In this document: one piece after another, positions 1 to 41,429 of the stretch
How the letters are laid out: the number at the start of each line of letters is the position of its first letter
How positions within the stretch are numbered: the stretch's first letter is position 1
Source of the DNA: Candidatus Caldarchaeum sp.
Lineage (GTDB): Archaea > Thermoproteota > Nitrososphaeria_A > Caldarchaeales > Caldarchaeaceae
Length of the DNA: 41,429 bases
Assembly: GCA_038844785.1 (NCBI GenBank)
Contig: JAWBRA010000015.1
Coordinates: 1-41,429, forward strand
Direction: 5' to 3'
Notes under the pieces: generated by a model
What the model saw: the letters and a program-made list of their open reading frames with translations, nothing else
What the model was told of the DNA's origin: nothing
Database searches by the model: none
Translations under genes and position numbers: made by a program

Positions 1-313
1 CCATCATCGTCCTGATGTCATTCCTAGAGGTCTTTGAAAGCCCAAGCTCCTCACACCTCTCGGCCAGAATGTTCAATCTGCGAAGATACAGAACTTTGAC
101 ACCACGCCTGAGAACCTCTATGAATTCGTCTGTGAGCTCTACGGGAACCGTATCCACGTAGAGCTCGTCACCGTGCTCTGCTGGAATATCAGTTATTTTA
201 GTGGCCTTGTTGAAGTTTTCACCGTCAACACTGTATATGTGATTGTTTTCATCGTTCTTCCTACTGCGGTTCTTGTTCGCCAGCCTGTGAACATCGGCGT
301 AGAACCTTCTTAC
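1..313 (-). CDS. Partial IS110-family-like transposase/recombinase, N-terminal RuvC-like DEDD domain (runs off the window; no canonical start codon)
   Basis: Manual translation of an open frame: VRRFYADVHRL...DELYVDTVPVELTDEFIEVLRRGVKVLYLRRL...LGLSKTSRNDIRTMM. Motif spacing resembles the IS110 pattern (xDV, hhhE, L..G..V.hh, KTD..D). A TTATAAA box and GGAGG precede a GTA codon at 313. Confidence 0.5.
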
Positions 314-360
314 TTCCCTCCCGAGAGGTTTATAAGCCTCTTTTCGGGGTATCTGTCATC

Positions 361-955
361 CTAACTCCTCCCCCTTTTTCAGGAGGCCTGGGCCTTGTCG
401 GAGGCTGGCGGCCTTCCACACCAGCCTCGGCCCCCCTGTCGCTGCATGCGCCGGGGAGCAGGCATCAGCCACCTGTAAACCTGGTGGCCTGGCTTGGGAG
501 GCATGTTCCATCTCCCCTCCCCATGTAGAGATTGGGGGAGGGCGGCCTGCTAGGCCGTGGGAAATCCCCTCAAGCAAGTCACCAGACCGTGGGTGAGAGG
601 ATGTCTTCTGAAACCTCTGAACGTTGTTCTGTGTCTTCGTGTCTCCAGCATCCATCCACACATCCCTCTCTCAAACACATCCATGGTGTCTGGGATACAT
701 GTGTGAATTGGGTGTGGAGAAGGTCGTCCAGCACCGTCATGCTGTCGTCTGTCTCCCTTCCACACGTCTGTCAACCTGGTCAGGCTGTCCAGACGTGTTT
801 GAGGGGCTTCAGCCCCAAGGGCCTACCCGTGCCTCTGCATTCCGCCGGCTCCGGCCAGCCCAGTGGCTGCACCAAGGCCCAGTTTCCAGCCAAACCCTCC
901 CCGCCACCCCACAGCATTTAGGTAGGGGTGGCCGCCTTTTACGGCGGGTGTGGGT
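361..955 (-). mobile_element. Possible non-autonomous IS200/IS605-derived element or large structured ncRNA
   Basis: Subterminal-type hairpin CCGCCttttACGGCGG at ~932-948 and a right-end-like GCCTCCTGAAAAAGGGGGAGGAGTTAG (minus strand, ending at 361). GC-rich interior with many hairpins and no credible CDS. Confidence 0.3.
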
Positions 956-1599
956 GAGGGTTTGTGGCTGTGTTTGGCGGAGGTTTCCTATGCGTTTCGC
1001 GGGACGACCCTTAAGCCTTCACATCCCCTCCCCGCCTGGAGGGGATGGCCTCAGGAATTCAAACCCTTCACGGGACGATCGTCCCGCTCATTACATAGTT
1101 GTTCAACTCACATGGATTTAAGCAGATAATGGTGTTGCCGCTACCGTCCCAGCAACGCTTTAAACATCCTAAACCTGATGGGGAAATGTACCGTGGCGGC
1201 GAAACCCGGGAGAGCCGTGACAGGTTTTGCTAAGGTTGTACTGATTATGCTTAGACGTTTGACGTAAAGCGTCATTATTTTTACACCCCACCTCTGTGGA
1301 GAGGCGAAACTTCAAGGATTTAGGCCCACTTTCAAGGTGTCAAAAATTCTCCAAAACGTACTACCGTAACGCATGGAGAAAACCCTGTGTAGAAAGCCGA
1401 AGCTTACGTGAATCAGGCGCTGTTCCAGACCAACGACAGCCGTCGAACACCACCTTGCCCAAAGCAGCAGAACCCATAATAACACACTAGGCTGTTAAAA
1501 CACGTAGGAAACACCGTAGGTTGTTTCGGTGTTGATGACAATTTTTTACCTCGACAGCTATCTAAAAATATGGAGCAGATTACAACAGTTGTCTAAAAC

Positions 1600-1623
1600 T
1601 ATATAAATGTCAAATGATTGACA
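1600..1623 (+). promoter_or_regulatory. TATA box followed directly by an inverted-repeat operator TGTCAA-N4-TTGACA
   Basis: TATATAAA at 1600-1607; TGTCAA at 1608-1613 and TTGACA at 1618-1623; ATG at 1629. Confidence 0.45.
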
Positions 1624-1628
1624 CCATC

Positions 1629-1964
1629 ATGTTTGTCAGCTTGCTAGGGCTGCTTTGACCGCTGTTCTATTTAGAGGCTAAAGACGGGAGAGAGATTAGA
1701 ATATCCCTATGGGTTGAAGACGGAACACCACATTTCAGCTATGAAGAACATGAGGAAGCTCCAATTTATTCCATCAGGCCGTCAGCCCCATTATGGCAGG
1801 GAGAATGGTATTGTAGCAAATGCAGTCAAACCTTCCCCAACAGGGATAGATGTCCCAACTGCAATAGAGTATTGAGGAAAAAAGAAGAAAGAGAGATAAA
1901 TCAACTATCTGATATCATGGTTAGGCTTCCGTTTTTGATTTTATTGATGGTTTTTGACGTGTAG
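1629..1964 (+). pseudogene. Zn-ribbon protein ORF interrupted by an in-frame TGA
   Basis: MFVSLLGLL*PLFYLEAKDGREIRISLWVEDG...WYCSKCSQTFPNRDRCPNCNRVLRKK...FDV*. Two CxxC pairs; internal stop at 1656-1658. Confidence 0.4.
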
Positions 1965-2098
1965 CCTGCGTTGTTCAGGAACCCTATAAGCTTGTTCAAC
2001 AGATGTTTCTGCTTGTTGAGCATGTATTTTGTAGGCTTGTAGGGTGTTTTGGAGAATTTCGAAATTTTTAAATTCGGTTGGTAGGCATCGGTTGGAGG

Positions 2099-2974
2099 AT
2101 GCAAGCGCTCCATAAACCTCCGTGGATTAAGACACGTCTACCCGGGGCCGGCATGTACCCTGATGTGAGGAGGGTTTTGAGAAAACACAAGCTTCACACG
2201 GTTTGTGAAGAAGCCCTCTGTCCAAATCTAGGCGAATGCTGGGGTGGAGGGACCGCCACAATAATGATTCTTGGAGACATCTGCACAAGGGGCTGCAGGT
2301 TTTGCGCGGTCAAGTCAGGCAATCCTATGGGCTTGCTCGACCAAAGCGAGCCGGAAAACGTTGCCAAAGCCGTGAAGGAGCTGAACCTATCTTATGTTGT
2401 GCTGACGTCGGTCTGCCGCGACGACCTACCCGACGGCGGAGCATCAATCTACGCAGAAACAGTAAGAACTATAAAACAATTAAACAGCGATGTACTGGTA
2501 GAGGTGTTGATACCAGATTTCAACGGAAGAAAAGAACATGTGAAGAAGGTTGTGGATTCCCATCCCGACGTGATAGCCCACAACGTCGAAACAGTAAGAC
2601 GGCTGACACCCTTGGTCAGGGATAGAAGAGCTTCCTTCGACCAGTCGCTAACAGTGCTAAAGACTGTTAAAGAACTTGACAGCAGCATCTACACAAAGTC
2701 GTCAATAATGGTGGGTCTCGGCGAGACGAGGGAAGAGGTTGTCGATGCCATGCGCGAGCTGAGGGCGGCTGACGTAGACTTCATCACAATTGGACAGTAT
2801 CTAAGGCCTACTTTAAACCACTTACCTGTTGTCGAGTATGTCCACCCCTCTGTCTTCGATTTCTACAGGCAGGAGGCTTTGAAGCTTGGGTTCAAGTACG
2901 CTGCCTGCGGCCCGCTCGTAAGAAGCTCCTACAGAGCGGGTGAGTTTTACGTCAGAACGGTTTTGGGGAGGTGA
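2099..2974 (+). CDS. lipA: Lipoyl synthase (radical SAM)
   Basis: [12 protein letters not shown] auxiliary cluster motif, CTRGCRFC radical-SAM motif and C-terminal VRSSY; GGAGG directly before ATG 2099. Confidence 0.96.
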
Positions 2975-2978
2975 TTCC

Positions 2979-3953
2979 ATGCCGTTGCTAAACATGGCTC
3001 AGGCTCTTAACATGGCGTTGAAAGAGGAGATGCAGCGGGATGAAAGGGTTGTTGTGCTGGGTGAAGACGTTGGAAAACGGGGCGGGGTCTTCCTGATAAC
3101 GGAGGGCCTTTACGAGATGTTCGGCCCCGACAGGGTGATAGACACTCCTTTGTCCGAGGCTGCGATAATAGGTGTTGCGGCTGGAATGGCCATGAACGGT
3201 CTGAGACCCGTGGCCGAGATACAGTTCGCTGACTTCATATTCGGCGGGTTCGACCAAATAGTGTCCAACGTGGCTAAAATCAGGTACAGGACAGGAGGCC
3301 AGTTTTCGGTCCCGTTGGTGATCAGGGCTCCTGTTGGAGGTGGGGTTAAAGGAGGCATGTTCCACAGCCAAAGCCCTGAAGCCTACTTCATCCACACACC
3401 TGGACTCAAAGTCGTCACACCGTCAACGCCTTACGACGCCAAAGGACTCCTCATATCATCCATTAGGGACGAAGACCCTGTGATATTCTTCGAGCCAAAA
3501 AGAGTATACAGAACAATCAAGGAGGAGGTTCCCGAAGGGGAGTACACGGTCCCTCTTGGAAAGGCGAGGATAGCGAGAGAAGGGGCCGACGTATCCCTCA
3601 TAACTTACGCAGCAACTGTCCACGACTGCCTCAACGCCGCCGAAAAAGCCAAGAGAGAGGGAATAGACTGCGAGGTGGTGGACCTAAGGACTCTTCTGCC
3701 CCTCGACAAAGATGCTGTCGAAAAGACGGTCATGAAGACGGGAAGACCTATCATTGTTCACGAGGCTCCAAAAATAGGTGGGTTTGGAGCGGAGATAGCG
3801 GCGTTTATAGCTGAAAGGCTTCTGCTAAGTCTTGAAGCCCCAGTTCTACGCGTGACGGGGTTCGACACACCTTTCCCCTTCGCTCACGAGAACCTATACC
3901 TACCCAACGAGTCAAGAATACTCAAAGCAATTAGAAAGTCAGCGTCATTCTGA
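2979..3953 (+). CDS. pdhB: 2-oxoacid (pyruvate/branched-chain) dehydrogenase E1 beta subunit
   Basis: [31 protein letters not shown] and DLRTLLPLD motifs; GAGGTGA SD before ATG 2979. Confidence 0.93.
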
Positions 3954-3962
3954 GGTGTCTCA

Positions 3963-5345
3963 ATGGAAAGTTACGATGCGGTCGTCATAGGAGGCGGCCC
4001 TGGAGGATACGTCTCAGCAATAAGGCTGTCGCAGCTTGGGTTCAGGACTGCGCTCGTCGAGAAAGATATGCTCGGAGGCGAGTGCACTAACTTCGGATGC
4101 ATCCCCAGCAAACATATCATAACACAGGCAAACAAAATATGGGACATCAAGGAGCTGAACTCAAAGAAAGTGGTCTCGTCCTCCCTGCAGGTTAACATGG
4201 CGTCGCTGACCTCGGAGACAAAAGCAATCGTTGAAAGAATCAGACAAGGCATAGCATTTTTGTTGAAAGAATATAAGGTTAATGTTGTCAAAGGCGTGGC
4301 AGAAATCCTGGACCAGAACACGGTTGAAGTCAACGCCATGGAAGGGAAGACTAGGATTGAGACATCTTACATAGTTATAGCTACGGGGACAGAGCCCTCG
4401 GTTCTCCCATCGATACCGACGGACCAGAACAGGGTCATAGATTACAGGAAAGCCTTGTTTTTGGAACAGCTGCCTGGGAGAATGCTTGTAGTGGGAGGAG
4501 GTGCTGTGGGGGTTGAGCTGGGAATGGCTTTCGCAAGGCTGGGGAGCAGCGTTACGGTTGTGGAGGTTATGGACCAGCTTTTGCCCGGCATGGATTCTGA
4601 TGCAGCGAGAGCTGTAAGAAGAAGCTTGGAGAAGAGCGGTGTAAAGGTTTTCCTCAAAACAACGGTCGACTCCTACGAATACTCCGACCATGGGGTTAGA
4701 GTTGTGTTGACAAACGGCGAGTCAGACGAATACGACTACGTACTCGTTTCGGTCGGCAAACGGCCATCAGAATGGGTTAAGAGGTTAAAGGATGTTGGCG
4801 TCGAGCTGGACGGCAAAGGCTTCATAAAAACAGATGAGAGGATGAGGACTTCGCTGGAAAACGTTTACGCAGTAGGCGACGTTACAGGGCCTCCGTTTCT
4901 AGCCCACAAAGCCCACAGGCAGGGAGAGGTGGCTGCTGAAGCAATCGCAGGCATGGATGTCAATTTTGTAAACATAGTTCCCTTCGGCGTCTTCACCTCA
5001 CCCGAGGTTGCTGCAGTTGGTATGAGCTTGGATGAAGCAGCTGCGAAAGGACATGCAGTGCGCTCCGTACGTTTCCCCTACAGCGCGTTGGGGAGAGCTA
5101 TAGCCGACGGGGCTGAGGGCTTCGTCAAGCTCGTTGCGGAAGAGGGGACGGGGCGTATGCTGGGCGCCGTCGTTGTTGGCCCGCATGCGACAGAAGTCGT
5201 CTCATCCATAACACCCTACATCATCCTCAGGGAAAATGCTGAGAAAGCTCTCAACACAATATCTATACATCCAACATACTCCGAGGGCTTCGGGGAAGCG
5301 GTTCACATGCTTCTGAAGAAGGCGATACACTATGTCGTCAGATAA
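3963..5345 (+). CDS. lpdA: Dihydrolipoamide dehydrogenase (E3)
   Basis: GGGPGG FAD-binding motif, GGECTNFGCIPSK redox disulfide, LAHKA and C-terminal HPTYSE. Confidence 0.95.
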   Translation: MESYDAVVIGGGPGGYVSAIRLSQLGFRTALVEKDMLGGECTNFGCIPSKHIITQANKIWDIKELNSKKVVSSSLQVNMASLTSETKAIVERIRQGIAFLLKEYKVNVVKGVAEILDQNTVEVNAMEGKTRIETSYIVIATGTEPSVLPSIPTDQNRVIDYRKALFLEQLPGRMLVVGGGAVGVELGMAFARLGSSVTVVEVMDQLLPGMDSDAARAVRRSLEKSGVKVFLKTTVDSYEYSDHGVRVVLTNGESDEYDYVLVSVGKRPSEWVKRLKDVGVELDGKGFIKTDERMRTSLENVYAVGDVTGPPFLAHKAHRQGEVAAEAIAGMDVNFVNIVPFGVFTSPEVAAVGMSLDEAAAKGHAVRSVRFPYSALGRAIADGAEGFVKLVAEEGTGRMLGAVVVGPHATEVVSSITPYIILRENAEKALNTISIHPTYSEGFGEAVHMLLKKAIHYVVR

Positions 5346-6006
5346 GATTATATTCGTTGACGTAGGCTTGGTCGAGTATCTAGAAGCTTTGAAGCTTCAG
5401 CACGAGCTTGTGGAGAAAAGGGCTGCAGGCAAAATATCTGACACAGTTCTACTGCTGGAACACTATGACGTATACACCCTTGGGAGAAGAGGGTTAGAGG
5501 AGAACATTCTCGACAGATCCATCCCGGTATACCGGGTTGAGAGGGGTGGGGACGCCACCTACCACGGGCCCGGGCAGCTTGTCGTCTACCCAATAGTCAG
5601 CCTCAACGAGAACGGGTTGGGTGTCGCCGAGTTCGTCAAGCTGCTTGAAGAGACATGCATACTACTGCTGGCGGATTTCGGCGTGGATGCCCAGAGGGTT
5701 GAGGGCAAGCCAGGCGTCTGGGTCGCCGGCCGCAAGATAGCGTCCATAGGGATAGCTGTTAAAAACTGGGTAACATACCACGGTCTAGCCTTGAACGTAA
5801 ACACAGACCTCGCGAAATTCCGTGGGATAAGGCCTTGCGGGATGGACCCAGACCTTATGACATCCATGCAGCAGCTACTCGGCCGAAAAATAGAGATGGA
5901 TGAGGTTAAGAGGATTTTTATAAGGCATTTCTCGAGTCTGATGGGGCGGAAAAGGCAGCTGCAGCCGTTGGAGTATGTGGGGTTGCCGAGGGTTGAGGGT
6001 ATTTAA
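5332..6006 (+). CDS. lipB: Octanoyltransferase (lipoate-protein ligase B)
   Basis: LEH..VYTLGRR, RGGDATYHGPGQLVVYP, KIASIG, HGLALN and IRPCG motifs. Confidence 0.93.
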   Translation: MSSDKIIFVDVGLVEYLEALKLQHELVEKRAAGKISDTVLLLEHYDVYTLGRRGLEENILDRSIPVYRVERGGDATYHGPGQLVVYPIVSLNENGLGVAEFVKLLEETCILLLADFGVDAQRVEGKPGVWVAGRKIASIGIAVKNWVTYHGLALNVNTDLAKFRGIRPCGMDPDLMTSMQQLLGRKIEMDEVKRIFIRHFSSLMGRKRQLQPLEYVGLPRVEGI

Positions 6007-6039
6007 ATCCTTATAAAGTATTTAAATAGTTAAAATGGC

Positions 6040-6603
6040 GTGGCAAAAGGCCCTCCACCCAAAGTTGAGATACAGAACGTAGTCTCCAGCGTGACGCTTT
6101 TCCAAAGGCTGGAGCTGGCCCAGATACAGCGTACTTTCCCAGACGTCGAGTACAAGCCGGCTCAGTTTCCAGGTCTTGTCTTCAGGCTCGCCAAGCCCAA
6201 GACGGCGACCCTTATCTTCAGCAGCGGGAAGATGGTTTGCACGGGGGCTAAGAGTGAGGAAGAGTCTATTCGAGCTGTTAAAACGGTCGTCAAAGCCCTG
6301 AAGAAGGAGGGCTTTCTGATAAAGGAGGAGCCGCAGATAGAGATTCAGAACATAGTGGCGTCCATCGACTTGCAGGGGAGAATAGATTTGGAGAAGGCTG
6401 CGGTAACTTTGGAGAATGTGATGTACGAGCCTGAGCAGTTTCCAGGCCTGATTTACAGGATGACGAGCCCTAAGGTTGTGATTCTGATGTTCGCCAGCGG
6501 CAAGCTTGTCTGCACCGGCGCCAAGTACGAAAAGGATGTTTACGACGCGGTCAACAAGCTGCAGGAGCTGCTTGAAGAAAAACAGCTGATAGCCTACGAT
6601 TAG
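6040..6603 (+). CDS. tbp: TATA-box binding protein
   Basis: Two direct repeats: IQNVVSS...YKPAQFPGLVFR...IFSSGKMVCTGAK and IQNIVAS...YEPEQFPGLIYR...FASGKLVCTGAK. Confidence 0.98.
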   Translation: MAKGPPPKVEIQNVVSSVTLFQRLELAQIQRTFPDVEYKPAQFPGLVFRLAKPKTATLIFSSGKMVCTGAKSEEESIRAVKTVVKALKKEGFLIKEEPQIEIQNIVASIDLQGRIDLEKAAVTLENVMYEPEQFPGLIYRMTSPKVVILMFASGKLVCTGAKYEKDVYDAVNKLQELLEEKQLIAYD

Positions 6604-7397
6604 GCTGGGAAGTATTTTCCTAAGAAGGGATATAGCCTCACCGGCTCAAGCCCAAATATCTTTACAGCCAAGGCCGCCGCGAAAAAGCAGGCCGAAACCG
6701 TGAGAAACAGCGCGTCTTTCCTCCCAACTGCGAGCACGCGCAGGCTTGTCCTCTTCTTGCTGGCTCCAAAACATTTAACCTCCATGGCTTCAGCCAGCTC
6801 GTAGGACCTTCTCAACACGTTGACCAGCAAAGGGACTAGTATGGGGATCATGTTTTTAAGCCTTTTCGTGAAAGGGCCCTTGTCAAGCTCAAGCCCCCTT
6901 GCTCTCTGTGCATCCATCACAGCCCTCAACTCCTCAGCCATAACCGGGGTAAACCTTATCGCTGAGACAAAAGCGAAAGTGTACTCGTAGGGCATCCTCA
7001 GCTTCTGAAGCGTGAGAGCTATCTCGTCAGGTGTTGTGGTCAGGAAGAAGAGGGAGAAGGAGGAGAGGAAGACAACAAGCCTGAAGGAATAAGCGAAAGA
7101 ATAGCCTAACGCTGTTGACAGTATAGGCTCGCGTGTATACTGGCTTATGAAGGTTATTAAAAAGACTAGGGAGGCTAGCGGGACAGAGCCTCTGAGGGTC
7201 TTGGACCACAGCCCATGCGCCTTAGCTACGAATATCAAACATGCCTCCCCCAGGAGAAGCATGCCGGTTACAACGATGTCTAAGTAAATGACTGCTGTTA
7301 CCAGTATCATGACTGATGTGAGCAGCTTTATTCTGGGGTCAAGCCTGTGGATGAAGGTGTTTCCAGGCCTAAACCTTAGGCCCTCAAAGATGCTCAA
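6600..7397 (-). CDS. ecfT: ECF transporter transmembrane T component
   Basis: LDPRIKL N-terminus, hydrophobic helices and the AQRARG motif; follows two ABC ATPases. Confidence 0.9.
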   Translation of the reverse strand: MSIFEGLRFRPGNTFIHRLDPRIKLLTSVMILVTAVIYLDIVVTGMLLLGEACLIFVAKAHGLWSKTLRGSVPLASLVFLITFISQYTREPILSTALGYSFAYSFRLVVFLSSFSLFFLTTTPDEIALTLQKLRMPYEYTFAFVSAIRFTPVMAEELRAVMDAQRARGLELDKGPFTKRLKNMIPILVPLLVNVLRRSYELAEAMEVKCFGASKKRTSLRVLAVGRKDALFLTVSACFFAAALAVKIFGLEPVRLYPFLGKYFPA

Positions 7398-8212
7398 GCA
7401 GTCAACACCCTTGCGATGTTTTTTGCAGCCTCTTCGACGTCGAGAACCCTATAGTCTACGCCTAAGTCTTCAAGCCTCTTCAACACCATAACAACTTGGG
7501 GCGGGATTAGAGATGCTCTTTCCAATCTAGGTAGATCGGTTAAGACTTCTTCACATCTGCCGTCGGCGATTATCCTCCCCTTTGACAACAGTATCACACG
7601 CGGCTTCAACTCAGCGACGAATTCGACGTCGTGGCTTGCGAGTATGATGGTTTTCCCCTGCAGGTTCAGCATCTTTATCATGTGCATCATTCTCTCCTTC
7701 TGCAGGCTGTCCTGCCCTATCGTCGGCTCGTCGAGACATATTATGGAGGGGCTCCAAGCTAGGATTATGGCCATGGCTAACCTTTTCTTCTCGCCGCCGC
7801 TGAGCAGGAAAGGAGAGTGGTTAATGTAGGCGTCTAGTTCGAAGAATTTTAAAGCCCATTCAACCCTTCGCCTTATCTTCTCCCCGCTGAAGCCGAAGTT
7901 TTTCAGGGCGAATGCAACCTCATCATAGACTGTTGACTCGAAAAACATGTCTTCAGCGTTTTGGAAAACAAGCCCGACTTTCTGAGACAGCTGGGCCACG
8001 GATGCTTGAGACGTGTCAACCCCCTCCACGACAACTCTTCCTTTAGTGGGCTTGAGAAGACCGTTCATGTGTTTGAGGAGCGTTGTTTTACCTGAGCCAT
8101 TCTCACCCATCAGGGCAACCACCTCACCGTTGCCGAACTCCACGCTCACGCCTTTGAGGGCCTCAACCTTAGAGGGGTAGGTGTAGTGAACATCTTCAAA
8201 AACGACCGACAT
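7394..8212 (-). CDS. ecfA2: ECF transporter ATPase (A')
   Basis: Walker A GENGSGKT, signature LSGGEKK, Walker B LDEPT. Confidence 0.9.
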   Translation of the reverse strand: MSVVFEDVHYTYPSKVEALKGVSVEFGNGEVVALMGENGSGKTTLLKHMNGLLKPTKGRVVVEGVDTSQASVAQLSQKVGLVFQNAEDMFFESTVYDEVAFALKNFGFSGEKIRRRVEWALKFFELDAYINHSPFLLSGGEKKRLAMAIILAWSPSIICLDEPTIGQDSLQKERMMHMIKMLNLQGKTIILASHDVEFVAELKPRVILLSKGRIIADGRCEEVLTDLPRLERASLIPPQVVMVLKRLEDLGVDYRVLDVEEAAKNIARVLTA

Positions 8213-9044
8213 GCTTTTTCACCTCATCTTCAAACTCTTCAGGGCTTAGGCTAACGGCGTTCCAGTCGTGGTGCATCCGCTGCATCAGAAGGCTCAGCCT
8301 AGCCACCCGTGGGAAAGCCACCCCGTATGCATGAGCGTCATAATTCTCGAAGAATTTCTTAGGTGCGCCGGTGTAAACTATTTTTCCGTCAGAGACAACA
8401 ACAATCTTGCTCGCCCTCGCAGCAGCCAAGTCAACCCGGTGCTCCACAAGGACTACTGTCAACCCCAGCCTCCGCCGAATTTCATCGATAAAGTTGAACA
8501 GGTTTACGGCGGACAATGGGTCGAGAAAGGATGTGGGTTCGTCCATTACAACAATACGCGGCCTCATGGCGAGGACGGAGGCTATGGCAACTCTCTGCTG
8601 TTGACCGCCTGAAAGCTCGAAAGGGGATCTATCCCTCAAATGCTCGATCTTCATCAATGATAGAGCCTCCTCAACCCTTTGCCTTATCTCCTCACGTGGA
8701 AGCCCGAGGTTTTCAAGCGGGAAAGCGATGTCAGACTCGACCGAGAGTGAGAAGAGCTGGTTTTGAGGGTTTTGGAAAACCATGCCAACATGCTGCGAAA
8801 GTATGTAGGTTGGTGTTTTATCAACCTCCAGCCCGTCGACCACAACTTTCCCGCTGTATTCTCCCTCGTAGAAATGAGGTATTAACCCGTTGAGACACCT
8901 GCAGAGGGTTGACTTTCCCCCTCCGCTGGGACCTACAACTAAGACAAACTCTCCCTGCTCAACCTCTAAGCTAACGTGTGAGAGCGCGGGTTTTGCGGCT
9001 CCGGCGTATGTGAATGAAAGGTCTTTCACTTCGATTATTTTCAT
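8196..9044 (-). CDS. ecfA1: ECF transporter ATPase (A)
   Basis: GPSGGGKS, VFQNP..QLF, LSGGQQQ and MDEPT motifs. Confidence 0.9.
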   Translation of the reverse strand: MKIIEVKDLSFTYAGAAKPALSHVSLEVEQGEFVLVVGPSGGGKSTLCRCLNGLIPHFYEGEYSGKVVVDGLEVDKTPTYILSQHVGMVFQNPQNQLFSLSVESDIAFPLENLGLPREEIRQRVEEALSLMKIEHLRDRSPFELSGGQQQRVAIASVLAMRPRIVVMDEPTSFLDPLSAVNLFNFIDEIRRRLGLTVVLVEHRVDLAAARASKIVVVSDGKIVYTGAPKKFFENYDAHAYGVAFPRVARLSLLMQRMHHDWNAVSLSPEEFEDEVKKHVGRF

Positions 9045-9046
9045 CC

Positions 9047-10060
9047 TTAAGACGTCAGCTCCACCGAGTTAGCGCCTAGAAGAAGAGCCAAGCCTTTAAC
9101 GGCTTCGCTCAAGGCTGTGACGACGTCGCTTCTCAGCCGAACCCGTGCGGCGCCTGCGTGACCGCCTCCATCCCCTTCAAACTTCTTCAGCAAATGTTTC
9201 ACAAGGTCCTCGCCTAGGCTTATTCCAGCGTATTTCTGAAAGTCAGGCGAAGAACGCATCGAGATTACAGCCATGTCGTTCTGCAAGCCTCCGACGAGGG
9301 CTATGTGGGCTCCAGCGTTCACAAGACTCCTCGCTACCGCGGAGAGGTAGGCGTTTACCGTGGTTACCGTGACATACCATTCACCCATCCTGTAGACGGT
9401 TATTCTTTTCAACGCTTTAAGCCGTGCAATCCTCTCAGCTTCCTCCATCTGCGGTTCAAGCATGCCGACCAGCTGCGAAGGAACTATATGGTTTAACAGC
9501 GCCGCAGCCTTTCTGGCAAGCTCAGCATCGGCCACGGAAAGCCTTACCGTGTCGTAGTACATGCCTAGAAAGAGTGGTTCGGCGTATCGTTTATCAATCT
9601 TAAGCCCGAGAAACTCAAGCAGGTCGTAGACTATCTCTGATGTGGCCAGATAGTTTGACGACGATACGGTGATGATGTTTGGTGACTCGCTGTTCTGCAG
9701 ATGATGGTCCACACATATGACCGGCTTGCCGGAGGCTGTAACAATGCTCCGTAGATGGCCTAGCTGGCTTAGCGAGCCGACGTCAACAAGCAGGTAAACA
9801 TCAGGGTTTTCGATGTATTTTTCTCCAAAACTTAGATGGCGCATTATCGCCTTTACGTGCGCTGACTTTTCCTCAGGTATTATGAAACCTACCTCCTCTG
9901 CTTCATAGTTTTCCAATAGAGTTTGTGACAGAACGAATGCGGCGCCCACTGCGTCAGCGTCACCACCCCAGTGGGTCAGGATTTGCGTTCTCTTAAACCT
10001 GCAGTTTTCAGAGATTGTTCTGTGAAGTCTCTTGACAAGCTCAATGTTCCTCATAACCAA
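9047..10060 (-). CDS. DHH/DHHA1 family phosphoesterase
   Basis: H...DADA, VDVGS, DHH and C-terminal GGGHAGAA motifs; usual position after prefoldin beta in the exosome superoperon. Confidence 0.85.
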   Translation of the reverse strand: MVMRNIELVKRLHRTISENCRFKRTQILTHWGGDADAVGAAFVLSQTLLENYEAEEVGFIIPEEKSAHVKAIMRHLSFGEKYIENPDVYLLVDVGSLSQLGHLRSIVTASGKPVICVDHHLQNSESPNIITVSSSNYLATSEIVYDLLEFLGLKIDKRYAEPLFLGMYYDTVRLSVADAELARKAAALLNHIVPSQLVGMLEPQMEEAERIARLKALKRITVYRMGEWYVTVTTVNAYLSAVARSLVNAGAHIALVGGLQNDMAVISMRSSPDFQKYAGISLGEDLVKHLLKKFEGDGGGHAGAARVRLRSDVVTALSEAVKGLALLLGANSVELTS

Positions 10061-10100
10061 GTTAAGATTTTAAACCTGTAGCTTTAAACCCTATCTAGCT

Positions 10101-10472
10101 TCACTCAGTAGACGGCTGTCCCCCAGCCAGCAGTTTCTGAACCTCCTTCTGGAGAGATTCTATCTGGCTTCTAGCCCTAGCCTCCTGCCTTTCCAAAACC
10201 TTCAACCGTGTGTCTGCAAGCTCCCTCCTCTCCGTCAGCTCCGCTACCATTTTCTCCTTCGATGTCTGAATCAGCACCGGGCCCACGGCTTTGTATAGGA
10301 CGGCTCCGTCATCCATCTTTCCAATCTCTTCAAGGGCTGAAGTGACTTCGGATAACTCTGCTTCAAGCCTCTGCTTCTCCGTTAAAAGTACGGCGAGGCT
10401 TTGCTGCAGCTGCTGGAGCCTGAGTATTTGTTGCTGGACGTTGGGGGGGATTTCTCTAGCCGACGTATCCAA
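10101..10472 (-). CDS. pfdB: Prefoldin beta subunit
   Basis: IPPNVQQQ...coiled coil...LYKAVGPVLI; GGAGGTGG SD before TTG at 10472, so shorter than the ORF-track call. Confidence 0.92.
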   Translation of the reverse strand: MDTSAREIPPNVQQQILRLQQLQQSLAVLLTEKQRLEAELSEVTSALEEIGKMDDGAVLYKAVGPVLIQTSKEKMVAELTERRELADTRLKVLERQEARARSQIESLQKEVQKLLAGGQPSTE

Positions 10473-10710
10473 CCACCTCCATAGTTCTGTAGGATGTGTC
10501 AAGCAAACGTATCAAAGTGTTGGCCGCAGCCCTGGCCGCCACAATGTCTTTGGAAAGAATCCGTCCAATCAACCCTTCTTCACCAACCTTCAAATCCATG
10601 TTTGAACGCTCCTCTTTCATCGTCAAAACCTCAGGCATGAGGCTTTTAACCATTACTAAAGCCAGGCTTTCAGGCAGGTAGATTTTAAACTCAATAGATA
10701 CTTTCGCCAA
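10456..10710 (-). CDS. pcc1: KEOPS complex subunit Pcc1
   Basis: ~84 aa, KSLMPE...I.SKDIVAARAAANTLIRLL resembles the Pcc1 pattern; synteny with pfdB; GGTGA before TTG at 10710. Confidence 0.8.
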   Translation of the reverse strand: MAKVSIEFKIYLPESLALVMVKSLMPEVLTMKEERSNMDLKVGEEGLIGRILSKDIVAARAAANTLIRLLDTSYRTMEVVGYVG

Positions 10711-10712
10711 TT

Positions 10713-10940
10713 TCACCTTTCCGCCTTCGGCGTGTAGGCCTGTCCGGCGAACTTGAAGCCGCATCTCCTGCACTGCCAGACGCCTACAGAAACCCTGCGA
10801 ACTTTCTTGGCTCCGCATCGGTCGCAGACATAAGTCTCTCTCGCAGAGCTAACTACCTCAGCCCATTTCTTTCTGAGAGTTGAGCCGTAACGTGGTCCAA
10901 GACCCTTCGCGACGCTGTGTTTTTCACCGACCATTGCCAA
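10713..10940 (-). CDS. rpl37ae: 50S ribosomal protein L37ae (eL43)
   Basis: GPRYGSTLRK, CDRC...VRRVSVGVWQCRRC...FAGQAYTP; start is TTG 10940 or ATG 10934. Confidence 0.95.
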   Translation of the reverse strand: MAMVGEKHSVAKGLGPRYGSTLRKKWAEVVSSARETYVCDRCGAKKVRRVSVGVWQCRRCGFKFAGQAYTPKAER

Positions 10941-11754
10941 CAGCCTCCAGCAGTTTGCTACGGATTTCCTGCGATTTAACTAGGCTCAATTTTATCATCT
11001 CCCTGAGCATCGGGACAGGTAATAAACCTGGCGAGCTCTTTTGAATTGCTGCAACCACGTTATCCGAATCGACGCCAATGGTGACTATGGTATCGGCTAT
11101 CTCCTCCTCGGCGGGCAGCGGGTCTACGACCACTCTGTCCCGTATCAACCCCATGGTAACGCTTACAGGTATTGTTCTGAGCGGTATCTTTGTCCGCTCG
11201 TTTGGAACCAGCTCAAGACGTCCGTCCAAAACCCTGTAAACGGGGAGGGTGCCGCTCATGAGCGCAGCCATCGACGAGAGAACGGCGGCGTCGAAGTAGT
11301 TTCCATCATAGTCGAGAACGTAACAGTCTATGTAGAGGATGTAGACCTTCTGCCCCTCTGTTAACACAAGCTTTTCAAGCTCTATGGCACGGCTCTCTCT
11401 AATACATCTGTCCACTATCCTGGCCAGCTCTATGGCTCTTTCGTCAGGAGGTCCTGGCTCGAAGCTTTTTGACGCGAGGGGGAGAAGCTCAGCGTTTACT
11501 GTGAAAACGCCTTCGTCAGGCCTGTCGGGGTAGGGGCTTCCTACCTCGACCTTGATTCCCGTAAGTATCTTTGTTTTACCCAGTGATACTAGAGCGGAGC
11601 CGTCGGCCTTGTCCACAACGTTGGTCACTATCTTTATCTCCCTCACCTGGTCAAGAGACCTCTCATCTATTCTCTTACCTATCTTCAACAGGTCGTAGAC
11701 TTTGTTCTTCATTATTTTTATGGCATATCCCCTTTTCTCCAGCCCCAAGCTCAT
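10924..11754 (-). CDS. rrp42: Exosome complex component Rrp42
   Basis: RNase PH fold: [36 protein letters not shown]. Confidence 0.95.
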
Positions 11755-12491
11755 GTCTCCAACCCCTCGGGTTCAACCCTGTATCTGTGCTTCAGCGCCT
11801 CAACCTGCATTGCCTGAATTTTTTTGATCGCGTTCTGAGCCATCTGAAGTCCTTTCTCTATCTCCTCAGACGTCATTCTTCCGTTGAGCTGGAGCAGCAC
11901 GATCGAGTCTAGCTGCGGGGCTATGGCTACAGGCATGTCTGCCTCACCGTACTTGTCCTCCAGCTCGTTGATGTCCAGGACAAGCGTGCCATCAACCTTG
12001 CCGACGGCCGTTGCTGCTATCATGTCAGCCATGGGTATTCCGGCGTCGGCCAAGGCCAGTGAGGCTGCGGTTATTCCAGCCGTTCTCGTTCCGCCGTCGG
12101 CCTGAATAACTTCGATGAAGATGTCCACCATCATCCTGGGAAACTCCTCCAAAAACACTACCGTCTCCAATGCCTCACGCAAAACCTTCGAAAGCTCGAT
12201 TTCTCTACGTGTCATTCCTAGAGGTTTTCTCTCATCCACGCTGAAGGAAGCCATGTGATACCTGCAGTTCAGGATACCACGGTCTGGGAGCTCTAGATGT
12301 TTTGGATGAACCTCCTTGGGCCCCAGTACTCCGGCGTATATCCTTGTCCCCCCAACCTCGATGTATGCGGAGCCGTCTGTTTTTTCCAGAACACCGACCT
12401 CCATCCTTATTTTACGCAGCTCGTCAGGCCTTCTGCCGTCAACCCTTAAACCGTTTTCGTCGATGAGCTTAGGCTTGGCCACTTCCGCCAC
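11751..12491 (-). CDS. rrp41: Exosome complex exonuclease Rrp41
   Basis: [25 protein letters not shown] and [10 protein letters not shown] motifs. Confidence 0.96.
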
Positions 12492-13134
12492 CTTTAAGCC
12501 TCCGAAGAAGCTGGACTACCCTTTCAGTCAACCCAGGTATGTGGGCCTCTCTCTCTATCAAGTTTATCGCGGATACCGCTGCAAACTCGCTGGCGGGGTC
12601 TGGGCCGTTGACTACAATCAACCCGTTCCTTCCAACCCAGAAGTCGCATCCCGATTCTTTTCTCAAGATCTGAACCATCGAGCCTTTTCTCCCTATCAGC
12701 CTCGGAACCTTAGCCGGGTTTATTGATACAAGCAGGCCCGAGGGTATTTTTTGAAGACCTTCGTTGGACAGGACCGTACCTCTTATCCCTGTTGTCTTGA
12801 CCTCGGCGTATATGCAGTCGCCGATGTCTATCTTCAGGGGTGTTGATTCTCTCTCCGAAAGTTTTATGACGGCCGTTAGCTCTCCGCTTATGTCAACTTC
12901 AACAGCGTTTGGTTTTATGTCTGAAATGATGCCGACTATTTTGTCGCCTCGCTGAGGTTTGTATCTTCCGCTAACGGGAATTATTCTGATGACGCCGTCA
13001 ACTATCCGCGGCAATCCTGTTGTCGACGCATATATCTTCCCATCTCTCACGTATGTCCCAAACCCTCCTTTACGGCCGTTATCTGCCAGCAGCTGCCCTG
13101 GAATGACCAGCTCGTTTTCAGTGAAGTAAATCAT
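12469..13134 (-). CDS. rrp4: Exosome RNA-binding protein Rrp4
   Basis: VIPGQ N-terminus, S1 domain (Y.P..GD.IVG) and KH domain ([14 protein letters not shown]). Confidence 0.92.
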
Positions 13135-13833
13135 CTAGCTCACCGGCTTGATCTCGACTCTTCCTCCGCATATCTTGTTCAACCTGTCCACCAAGTCGGC
13201 GTGTAGGCCGGTGGGGACTTCGGCCACACATCTCCAGCTCCCGTCACCAAGCCAGCTCTCCTCCAAGATGTTTCCCATGTTCCTGATCAAGCCGTATACC
13301 TTGCCTGCAAACTCTCCTGAAACCCTTATCTCAACCTTCATGCTGCCTATCTTGAGCGGGAGAATCTTCCTCAGCTTTTCCACCGCCTTCATCGCCTCTT
13401 GCTTGGCGTCGGCGAAAGGCTCGATGGATAAACCCACCTGTTCAAGGGCTAGCTCAATCCTCTGAGGTGGATGCGGTGTGTTTGTCCGAGGGTCTATCGC
13501 GTTCCGGGCTATGAAGTCGATTATTTGCCTCTTCTTCTCCTCTATAAGCCTCCGTCTTTGCTCAGCGGTGATCAACACCTCGCCTTCAGAGATTATTTTC
13601 TCAGCTATCGCTTTAATGTCTGATACCCCGAAAGCCTTCTTCAGATCGGCTTCCGAAGCCCTCACCCCTTTCTTCCAGTCCTTGAAAACCTCCTCGTAGA
13701 CCAGCATTTTTGACACAGGGATTTTTTCGCCTAGCTTGTATTTGAGAGCCATATCTGGGTCCACGAGGATTTCGTATGTTGTGTCTCCTCTTCCTAGCCG
13801 GGCTATTGTGTAGGTTTCCTTCGGCTTCGGCAT
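13135..13833 (-). CDS. sdo1: Ribosome maturation factor SBDS/Sdo1
   Basis: EILVDP, VFKD..KG, TAEQRR and IDPRTNTPHPPQRIE motifs. Confidence 0.95.
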   Translation of the reverse strand: MPKPKETYTIARLGRGDTTYEILVDPDMALKYKLGEKIPVSKMLVYEEVFKDWKKGVRASEADLKKAFGVSDIKAIAEKIISEGEVLITAEQRRRLIEEKKRQIIDFIARNAIDPRTNTPHPPQRIELALEQVGLSIEPFADAKQEAMKAVEKLRKILPLKIGSMKVEIRVSGEFAGKVYGLIRNMGNILEESWLGDGSWRCVAEVPTGLHADLVDRLNKICGGRVEIKPVS

Positions 13834-13845
13834 TGTCTAACTCAA

Positions 13846-14580
13846 CTACTGTTTTTTAGATTTCAGAAGCTCCGCCAGAAGTGGCTGAAGCTCTGTTTGA
13901 GGGGTCATTGTATACTTTCTCGTGGTGGTCGGTATTGTAGCAACCCTGACCGTCCACCCCTCCTCGATTTTATCAACAGAGTCTACCAACGACTTCAACG
14001 CCATTTCAACGCCCTGCCTAAGGTTGAGCTTCTTGCTGTAGTTGTTCTCGAAGATTTCACGGACTTTCTCAGCACCCCTGCCTATGGCCCAAGCGTTGTA
14101 CTCCAACACGAGTCCGCTGGGTTCCACGTAGAAGAGCCTAGGGCCGGTTTTGTCTACGCCGCCTATGAGCAACGCTGTCCCGAAAGGCCTTACGCCGGCG
14201 TGCTGGGTGTATATCTGCATTATGTCCCCCACCCTTCTTGCGACAGCTTCAATCAAAGGTTCCTCGTCGTAAGACAGCCTGAGCGTCTGCGAGTAGATCC
14301 GAGCGTTGTCAACCAGCACTCGTGCATCCGAGTTAAGACCGGCTGTCGCCGCACCGATATGCTCGTCGATTTGGAAGATTTTCCATGAAAAATCTGGGCT
14401 CTGAAGCTTTGTGTGCATCCTCTCCTCGACAGCCAGCACAACCCCTTCCTCAACCGTCAAAGAAAGGGCTGTTGAACCCGACCTGACGGTCTCTAACGCA
14501 TACTCCACTTGGTATAGCCTTCCCTGCGGTGAGAAAACAGTTATCGCCCTGTCATACGCCCCCGTTATGCCCAAAGCCAT
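13846..14580 (-). CDS. psmA: Proteasome subunit alpha
   Basis: YDRAITVFSPQGRLYQVEYA, GVRPFG and EPSG motifs. Confidence 0.97.
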   Translation of the reverse strand: MALGITGAYDRAITVFSPQGRLYQVEYALETVRSGSTALSLTVEEGVVLAVEERMHTKLQSPDFSWKIFQIDEHIGAATAGLNSDARVLVDNARIYSQTLRLSYDEEPLIEAVARRVGDIMQIYTQHAGVRPFGTALLIGGVDKTGPRLFYVEPSGLVLEYNAWAIGRGAEKVREIFENNYSKKLNLRQGVEMALKSLVDSVDKIEEGWTVRVATIPTTTRKYTMTPQTELQPLLAELLKSKKQ

Positions 14581-14682
14581 TACTCAACACACCTGTAGAT
14601 TGACAGATAGCGGGGATTAAATAAAGTTAGCGGATTGGTCTGAAACCCGTTCAAACATATATATGACGGGGAAGGCAACCAC

Positions 14683-14895
14683 TTGAAAAAGATGCCGTAC
14701 TGCCTCGAATGCGGCAACAGGCTCGTCTACGACAGGGAGACGAGGACGTATGTCTGTTCAGCGTGTGGGTTCACGTATACATCCCAAGACCTTTTGGTTG
14801 AGAGGGAGAAAAGGTTCAACAGCAAGTTTGAGGAGGATAGAAAGAAGAGAAGGAGGGAGGAGTATCTAGAGTGGTGGCTGAGCTCTAAGAGCTGA
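14683..14895 (+). CDS. Small Zn-ribbon protein of unknown function
   Basis: CLECG...YVCSACG plus a charged helix ending EEYLEWWLS; TATA-like ATATATAT upstream; start is TTG 14683 or ATG 14692. Confidence 0.7.
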   Translation: MKKMPYCLECGNRLVYDRETRTYVCSACGFTYTSQDLLVEREKRFNSKFEEDRKKRRREEYLEWWLSSKS

Positions 14896-16195
14896 GAAGT
14901 CTCTCGAAAGCATATGCTATTCTCAGTAGTTTGACGTCTTCGAAAATGTCGCCTACTAGCTGCAGTCCTGTGGGAAGGCCGTTTTTCGTATACCCGTTGG
15001 GTATGCTTACAGCGGGCACGCCGTAAACGTTGAACAACTCCGTGTTTCTAAGGGTAGCCGTTCTGACGTCGAAAAGCTTTCCACCAACATCGACATGTTC
15101 TTCTTCGAGCCTGTGGGCCGGTATTATTGTAGTGGGGACAGCCAGCACATCGCATTGCTTAAAGATCTTCCTAAACCTATCCCTCAAAATTTTACACGCC
15201 CTCAAAGCGTTCAAATAAACAGAGGCGGGGATTGCCAGACCGCTGGCTATACGCTGTCTCACCTCGTCACCATACAAGTCCATTCTACCACCACAGAGTT
15301 TGAGATGGTAGGCAGCCGCCTCAGAGTGGACTATTATAAAACGGCATCTGGCAGCCGTCTCAGGCTTCTCTACAACCACTTTCACGACATCGCAGCCGCT
15401 GCCCCCAGCCTTTTCAACAGATTTTTCAAAGTTCCTCCTCACGTCGTCGTCGAGGTACTCGAGAAAGAAGTTTGCCGGAACACCTATCTTTAAACCCTTC
15501 AGCCCGGCAGGCTTTATGGACAAAGGTTTTTTGAAGCTGTCTGACAAAACCGATGTGAGCAATGCCGCATCCCATACAGTTCGGCAGATTACTCCGACGT
15601 GGTCGAGAGACCAGCTTAAAGGTATCGTACCCTCTGTGCTTATCAGGCCTTGGGAGGGTTTGAAGCCTACGAGGCCGCAAAAGGAAGCGGGAATCCTTAC
15701 GGAGCCAGCCGTGTCCGTTCCAAGCGCGGCGTCGCACATGCCTAAAGCCACAGCGACAGCCGAGCCTCCGCTAGAGCCTCCGGAAACACGGCCTGCGTCG
15801 AAAGGGTTTAGACAGTCACCGTAGTGAGGGTTCCTGTTTGTCACTCCGAAGGCGAATTCATGAAGGTTCGTCTTACCGTTCACAACACCGCCACTTTGTA
15901 AAATTCTTTTAACAGCGTAGGCGGTTGTTTTGGAAATTTTTCCATTAAGCAGCTTTGAGCCCGCCGTCGTCGGATAACCTTCTATGTGAAAAATATCTTT
16001 GACAGCTATGATTGCTCCCTTCAATGTTTTACTGAGAAAGCCCTTTAGGGCTAACGGTTTTTCGAACACAGTTATGTAGGCGTGATACTTATCATTATGT
16101 AACTTGATCCTTCTGGTCTGATTTGTCCATCGTTCGCCGAAACTACGCTTAACACGGCCGTACACCAGGTCTCGCAGCGTGTAGCTGTAAGCCAT
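14885..16195 (-). CDS. Amidase signature family protein (GatA/AtzE-like)
   Basis: IAVKD (Lys), GKTNLHEFAFG, GGSSGGS and GTDTAGSVRIPAS (Ser-cisSer-Lys triad). Start placed at ATG 16195, just after the upstream small ORF. Confidence 0.9.
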   Translation of the reverse strand: MAYSYTLRDLVYGRVKRSFGERWTNQTRRIKLHNDKYHAYITVFEKPLALKGFLSKTLKGAIIAVKDIFHIEGYPTTAGSKLLNGKISKTTAYAVKRILQSGGVVNGKTNLHEFAFGVTNRNPHYGDCLNPFDAGRVSGGSSGGSAVAVALGMCDAALGTDTAGSVRIPASFCGLVGFKPSQGLISTEGTIPLSWSLDHVGVICRTVWDAALLTSVLSDSFKKPLSIKPAGLKGLKIGVPANFFLEYLDDDVRRNFEKSVEKAGGSGCDVVKVVVEKPETAARCRFIIVHSEAAAYHLKLCGGRMDLYGDEVRQRIASGLAIPASVYLNALRACKILRDRFRKIFKQCDVLAVPTTIIPAHRLEEEHVDVGGKLFDVRTATLRNTELFNVYGVPAVSIPNGYTKNGLPTGLQLVGDIFEDVKLLRIAYAFERLLSS

Positions 16196-16196
16196 G

Positions 16197-16340
16197 TCAG
16201 AAGGGTGGTGTTTCATCCTCCACCAGCTCCAAGAATTCTTTCACCGACTCAACAGATTTCGTTGCCGTTTGCTCCAGCGTTGTTAAAACCCTTTCGTCGA
16301 GTCCCGTATGTTCAAGAAGCTTTCTAAGATATCCTTCCAT
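16197..16340 (-). CDS. 47-aa protein abutting the amidase (AtzG/GatC-like small-subunit candidate)
   Basis: MEGYLRKLLEHTGLDERVLTTLEQTATKSVESVKEFLELVEDETPPF*; stop is separated from the amidase ATG by 1 nt (TGAcATG). Confidence 0.6.
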   Translation of the reverse strand: MEGYLRKLLEHTGLDERVLTTLEQTATKSVESVKEFLELVEDETPPF

Positions 16341-16434
16341 GGAGAAAGGTTCCTCATCGCCTGTATATTTGCGCTATTATGCGGCAAAGTCTAAATACCG
16401 TCTTACATGAAGATTTTGAGGAGTTCGGTACTGA

Positions 16435-17208
16435 GTGAAACTAACTATGAACGTAGTCTACGTTGTCGGTACGGCTGGTTCGGGAAAGTCTTCCCTCACC
16501 GGAGTGTTCAGCGAGTGGTTAAGAGACCATGAACAGTTGACTGCTACAGTAAACCTTGACCCAGCAGCTATCTCCCTACCGTACGAGCCTGATGTCGACG
16601 TTAGGGAGATAGTTGACTACGAGAGGATTATGGCTTCACGTAACCTAGGCCCCAACGGCGCCCTCATCGCTTCAGTAAGAGAAGCCGCTAGAAACATAGA
16701 GGAGCTTGCAGCCGCAGTCGATGAAACAAAGGCCGACTGGCTCATAGTCGACACACCCGGCCAGCTTGAGTTGTTTGCATTCAGAAAGGAGGGGAGGATA
16801 ATTTCCAGAAAGCTGTGTGAAGGGAAAAAGCTTCTGCTCTTTCTCATGGATGCCGTCATATGTTCCCATCCCAGAAACTACGCCGCCTCGCTTTTCTTGT
16901 CGGCTTCTACCGTCGTGTCACTTGCCCTTCCAGCAGTTAACGTGCTAAGCAAATGTGACGCTGTTCCTGCAAGATATCTAACTAGAATTTTGAGCTGGCA
17001 TGAGTCCAGCGAAGCTTTTGAGGTAACAGCGGCGAGCTCCATGAACGAGTTGCAGAAGATGCTTTCACGTGAAATCGTCCAAAGTGTGTGGGATATATCT
17101 AACATCATTCCTTTGATACCTGTTTCCTCTAAAACCCTTGAGGGCTTCACAGAGCTGTACGGCAACCTAACACGTATTCACGGCGAGGGGGAGATGGAGC
17201 TGAGATGA
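16435..17208 (+). CDS. GPN-loop GTPase
   Basis: GTAGSGKS, NLDP, LGPNG, DTPGQLE and LSKCD motifs. Confidence 0.93.
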   Translation: MKLTMNVVYVVGTAGSGKSSLTGVFSEWLRDHEQLTATVNLDPAAISLPYEPDVDVREIVDYERIMASRNLGPNGALIASVREAARNIEELAAAVDETKADWLIVDTPGQLELFAFRKEGRIISRKLCEGKKLLLFLMDAVICSHPRNYAASLFLSASTVVSLALPAVNVLSKCDAVPARYLTRILSWHESSEAFEVTAASSMNELQKMLSREIVQSVWDISNIIPLIPVSSKTLEGFTELYGNLTRIHGEGEMELR

Positions 17209-18116
17209 CAGAAGACAACGTTTCAGCAGTCGAGGAAGAGATTTTCCAAATAAGGTCTAGGCTGGCGGAGCTGAGGAAGAAGAAGGCAGAATACGAGGAG
17301 GAGGCTGCAAAACATTTAGAAAAGAGGGATAAAGTGCATGAAAGAATAAAGGAGATAAAACAGAAAAACGCCTCCTATCTTGAAAAAATCTCAAGCCTAA
17401 GGAACGAAATAGCGGAGCTTAGAGCGAAGCTAGATGAAGTGGTGAATAAGATTAAGGAGTTAAGGAACGAGAAGGATAAGCTGCTGTCCCAACACGTAGC
17501 CGACAACGTGAAAGGATACACAGCCCAGGAGATAATTAGACGGATGAGAGATCTTGAAGACAGGATACAGACTGATATACTACGGCCTGAGGAGGAAAGA
17601 AGGATATATGAAGAACTTAAAAACCTTTCAAGCCTTCTCGCTGAAGTGCAGAAAAGGGAGGGTATCGCAGAGAAGCTCAGAGAGTTGAACAACCAGATAA
17701 CGCCTTTGGCTGAGGAGGCGAAAAAACTCAGAGACGCGATACGTATGAAAAGGGAGGAGCTTGATATAGCGCGCGAGGCATATCAATCTGTTAGAGACCT
17801 GATACAGCAGCTGAAGCCCGAGGCCGACTCTCATCACCAAGCATACATCGAAGCCAAGAAGAAAGCACAGATGGCTGAGGCGGATGAAATTTTACTTGTT
17901 TCAAGGATTGTAGAGCTCCAAGAGTATGTTAAGAAACATAGGGAGATCGAGATTAGGGCAAGGGAGTTTGCCATGAAGGAGAAGGTTAAATCCCGTGCTC
18001 TTGAAAAGCTTTCTATTGGGGAGAAGCTATCGTTTGACGAGATGAAAGTTTTGATGGAGGATGAGGATGCTTGGGAAGTATTGATGAAAAGGTATAACAC
18101 CGAGTCAAAGCGCTGA
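17205..18116 (+). CDS. Archaeal coiled-coil protein (COG1340-like)
   Basis: Heptad-rich E/K/R sequence with IQT..L..EEERR and C-terminal GEKLSFDE; ATGA overlap with the GPN GTPase. Confidence 0.75.
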   Translation: MTEDNVSAVEEEIFQIRSRLAELRKKKAEYEEEAAKHLEKRDKVHERIKEIKQKNASYLEKISSLRNEIAELRAKLDEVVNKIKELRNEKDKLLSQHVADNVKGYTAQEIIRRMRDLEDRIQTDILRPEEERRIYEELKNLSSLLAEVQKREGIAEKLRELNNQITPLAEEAKKLRDAIRMKREELDIAREAYQSVRDLIQQLKPEADSHHQAYIEAKKKAQMAEADEILLVSRIVELQEYVKKHREIEIRAREFAMKEKVKSRALEKLSIGEKLSFDEMKVLMEDEDAWEVLMKRYNTESKR

Positions 18117-18121
18117 ACTCT

Positions 18122-20311
18122 CTACTCCTCCTCAACGAACTGTGATATTGTCGGAATCTCGGGAGGCAGCCCTTTCCTTTTTCTGATTTCCTGAATCACT
18201 TTATCCCTAAGAGAGGCGGGAACCGGCTTCCACTGGCTGAACTCGGTGGCCCAGAAAGCCTTGCCCATTGTCGCGCTGCGCATAGCTTCGCTTAAGTCGA
18301 ACGTCTCTGACGCAGGGATTTCACCAATTACGACCGTCACATACTCCGCCTGCCTAACATCCAACACTCTCCCTCTCTTGCTTGTTATGGTTGAGGTTAC
18401 CGCCCCCATAAACTCTGGCGCAACCTTCGCCTCAATCTTCAACACAGGCTCCAGCAAAACCGGTGACGCCGAAAGTATGCTGGCGTAGAGACTTCGCCAT
18501 GTGGCGGGTGCGATCTGAGCATATCCTCTGTGGACGGGGTCTTCATGTAGCTCAACCTGTGTCAAAACAGCCTTCACTCCACGCATGTTTTCAGAGGCTA
18601 GAGGCCCTTCTTGGACAACCCTCTGAAAACCTCCTATGATCATCATCTTCGACTCCTGAAGGTATTGAGCGCCTTTTGTGGCGTCGACCAGTATGTTTCC
18701 CCTGCCGTCTATAACCCATACGTTTCTCGCCTCCTCAGCATCCCATCCATGTTCTCTCAAAATCTTCGCAACCTGTTTCCTGTCCATCTCGTCGAATAAC
18801 TCACCTTTACGTATCAACTCTATCACTTCAGGCTCCAGAGGCTCAACCCGCGTGTAGATACGGTTGTGTCTGTTGGGAGATTTTCCTTCAAACTCTCTAC
18901 CCTTACTCTGGATAGACTCCCTGTAGAGGATTATTGGCTTTCCAGAAACTATTTCGAGCCCTGCTTTCTGAATCCATGTGAGAGCTATCTCGAGATGTAG
19001 CGTCCCCATTCCGCTGATCAAGTATTCTCCGGTCTCGGGCCTGACAACCGTGACAAGTGTCGGATCTTCTATGGTTAGCTTGTTCAAGAACTCGACGAGC
19101 TTAGGCAAGTCCCTGCTGTACTTGGGCTCGACAGAAATCGTTACGACAGGTTCGGAGATGTATTTGAGGGATTCGAAGGGTATTGTTTCAACTGAGCCTA
19201 TCGTGTCTCCTGCCCTGACGTCGCTCAATCCTAGGATGGCGGGGATGTTGCCGGCCGGGATGCTTCCAACAAGCTCTCTTGAGGGGCCCATGTAGACCCC
19301 CACCTGCTGAACTCTTCCAGAGATGTTGCGTCCAACAATTATCACGGAATCGCCTTCGCTTATCGTCCCGCTGAAAAGCCTGCCTGTGGCAACTACTCCT
19401 GCCTGAGGGTCTACCCTTACGTCTGTCACCGCCATGATCGTCGGCCCGTTCTCGTCGCAGTTCAGCATGGCCTGCCCAACCTCGCTATCCAAGTCCCCCC
19501 TCCATATCTTCGATATCCTATACTTCTGAGCTACGTGGGGTGGTGGATGTTTTAAGATAACCATTTCGAGAAGGGCTTCGTGGAGAGGTGTCTTCTGCCT
19601 TAGCCATTCCACGTCATCTCTTGAGAAAGCATCGATGACGTCGCTGAACTTAATCCCTTTCTCCTGAGCCTGCCTGACCGTGAAACCCCAACGGTCCTTG
19701 GAGCTCCCCAGCGCAACAGTGTTGTCGGCGAAGCTCAGCTTCCATTTCTCCCTCTGCTCAGGCTCGCCATACATTTCGATCAGATTGTTTACGTCCCTAA
19801 CTATTCTCGCCAAAGTCTCCTGAATTCTCTCGGGTGGAAGACGCAGCTCTTTGACGAGCCTGTCGATCTTGTTTATGTAAAGGACTGGCCTAACTCTCTC
19901 GCTCAGAGCCTGTCTAATCACGGTCTCGGTCTGGGTCATAACACCCTCAACTGCATCTACCACGACTATCGCCCCGTCTATCGCCCTCAACGCTCTTGTA
20001 ACCCTGCCTGAGAAGTCAACATGTCCGGGTGTGTCTATCAGGTTGACGATGTAGGGTTTGCCGTTTGTCTCATAGTAGAGCGAGATGTTCGCTGCCTTTA
20101 TTGTCATCTGCCTTTGCTGCTCTTCCTCAAGATAGTCTAGCGCTAGGGCTTTCCCCGCAAGCGCTGGAGAAAGGAGGCCCGCCGCAGCCAGCAGAGAGTC
20201 GGATGTAGTCGTCTTGCCGTGGTCAACATGCGCTATTATCCCAATGTTTCTTATGCTATCCTTGTTCCTTAGGATGTCGACAACTTCTGAAATCCTCTTA
20301 ATTCTCGGCAT
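18122..20311 (-). CDS. fusA: Translation elongation factor EF-2
   Basis: AHVDHGKTT, DTPGHVDF, NKID, GELHL-like GTLHL, SPNRHN and diphthamide loop HEDPVHRG. Confidence 0.97.
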   Translation of the reverse strand: MPRIKRISEVVDILRNKDSIRNIGIIAHVDHGKTTTSDSLLAAAGLLSPALAGKALALDYLEEEQQRQMTIKAANISLYYETNGKPYIVNLIDTPGHVDFSGRVTRALRAIDGAIVVVDAVEGVMTQTETVIRQALSERVRPVLYINKIDRLVKELRLPPERIQETLARIVRDVNNLIEMYGEPEQREKWKLSFADNTVALGSSKDRWGFTVRQAQEKGIKFSDVIDAFSRDDVEWLRQKTPLHEALLEMVILKHPPPHVAQKYRISKIWRGDLDSEVGQAMLNCDENGPTIMAVTDVRVDPQAGVVATGRLFSGTISEGDSVIIVGRNISGRVQQVGVYMGPSRELVGSIPAGNIPAILGLSDVRAGDTIGSVETIPFESLKYISEPVVTISVEPKYSRDLPKLVEFLNKLTIEDPTLVTVVRPETGEYLISGMGTLHLEIALTWIQKAGLEIVSGKPIILYRESIQSKGREFEGKSPNRHNRIYTRVEPLEPEVIELIRKGELFDEMDRKQVAKILREHGWDAEEARNVWVIDGRGNILVDATKGAQYLQESKMMIIGGFQRVVQEGPLASENMRGVKAVLTQVELHEDPVHRGYAQIAPATWRSLYASILSASPVLLEPVLKIEAKVAPEFMGAVTSTITSKRGRVLDVRQAEYVTVVIGEIPASETFDLSEAMRSATMGKAFWATEFSQWKPVPASLRDKVIQEIRKRKGLPPEIPTISQFVEEE

Positions 20312-20367
20312 CCGGCATCTGCGTCTACTTAAAAAACCTCGGTTTTAAAGGTATGCTGAAAAAAGGT

Positions 20368-20823
20368 TTATTTCTTCTTTTTACGACCACCCTCGAGCTC
20401 TCTCTTTAACCCTTCAACAATCTCTCTCACTTTAGTTCTCGTGGTAGACTCCATCAAACGGCTTCCTACACTGGCTACCAAACCACCTACAAGAATGTCT
20501 GCAGACCAGCTTATCTCAGTTCCTCCATCGCTGGGGTTGAGCTCAAGCATGAGGGTCAGGTCGGCTGTGGACTGCATTCCAGAACCTCTGCCGACAATCT
20601 TAAGGCTGGAAGGTGGGTTCAGCTCCTCGTACCTGAAAGCCATGCTTATGTTCCCTTTTATCATTCCGAGACCAATTTTAAAAACGGTTTTGAAATTTCG
20701 TTCATCAACTTTTTCATATTTCTGGAGGTCTGGGATAAGTTTAATGAAGTGGTCTGGGTCTGTCACAAACTTCCACACAGTCTCCCTTTCCGCCGCGACT
20801 GTAAACCTATCCGATATCTTCAT
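20368..20823 (-). CDS. coxG: CoxG / SRPBCC family protein
   Basis: F.V.A..E.VW....DP, G.G and GGLVASVGSRL motifs; downstream of coxS. Confidence 0.85.
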   Translation of the reverse strand: MKISDRFTVAAERETVWKFVTDPDHFIKLIPDLQKYEKVDERNFKTVFKIGLGMIKGNISMAFRYEELNPPSSLKIVGRGSGMQSTADLTLMLELNPSDGGTEISWSADILVGGLVASVGSRLMESTTRTKVREIVEGLKRELEGGRKKKK

Positions 20824-20826
20824 TTC

Positions 20827-21369
20827 CTAAACCTCTATAACTGGTTTTCCCGAGGCTCTTATCTCCTCAGCTGCTGCTAGAATAGCTTTGACGATGTTGA
20901 CGTACCCCGTGCATCTGCATAGGTTGCCTGAAATTCCACGCCTCACCTCCTGCTCCGTCGGGTTGGGGTTTATCATTAGGAAACCAGCTGCTGCCATAAT
21001 CATGCCGGGTGTGCAGTAACCGCATTGGAGAGCGTGATGCTCCCAGAATGCTTTCTGCAACGGATGTAGCTGGTCTCCCTTAGCCATCCCTTCTATCGTG
21101 AGAATCCTTTTTCCGTTGGCTTGAACGGCGAAGTAGGTGCACGACTTAATCGCCTTCCATTTGCCGTTGAAATCCATCAAGACAGTGCACGCCCCACAGT
21201 TTGTGGTATCACATCCTATGTGGGTGCCTGTTAACCCGGCATACTCCCGTATGAAATGGACGAGCAGGAGACGTGGCTCGACGTCGTAAGAGTATTTGAC
21301 GCCGTTTATCTCTATGGTCACGTTTCTTTTCGCAGGCTCAGCCTGTTTCAAAGCCTTCTTGGCCGCCAT
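20827..21369 (-). CDS. coxS: Mo-hydroxylase/aerobic CODH small [2Fe-2S] subunit
   Basis: [20 protein letters not shown] and NLCRCTGY motifs. Confidence 0.93.
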
Positions 21370-21379
21370 GCATAATCAC

Positions 21380-22252
21380 CTAAACCGCTACCCCGGCTCT
21401 TTCTAAGGCTTTATTTAAGGACCTTCTCGTGAAAACCCTCGCCATCTCCCTCTTGTACTCGGCTGAACCCCTCAGGTCTGAGGTTGGGTCGGACATCGCC
21501 GCAGCGGCTTTCGCAGCCTCCTCTATCAGCTCTTTAGAAGGCTTTTGCCCCAGAAGGATTTTCTCGGCGTCTGTTGCTCTGAACGGCGCTGGAGCCACAG
21601 CCGTCAACCCTATCCCAACTTTTTCAAACTCGTTTTTCTCGTTCAACACGATGGAGGTCGCGACACCGACGGTGGCGAAATCACCGGCCTTTCTCTCAAA
21701 CTTCAGATAGGCTTGGCCCACCTTAGGCCCTTGAGGCACAGGGATTATCGCCTCGACCAAAATCTCCGTAGGCTTCAAAGCTGTTTCAAACGGACCTTTG
21801 AAGAACTTCACCGCCTTTATCCTCCTCTTCGCCGTACCCTGTGCAACGAGCTCAGCGTCGAGGGCTAGGACGGGGGCGGGCCAGTCTGCAGCAGGGTCCG
21901 CATGAGCTAAAGAGCCGAGAAAAGTTCCAAGGTTTCTCACCTGCATGTCAGCTATTTGTGGTGCAGCCTCAGCCAGAATAGGAAGCCTTTTCTTGATTAT
22001 CTGAGAGTGTTCTATGTCTGCGTGTCTCACGAGCGCGCCTATCCTGACAACTTTTCCCCCATCTTTTATGTAGTCCAAACCTTTAATGTTGTTAATGTCT
22101 ATGACATACTTTGGAGAAACAAGCCTCAGCTTCATCATCGGAATAAGACTCATACCTCCGCTCAAGATTTTTGCATCCCGGTACTTACGGAGATATGAAA
22201 CGGCCTGTGCAATGGTTGTTGGAGCCAAATACTCGAACTTACGTGGAATCAT
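21380..22252 (-). CDS. coxM: Mo-hydroxylase/aerobic CODH medium FAD subunit
   Basis: GGMSLIPMMKLR, QVRNLGT, HADPAAD, ERKAGDFA and DLRGSAEYK motifs. Confidence 0.93.
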   Translation of the reverse strand: MIPRKFEYLAPTTIAQAVSYLRKYRDAKILSGGMSLIPMMKLRLVSPKYVIDINNIKGLDYIKDGGKVVRIGALVRHADIEHSQIIKKRLPILAEAAPQIADMQVRNLGTFLGSLAHADPAADWPAPVLALDAELVAQGTAKRRIKAVKFFKGPFETALKPTEILVEAIIPVPQGPKVGQAYLKFERKAGDFATVGVATSIVLNEKNEFEKVGIGLTAVAPAPFRATDAEKILLGQKPSKELIEEAAKAAAAMSDPTSDLRGSAEYKREMARVFTRRSLNKALERAGVAV

Positions 22253-22354
22253 CGAACCACTCTATCCAATTGCTTACTTAAAAATATTTTTGGACATTTT
22301 TCGACGGCATACCATGCAAAACATAAATTAATAGCAGTTTATGATGCCTTTGGG

Positions 22355-23221
22355 TTGTTGGAAGAACTCACGCCAGAAGGTTTGGTCAAAGCCATGGAGA
22401 GAGAGTTGTACGTTGCCGACGAGCCGCTTGCCTTGGCTGTATATCTTGCTCTCAAGCTTGAGAAGCCATTGCTTATCGAGGGGGAGCCGGGCTGCGGGAA
22501 GACAGAGGTCGCTAAGGTTTTGGCGAAACTTATGGGCACAAAGCTAATCAGGCTCCAGTGCTACGAGGGAATAACAGCTTCACAAGCCCTTTATGAATGG
22601 GACTATCCACGTCAGCTGATTAACATCAGGCTTTTGGAGGACAAGAAGTCGCCGGAAGAGATCTCTGAAGAGATCTTCAGCGAGAAATATCTGCTGAAAC
22701 GTCCTTTGCTGGCTGCCCTGTTGCATGAGGGGCCGGAGCCGCCTGTCCTCCTTATAGACGAGATTGACAGAAGCGATGAGGAGTTTGAGGGTTTTCTCCT
22801 CGAGTTTTTGGCTGAGTTTCAGGTTACCATCCCCGAGCTTGGGACAATAACCGCGAAAAAGAAGCCCGTGGTCATAATCACGTCCAACAGAACCAGGGAG
22901 GTTGGGGACGGGCTTAGAAGAAGATGTCTCTACATCTACGTAACTTATCCGACGCCAGAGAAGGAGAGAAGAATTTTGTCGCTGAAAGTCCCTCAGCTCT
23001 CTCCCAAGCTGGCTGACGAGGTTGTGGCGTTTGTCCAAAGGCTCCGTCAGGTGAGCGAGCTTAGCAAGAAACCTGGTATATCCGAGACCCTCGACTGGGC
23101 TAACGCATTAAGCGTTCTAGGCGCGGCTGAGATAACGCCAGCTGTTATCAGCTCTACGTTGAGCTGTCTTGTAAAGAACGAGGATGACCTACGGATCGTT
23201 AGGGAGCTTGGGATAGTTTAG
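22355..23221 (+). CDS. coxD: MoxR-type AAA+ ATPase, CoxD-like
   Basis: EGEPGCGKT, RLQCYEG, LYEWDY, IDEID, TSNRTRE and KPGISETLDW motifs. Confidence 0.9.
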   Translation: MLEELTPEGLVKAMERELYVADEPLALAVYLALKLEKPLLIEGEPGCGKTEVAKVLAKLMGTKLIRLQCYEGITASQALYEWDYPRQLINIRLLEDKKSPEEISEEIFSEKYLLKRPLLAALLHEGPEPPVLLIDEIDRSDEEFEGFLLEFLAEFQVTIPELGTITAKKKPVVIITSNRTREVGDGLRRRCLYIYVTYPTPEKERRILSLKVPQLSPKLADEVVAFVQRLRQVSELSKKPGISETLDWANALSVLGAAEITPAVISSTLSCLVKNEDDLRIVRELGIV

Positions 23222-23223
23222 CG

Positions 23224-24384
23224 ATGACCTTCACCGACCTTATGTTTCTTGTGACAGAGGTTGCTGACAGGCTTAGAATGTATGGTGTTAAGTGTGGGAC
23301 AGCGGAGAGTATAGACGCATACACCGCATTAGGACATGTTACAATCAAAAACGTTGACGACCTAAAGAAGGTCATGAAACTTTGTATGGTGAAGAGGTTG
23401 GAAGACTATGAAATTTTCGACCGTGTTTTCGAGGAACTGCTTTCGATGAAAAGGCCTAGGGACGAGAAGTTGAGTAGGAGTTCTGGCGGCGGAGAGGGTG
23501 GGAGGGAAAAGTTTCTGGAGAAAGGGCGGCATGGAGGTGAAGACCAGCGCAAGGCTATGATGGCGTACTACAGTCCTGTCGAAGTCTTGATGAAGAAAGA
23601 GATTCCGGCTCCAACTCTTGATTTTCTAAGGGAGAGCAGGAGGGTTTTGAAGAGGTTGAGAAGGAGGCTGGCCCTCCTACCGGGCCGAAGGTATGAGAGA
23701 AGCAGCACAGGGATGATGGATTTCGGTGAAACGCTGCGTCAAAGCCTTAGGACATACGGTGAGATGCTTAACATTTTAAGGATCAGGAGAAAGGTCACAA
23801 GATGTAAGATCGTGGCTATTTTTGACGTTAGCGGGTCTATGGACACTTACACAGAGTTCCTGATGCAGTCTATGTACGCTTTGGCTAGGCAAAGCGTAGC
23901 GGTGGAAGTGTTTGTCTTCAGCACGAAGCTCATGAGGGTGAGCAGCCTGCTGAAGTATTTCGGTCCAAAAAAGGCTGCTGAGCTGATCTCACGCGATGTA
24001 AACATTTGGGGGAGTGGGACAAGGATTGGAAGCTGTTTGACTAGCTTTATCGAGAAGTATAGGGGGCTTGTCAGCAGGGGGACCGTTGCAATAATAGTCA
24101 GCGACGGCTGGGACACAGGAGAGCCTGAACTACTTGACAGAGCTATGAGAAGCCTCAAAAGTATGGTTGGCAGGGTCATCTGGGTCAACCCTCACGCAGA
24201 CAAGCCTGGGTTTAAGCCGCGGACTATTGGAATGGAGACCGCCATGCCCTATATAGACGTCCTCGCCGGGATGAACGCCCTGAAAAACCTAAAAGGTTTT
24301 ATAAAGCATTTCGGGCCATCATTCCAGCCTATTCCCAGAAGAGGTCGGCTTTTCAACAGACGGGGCCTACTCTCTCACCACTAG
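23224..24384 (+). CDS. coxE: VWA-domain protein, CoxE-like
   Basis: MIDAS DVSGSM, WGSGTRIG, SDGWDTG and WVNP motifs. Confidence 0.9.
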   Translation: MTFTDLMFLVTEVADRLRMYGVKCGTAESIDAYTALGHVTIKNVDDLKKVMKLCMVKRLEDYEIFDRVFEELLSMKRPRDEKLSRSSGGGEGGREKFLEKGRHGGEDQRKAMMAYYSPVEVLMKKEIPAPTLDFLRESRRVLKRLRRRLALLPGRRYERSSTGMMDFGETLRQSLRTYGEMLNILRIRRKVTRCKIVAIFDVSGSMDTYTEFLMQSMYALARQSVAVEVFVFSTKLMRVSSLLKYFGPKKAAELISRDVNIWGSGTRIGSCLTSFIEKYRGLVSRGTVAIIVSDGWDTGEPELLDRAMRSLKSMVGRVIWVNPHADKPGFKPRTIGMETAMPYIDVLAGMNALKNLKGFIKHFGPSFQPIPRRGRLFNRRGLLSHH

Positions 24385-25204
24385 CTTCCGAAACTATCTC
24401 CCTAATCTCAGGCTCTAAAGACTTAACTACTCTCAACGGCTTGCCCGTCCCACCTTTGTCCAAGAGGACTATCTCGGCGATTATGCTCAAGGCTATCTCC
24501 TCAGGTTTTTCGGCTCCGATATCTATTCCCGCCGGCGAGGATATCTTTTTCAGCATAGCTTCGTCCACCCCCATCCGGACAAGCGTCTCGAAGACTATCC
24601 CCGACCTCTTCTTGCTGGCGATGAGTCCTATATACCATGCTCCTCCATCCAAACCCGCCTTGATGTACTTGTGGTCGAGCTTGTGCATAGTCGAGACAAC
24701 CATCGCCGTGTTGCTGTCTATTTGGACGTCTTTTAAATCGGGGTCGGTGCTGTACTGGTCGACCAGGTCAGGGTTCTTGAACATTCCTTCAGGGTCTGCT
24801 ACAACAACCCTGTAGTCCAGCATTTTCCCGAGCTGGGCAAGGCTCTCAACTATGGCACCGTGCCCCACCAGCAGGAGCTGTTTTCTGGGAAGAACAGGCT
24901 CTAGGTAGACCTCCATCGAGCCTCCGCACGGAACTCCAGTCCCCCTCAGCTCATCCTCCATCTCGAGATATATCGTCCGGCTTCTTCCTTCTTTGATGGT
25001 TTTTAAAGCTTCGTGAAGAACCGTTGTCTCGACGCAACCCCCACCAACCCAGCCGAACAAGCCTTTCCCGTCCTCAAGTATGATGGCTTTGGAGCCGACC
25101 TTTCCCGACGTGTGTCCAACGGTTTTCACAACCGTGGCTATGCAGAATTTTTTATGCTCGGCAACAAGCTGTCCGACTTTCGCGTAGAAGGTCAGGTTGT
25201 CCAA
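24353..25204 (-). CDS. XdhC/CoxF family Mo-cofactor insertion chaperone
   Basis: GWVGGGCVE, CGGSMEVYLEP, YIGLIAS and PAGIDIGAEKPEEIALSI motifs. Confidence 0.9.
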   Translation of the reverse strand: MDNLTFYAKVGQLVAEHKKFCIATVVKTVGHTSGKVGSKAIILEDGKGLFGWVGGGCVETTVLHEALKTIKEGRSRTIYLEMEDELRGTGVPCGGSMEVYLEPVLPRKQLLLVGHGAIVESLAQLGKMLDYRVVVADPEGMFKNPDLVDQYSTDPDLKDVQIDSNTAMVVSTMHKLDHKYIKAGLDGGAWYIGLIASKKRSGIVFETLVRMGVDEAMLKKISSPAGIDIGAEKPEEIALSIIAEIVLLDKGGTGKPLRVVKSLEPEIREIVSEASGERVGPVC

Positions 25205-25258
25205 CTTGTGGTTTAATCGTTTCGCTAAAATATAAGCTAATCGATTAAACGTACTGGA

Positions 25259-26503
25259 TTGTACAGGAAGGTTGAAAAATTTACCGACGTCTGGGAGGCT
25301 CAGAAAACCTTACTTTCCCGTGTCAAGCCTATCGAAGAGTCTGAAACGGTCCCCGTGTTTGACGCTGTCGACAGGGTTGTGGCAGACCAAATCATCTCGC
25401 CTAAAAACCTGCCGGCTTTTCACGCCTCACACATGGATGGGTTCGCCGTCAACAGCAAGGACCTTGAAGAAGCCTCCGTTGAAAGGCCCGTGAGGCTTCG
25501 TATAGCAGCCGAGTGTATACCTGGGAGACGTCCCACCCACGTTCTTCGTAGGGGTGAGACAGCACGTATTCTGACAGGTGCTTACCTGCCTGAGGGTGCT
25601 GACGCAGTGGTTCCACAAGAGCTCGTACACCGGGATGGGGATAGTGTTGTGTTCATGCATCGTGCTGAGCCATGGCAGTATGTGGACCTTCAAGGGTTTG
25701 ACATCAGGGCGGGACAGCTTCTCTTCCAAAGGGGACACAGGTTGAAGGCCGCTGACGTGGCTTTGCTCGCATCCCTTGGAATACCTTTAGTCACCGTCCT
25801 CAGAAAACCGAGAGTTGGTATAATGGCTGTCGGCGACGAGCTGACCGACAGCTTCGAAGAGCTGGAGGCCGGCAAAGTCTTAAACACCCACACGCTGGTA
25901 GTCCGGAGGCTTGTCGAAGGCTCTGGCGCCGAGGCTTTTTTCCTCGGAATCATTCCCGACAAACCATCCATCCTCTCAGAAACTATCAACAAGAGCATAG
26001 GGCTGGTCGACATATTCATCACGATAGCCGGTTCCTCGATAAGCGAGAAAGATGTCTCATCAATCTTCGCAAGAAACGCTGGAGACGGTGTGTATGTTCA
26101 CGGCCTCGCCCTCCAGCCGGGTAGGGTGGGGGGCTTTACCATCATAGACGGAAAACCGTTGATAATGCTTCCGGGGCTCATTATGTCAACGCTCAACGTT
26201 TTCATGTTCTTGGCGTATCCCGTGTTGAGAGCCATTCAACACCAGCAGCCAAGTTTCTACCATCGCAAGGTCATGGCACAGCTTACCGAGACTGTACGTT
26301 TCAGGAAATACCACAACTTTGTGAAGGTTGTCTGGGTTTCCGTGGAGGAGACGGAAGACACGCTGCTCTGCCGTCCTAACTTAGGCGAGTCAAGCGGAAT
26401 GAGCATACCTTCCCGATCCGACGGCTTCATAATAGGAATGCCCGGCGTTAAAGAAATTACAGAAGGCTCGAAGGTTTGGGTCCATTACCCGCCGACCCTG
26501 TAG
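25259..26503 (+). CDS. moeA: Molybdopterin molybdenumtransferase
   Basis: SHMDGFAV, ILTGA.LPEGADAVV, GDEL, QPG and LPG motifs. Confidence 0.9.
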   Translation: MYRKVEKFTDVWEAQKTLLSRVKPIEESETVPVFDAVDRVVADQIISPKNLPAFHASHMDGFAVNSKDLEEASVERPVRLRIAAECIPGRRPTHVLRRGETARILTGAYLPEGADAVVPQELVHRDGDSVVFMHRAEPWQYVDLQGFDIRAGQLLFQRGHRLKAADVALLASLGIPLVTVLRKPRVGIMAVGDELTDSFEELEAGKVLNTHTLVVRRLVEGSGAEAFFLGIIPDKPSILSETINKSIGLVDIFITIAGSSISEKDVSSIFARNAGDGVYVHGLALQPGRVGGFTIIDGKPLIMLPGLIMSTLNVFMFLAYPVLRAIQHQQPSFYHRKVMAQLTETVRFRKYHNFVKVVWVSVEETEDTLLCRPNLGESSGMSIPSRSDGFIIGMPGVKEITEGSKVWVHYPPTL

Positions 26504-26544
26504 ACAGGTAAAGGTTTTAAAAAGGCTGCCGGTCTGTGGGGCTT

Positions 26545-26823
26545 ATGCACCACTCCCTGCAGCTCTTCGTCGGAGGATGCCCGCTCTGCAGGCAGATGGC
26601 CAACATCGTTGAGGTGGGAAAATGCGCCGGTTGCAAGCTAGAGGTGTTTGACTTGTCTAAAGATTTTCATAAAATAGAGGACCTTGTTAAAAGATACAGG
26701 ATAAGAGCTGTTCCCACCCTCGTTATAGATGGGAAGATTAAGATCGAAGGTGTTCCAACATTCCGGCTCGTATGCGACGACTCTACTTACAAGTTTCTTG
26801 AGGAGAACTTCAGGATTTCTTAA
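26545..26823 (+). CDS. Small thioredoxin/glutaredoxin-like protein
   Basis: CPLC, a second CAGC, and YRIRAVPTLVIDG (cis-Pro loop); start is ATG 26545 or GTG 26536. Confidence 0.8.
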   Translation: MHHSLQLFVGGCPLCRQMANIVEVGKCAGCKLEVFDLSKDFHKIEDLVKRYRIRAVPTLVIDGKIKIEGVPTFRLVCDDSTYKFLEENFRIS

Positions 26824-26893
26824 CAACTCATCGCCGAAAAAGCTTCGCACCTTTCCGGACGGCGTGCAAACCTCATGTGTGAGAGGATTTTTA

Positions 26894-26952
26894 GGGGTCG
26901 GCTCGGCTCTTCCTGCATCACGTATCAGTCTGGGGCAGCAGCCTCATCCCCC
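26894..26952 (-). ncRNA. Box C/D methylation-guide sRNA (double guide, probably targeting 23S rRNA)
   Basis: Minus strand reads GGGGGATGA(C) GGCTGCTGCCCCAGA CTGA(D') TACG TGATGCA(C') GGAAGAGCCGAG CCGA(D) CCCC, with a terminal GGGG/CCCC stem. The D guide is complementary to the conserved archaeal 23S sequence UCGGCUCUUCC. Confidence 0.8.
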
Positions 26953-27044
26953 GTATTGGACGTATAATAATCGGCTAATATGTGTTGCACGACCCTGAAA
27001 AAACTTAAAACAAACCAGTTAGGCATATTCGCCGCGTGGTGAGT

Positions 27045-27155
27045 ATGAAAAGCGAATTTTTTGCAAGGATAGAGGAAGAGGAGGAGTTTGAAGAAGAGTG
27101 GGAGGAGGAAGACTTCGAGGAAGAAGAGTGGGAGGAAGAGGAGGAAGAATTTTAG
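27045..27155 (+). CDS. 36-aa extremely acidic microprotein
   Basis: MKSEFFARIEEEEEFEEEWEEEDFEEEEWEEEEEEF*; GGTGA SD at 27038-27042; AAAAAACTTAAAA promoter-like element upstream; mixed GAA/GAG codons. Confidence 0.7.
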   Translation: MKSEFFARIEEEEEFEEEWEEEDFEEEEWEEEEEEF

Positions 27156-27431
27156 TCACTCACCTGTCTCCTCCCCCTCCTTTTTGTGGGTGTAGAGAAC
27201 TATCGAAGTTACAGCACTCTTGACACCCTGTATGGCGAGTATCTTGTCTTTGAGAAAGTCTCTGAAGCTGGATATGTCCTTCGCCACCACCAGCGCTATC
27301 AGGTCGAACTCTCCCGTCACCTCGTAGACGTCCACAACTTCGGGCAGCTTGCTTATCTGCTTGGCAACACGGTCGATTGAGTTAGACTCGGCGAAAATGT
27401 GTATGATGGCTCTTACCCCCGGAAAGGACAT
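27156..27431 (-). CDS. Stand-alone Lrp/AsnC ligand-binding (RAM) domain protein
   Basis: LPEVVDVYEVTGEFDLI...GVKSAVTSIVL; no HTH domain. Confidence 0.88.
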   Translation of the reverse strand: MSFPGVRAIIHIFAESNSIDRVAKQISKLPEVVDVYEVTGEFDLIALVVAKDISSFRDFLKDKILAIQGVKSAVTSIVLYTHKKEGEETGE

Positions 27432-29309
27432 TTACTCACCCACCCTCTTCAGCGACACAACTCTACCGGGGTATCGGGTTATAAGGTTGTGTATGTTCTT
27501 TTCATGCCCTTTTTCGAAGACTGATTTATCAGCCCTTCTCTGGATAAAAGCAGCCAGGTCGAAAAAACCTTCGTCAAGCATCTTGGAAACAGTCTCCTCA
27601 AACTCACCAACCTCCACGACGCATTTCGCATTATACCCGTCGTGCTTAAGCCTCTTGCAGATGGATGTCATGTCCTCAAACACCTGCTTTTGCATCTGTC
27701 TGGGGTCGTCAGCCAGGTTTAACGGTTTTTCGATGATGCTAACAAGGGTTAGGTCAAACCTTTTGTCAAAGGCGTGTAGTATCGATTTGTATGCTGTTTG
27801 CGGGTTTTCGTAGGGTCTGATAAGAATACCAACCTTAATCCTGTAGGAAAGAGGTTCGATAAGCTTAGCTTCCTCCCTGCTCAGAAACGGCGCCCTTATG
27901 TACCGTCTGTATGAAACATAGAACAACATTCCAGCCAACATCCAAAGCAAGCCAACAGCTCTACCGCCTGCATGGAACAGCAACATCAACGCGAAAACAA
28001 TCGTTAACCCCACGGTTCCGGCGACGCCCAGCAGAGGCACATCATGTCCTGCTATCCTGAGGTTAAACGGCTGTCTCCACGGAGTGAACACTTCTCTATC
28101 GATCTGCCTTAGTTTTAAGAACGTCGGTGCCAGGACAACGTAGCTTAACACAGCGGAAAAAGCGTAAACGCTTGCCAGCAACGGCACGTCTCCGAGGAAA
28201 GAAAGGACCACTCCCACAGCTCCGAACAAGACAATGGTCCTCGCAGGCGTCCTGAAACGTGGGTGGATGACCCGCAGCCATCCGGGGAGAAGCCTAAACC
28301 TAGCCATGCTAGCCGTCAGCCGCGACACTCCCACGAGGCCTGTGTTCGAGCTGGAGTAGCAGAGGATGAAAGCCGCCAGCCCCACCAACGGTGTTAAATA
28401 TTCTCCAACCGTCGGAAAAACTCTCACAAGCGCGTAGACTGGGCTATCGTATGCTGCTGCCACCTCTTCCCAGCCCATAGAGCCTTCCGCCAGAACGGGG
28501 AAAAGCACGGCAGAAACAGCGACTACGAGCACGACCATCTTAGCAGCCCTGGGAATAGAGAAATGGGGTCTACGTGTCTCCTCAGCGGCTTGGGCTATCG
28601 ACTCGATTCCAACGAAAGAAGCCATCGCCAAAGTAACAGAGTATAGAAAGTTGTTTACGTTTGTAGGCAGGGCGGGTATGTAAGATACGTCCTTGTGCGT
28701 GAAGTCGCTGCCCACCAAAAACACTTGTTTGATGAATAACAACCAATCGAATTTAAGCAGGAAGCCTGCGCCGAGAATGAGAACCTCTATAAAAAGACCC
28801 AAGAACACGAGGGATGAAACAACCATTGCAGAATATTTTATGCCGATGATGTTCAAAGCTACCAGGAGCAGCGCTAAAAAACCCGCCAACAGGCCCAACG
28901 AGGGTATTACCACTCCGTTAAACCCCAGCTCTGGGAAAACGAGAAACGGGACAAGCTGGCGGAGATATCCGGCTGCAGCTACGGCGAAAAGGGATATACA
29001 AAGGATGTAGGCCAGCAGCATCGCCCAACCTGCCAAAAACCCCACCAGGCTGTTGAAAGCCTTCATCGAATAGACATGAACGCCGCCCGCATAGGGATAG
29101 GTGGGAGCCAGCTCGGCGTAGATAAGCCCAACTATTGTGTACAGCAGTGCGGCGATAACGAAGGAGATTGGAGCCGCACCCCCCGCGAACATCGTTATAA
29201 CACCTAAAGATATGAATATGTTTGGGCCTACGTCTCCATAGCCTAGGGAGAAGGAGCCGAACCATCCCACCTCCCGCCTATAACCCGCCTCCTGTTTTGG
29301 ACGGCTCAA
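27432..29309 (-). CDS. APC family amino-acid/cation permease with a soluble C-terminal (USP-like) domain
   Basis: About 12 hydrophobic segments; YAEL...YP.AGG, GIESIAQAAEE and HPRFRTP motifs. Confidence 0.87.
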   Translation of the reverse strand: MSRPKQEAGYRREVGWFGSFSLGYGDVGPNIFISLGVITMFAGGAAPISFVIAALLYTIVGLIYAELAPTYPYAGGVHVYSMKAFNSLVGFLAGWAMLLAYILCISLFAVAAAGYLRQLVPFLVFPELGFNGVVIPSLGLLAGFLALLLVALNIIGIKYSAMVVSSLVFLGLFIEVLILGAGFLLKFDWLLFIKQVFLVGSDFTHKDVSYIPALPTNVNNFLYSVTLAMASFVGIESIAQAAEETRRPHFSIPRAAKMVVLVVAVSAVLFPVLAEGSMGWEEVAAAYDSPVYALVRVFPTVGEYLTPLVGLAAFILCYSSSNTGLVGVSRLTASMARFRLLPGWLRVIHPRFRTPARTIVLFGAVGVVLSFLGDVPLLASVYAFSAVLSYVVLAPTFLKLRQIDREVFTPWRQPFNLRIAGHDVPLLGVAGTVGLTIVFALMLLFHAGGRAVGLLWMLAGMLFYVSYRRYIRAPFLSREEAKLIEPLSYRIKVGILIRPYENPQTAYKSILHAFDKRFDLTLVSIIEKPLNLADDPRQMQKQVFEDMTSICKRLKHDGYNAKCVVEVGEFEETVSKMLDEGFFDLAAFIQRRADKSVFEKGHEKNIHNLITRYPGRVVSLKRVGE

Positions 29310-29333
29310 CCCAATCCACTCGGTTCAAGCCCA

Positions 29334-29879
29334 TCAAGAGCGCCGCGTAAATATAAAGCAGTAAAGCGACTCGAAGAAAAGCCTTAATTCAACCTTTTTC
29401 GCCAAGCTGAAACCAATCCGGGAAGCATGGTCTAACAGCCTTCTGAGGTCCGACAGGCTTGAGGCAACCATCACCACTCTACCTTCATCCTTAATGGTTT
29501 TCACGGAACCGGTGAGTACTTGGATTGCCGTCTCAACGCCTGAGGGGCCCCCGTGTATGGAGGGGTCGTAAAACTCGCTGTCGCAGGGAAGGTAGGGCGG
29601 GTTTGCGACCACCAAGTCGAGAGAACCTGGGCGGAAGGGCAGGCTGCTGGCGTTTACAAGATGGATTAGACCGTAATGGTTTCGAAGTCTTTCCCTAGCT
29701 GCGGAGACAGCTTCTGCGTCTATGTCGGTGCCAACAACTTCAAGTCCCAGCTCAGCCAAGACCAGAAGGATGTAGCCGGTGGAGCATCCCACCTCAGCCG
29801 CCAAACCCCTTACATCAATTGATCTTATTACGTCTTCAAGCAGGAAGGTGTCTTCTGAGGGCTTGTAAGGTTCCTTCAT
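29334..29879 (-). CDS. HemK2/PrmC-like SAM-dependent methyltransferase
   Basis: Y.PSEDTFLL, EVGCSTG and NPPY motifs; ATG overlaps the asnS stop (ATGA). Confidence 0.88.
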   Translation of the reverse strand: MKEPYKPSEDTFLLEDVIRSIDVRGLAAEVGCSTGYILLVLAELGLEVVGTDIDAEAVSAARERLRNHYGLIHLVNASSLPFRPGSLDLVVANPPYLPCDSEFYDPSIHGGPSGVETAIQVLTGSVKTIKDEGRVVMVASSLSDLRRLLDHASRIGFSLAKKVELRLFFESLYCFIFTRRS

Positions 29880-31165
29880 GGATAGATTCGTGTTGGGGTC
29901 CTTGGAAACATAGCCGCCGACCTTATGTTCTTGAGCCCTAGAAGCCACTGAACCAGCCTTTCAACCCCTAGGCCGAAACCGCAGTGGGGAACGGTTCCAA
30001 ACTTCCTTAAGTCAAGATACCATTTATAATCTTCCGGGTTCAGCCCCTCCTCCTTTATACGGTTGAGCAGCTCGTTGTAGTCGTGGATTCTCTGACCACC
30101 TCCAACTATCTCGCCGTATCCAGACGGGGCCAGCAGGTCGGCTGAGAGGGTCAAAGCTGGGTTGGAGGGGTCTGGCTTATGGTAGAATGCCTTGGCCTGC
30201 CTTGGGAAATGGGTGAGGAAGAAAGGCTTTTCAAACTCCATGGTCAAAACCCTTTCTTCGTCGGCTCCCAAGTCACTACCCCACGGCACAGACACCCCCT
30301 TTCTCTCCAGGATGTCTAGGGCTTCCGAGTAACGTATCCTCGGGTATGGATGCTCAAGCGTCGAAAGGTCTATTTTACGGTCTAGGACCCTCATCTCGCC
30401 TGCCGAAATCCGGACAGCCTCTGTCGAAGCCTCGCCCACCAACCTCTCCACCACCTTCATCAACTCCTCGAGCCCGGCGTGAGCCATTTCAGCCTCTACG
30501 TGCCAAAACTCAGTCAAATGCCTACGGGTCTTGCTCCTCTCAGCCCTGAAGCTGGGCTGTACGCTGTAAACTTTCTCCAACGCATAGATGGCGGCCTCTT
30601 GGTAGAACTGTACGCTCTGGGTCAGGTAGACTTTTTTCCCGAAGTAGTCTACTTGGAAGAGCGTGGCCCCGCCTTCGACGGCCGCGGTTATGAAAGTGGG
30701 GCAGTGAACCTCAACAAACCCCTCTTTCTCAAGCCACTCCCTCAAGCATTTCACAAGCTTCGCCCTAAACCTCAGGATGGCGGCTGCCTTTGGGCTTCTT
30801 ATCGCCAGATGTCTGTTAAGGCTTAGGAACTTCGGTCCAACTCCTTTTTTGACGGGGAACTCTTCGACAGAGGGTGAAATAACTTCTATGTCTGTCCCGC
30901 TTACCTCTACGCCTCCGGGAGCCCTTTCATCATGCCTTACAAGACCAACAACCTTGAGAGCCGATTCTCTGCCCGCGGACGCGGCCTTTACAAACCCCTG
31001 CTCGGAAAGGCTAGACGCCCTGACTGTAACCTGTACAACCCCCGTCGAGTCCCTTAAATCGAGGAACAGTAGCTTTCCATGCAGCCTTTTAGACCTCAGC
31101 CAGCCTAACAGCTCAACCTGGGTGCCGTCCGGCAGGCCTCCGAGCTCTGCGACGTGAACCCTCAA
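29876..31165 (-). CDS. asnS: Asparaginyl-tRNA synthetase
   Basis: OB-fold N-terminus, EGGATLF, YLTQS.QFY.E, FRAERSKTRRHLTEFWHVEAE, WYLDLRKFG.VPH.GFGLGVER. Confidence 0.9.
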   Translation of the reverse strand: MRVHVAELGGLPDGTQVELLGWLRSKRLHGKLLFLDLRDSTGVVQVTVRASSLSEQGFVKAASAGRESALKVVGLVRHDERAPGGVEVSGTDIEVISPSVEEFPVKKGVGPKFLSLNRHLAIRSPKAAAILRFRAKLVKCLREWLEKEGFVEVHCPTFITAAVEGGATLFQVDYFGKKVYLTQSVQFYQEAAIYALEKVYSVQPSFRAERSKTRRHLTEFWHVEAEMAHAGLEELMKVVERLVGEASTEAVRISAGEMRVLDRKIDLSTLEHPYPRIRYSEALDILERKGVSVPWGSDLGADEERVLTMEFEKPFFLTHFPRQAKAFYHKPDPSNPALTLSADLLAPSGYGEIVGGGQRIHDYNELLNRIKEEGLNPEDYKWYLDLRKFGTVPHCGFGLGVERLVQWLLGLKNIRSAAMFPRTPTRIYP

Positions 31166-31199
31166 CTCACGTATCCGTCATTAGACCCATATATAGAGG

Positions 31200-31523
31200 C
31201 TACATTATGGGGGTTCCGGCTTTAACTTCTTTTTCAGGTATTACCGGAACCACATTGTCCTCGTCCTCGACTGCTGTCAAAAGCATGGCTTCAGATAACT
31301 CGCCTCTTACCTTTTTTGCCTCGAGGTTTGTAACAAAGACGAAAGACCTTCCTACGAAATGCTCCGGTGGGTAGAGATGGGCTAGACCTGTTATGACCTG
31401 TTTGCTAACATCTCCGAACCCCACCTGCAGCCTTAGAAGCCTTTCCGAGCCTTTGACTCTCTCAGCCTTCAGGACTTTGCCAACCCTCAGCTCAACCCGT
31501 TTAAACTCGGACAACGTTATCAT
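31200..31523 (-). CDS. tRNA-binding OB-fold protein (Trbp111/CsaA/MetRS C-terminal-like)
   Basis: F..VELRVGKV..AE, LL.LQV.FG...KQVITG and NLEAKKVRG..SEAM motifs. Confidence 0.88.
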   Translation of the reverse strand: MITLSEFKRVELRVGKVLKAERVKGSERLLRLQVGFGDVSKQVITGLAHLYPPEHFVGRSFVFVTNLEAKKVRGELSEAMLLTAVEDEDNVVPVIPEKEVKAGTPIM

Positions 31524-31630
31524 GGCCGAAAGACTTGGAAAGCTCCTAAAAATAGTTATGCACAAGGATTTTCCATAATTTTTTCAGAAAATTTTTTATC
31601 CACCCAATAGCTACTATTTTCGAGGAACAG

Positions 31631-31741
31631 ATGGCGAAGAAGAAGGCCGCTAAGAAGAAGGCGGCGAAAAAGGCTAAAAAAGCCAAAAAACCCGCCGCAC
31701 CACCGGCGCCGGCTGAGGCTGGGGCTCAGCCATCAGCTTAA
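31631..31741 (+). CDS. 36-aa Lys/Ala/Pro-rich histone H1-like microprotein
   Basis: MAKKKAAKKKAAKKAKKAKKPAAPPAPAEAGAQPSA*; T-rich TATA-like element at ~31592-31599 and GAGGA upstream; mixed synonymous codons; fills an intergenic gap. Confidence 0.75.
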   Translation: MAKKKAAKKKAAKKAKKAKKPAAPPAPAEAGAQPSA

Positions 31742-31764
31742 GTCTCCAAAAACCCCTCTATATT

Positions 31765-32334
31765 TTATTCTTCTTCAACCCATTCCCAGAAACGGCGTTT
31801 TCTCGGCTGGACAGGCACGGGCTTGGCTGTGATAGATTCCACGAGCGATGCGGATAAAAGTGAGAATGATATCGGCAGGATGTATATGAAGGCAAAGTCG
31901 AGCGGGCCATCTAACAGGATGGCTTGTGCCACCTTTGAAAGAAAAACCTCCCAGCTGACTGCTCCGGGAAGCCTAGGATGAACATATATGGACAGCCCCA
32001 GAACAAGCAGGTAGACGATGGCGGGGGTGAGCAACGCAGGAGGTAGAGCGCTTTTGGCTTTGCGCGACAGCAAGCCTATGACCGCTCCCCCTAAACACCA
32101 AGCTACGAGGGGTCCCAGCCCAAGTCTTAAGCCCTCCCCCCATGGAGCAACTATAGTCTGTCCCCCGAGAGCCGAGGAAAGAGGCGTTAGGAGTGTGGAG
32201 AGAGAAGAAAGTATTACGGCTAGAACCGATACTTGAAGGGTGGCCGGTGGAAGACTGCTATGTAAAGGGGTGGTCATCAACAGCCCTGCGAGGATGAGGG
32301 AGGAGATTCCGGCTAGGCACGCCAGGACTTTCAT
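31765..32334 (-). CDS. Hypothetical membrane protein
   Basis: About 5 hydrophobic segments; no recognised motif. Confidence 0.65.
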   Translation of the reverse strand: MKVLACLAGISSLILAGLLMTTPLHSSLPPATLQVSVLAVILSSLSTLLTPLSSALGGQTIVAPWGEGLRLGLGPLVAWCLGGAVIGLLSRKAKSALPPALLTPAIVYLLVLGLSIYVHPRLPGAVSWEVFLSKVAQAILLDGPLDFAFIYILPISFSLLSASLVESITAKPVPVQPRKRRFWEWVEEE

Positions 32335-32421
32335 AGTTTTCCGGCAGAATCCTTTGTCTAAAAAGGTTTGCAGGCTTGGGACGGGGCAGATTTCAAGGAT
32401 AGTGTTCAGGATGTTAGCTTG

Positions 32422-33990
32422 TTAATACTTTCGACGTCTTAAGAAAGCCTCCTCCACCTTTGAAAGCGTGTCAGCCTCGCTGGGTTCTTTGTCGTCTCTT
32501 ATGCGTTTTACGCGGGCAAACCTAAGGGCGTATCCGCTGCTGTAGTGGGGGCTTTTCTGAACCTCGTTGTACTCTACTTCGAGGACTATCTTAGGCTCGA
32601 CGACGACACCCCACTCCGTCTCCTCAGTCTTTATTTTCAACAGCATGTCGGTCATTTTCCTGAACTCGTCGTCGGTAAGCCCTTTAAACGTCTTTCCGAC
32701 AGGTACGAGCTCGCCTGTCCGCTCATCCTTCACAGCCAGGAGGTAGTTGCTGAGCCACTCGCTACGTCTTCCGTGACCCCATTCTGCAGCTATCACGACG
32801 ACGTCTAGGGTGTCGGCTTCCTTGAGCTTTAGCCAATGACGGCCTCTTCTTCCAGGCAGGTATCGGCTGTTGGGCGATTTGGCCATCAAACCTTCAAAAC
32901 CTTCCGAAACCCATCTCCTAAAACAGTCCTCAACCTCCTCCGGCGTGTTTACTTCCACGACAGGGTTTAAAAGGTGCTCGGGCAGACAGCGGTTTAAGGC
33001 TTCACGCCTTTCCCGCAGCGTTTTGCCATAGAGAACCTGTCCTTCGGCATAAAGGATGTCGAAAAACTTGGCTTGAAGCCTGAGCTCAGCTAAAGCGGCT
33101 TCCACATTCTTTTCTCTCCCAACCCTTGTCATAGTGGTCTGGAAGGGGAGGGGTTTGCCGTTTTCGTTGACGCAGTAGGCTTCCCCGTCCAATACGGCTT
33201 CCTCGAAAGCCATCTCGGCCGACAACGTTTCCACCAAGTCAGGCAGAGAGCTGGTCAAATCCTTCAAACCTCTTGAGTAGATTTTTATGGTTCCGCCTTG
33301 CTTGTGAACCTGAACTCTTACCCCGTCTATTTTGGGCTCGCAAAGCACGGGCGTTCCCAAGTCTTTGATGACGCCCTCAGGGCTGTAGGACTGGCCTGCC
33401 AGCATGGGCTTTACAGGCTTGAAGATCGTTATACCTACTGATTCAAGCCCCGTGGTCAAGCAGGCTTTGGTCAGCTCGCCCAAGTCGCCCAAAAACATGT
33501 CAGCCATCTTGACCTCGTCTAAAGGCTTTCCAGCAAGCTTTGCATAGGCTTCCAGCAGCAGCCCTACGCTAAGCCCATGACGTGTCTCGCCTGAAACCAT
33601 GCGTATAAGCCATTTCCTCTCCAGCTCGTCGGCCCTGGAAAACAATCCAGCCAAAAGGTTTATCCGCGTTTTCTGCGACCCTGCTCCCGAGAGCTTCCCC
33701 AATCTTCGTAATGTTTCGTACACATCGGAGATTGTCAGCTTCTCCGAGGCCGATAGAGAACCTTGCCTGCCTCTTAAGGCTTTATAGAGGGTTGACGGCC
33801 CTATATTAAGACCTTGCCTTCTCACCCCCGATGAGAAACCGACAAGGAGGTATGCTGCTGCAGCGGCCTCAGTGCTGGAGTGTTTGAACCGTCGGAAGAA
33901 CTCGGCCGTCAGCTGGACTTTATCGTTCTTTCCAGGGGTTTTCTCCAGTTTTTCACAAAGCTGGACAAGGCTGGCGAAGGTTTCGGGCAT
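32422..33990 (-). CDS. lig: ATP-dependent DNA ligase (LigB-like)
   Basis: KPMLA, motif I EPKIDG, LDGE, FDIL, EGLMAK, WLKLK and LRFAR. Confidence 0.93.
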   Translation of the reverse strand: MPETFASLVQLCEKLEKTPGKNDKVQLTAEFFRRFKHSSTEAAAAAYLLVGFSSGVRRQGLNIGPSTLYKALRGRQGSLSASEKLTISDVYETLRRLGKLSGAGSQKTRINLLAGLFSRADELERKWLIRMVSGETRHGLSVGLLLEAYAKLAGKPLDEVKMADMFLGDLGELTKACLTTGLESVGITIFKPVKPMLAGQSYSPEGVIKDLGTPVLCEPKIDGVRVQVHKQGGTIKIYSRGLKDLTSSLPDLVETLSAEMAFEEAVLDGEAYCVNENGKPLPFQTTMTRVGREKNVEAALAELRLQAKFFDILYAEGQVLYGKTLRERREALNRCLPEHLLNPVVEVNTPEEVEDCFRRWVSEGFEGLMAKSPNSRYLPGRRGRHWLKLKEADTLDVVVIAAEWGHGRRSEWLSNYLLAVKDERTGELVPVGKTFKGLTDDEFRKMTDMLLKIKTEETEWGVVVEPKIVLEVEYNEVQKSPHYSSGYALRFARVKRIRDDKEPSEADTLSKVEEAFLRRRKY

Positions 33991-33991
33991 G

Positions 33992-34426
33992 TTATTCTAT
34001 GGCAACCCTGACGCCTTTAGGCGAGGCGAGGGGCGCCCTTATCACCAGCAGACCCGCTTCGTACTTGGCTTCAACTTTTGATGTGTCTATAGGACGCGGC
34101 AGCTGGACGGTCCTTCTGAAACCCCTACCGTACCTAAACGGGTAAAGCCTCAACAACTCGGGGTGTGGAGGTGTCATGTACTCGCCCGTCACCGTAATGC
34201 TTGACTCGTCTGCGTTTACCTCTATCTTCTGCTTGTCGCATCCCGGCATCTCTAAAAGAACGTAAACATATCCTCCATGAGTTAGCAGGTCTGTTCTTGG
34301 CCTTCTGTAGTCTCCGGTTAGAGGCTCAAAAACCGCCGAAGAATATTCCAGGGCCTCCCTCACTCTCTCCTCTATCTCACGGCCTAGCCTGTTGAAAAAC
34401 TCGTCCCACCTAGGCCAGTCGCTCAT
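33992..34426 (-). CDS. Small heat-shock protein (Hsp20/alpha-crystallin)
   Basis: P.TD......V..EMPG, F.R.VQLP, A.YEAGLL.I and C-terminal VxI motif. Confidence 0.9.
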   Translation of the reverse strand: MSDWPRWDEFFNRLGREIEERVREALEYSSAVFEPLTGDYRRPRTDLLTHGGYVYVLLEMPGCDKQKIEVNADESSITVTGEYMTPPHPELLRLYPFRYGRGFRRTVQLPRPIDTSKVEAKYEAGLLVIRAPLASPKGVRVAIE

Positions 34427-34473
34427 GTATAGCTAACTGCTTCAGGAAGATATAAAAATGAACTGGAGCTGAT

Positions 34474-35241
34474 TTGTTGGAATTGACCCGTTGCCTGGTC
34501 TGCGGCGTTGATGAGCTTCTCCCATTCAGATGCAGGTATTGTGGGGGAGATTACTGCACTGAGCACAGGCTTCCTGAGAAACATGGATGCGGCGGCGTTA
34601 TGTTCGCGAGGAACCCGGCTGAGATAAGGGTTAAGGAAACTAGGTTTTATGGTATGCAGCCTGAGGTTGGCCGGGGTCGTTGGGGGTGGATGTCAGCCGA
34701 GCCTATACACCTGACTGTTGCAACAGCTGCTGTGTGTTTGGCTGGGTTGGGGTTTATGGGATGGCCTGTCAGCCAGGGCATCATGTACTGGTTAGTGTTG
34801 GTTGGTTTTGCGGCATCCTTCGTCGGCCACGAGCTAGCCCACAAGCTGACAGCTGTCAGGAAAGGACTTTTGGCTAGGTTCAGCTTATTCCCCGCAGGAC
34901 TTCTAGCCACTGTTTTAACCGCTGTCCTACCCATACCGTTTAAGGTGATAATGCCAGGCGCCGTCTCAATCTACGGACGGCAGACGGTCAGAGACTATGG
35001 CGAGATAGCTTTGGCAGGCCCCCTTTTCAACCTCGCCCTTGCCTTTACGTTGGCCTTAGCGGGGAGGACTACGTTTTTCTGGGTTTTGAACGCAGTCGCA
35101 TCGGTCAACGCTTTCCTAGCCTTCTTCAACCTTCTGCCCATACCGCCGTTAGACGGTGAAAAAATATTTTCATGGAGAAGAACTGTATGGGCGCTTGTTT
35201 TCGCCGCATCGCTCGCTATGCTAATCGTGATAAGGCTTTAA
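34474..35241 (+). CDS. M50 (site-2) intramembrane metalloprotease with an N-terminal AN1-type zinc finger
   Basis: C..C.....LPFRCRYCGGDYCTEHRLPEKHGC (AN1); HELAH, AGP and NLLPIPPLDG (M50). Confidence 0.9.
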   Translation: MLELTRCLVCGVDELLPFRCRYCGGDYCTEHRLPEKHGCGGVMFARNPAEIRVKETRFYGMQPEVGRGRWGWMSAEPIHLTVATAAVCLAGLGFMGWPVSQGIMYWLVLVGFAASFVGHELAHKLTAVRKGLLARFSLFPAGLLATVLTAVLPIPFKVIMPGAVSIYGRQTVRDYGEIALAGPLFNLALAFTLALAGRTTFFWVLNAVASVNAFLAFFNLLPIPPLDGEKIFSWRRTVWALVFAASLAMLIVIRL

Positions 35242-35252
35242 AAACCGGGCGT

Positions 35253-35612
35253 TTAATGGGTTAGAAGGCTTATGGTCAACACTGTTGAAACAAAAGCCGT
35301 TATGAGAAGATACTTGATGTCATGTTTTACGGCGAAGTAGACGAGCGAGGTCACCACTCTCGCATAGGGTGTGAGCATTAGAAGAGACAGCCCTATGGCC
35401 ATCAACCCTTTTGCACCCAGCCCATTCTCTGGCAGGTTTTTCAAATAATCTAGGAAGCTGGGAGCGCTCACCCTATACTGCTCGCTTAAAACTATCGTAG
35501 AGCCGGCTGAAAGCTGGTAACTGGCCAACCCTGCAACCAACACAATTAGGCTGAGGACTATGCCCACCATAAGGATGCTGCTTAGCAGGGTCTCTAGCTT
35601 CGACCTGTTCAT
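35253..35612 (-). CDS. DUF1634-like membrane protein
   Basis: G...L.LTPY.RV motif; usual partner downstream of TauE. Confidence 0.75.
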   Translation of the reverse strand: MNRSKLETLLSSILMVGIVLSLIVLVAGLASYQLSAGSTIVLSEQYRVSAPSFLDYLKNLPENGLGAKGLMAIGLSLLMLTPYARVVTSLVYFAVKHDIKYLLITAFVSTVLTISLLTH

Positions 35613-36433
35613 TCCATGAACCCCTTCACAACCATCTGGGCCATGATGTACAGCACTACGGCGAGGAAGAGCAGCCGTGTAGACTTGTTGCTGAGCTTCC
35701 TCAAGACTCTTGAGCCTGCCATGGCGCCCAGAGTTGTTCCAACGGCCATAGGTGCTGCCAGAACTAGGAACAGCAGCCCGGAGTTGAAGTATACGCTCGC
35801 ACCCGCTAATGCGGTCATTCCGATAATGAAGTTGCTGGTGGCTGAGGAGACTTTGGAAGGCATTTTGAGAACGAGCTCGTGAACCGCTACTTTGAAGGCT
35901 CCAGCTCCTATGCCCAGCATGCCGGCCGCTATCCCCGCGACAAACATTCCTGCCCCACCAAGCAAAGGCCTAGTCAGCTTGTAAGATACCTCCACCCCCA
36001 GCCTGTCGTCGTAGTAAGAGCCTGACATACCAAGCCATCGCGCTACCTTGTCCTGTACAACGTTTTGAGGGAGTTCTTGGCTGAGGCGACGTAGTCCGAG
36101 GAAAGATGTCAGAAGGAAAGCGGCGAAGAAGAAGTACAGAAGCCCTGGAATTATATACAGGGTTATAGTCGCTCCGATGATAGCTCCGACTATCGTGAAA
36201 ATCTCGAGGAACATGGCTGCTTTAACGTCTGCCAAGCCACGACGGATGTATGCGGCCGAGGAACCGCTAGAAGTGGCTATAATTGACACTATCCCAGCCG
36301 CTATGGCGTTTTTGATAGGCACGCCCATCAAAGTCAGCAACGGTGTTGTTATGCTGGCTCCGCCCAACCCTGTGATAGAGCCTATAAACCCTGCGAATAA
36401 GGAGATCACGACAACCTCTATGAGGCTGACCAT
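35609..36433 (-). CDS. TauE/SafE (TSUP) family sulfur-compound exporter
   Basis: GSITGLGGA, IATSSGS, GMLGIGAG and ATSNFIIGMT motifs. Confidence 0.88.
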   Translation of the reverse strand: MVSLIEVVVISLFAGFIGSITGLGGASITTPLLTLMGVPIKNAIAAGIVSIIATSSGSSAAYIRRGLADVKAAMFLEIFTIVGAIIGATITLYIIPGLLYFFFAAFLLTSFLGLRRLSQELPQNVVQDKVARWLGMSGSYYDDRLGVEVSYKLTRPLLGGAGMFVAGIAAGMLGIGAGAFKVAVHELVLKMPSKVSSATSNFIIGMTALAGASVYFNSGLLFLVLAAPMAVGTTLGAMAGSRVLRKLSNKSTRLLFLAVVLYIMAQMVVKGFME

Positions 36434-36557
36434 GTCCAGACATGCCTTAAGACCGTATATTACTGTTTAACCAGGTGAGAGGCCAAACACAGCACAGCTG
36501 TTTTCGAAAAACCTGAGCTACCTTAAATTCTACTTCAACGAAAGGTTTACGGTAAAA

Positions 36558-36881
36558 ATGACGTCGAAACATTCTCAGAAGACCCGTTCCGAGAGGACTC
36601 GAATATATAGATACAGGGTGACCGTGTTGGAGGAGCCTCCTCAGACTCTGGATGGGTTCAAGATTTTTGGGATAGAGGTGAAGCTCGGCAAGGGAAGGCA
36701 TGTGGATTTCCCCGCAGACGCCAGGGTGCTGGATGTCGAGACCACGCAGGAGCCTCTCCCCATGGATGTTGAAGTCAACGCGAAATACCAGAAACTTGAA
36801 AACAAGACGATGATAGTTAGGAGAAGGTCTCTTCTCTTTAAGATGGAGCGTTTGGAAACCGTTATCCAGAAGCCGTTTTGA
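36558..36881 (+). CDS. Hypothetical protein
   Basis: 107-aa ORF with protein-like composition filling the gap; 3' end overlaps the aIF2a stop. Confidence 0.6.
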   Translation: MTSKHSQKTRSERTRIYRYRVTVLEEPPQTLDGFKIFGIEVKLGKGRHVDFPADARVLDVETTQEPLPMDVEVNAKYQKLENKTMIVRRRSLLFKMERLETVIQKPF

Positions 36882-37632
36882 GCTGCGCCACCCCTCCGTA
36901 TTCCGCCATGACGGCCCTGCAGGCTTCTAAAGCCTGTGAAACGAGTTCAGACGCTCTTTCCCTAGAAGATGCTTTAACATGCAATGAGTAGACAGGAGCT
37001 CCTTTCGTCTTGATTTCTACATGTTCTCCGCCGGCTGCTACTTGCTCGGCTTTTTCAGCCGCCAGTCTTATTGCCTCCACACCTTTCGGCCCGTCGCAGC
37101 GTAGAATGACGTCAACCTTAACCTCAAACTCTCTAACTTTTATTTCCTGATCAACAGCTTTTTTCAAAGCATCTGCCTCGGCCTCGCTCAAGTCTTGGAA
37201 AAAGCTTTCCACCTGCTCTCCGACCGCGATCTTCTCGAAGACCTCGTAAAGCTGCACCGGGTCTGGAAACTTCGCCAGCAGCATCTCCACAGCCCTGCGT
37301 CCAGACGCATCCTCTAGAACCTTAAGCACCTTAGCAACCTTCGCCTTCTTCTTAACCTCCAGCAGCTTTTCTATCCTCTCTTTCTGCGAAACACGGCGCA
37401 TTGAAAGGTCGATTTGAAAGGTCTGCGGGTTGACGCGGATAATTTTGAAGACCGTCCTCTGCCCCTCCTTGAGATGTTCACGTATGTTTCGAACCCATTT
37501 TAAAGAAACCTCTGAGACGTGGACGAAGCCTTCGTAGCCGGGGTACTCCTCCACCTCCACGTAGGCACCGTAGTCTCTAACGCTTGTAATCCTGCCTATG
37601 ACCAGCTCCCCTAGCTCGGGAGCTTTACTCAA
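36862..37632 (-). CDS. eif2a: Translation initiation factor aIF2 alpha subunit
   Basis: [34 protein letters not shown] and GAPVY motifs. Confidence 0.95.
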
Positions 37633-37825
37633 GGAACTTCTCCCTTTTTGCTAGGATTATGGCTTTGCCTCCCGCTGGCTTGCAGAGGACTGCTCCGCAG
37701 ACGTTGCACCTGACTACGATTTTAGCGGAGTCGAAGATAATCTGTCTGTTCCCACATTCGTTGCACATCACTTGGATGAACCTTGAACGCGGCCTGGGTA
37801 TCAGCCTCTCCCAAGGCTCAGACAT
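37625..37825 (-). CDS. rps27e: 30S ribosomal protein S27e
   Basis: [18 protein letters not shown]...[15 protein letters not shown]. Confidence 0.96.
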
Positions 37826-37828
37826 GGC

Positions 37829-38107
37829 TTACCTCACCAGCTCAAGCTTTTTAAGCCTGATGCCCTCCCTCATGACAGACCTTCCACAGGCACTGCATTT
37901 AAGGACTAGCGTTTTCTTGTCTGTTGTTTTTGCTTTCTTCCTCTGTATAGGGTATTTCTGGCCGCCGTATCCCTTGAGCTCCCGAGCGTGTCTCCTAGCG
38001 CCTAGAGCAAGGCTTCGTTCCTTCCCTTTCTTGTACAGCGTGACCGAGTGCTCGGTGTGACTGTTGCATTTCGGGCAGTAGGTCTGGATTTTGACGGGGA
38101 CTTTCAT
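37829..38107 (-). CDS. rpl44e: 50S ribosomal protein L44e
   Basis: MKVP....TYCPKC..HTEH, GYGGQ and K.TDKK.L.LKCSACG; alternative start at 38122. Confidence 0.96.
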   Translation of the reverse strand: MKVPVKIQTYCPKCNSHTEHSVTLYKKGKERSLALGARRHARELKGYGGQKYPIQRKKAKTTDKKTLVLKCSACGRSVMREGIRLKKLELVR

Positions 38108-38182
38108 CTCCTGTTGAGGCATGTGGAGGCATGATTTAAACCGTTTGAAACATCTTTAAACACGTTTTCCATCAATAGAGCC

Positions 38183-38605
38183 GTGGAAAGAGTCAGGCTG
38201 GTTAAAGAGATAATGGCCGACAACGTTGTCACGGTCTCCGCTGACGACAGCGTTTATGCAGCGGCGCGTCTCATGGCGGAGAGGGGGGTTGGCTCCTGCG
38301 TAGTAGTCAGGGATGAAAAACCTGTCGGAATTGTGACTGAGAGGGATGTTGTTAGGAAGGTTGTCGCTGGCGGACTCTCGCCGAAGAGGACGCGGGTTGA
38401 AAGGATAATGTCCAGCCCGTTGATAGTTGTGGGGGAAAACACGTCTATCGCCGACGCTGCAGCCATCATGGCTGGACACCGTGTGAGAAGGCTTGTCGTC
38501 GTGAGAGATGACAGGCTTGCAGGAGTAGTCAGCGTGACAGACTTGGTTCGAGCCGTTGGCGAGGCTGGGTTTAAAACCGTTATACCTGCTCTGCTCCGCG
38601 GCTAG
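38183..38605 (+). CDS. CBS-domain pair protein
   Basis: VKEIM...VVTV, GIVTERD, IMSSP and GVVSVTD motifs. Confidence 0.9.
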   Translation: MERVRLVKEIMADNVVTVSADDSVYAAARLMAERGVGSCVVVRDEKPVGIVTERDVVRKVVAGGLSPKRTRVERIMSSPLIVVGENTSIADAAAIMAGHRVRRLVVVRDDRLAGVVSVTDLVRAVGEAGFKTVIPALLRG

Positions 38606-39993
38606 TCGGCGACAAGCACCTTCAGGTCTTCTATTCCTTCTGCGAACATTGTTCTAAACCTTTCCACGAAGTCGTCCTTTGACAGGCTCAGCCTGCCTAC
38701 GACGACTATGTCTACGTCTCCGTAGACTTCGTCGAAGCTCTCCACGTCATCCCAGGCCGCAAGCTCCCTGAGTATTTTGTTGACGTCGTATTGGGGGTAG
38801 AGCTTGGCCAGAAGATAAGCCCTTTCACGTTTTACAAACCTTTCAACCGTCTCGGGGGCTACGTCGACGCCAAGCTCTTTCTTCAAGACTTCCTTTAAAT
38901 CCATGTAGCTGAGACCGTTTCTCCTCTCCCTAGCTTTTTTAGCCAAGGTCTCTGTAGCTTTTTTGACCCGCGGGTCTCCAGGGTCTAGGCCCGCAAGCAT
39001 GGCGACCAGCCTGTGGCTCGTGTAAACGCCTATGTGGAATACAGGGTTTCCGAAGTCTGTTTCCAGCTTTTTCCTAGGAATGTAGCCTTCTGGCTTCTCG
39101 ACCGCCATGGCCTGGTGTACTCCAGCCCTCAGGGTCTTTGCTTCATCGGAAAGTGGGTGACGCCAATATATCCTTATTCCCGCAACCCTGGCGAAGAAAC
39201 TGTACAGACTTTGAATCTTACTTCTGTCCACTCCGAGTTGGACTCCGTGGATGTCTTCGAGCGTGGCGACCACTTCGTAGAGGTCGGCTATGCCGTTCCT
39301 GTCGCCAACGCCCATCACGGTTACATGGGCCTCGGCAACTCCTTCGAGGATTGCTTCCACCGTGTTGGGCGACGCCATGCCGTAGTCGTTGTGGAAATGG
39401 GCTGCCAAAGGCGTGGAGACCGATTGGCGGAGCTTTCGAATGAACTCTGAGGTGGTGCGTGGCGAGAGAAGCCCTGCCGTGTCTGGTACGCTGACCAGGC
39501 TGGCCCCAGCTTCGTCCAGCCTTTTGATGGCCGAGACAAGTTTCTCAAGCTCTCCGTCAACATAGAATCTGGAAGCATCCTCCAACGTTGCGCGAACGTA
39601 GCGGAAGCCGTGGCTTCTCGCCAAGGTCATTGCTTCAACAAGCCTTTCCACAGCCTCTTCATATGTTATGCCGTGGAGTTTGTGGACGCGGTGGATTTTA
39701 GTGGGTGAAATGTATACTGCCAGCCCGTGGGCATCATACTTTGCAGCCGCTTCAACGTCTTGCTTCAAGGCTCTTCCATGCAGCACCGCCTCCAAGCCGC
39801 AGTCGTTCACGGCTTTGACGACAGGCTCCACGTCTTCCCTAGTTGTCCTCGGAGGGTAGTCGACGGTGAGCTCGACGCGTTTTATTCCGGCGTCGGCTAG
39901 CCTTCTAACAAGCTCGACCTTCGCATCTTTTTTGAGGACTCTGAAGAGCTCCCCTTCCCTGAGCGTCGAGTCGAGGAGGGTTGTTGCCTCCAC
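38602..39993 (-). CDS. DRE-TIM metallolyase (homocitrate synthase-like) with a C-terminal RAM/Lrp-type regulatory domain
   Basis: LDSTLREGE, PDTAG, HFHNDYG, GVGDRNG and AGVH motifs; C-terminal VESFDEVYGDVDIVV. Confidence 0.8.
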   Translation of the reverse strand: MEATTLLDSTLREGELFRVLKKDAKVELVRRLADAGIKRVELTVDYPPRTTREDVEPVVKAVNDCGLEAVLHGRALKQDVEAAAKYDAHGLAVYISPTKIHRVHKLHGITYEEAVERLVEAMTLARSHGFRYVRATLEDASRFYVDGELEKLVSAIKRLDEAGASLVSVPDTAGLLSPRTTSEFIRKLRQSVSTPLAAHFHNDYGMASPNTVEAILEGVAEAHVTVMGVGDRNGIADLYEVVATLEDIHGVQLGVDRSKIQSLYSFFARVAGIRIYWRHPLSDEAKTLRAGVHQAMAVEKPEGYIPRKKLETDFGNPVFHIGVYTSHRLVAMLAGLDPGDPRVKKATETLAKKARERRNGLSYMDLKEVLKKELGVDVAPETVERFVKRERAYLLAKLYPQYDVNKILRELAAWDDVESFDEVYGDVDIVVVGRLSLSKDDFVERFRTMFAEGIEDLKVLVAD

Positions 39994-40086
39994 CGCTTTC
40001 CCACCGAAGCCCTAGTTATTGAAATCGTATTTATTTTTATAATTTGGTATTTTTGAATCGTCGTTCTTTTATTTTTTCGTATTTTT

Positions 40087-40560
40087 TTAACGTTTTTCGT
40101 ATTGAGCCAGCTTGTTCTTAATCCCCTCCTGAACCCTGCGGCATAGCTCTTCATCTTCGTTCAAAACCTGCCCCAGCACCTCGAAGATTTGCGTGGACTG
40201 TTCGCCGACGCTGTGCTCCATAAGCTCGGCTTCTACCTCGGCCGTCATCTCATCCATTCCCAGCTTTTGGAGCAGTTTTGAGATGATGTCGTGGCGGCGT
40301 TTAAGCCTCCGCACAGTGGAAAGACCTTCTTCGGTGAGCTCAAGGAGTTTGTAGGGCTCGTACATGACGTAGCCTTTCTCCCTCAGCCTGAAGATCACTT
40401 TCTTCACGGTGCTGGGGGCTACGTTCAAGGCTCTGGCGACGTCGACAGGCCTGACTCTGCCACCCTTCTGTTCAAAAATCTCGTAAACAGCTTCAAGGTA
40501 TTCTTCGGCAAGCTTTACGGCTCCCTTCTCCTTTTTATGTGCTTTCATCAAAGCCTCCAT
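40087..40560 (-). CDS. DtxR/MntR family metal-dependent transcriptional regulator
   Basis: EEYLEAVY, DVARALNVAPSTV (HTH), LTEEG, RRH and E..MEH motifs; exact start uncertain. Confidence 0.9.
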   Translation of the reverse strand: MEALMKAHKKEKGAVKLAEEYLEAVYEIFEQKGGRVRPVDVARALNVAPSTVKKVIFRLREKGYVMYEPYKLLELTEEGLSTVRRLKRRHDIISKLLQKLGMDEMTAEVEAELMEHSVGEQSTQIFEVLGQVLNEDEELCRRVQEGIKNKLAQYEKR

Positions 40561-40822
40561 CCGAGGATAGCCTGGCGTCAACGGCAAACAGTAGTTGAAG
40601 GTTGTTTATTAAGGAGTAACCCGTCGAAAAGAGACAGCTGGTTAGCCTGCCTGCTGTGGGTTTGAACCCGCCAGCCAGTCGCGCGGATGCGGCTCACAAA
40701 CACTCCTCCAGCTCAACAGGACAATTGCCAGCTGCCGCAAAAAGTAACAAACATTCTTACACGTCCTGATACATTCGTCTATAAACGGGATACGCAGACA
40801 ATCCCAAGCATGGCTTGATAAA

Positions 40823-40980
40823 CCTTCAATCCCTCATCGGATTCAACGGTCAGAACTGGCAGAAGAGCTGGACGAGCCGATGAGACGTCCTTCAATACCT
40901 TCCCGGATTCAGCTGCAGAGGAAGACTACAGGGCAGCCGTGGAAGACTATTTCAACGTTCAATTCCTTTTTGGATTCAGC
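40823..40980 (-). CRISPR. Orphan degenerate CRISPR mini-array (3 repeats of 25 bp, spacers of 41 and 42 bp)
   Basis: Repeats at 40823-40847 (CCTTCAATCCCTCATCGGATTCAAC), 40889-40913 (CCTTCAATACCTTCCCGGATTCAGC) and 40956-40980 (CGTTCAATTCCTTTTTGGATTCAGC). On the minus strand they end ATTGAA(G/C)G, like crenarchaeal ATTGAAAG repeats. Confidence 0.75.
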
Positions 40981-41125
40981 TGAAGCTATTTATTTTTGTT
41001 TTGTGGTTTTATCTAAGATTATTGGTGTTTTTTGGCTCATTATCCACGAACCGCTTCAACGACGGCTTCTTGGACGTTTCTGTGTTCTAGGACCCTTCCT
41101 AGACAACCTCTCTTTATATAGGTCC
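40981..41125 (-). promoter_or_regulatory. Putative CRISPR leader
   Basis: A-rich (minus strand) non-coding tract adjoining the most canonical-looking repeat; TATATAAA on the minus strand at ~41113-41120. Confidence 0.5.
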
Positions 41126-41160
41126 CCCGAAACGGCCTTATGCTATAACCCGATTCTCTC

Positions 41161-41286
41161 CGCCGGGGGTGGGATTTGAACCCACGCGGCCCTGTGGGGC
41201 CACAGGCTCTCTAGGCCTACAGGCCTCCAGGCCTGCGTTATAGGGGAAAATAATATATCCTCTCTACCAGACTGAGCGACCCCGGC
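41161..41286 (-). tRNA. tRNA-Ser(GGA) with two introns (24/25 at 41238-41261; 37/38 at 41209-41224)
   Basis: Spliced 86-nt sequence: GCCGGGG TC GCTC AGTCTGGTA GAGC G CAGGC CTGGAGA GCCTG, long variable arm, GTGGG TTCAAAT CCCAC CCCCGGC G. G73 discriminator; BHB-like motifs at both introns; CCA not encoded. Confidence 0.9.
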
Positions 41287-41308
41287 TAAATAAGCCAACT
41301 GCTTTCCT

Positions 41309-41316
41309 TTATATAA
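41309..41316 (-). promoter_or_regulatory. TATA box of tRNA-Ser
   Basis: TTATATAA about 23 nt upstream of the tRNA 5' end. Confidence 0.6.
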
Positions 41317-41429
41317 GAATATGTCTGAAAGGAAAAATGAGGGGGGTGTTTGGCTGGAGGCCGGTCATCTGACAGCGTTTAAGCATGATGAAAACTGTGC
41401 ATTGGCTCTTAAATCGCCGTAAAGCGTTG

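Follow-up and report, generated by a model that had tools for sequence, protein, structure and literature searches.

DSS1/Sem1 is a eukaryotic protein of 70-90 aa, acidic and disordered, which carries conserved Trp residues and uses its aromatic residues as anchors. To our knowledge, its partners (the proteasome lid, BRCA2, and TREX-2) have no archaeal equivalents in the lineages considered here. Acidic segments ending in Phe are also found in bacterial SSB (DDDIPF) and phage T7 gp2.5, where such tails serve as protein-docking and DNA-mimicking elements. In the field of ribosome recycling, eIF3j/Hcr1 is an ABCE1-associated accessory factor of recycling and initiation, 25-30 kDa in size and equipped with further domains, and we know of no archaea with eIF3. 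Among small archaeal proteins, LysW is a zinc-ribbon globule with an acidic C-terminal tail, in which the C-terminal Glu (EDWGE) is the attachment site.

Acidic residues are also relevant to translation itself. In E. coli, N-terminal runs of Asp/Glu are reported to abort translation by intrinsic ribosome destabilisation (IRD), an effect opposed by bulky residues close to the peptidyl-transferase centre (bioRxiv 10.1101/2021.02.02.429294). According to two eukaryotic reports, IRD leaves small subunits that need recycling, and a clash involving ABCE1 is noted there (PMC9718836, PMC12673854). Furthermore, eukaryotic Fe-S clients and their adaptors end in [LIM]-[DES]-[WF]-COO-, a signal described as eukaryote-specific and absent from archaeal client homologues (PMC10245660). 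Rli1 needs the adaptor Yae1-Lto1, of which Lto1 ends in Trp (PMC10245660, PMC4523923).

The window analysed here, which is the whole stretch of 41,429 nucleotides from Candidatus Caldarchaeum sp., harbors on its forward strand a CDS of 36 codons (27045..27155) for a Glu/aromatic microprotein, opening with ATG at 27045 and closing with TAG at 27153-27155 (..TTT TAG). Its translation, MKSEFFARIEEEEEFEEEWEEEDFEEEEWEEEEEEF, is identical to the reading of the first-pass annotation, and both the coordinates and the acidic content given there were reproduced exactly, with 22 Glu and 1 Asp making up 23/36 residues. The product is a polyanion of ~4.7 kDa with a net charge of ~-21, and the mixture of Glu codons that had been pointed out earlier was found as well (GAA 10, GAG 12). 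Its N-terminus is a short hydrophobic/basic stub (MKSEFFARI), followed from residue 10 by the acidic run, and its body consists of 4-5 Glu(3-6)-aromatic units with a hydrophobic residue (Phe) at the C-terminus, which reads E-E-F; Cys is absent. The seven Phe/Trp residues occupy positions 5, 6, 15, 19, 24, 29, and 36. An earlier claim of F or W every 4-7 positions is correct for the acidic part, where the spacing is 4, 5, 5, and 7, whereas the gap from F6 to F15 is 9.

A six-frame scan of the 1,736,080-base genome revealed 27045..27155 as the sole frame with at least 12 Asp/Glu per 20 residues, reaching 17/20, and the three runner-up frames contained 11. The region is present once in its own genome. 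The upstream region is likewise single-copy, and for this genome its derivation from a repeat or mobile element was rejected. AlphaFold2 modelled the microprotein as a single helix (residues 2-35, pLDDT 94), although for poly-Glu such a model says little about the free peptide. An amphipathic helix was likewise discarded, since no helical face is kept and aromatic spacings of 5-6 are as frequent in the family as those of 4, 7, or 8. The most plausible product is a free polyanionic peptide, and to this extent the disordered polyanion proposed from the first reading can be retained.

In comparison with the systems described above, the microprotein resembles DSS1/Sem1 in being free-standing, very acidic, and small, but it has half the length and a much higher Glu content. 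The likeness to DSS1/Sem1 drawn in the first-pass annotation is one of composition only and did not extend to profiles, as DSS1 models matched 0/29 family members at E<=10 in a test weakened by low-complexity filtering. The acidic tail with a terminal Phe carboxylate is common to the microprotein, SSB, and gp2.5; in the latter two, however, it belongs to a DNA-binding protein, whereas the microprotein is the tail alone. The N-terminal acidic motif of eIF3j/Hcr1 is acidic, Trp-containing, and disordered and stands in the context of ABCE1 and the small subunit, so that the likeness may be regarded as an analogy of context. LysW/ArgW, also small and archaeal, end in an acidic tail that contains Trp, and a LysW-type amino-group carrier was considered and rejected because the microprotein has no Cys and ends in Phe.

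Upstream of the gene, an A-rich, BRE-like stretch (26997-27003) and the TATA-like CTTAAAAC (27004-27011) form a promoter-like element at 26997..27011 of the forward strand, centred ~37 nt 5' of the ATG. The same box (..AAAACTTAAAAC.. or ..ACTATAAATC..) lies at an equal distance from the ATG in the orthologues of the genera g1, g2, g3, and g4, and it probably serves as the promoter. A Shine-Dalgarno-like GGTGA (27038..27042, forward strand) is located 3 nt 5' of the ATG, and (G)GTGA or GGTG is kept 3-9 nt 5' of the ATG in orthologues. Hence, the separate TATA-like element and the GGTGA recorded from the sequence of the window are both present here and both conserved in relatives. GTG at 27036 was tried as an alternative start (39 aa) and abandoned, since in g2 and g4 it does not share the reading frame; the ATG, in contrast, is kept.

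At the other end of the gene, the GA-rich end of the ORF can pair with a CT-rich 3' stretch to form a hairpin that is followed by T5 (27181-27185), the whole spanning 27128..27185 of the forward strand as judged from the fold and from reading the sequence. The fold of 27025-27200 has an energy of -54.2 kcal/mol (z = -2.68), which was equalled by 0/200 shuffles, and CCTTTTT behind the stop codon is conserved in genus g1. The hairpin with its T5 is likely the transcript end and can be considered a candidate terminator. No Rfam model matched at its gathering score in the window. Metatranscriptome contigs with 95-97% identity cover 27085-27498 (X10) and 27119-27221 (X16) in two libraries of one study. 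These RNA-library contigs comprise the 3' portion of the ORF together with the neighbouring RAM gene and leave 27005-27051 uncovered; neither strand, start, nor level can be read from them, and their source may be the convergent RAM mRNA or DNA carry-over.

The neighbouring gene encodes a stand-alone RAM (Lrp/AsnC ligand-binding) domain of 91 aa (27156..27431, reverse strand; Pfam PF01037, E = 5.7e-21) and is convergent to the micro-gene, with the two stop codons abutting. A convergent RAM gene, with or without a USP gene, was also found beside the micro-gene in g1, g2, g3, g4, g10, g11, and g14, and was not found in this arrangement in g7, g13, g15, and family f3. Class-wide, the neighbourhood of the micro-gene includes genes for a tRNA-binding protein, AsnRS, a HemK2/MTQ2-type methyltransferase, an APC permease, RAM, and sometimes USP. 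ABCE1 of the same genome is encoded on a different contig (G000:C19:26490-28277), and no acidic ORF was present upstream of it.

The coding nature of 27045..27155 was addressed with 14 orthologues of the genera g1 and g3, anchored on their aromatic residues. Over 25 codons, variable sites amounted to 0/25, 2/25, and 25/25 at codon positions 1, 2, and 3, respectively, and both variable second positions were TTY/TGG, that is, Phe/Trp swaps. Identity among orthologues reached 0.99 for positions 1+2 but fell to 0.58 for position 3; in the 45 nt upstream it was 0.63. Length differences were always whole codons, the start and stop were conserved, and Glu was almost never swapped for Asp, Gln, or Ser. 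When read antisense, the third-position changes become Leu/Phe replacements, indicating that the opposite strand is not the conserved one. A second codon test, carried out on 16 Trp-ended genes adjacent to ABCE1, yielded 1, 1, and 7 variable sites of 14 at the three positions. These comparisons show that 27045..27155 is a real protein-coding gene, one that gene callers pass over, and that purifying selection on every residue of the microprotein is strict. The first-pass annotation had argued from the mixed Glu codons for selection on protein rather than DNA slippage, and the codon-position pattern in the 14 orthologues bears this out; the frame itself is conserved in relatives.

The distribution of the gene was followed first within the class, which is represented in the genome collection by this one order only. 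The pattern EEEEEF-stop occurred exactly once in 55/76 genomes, and the reversed-pattern control gave 0. By family, and with the genome of the window set apart, the pattern was found in 16/17 genomes of f1, 6/19 of f2, 0/4 of f3, and 32/35 of f4. The same frame and architecture were present at 20/29 RAM-orthologue loci of relatives; the 9/29 loci without the frame all belong to f2, whose micro-gene sits elsewhere. Variant endings were EEEEEDF in one g1 genome and EEEEF in a g7 genome, Val in g5 (2/2 examined), Pro in g11 and g12 (1/1 each), and Trp in g6 of family f3 (3/3 loci). No micro-gene was found in the single g9 genome, which is 89% complete. The Trp-ended gene of f3 is convergent to AsnRS-MTQ2, like the Phe-ended genes of g7 and g13, and the Pro-ended gene of g11 is convergent to RAM-USP, like the Phe-ended genes of g2, g4, g10, and g14. 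Synteny thus identifies the Trp-, Val-, and Pro-ended genes as positional orthologues of the Phe-ended ones. Most pattern misses in the class are variants and not absences, and the gene is old as well as single-copy. A HMMER profile search of the class recovered 21/76 genomes, as against 55/76 by pattern; this family thus all but escapes profile methods.

Among 401 evenly sampled genomes of the phylum, 59 contained the Phe pattern and 154 the Trp pattern (EEEEW-stop). The Trp pattern was missing from the Phe-type families f1 (0/16), f2 (0/15), f4 (0/25), f16 (0/12), and f17 (0/6). It was also found in 0 of six g61 genomes, and the other genera of the same family, f28, have the Trp form. Three genomes contained both patterns, and in these the Phe pattern lay within a larger protein or within a Trp-ended micro-ORF. 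The Phe- and Trp-ended genes, being complementary in the phylum sample, are best interpreted as one family; as homology of low-complexity peptides is unprovable by alignment, this assignment rests on synteny and complementary distribution. Members of the family are characterised as ORFs of about 25-60 codons in which Glu makes up over half of the residues and Phe/Trp recurs every 4-8 positions, a description that fits the gene in the window. The 127 distinct products have a median length of 36 aa and consist of 59% E, 7.2% F, 6.7% W, and 5.8% D. Their longest uninterrupted Asp/Glu runs are mostly 5-7 residues, and at the C-terminal position F (81) and W (37) predominate over E (4), P (2), V (2), and I (1). 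In a global pattern scan, micro-ORF-type matches among the at least 80 loci listed were only archaeal, and the bacterial matches listed belonged either to larger proteins, as their tails, or to short frames of another type.

The Trp-ended genes revealed a recurrent neighbour. In 21/42 Trp-ended loci, the start of ABCE1 follows on the same strand at a distance of 43-205 nt; the 42 loci are not a random set but comprise the first 30 listed (2 without a micro-ORF of at least 15 aa) and 14 picked by hand. ABCE1 lies 353-1345 nt downstream on the same strand in a further 5/42, is placed on the opposite strand 675-769 nt away in 3/42, and is absent from the locus in the other 13/42. In 2/5 additional genomes (f21 and f10), an EEEW-ended ORF was situated directly upstream of ABCE1; in the other 3/5 (f5, f5, and f25), no acidic ORF was found within 1.5 kb of ABCE1. 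Such EEEW-ended genes beside ABCE1 are missed by fixed patterns, which thus undercount the family. Like the gene in the window, the Trp-ended form beside ABCE1 is small, unannotated, and single-copy, and its product is built of Glu(3-6)-aromatic units and closed by a hydrophobic residue; the gene described here differs in being Phe-ended, convergent to a RAM-domain gene, and not beside ABCE1. Adjacency to ABCE1 is accordingly frequent in the family and not a defining feature of it. The first-pass annotation does not mention this connection to a family found across the phylum and frequently located at ABCE1. The ABCE1 link is one of genomic context, and its absence from this class and from part of the Trp-ended loci speaks against a role in recycling.

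Previous records of the family were searched for in several resources. None of 10 exact family products, some of them from complete genomes, occurred among ~15 billion predicted proteins (0/10), and homology searches that started from two longer members, of 40 and 56 aa, found no match. Pfam (0 families at E<=0.01), NCBIfam, PDB sequences, and the ESM Atlas yielded nothing usable. No paper or annotation describing the family was found in a literature that comprised sources other than subscription journals and supplements. The microprotein belongs to an undescribed archaeal family, maintained in heat-loving archaea, and in kind it is one of the small free-standing acidic disordered proteins.

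With regard to function, the gene does something in its own right, be it through the microprotein or at least through the act of translating it. In this genome ABCE1 is unlinked and the next gene is convergent, and selection is equally strict, so a pure cis leader of ABCE1 cannot explain the gene. Since selection persists without a downstream gene in cis, the microprotein probably works in trans. Its field of action is tentatively placed in translation or ribosome recycling, with a probability of roughly 0.4; this field is favoured because ABCE1 is the only recurrent neighbour over phylum-scale distances and because the neighbourhood in the class is translation-related. Mechanistically, several weak Glu-aromatic contacts together with the hydrophobic C-terminal carboxylate could bind a basic surface with aromatic pockets, which might be offered by ABCE1, by the small subunit after splitting, or by an associated factor, and binding of the peptide would tune the binding or release of its partner. 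The idea of an aromatic-carboxylate anchor is weakened by the fact that the last residue is not always aromatic. As a long shot, the peptide might be a separately encoded acidic-aromatic 'tail' that docks with ABCE1, acting either as an eIF3j-like cofactor of recycling or initiation that sets when ABCE1 leaves the small subunit, or as an Lto1-like adaptor that delivers apo-ABCE1 for Fe-S insertion; the aromatic residues would also let ribosomes finish a poly-Glu sequence that would otherwise abort its own translation. If the role were Lto1-like, the peptide would represent a precursor of the acidic-aromatic recognition signals at eukaryotic C-termini.

Alternatively, the microprotein could be a generic polyanion, i.e., a nucleic-acid mimic or a charge chaperone or shield for basic proteins without a specific tie to ABCE1, and its clients could be histones, Alba-type chromatin proteins, nascent ribosomal proteins, or polyamine-rich complexes. 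The composition of the family (59% Glu and 6% Asp over the 127 products) and the charge of the present member are in line with this, as are the free-standing nature of the gene and its varied neighbours. The histone fold (PF00808) was detected in 2/5 carriers, namely in the genome of the window (G000) and in G209, and was not found in G193, G116, and G134, which are 99-100% complete. The presence of a histone in its own genome agrees with such a role, but as 3/5 tested carriers lack a histone-fold gene, histone chaperoning, which the first-pass annotation had suggested, fails as the function of the family. Moreover, the number and place of the aromatic residues and nearly every Glu are conserved, beyond what a charge cloud would need, and the recurrent adjacency to ABCE1 is left unexplained. 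Overall, a generic polyanion seems unlikely.

Another explanation is that the act of translating the N-terminal Glu run is itself the function, the ORF serving as a sensor that would report ribosome stability or recycling capacity through IRD, acting in cis on ABCE1 at those loci that have both side by side, with the aromatics as the bulky residues that let elongation proceed. The accounts of IRD and its rescue by bulky residues in E. coli (bioRxiv 10.1101/2021.02.02.429294) and of eukaryotic IRD with its ABCE1 connection (PMC9718836, PMC12673854) lend themselves to this explanation. So do the position of the ORF 43-205 nt before ABCE1 in many relatives, the typical 5-7 residues of the uninterrupted Asp/Glu runs, and the lack of a comparable acidic run in any other frame of the genome. 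The MgtL/IRD leaders of E. coli are similar in that a very short ORF has an Asp/Glu run beginning in its first ten codons and interspersed bulky residues (bioRxiv 10.1101/2021.02.02.429294), whereas the present ORF is much longer, is conserved at every residue, and precedes no gene that it could regulate. Neither here nor class-wide is there a co-oriented downstream gene, yet selection is still as strict, and IRD is not known from archaea. Because the downstream gene is missing here, a translation-sensing ORF fails as the sole explanation and is rather improbable as the function of the gene. By analogy, IRD may nevertheless offer a second, non-exclusive reason for the aromatic punctuation.

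A role of the microprotein as an Fe-S delivery adaptor for ABCE1, with a -Glu-Phe or -Glu-Trp tail acting like that of Lto1 and the cytosolic Fe-S client signal, was also considered. The last two residues (E-F here and E-W in relatives) fit the signal, and ABCE1, the frequent neighbour, is a double [4Fe-4S] protein. An acidic residue with a free Phe/Trp carboxylate and a tie to ABCE1/Rli1 are common to both (PMC10245660, PMC4523923); the microprotein differs from the described signal in its antepenultimate Glu, where Leu, Ile, or Met would be expected, and in its Val- and Pro-ended orthologues (PMC10245660). In addition, the deca-GX3 motifs of Yae1/Lto1 are absent from the microprotein upon inspection, and the signal is reported as eukaryote-specific and missing in archaeal client homologues (PMC10245660). 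Taken together, an Fe-S adaptor must be considered very improbable. Finally, the view that the ORF is no gene at all but a chance open frame in purine-rich DNA or an opposite-strand or RNA feature, for which the low-complexity GAR repeat of the DNA, the other open frames, and the absence of the product from protein databases could be cited, has next to no probability and is ruled out by the codon-position tests (unless the orthologues are contaminants of one another), given the period-three substitutions, the conserved start and stop, the whole-codon indels, the one copy per genome throughout the class, the Leu/Phe replacements in the antisense frame, and the lack of an Rfam match at gathering score.

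If the reading of a microprotein that acts in translation or ribosome recycling is true, a gene under strict conservation has gone unnoticed by every pipeline in many archaea. The position beside ABCE1 would point to a previously unrecognised component or control of ribosome recycling, a step that is common to archaea and eukaryotes and for which most work has used archaeal ABCE1. As a naturally occurring extreme, the ORF also lends itself to asking how ribosomes cope with long acidic runs close to the N-terminus. To this picture, the window adds a lineage in which the gene lies away from ABCE1 and is under the same selection, which argues for the peptide itself as the functional product.

Upstream of the 36-codon micro-gene encoding the Glu/aromatic microprotein, a candidate C/D-box guide RNA was located on the minus strand at 26893..26952, based on contig depth and sub-threshold matches to C/D-box sRNA families. 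In two DNA runs, the contig depth of this ~60-nt element was several-fold above that of its flanks, and its ends coincided with the exact branch points of many contigs. RNA-library contigs also contained the element, there with different flanks, and the window's own genome carried a single copy. Family searches returned the C/D-box sRNAs sR60 (E = 0.16), sR23, sR1, and sR35 at this position and on the same strand, all four below the gathering score. The element at 26893..26952 probably represents a C/D-box guide RNA missed by annotation, with transcription running divergently from the micro-gene.

When the GA-rich DNA of the micro-gene is read one base on, a Lys/Arg-rich frame of 35 aa with a TTG start appears on the plus strand (27088..27195). 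This frame is a by-product of composition, and it would be altered by the third-position changes seen in relatives.

Among the orthologues of the micro-gene, those of a Calditenuaceae genus (L048-L053) showed the acidic run without a preceding ATG, the candidate starts being only GTG or TTG, or else the frame remaining open far upstream. In a Thermofilaceae-type genus, four loci (L068, L069, L071, and L073) had the micro-gene and a conserved gene for a 110-113-aa protein, which had no Pfam match, as a divergent pair ~95 nt apart; in two genomes of this genus, glutamate dehydrogenase was found ~140-240 nt downstream on the same strand. ABCE1, the ribosome-recycling ATPase, formed a reading frame of ~925 aa in genus g7 (L174:312-3089, minus strand; L175:1026-3800, plus strand) compared with the usual ~600 aa. 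The insertion of ~325 aa, ending in VHN, interrupts the second Fe-S motif between CIGCGIC and CVKKCP, and looks like an intein within the Fe-S domain.

Similar acidic tails were also observed on other proteins. In Desulfurococcales-type genomes, larger proteins, of 188 aa (L077) and of incomplete length, the frame running off the locus edge (L221), terminated in an extended stretch of Glu followed by Phe, a micro-gene-type tail attached to a globular protein of unknown family. The matches listed in the global pattern scan included small zinc-ribbon proteins (CxxC..CxxC) from genomes labelled as a Korarchaeum, Thermococci archaeon, Caldilineales bacterium, and WOR-3 bacterium (L210, L265, L236, and L285), with a micro-gene-like acidic, Trp/Phe-studded tail ending in EEEEEEF. 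These zinc-ribbon proteins may represent fused forms of the acidic-aromatic tails.

What the first reader, a model, noticed from the sequence alone, without database searches (positions are those of the whole stretch)
31631..31741. 36-aa linker-histone (H1 tail)-like microprotein in an archaeon
Seen: MAKKKAAKKKAAKKAKKAKKPAAPPAPAEAGAQPSA has 12 Lys in the first 20 residues in AKK repeats, followed by a Pro/Ala tail, in its own intergenic slot with promoter-like signals. Known: K/A/P-rich repeats condense DNA in eukaryotic H1 tails and bacterial Hc1/AlgP-type proteins; archaea are not generally credited with an H1. Inferred: a candidate novel archaeal chromatin or RNA-binding protein below normal gene-calling thresholds.
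Basis: partly seen in the sequence, partly recalled or inferred. Interest (0 to 1): 0.75.

Follow-up and report, generated by a model that had tools for sequence, protein, structure and literature searches.

The report
Conserved unannotated lysine-rich microprotein gene, Caldarchaeales
A tiny, previously unannotated gene for a 36-residue, almost pure lysine/alanine/proline protein is real and conserved in a group of hot-spring archaea, and it probably coats DNA or RNA by charge, much like the tail of linker histone H1, although nothing has yet been tested at the bench.

Summary
The 36-codon ORF at 31631-31741 (+) is there exactly as described (12 Lys in the first 20 residues). It is a genuine gene. 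An intact ORF of the same build sits in the same slot in all 31 genomes of two Caldarchaeales families that I inspected. The build is M-[A/P]-K/R-rich block, P/A linker, one or more Glu, then a short small-residue tip, 34-87 aa in all. The slot is divergent from a Trbp111-type tRNA-binding gene and convergent with a membrane-protein gene.

Substitutions fall mainly at third codon positions (79/58/298) and are mostly synonymous (235 versus 121 codons). A near-consensus archaeal BRE/TATA lies 30-40 nt upstream of the ATG in every genome. One hot-spring metatranscriptome shows sense-strand reads.

None of 8 members tested is in a 15-billion-protein collection. A profile search of 1.84 billion representatives returned only one family member. 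Pfam, NCBIfam, PHROGs and PDB gave nothing.

It is not a member of the H1 family, because it has no globular domain and no SPKK motifs. In composition it does resemble tail-only H1-like proteins. My odds on function: DNA/chromatin polycation about 0.4, RNA/tRNA binder about 0.3. This is a new lineage-restricted microprotein family of moderate-to-high interest.

The parts
31585..31599 (+). Archaeal BRE/TATA-like promoter element (cagaaaa + ttttttat) of the micro-gene
   Evidence: Sequence. The motif GAAAATTTTTTAT starts at 31587, and only 8 sites of this pattern class occur in the genome. A motif of the form GAAA(A)-TTTTT(T)-A(T/A) ends 30-40 nt before the ATG in 21 of 25 genomes by strict regex. 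The other 4 carry one- or two-base variants at the same place. It is also present, read by eye from the printed upstream sequence, in 5 of 5 further genomes.
31622..31625 (+). GAGG, a Shine-Dalgarno-like purine motif in a short leader (inferred)
   Evidence: Sequence. Purine-rich GAGG, GAAG or GGTGA motifs occur 5-12 nt before the ATG in most orthologous loci, read by eye. The transcription start site is not mapped. A start about 31620 is inferred from TATA spacing.
31631..31741 (+). Micro-gene of 36 codons plus TAA: K/A-rich basic block (residues 2-20), P/A linker (21-28), conserved Glu29, small-residue tip (30-36)
   Evidence: Intact syntenic orthologues (34-87 aa) were found in all 31 f1/f4 genomes inspected. 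Differences by codon position are 79/58/298, with 235 synonymous and 121 non-synonymous codons over 20 pairs. Sense-strand RNA reads reach depth 2.9-4.9 at 31661-31780 in run X3. AlphaFold2 predicts a low-confidence helix at residues 2-19 and a disordered tail.
31761..31769 (+). Weak T-rich stretch after the stop codon, a possible oligo-T termination signal that overlaps the end of the convergent gene
   Evidence: Sequence. A T tract (T5 or longer, or T3-N-T3) lies within 60 nt of the stop in 21 of 25 orthologous loci. It is absent by that rule here and in the two closest relatives. In X3, plus-strand reads trail on to about 32020, so termination here looks leaky.
31200..31523 (-). Divergent neighbour: Trbp111/MetRS-beta-like tRNA-binding OB-fold protein (107 aa from ATG 31523; the ORF listing starts it at TTG 31565)
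   Evidence: PF01588, E 1.4e-23. NCBIfam metG_C_term and tRNA-binding models match but fall below their cut-offs. This gene is the neighbour of the micro-gene in every f1/f4 locus.
31765..32334 (-). Convergent neighbour: 189-aa hydrophobic protein with no family match
   Evidence: No Pfam or NCBIfam family matched. It is conserved downstream of the micro-gene in f1 and f4.

Best explanation
Shown: 31631-31741 is a separately promoted, transcribed protein-coding gene under purifying selection. It belongs to a previously unannotated microprotein family found in two families of Caldarchaeales ('Aigarchaeota'). The product is intrinsically disordered. It has an N-terminal polycationic K/A block (net +9 to +23 in the 25 members tabulated; helix-prone but low confidence), a P/A linker, and a short conserved acidic, small-residue C-terminal tip.

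Inferred: it acts as a free polycation that binds nucleic acid by charge. My leading specific reading is that it works like a tail-only linker histone. In that reading the basic block lies along DNA, neutralises phosphate charge and helps to compact or stabilise the histone-plus-Alba chromatin of these thermophiles. The acidic tip would either temper binding or recruit a partner.

My odds: real gene 0.95; nucleic-acid- or polyanion-binding polycation about 0.7; DNA/chromatin specifically about 0.4.
For: Reality of the gene:
- An intact ATG-to-stop ORF of the same architecture occupies the same slot in all 12 of the first loci.
- The same holds in 12 of 12 f1/f4 genomes fetched only through the neighbouring tRNA-binding gene. 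In total 31 genomes were inspected, while the flanking proteins diverge to 46-55% (tRNA_bind) and about 29% (membrane protein) identity.
- Differences by codon position are 79/58/298, and 235 codons differ synonymously against 121 non-synonymously, over 20 within-clade pairs. In seven non-overlapping pairs, added up by me from the same table, the figures are 37/31/117 and 84 versus 56. One pair shows 20 synonymous to 1 non-synonymous.
- The BRE/TATA is conserved at a fixed distance.
- RNA reads lie in the sense orientation. The orientation rule was checked on the two minus-strand neighbours.

Polycation and H1-tail likeness:
- The window protein is 33% K, 39% A and 14% P, with no aromatic, Cys or His residue. 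The 25 tabulated members carry 12-25 K+R, and longer members found later carry more.
- Length varies from 34 to 87 aa by gain and loss of repeat units. This is typical of low-complexity charge modules and not of folded proteins or core ribosomal proteins.
- Kinetoplastid H1 is a single K/A/P-rich domain without a globular domain and still compacts chromatin (PMC3486875, passages). A Toxoplasma H1-like protein is similar (PMC9769792, passages).

Chromatin context:
- The genome has one tail-less histone of about 79 aa and three Alba genes.
- Cren7 is absent from 0 of 76 class genomes.
- The published Caldiarchaeum genome paper lists only two Alba and one histone as chromatin proteins (PMC3082918, passage).
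Against: - There is no binding, localisation or abundance data of any kind.
- RNA depth over the gene (about 3-5) was only a few-fold above the neighbours (about 1) and below part of the membrane gene (about 10). This rests on 28 reads in a roughly 5% subsample of one run. Two other runs of the same study gave 0 reads on the whole stretch. High, histone-like expression is therefore not shown.
- Families f2 and f3 of the same order have the same histone but lack the gene at this slot. None of 7 genomes has the full type, and one has a 24-aa K/S-rich ORF. The gene is therefore not needed for histone chromatin in this order.
- The conserved acidic tip has no counterpart in H1 tails.
- The gene's constant neighbours are translation genes (a Trbp111-like gene and AsnRS), which favours the RNA rival.
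- Compositional likeness is not homology. BLASTP, Pfam, PDB and Atlas searches all gave nothing.
Confidence: 0.4

Rival explanations
1. RNA/tRNA-binding cofactor. The K-rich peptide acts in trans like the lysine-rich middle domain of yeast Arc1p or AIMP1. It would add non-specific contacts to the tRNA body beside the Trbp111-type OB-fold protein encoded divergently from the same 105-bp intergenic region, next to AsnRS. More generally, it could be an RNA or ribosome chaperone of thermophiles.
For: - The micro-gene shares a bidirectional promoter region with the tRNA_bind gene in every f1/f4 locus inspected, and AsnRS lies next to it.
- Arc1p needs both its lysine-rich middle domain and its Trbp-like OB fold to bind tRNA. 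[quoted passage not shown]
- A Toxoplasma tail-only H1-like protein also associates with ribosomal proteins (PMC9769792, abstract passage).
Against: - The whole block AsnRS / tRNA_bind / micro / membrane protein / ligase is syntenic in f1 and f4, so adjacency is not specific.
- Families f2 and f3 keep the tRNA_bind gene without the micro-gene.
- No K-rich ORF lies beside Trbp111 homologues in 16 loci outside the order.
- No fused form (K-rich block plus OB fold) was found.
- The rapid length change from 34 to 87 aa is unlike core ribosomal proteins.
- Archaeal multi-synthetase complexes described so far lack auxiliary proteins (PMC4394549, passage).
Confidence: 0.3
2. Binder of another polyanion or surface, for example polyphosphate granules (as proposed for the H1-like AlgP of Pseudomonas) or acidic lipids. 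It could also be a lysine-rich substrate or decoy of the class-wide ubiquitin-like modifier system.
For: - The charge pattern alone fits any polyanion.
- AlgP, an H1-like K/A/P protein, acts on polyP granule spacing (PMC9239181, title and start of abstract only).
- E2-like UQ_con genes occur in 75 of 76 genomes of the class, so a ubiquitin-like system is available.
Against: - There is no specific link. UQ_con is present in all four families, including f2 and f3, which lack the micro-gene, so there is no co-occurrence signal.
- No polyP or membrane genes are linked to the locus.
Confidence: 0.1
3. The peptide itself is unimportant. Under this reading the unit is a regulatory ORF or RNA. One form is Lys/Pro-run ribosome stalling. 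Another is a convergent antisense transcript that reads into the 3' half of the membrane-protein gene and modulates it.
For: Plus-strand reads continue past the stop codon to about 32020, antisense to the membrane gene. The ORF contains Lys runs and a PP motif. In the window the T tract after the stop is weak.
Against: - There is no downstream cistron on the same strand.
- The conserved C-terminal P/A-Glu tip and the excess of synonymous change across the whole ORF show selection on the peptide sequence.
- Most orthologous loci do have a T tract after the stop (21 of 25).
Confidence: 0.05
4. Not a gene: a chance ORF in an A/G-rich intergenic spacer.
For: Other frames over the same DNA are also stop-free for 25-80 codons, because the composition avoids stop codons. 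An open frame alone therefore proves little. HMMER-type searches handle such low-complexity sequence poorly.
Against: The ATG, the stop codon, the frame and the architecture are kept in all 31 f1/f4 genomes inspected. All length changes are in frame. Third-position and synonymous bias is strong. The promoter is conserved. Sense RNA reads are present.
Confidence: 0.03

Closest known systems
Single-domain (tail-only) linker histones: kinetoplastid H1 and Toxoplasma TgH1-like
   Same: Both are free-standing, have no globular domain and are made almost only of Lys, Ala and Pro. Both are predicted to be disordered. Those proteins compact or organise chromatin (PMC3486875 and PMC9769792, passages).
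   Different: This is an archaeal protein of 34-87 aa. The 36-aa window protein is, from my recollection, well below the size of the kinetoplastid proteins. It has a conserved acidic, small-residue C-terminal tip and no S/TPKK-type motif. Homology cannot be shown and chromatin association is untested.
Eukaryotic linker histone H1/H5 (Pfam PF00538 Linker_histone plus K-rich C-terminal domain)
   Same: The composition of the basic block resembles the H1 C-terminal domain.
   Different: It lacks the winged-helix globular domain (no Pfam hit; 36 aa against a 74-position domain). It has no tripartite structure.
Bacterial H1-like lysine-rich proteins (Chlamydia Hc1/Hc2, Pseudomonas AlgP)
   Same: These are also K/A/P-rich low-complexity polycations of prokaryotes. 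Their names and properties are partly recalled. For AlgP I saw only the listing.
   Different: No Pfam match to any such family at E<=1. This protein is much shorter, comes from a different domain of life and has the acidic tip.
Lysine-rich middle domain of yeast Arc1p / AIMP1, next to a Trbp111-like OB fold
   Same: A lysine-rich, RNA-binding, low-complexity segment is functionally paired with a Trbp-type OB fold (PMC11286949, passages). Here a K-rich peptide gene sits head-to-head with a Trbp111-type gene.
   Different: Here the two parts are separate, divergently transcribed genes. No fused form was found (weak evidence). The pairing is not seen outside this order.
Small lysine-rich candidate nucleoid protein of Methanomassiliicoccales (74 aa; Hocher et al. 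2022)
   Same: It is a small, basic, lysine-rich archaeal protein proposed as a nucleoid-associated protein on proteomic grounds (PMC7613761, passage).
   Different: It comes from a different lineage and has a different length. I did not compare the sequences. The profile search over 1.84 billion representatives returned no such protein.

Membership tests
Linker histone H1/H5 (PF00538) | Winged-helix globular domain of about 74 residues | tested here: not met
   Pfam scan at E<=1 gave 0 families, and the protein has only 36 residues. PF00538 was not found in the genome either, but the control rang nowhere, so that search says little.
Linker histone H1/H5 (PF00538) | K/A/P-rich basic C-terminal-domain-like composition | tested here: met
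   12 K, 14 A and 5 P of 36 residues. The 25 tabulated members carry 12-25 K+R and net charge +9 to +23.
Linker histone H1/H5 (PF00538) | S/TPKK-type DNA-binding and phosphorylation motifs (feature recalled from general knowledge) | tested here: not met
   The window protein contains no SPKK or TPKK (direct reading). I saw none in the 25 sequences printed.
Tail-only H1-like proteins (kinetoplastids, Toxoplasma) | Single K/A/P-rich domain without a globular domain | tested here: met
   Composition and absence of any domain match. The definition is taken from PMC3486875 passages.
Tail-only H1-like proteins (kinetoplastids, Toxoplasma) | Association with chromatin and an effect on compaction | not testable with these tools
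   Needs nucleoid fractionation, ChIP or in-vitro compaction assays.
Bacterial Hc1/Hc2 H1-like nucleoproteins (Pfam families; accessions recalled) | Match to the family profile | tested here: not met
   No Pfam family matched at E<=1. HMMER's bias filters may hide weak low-complexity matches.
Arc1p/AIMP1-type tRNA-binding accessory module | Lysine-rich segment in the same polypeptide as the Trbp/EMAPII OB fold | tested here: not met
   These are separate divergent genes. The tRNA_bind proteins of the order are 107-111 aa with no K-rich extension. The 'longer' profile search found no fused form (weak evidence).
Arc1p/AIMP1-type tRNA-binding accessory module | Non-specific RNA/tRNA binding that raises the tRNA affinity of the OB fold | not testable with these tools
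   The complex predictor was not available, and biochemistry is required.
Archaeal histone (PF00808) / Alba (PF01918) / Cren7 (PF11520) | Match to the fold family | tested here: not met
   No Pfam match for the microprotein. Those families are encoded elsewhere (histone C3:1346-1531; three Alba) or are absent (Cren7 in 0 of 76 genomes).
Archaeal ribosomal proteins | Match to a ribosomal-protein family, and sequence and length conservation typical of core ribosomal proteins | tested here: not met
   No Pfam or NCBIfam match. Length ranges from 34 to 87 aa within one order. Physical presence in ribosomes was not tested.

The most novel reading that the evidence does not exclude
Caldarchaeales carry a free-standing, tail-only linker-histone analogue. 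In this reading it is a 34-87-residue K/A/P polycation with an acidic recruiting tip. It binds linker or wrapped DNA alongside a single tail-less histone and Alba and tunes compaction or thermal stability of the chromatin. That would make it the first H1-like chromatin component described for histone-bearing archaea, effectively a 'histone tail in trans'. Notes from this scan on oligolysine genes in DPANN archaea are unchecked. If they hold, free lysine-repeat polycations would be a recurrent and overlooked layer of archaeal chromatin.
Probability: 0.3. Interest if true: 0.8.

Novelty: new variant of a known kind. Interest (0 to 1): 0.6.

Why it matters
Archaeal chromatin is described in terms of folded proteins such as histones, Alba, Cren7/Sul7 and MC1. 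Disordered H1-tail-like polycations are not part of that picture. Genes this small and this low in complexity are dropped by gene callers and by profile searches.

Here is a clean, well-supported case. The gene is conserved across two families, is under purifying selection, has a textbook promoter and is absent from protein databases. If it binds DNA, it gives a directly testable archaeal counterpart of the H1 tail and of histone tails acting in trans. A 36-residue peptide can simply be synthesised and tested. If it binds tRNA beside Trbp111, it would be a split, prokaryotic version of the Arc1p/AIMP1 arrangement.

Either way, it shows that lineage-specific microproteins with probable nucleic-acid roles are being missed in archaeal genomes assembled from metagenomes.

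Tried and rejected
- Family and structure libraries gave nothing for the microprotein: Pfam (E<=1), NCBIfam and PHROGs. The PDB profile search gave only E>7 chance hits.
- ESM Atlas: the window sequence is not held. The stored homologue P0001 gave best scores of 0.84, below the level that means anything.
- BLASTP between the window protein and its C20 paralogue gave no alignment, because of low complexity.
- AlphaFold2 with 21 sequences gave mean pLDDT 60.5, with a helix at residues 2-19 at about 66-68 and the rest disordered. I therefore ran no fold search.
- The complex predictor (microprotein with the Trbp111-like dimer) was not available and nothing was folded. Protein-protein contact with Trbp111 or histone stays open.
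- RNA runs: no RNA holder was listed. Of the four runs laid, X1 and X2 gave 0 reads on the stretch, which is no test. X4 gave only a 40-nt piece of a foreign K/A/P-rich contig.
- The promoter motif is too rare in the genome (8 sites) to define a regulon. Two of the other sites I checked are not next to a recognisable RNA gene, and only SRP RNA was found, more than 1 kb away.
- Co-occurrence tests were uninformative. Histone (75 of 76), UQ_con E2 (75 of 76) and Cren7 (0 of 76) are uniform across the class, so none tracks the presence or absence of the micro-gene.
- No K-rich ORF lies beside Trbp111 homologues in 16 loci outside the order.
- Fused forms: none at E<=0.01 among 8000 longer candidates (weak evidence).
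- Context of the paralogue: no Pfam or PHROGs family in 4-6 neighbouring ORFs, and no relative of one neighbour in viral contigs.
- Literature: searches turned up no description of this family. This is not an exhaustive check, and subscription journals are not covered.
- Earlier scan notes near this place and by sequence: nothing.

Full report
**1. The observation**

Searches confirm an ATG..TAA ORF at 31631-31741 on the plus strand. It encodes MAKKKAAKKKAAKKAKKAKKPAAPPAPAEAGAQPSA. The first 20 residues hold 12 lysines. The whole protein has 12 K, 14 A, 5 P and 1 E, with no D and no aromatic, Cys or His residue, and net charge +11.

The ORF fills a 240-bp slot between two genes.
- On one side is a divergent gene for a Trbp111/MetRS-beta-like tRNA-binding OB-fold protein (PF01588, E 1.4e-23; NCBIfam models match but fall below cut-off). 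Its likely start is ATG 31523.
- On the other side is a convergent 189-aa hydrophobic protein with no family match.
- Further out lie asparaginyl-tRNA synthetase (NF003037, 442.8 bits against a cut-off of 414) and an ATP-dependent DNA ligase.

Near-identical loci elsewhere carry record titles 'Candidatus Caldarchaeum sp.'. The organism is therefore a member of the Caldarchaeales ('Aigarchaeota'). The genome is 1.74 Mb with 50% GC.

**2. Is it a gene?**

Yes, on four independent grounds.

*Synteny and intactness*
- A search of 41 relatives with the peptide gave 13 genomes with matches at E<=10.
- In all 12 loci returned, an ATG-to-stop ORF of 34-48 aa with the same build lies between the tRNA_bind and membrane-protein genes.
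- Profiles miss many members. The first profile (A1) hit 20 of 76 genomes of the class. The second (A3) hit 23 of 401 genomes of the phylum: f1 15 of 16, f4 6 of 25, f2 0 of 15, f3 0 of 3. Elsewhere it gave one weak hit inside a 511-aa frame.
- I therefore also fetched loci through the neighbouring tRNA_bind gene, regardless of any match to the peptide. In 12 of 12 f1/f4 genomes the micro-ORF is there.
- Three of these are same-genus genomes and several are f4 genomes with no sequence hit.
- Altogether I inspected 31 f1/f4 genomes, covering all four f1 genera and all five f4 genera. All 31 have an intact ORF of 34-87 aa.
- In families f2 and f3, none of 7 loci has the full type. In one (G018) the 115-140-nt slot between the same two neighbours is simply empty. 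One (G041) has a 24-aa K/S-rich ORF at the equivalent place without the tail and without the promoter motif.

*Substitution pattern*
- Over 20 within-clade pairs, differences by codon position are 79/58/298, and 235 codons differ synonymously against 121 non-synonymously.
- In seven non-overlapping pairs, added up by me from the same table, the figures are 37/31/117 and 84 versus 56.
- One pair (G039/G037) shows 20 synonymous changes and 1 non-synonymous change.
- All length differences are in frame.
- Openness alone is not informative, because the other frames are also stop-free for 25-80 codons.

*Promoter*
- GAAAATTTTTTAT at 31587-31599, preceded by 'ca', is a near-consensus BRE/TATA ending 31 nt before the ATG.
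- The same element ends 30-40 nt before the ATG in 21 of 25 genomes by a strict pattern.
- The other four have one- or two-base variants at the same place.
- Five further genomes also have it, read by eye.
- Only 8 sites of this pattern class exist in the whole genome.
- A purine-rich SD-like motif (GAGG at 31622-25) follows.
- In genus g10 an upstream in-frame ATG lies 24-25 nt from the TATA, which may give a leaderless, five-residue-longer product there.
- A T tract follows the stop in 21 of 25 loci, but it is weak in the window itself.

*Transcription*
- No RNA holder was listed, but three raw-read hot-spring metatranscriptomes of the same study were offered.
- About 3-5% of each run was read. 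X1 and X2 gave nothing on the stretch, which is no test.
- X3 gave 28 reads on 31101-32300.
- Over 31661-31780 the depth is 2.9-4.9 with the first mate on the minus strand.
- The minus-strand neighbours (AsnRS end, tRNA_bind) have their reads with the first mate on the plus strand at depth about 1.
- The library therefore behaves as a reverse-stranded one, and the micro-gene reads are sense.
- The first 30 nt of the ORF show no depth, and the plus-strand signal trails on to about 32020. This is weak but positive evidence, and it does not show very high expression.

**3. Is it known?**

- None of 8 exact member sequences is in the 15-billion-protein collection.
- A profile search of the 5.8-billion-cluster set returned one protein, P0001. 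A profile search of 1.84 billion representatives, with no word index, returned the same single protein.
- P0001 is the G017 member called with a spurious 22-residue upstream extension.
- Pfam, NCBIfam, PHROGs and PDB gave nothing.
- The Atlas gave nothing usable.
- No fused longer form was found (weak evidence).
- The Caldiarchaeum genome paper lists only two Alba and one histone as chromatin proteins (PMC3082918, passage).
- My literature searches found no description of such a protein in this group.
- The family is therefore unannotated and, within what I could search, undescribed.

**4. Anatomy of the family**

Every member has the following parts.
- It starts M-[A/P/G], followed by a K/R-rich block broken by A, T, G, S or P.
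- The 25 tabulated members carry 12-25 K+R, and the longer members found later carry more.
- Next comes a P/A-rich neutral linker.
- Then come one to five Glu and never Asp.
- The last part is a 3-8-residue tip of small or aliphatic residues.
- The basic block expands and contracts by repeat units (34 to 87 aa), whereas the 'P-A-P-A-E' region and tip are the steadiest part.
- AlphaFold2 gives a low-confidence helix for residues 2-19 (pLDDT about 66-68) and no structure for the tail.
- This is a disordered polycation with a small anionic end.

**5. What it most likely does**

The charge pattern makes binding to a polyanion by far the most likely activity (inference, about 0.7).

*DNA/chromatin, about 0.4*
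- The composition matches what defines tail-only linker histones. [quoted passage not shown]
- A similar Toxoplasma protein is chromatin-associated (PMC9769792, passages).
- The host has a single, essentially tail-less histone of about 79 aa and three Alba genes. It has no Cren7 (0 of 76 in the class). A small free polycation could therefore supply the charge neutralisation that tails and H1 give in eukaryotes.
- Against this reading, f2 and f3 have the same histone without this gene. There is no abundance evidence. The acidic tip has no H1 counterpart.

*RNA/tRNA, about 0.3*
- The gene is always head-to-head with a Trbp111-type gene next to AsnRS.
- In yeast Arc1p the lysine-rich middle domain next to the same kind of OB fold is required for tRNA binding and binds RNA non-specifically (PMC11286949, passages).
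- Against this reading, the whole five-gene block is syntenic in f1 and f4, so adjacency is not specific.
- The tRNA_bind gene persists without the micro-gene in f2 and f3.
- No such pairing occurs in 16 loci outside the order.

*Other rivals*
- Other polyanions, or a link to the ubiquitin-like system, about 0.1. The E2-like gene is present in 75 of 76 genomes and so does not track the micro-gene.
- A purely regulatory ORF or antisense RNA, about 0.05.
- Not a gene, about 0.03.

The complex predictor was unavailable. Contact between the tip and Trbp111 or histone therefore remains open.

**6. Comparison and membership**

- It is not a member of the H1/H5 family. It has no globular domain, no Pfam match and no S/TPKK motif.
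- It is not a member of any bacterial H1-like Pfam family, the histone fold, Alba, Cren7 or any ribosomal-protein family.
- It may work like a tail-only H1, or like the Arc1p middle domain acting in trans.
- Two earlier notes of this scan (e1-2518789, e1-3200424) report conserved oligolysine micro-genes and 56-78-residue H1-tail-like repeat proteins in DPANN archaea. I did not check them, and I take them only as a hint that free lysine-repeat proteins recur in archaea.

**7. Verdict**

It is a real, novel, sub-threshold gene for a nucleic-acid-binder-like polycation, but 'H1' holds only by analogy, and DNA versus RNA is undecided. I rate it a new variant of a known kind (prokaryotic or protist H1-tail-like polycations). 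It is lineage-restricted and directly testable with a synthetic peptide. Interest 0.6.

Noticed in passing
G000 contig C20:28290-28433 (+) = L084:2791-2934: A second, 47-aa copy of the same kind of microprotein. It has an M-A-R-K-rich block, a P/A linker and a tip almost identical to the window's (…EAGAQPTA against …EAGAQPSA), with its own TATA-like element. DNA alignment shows similarity along the CDS, while BLASTP sees nothing. It was found in no other of the 76 class genomes with this query. It sits among ORFs with no Pfam or PHROGs family, which may be a variable or mobile region. The profile searches had missed it.
   Followed up: partly
window 31741-32140: In run X3, plus-strand RNA continues past the micro-gene's stop to about 32020, antisense to the 3' half of the convergent membrane gene. 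A separate pile of reads at 32021-32140 (depth about 8, first mate on minus) carries A>G at 32073 in 8 of 8 reads from 3 start positions. This is probably a strain variant or duplicates.
   Followed up: no
window 31523-31565 (-): the ORF listing starts the tRNA-binding gene at TTG 31565. All orthologues align from the internal ATG at 31523 (MITLSEF…, 107 aa). That leaves a 105-bp bidirectional promoter region shared with the micro-gene.
   Followed up: partly
L093:1956-2030 (+) (G041, family f2): A 24-aa K/S-rich ORF lies divergent from the tRNA_bind gene at the equivalent position. It lacks the P/A-Glu tail and the conserved BRE/TATA. It could be a shrunken or decaying orthologue in a family that otherwise lacks the gene.
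   Followed up: no
run X4, 350-nt RNA contig laid on window 31633-31672: A hot-spring metatranscriptome contig from another organism carries a different K/A/P-rich coding stretch (loose end reads K-A-A-A-K-P-A-A-A-P). Similar lysine/alanine/proline genes are therefore transcribed by other members of such communities.
   Followed up: no
window 31765-32334 (-) and orthologues (for example L077:2161-2673): A conserved 170-189-aa hydrophobic protein with no Pfam or NCBIfam family is always convergent with the micro-gene in f1 and f4. A shared '…YTPLLTPLSS…'-like segment is visible in several orthologues.
   Followed up: no
class-wide (76 genomes): An E2-like UQ_con gene (PF00179) is present in 75 of 76 genomes, with none of the 14 control genomes ringing. 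The eukaryote-type ubiquitin-like system first reported for Caldiarchaeum therefore appears to be universal in this class. One histone per genome occurs in 75 of 76, and Cren7 in 0 of 76.
   Followed up: partly
loci of genus g10 (for example L020:471-632, L021:1441-1602): An in-frame ATG five codons upstream (MVC[KY]S-MPKKK…) lies 24-25 nt after the TATA box. In this genus the gene may therefore be translated from a leaderless mRNA with a slightly longer N-terminus.
   Followed up: no
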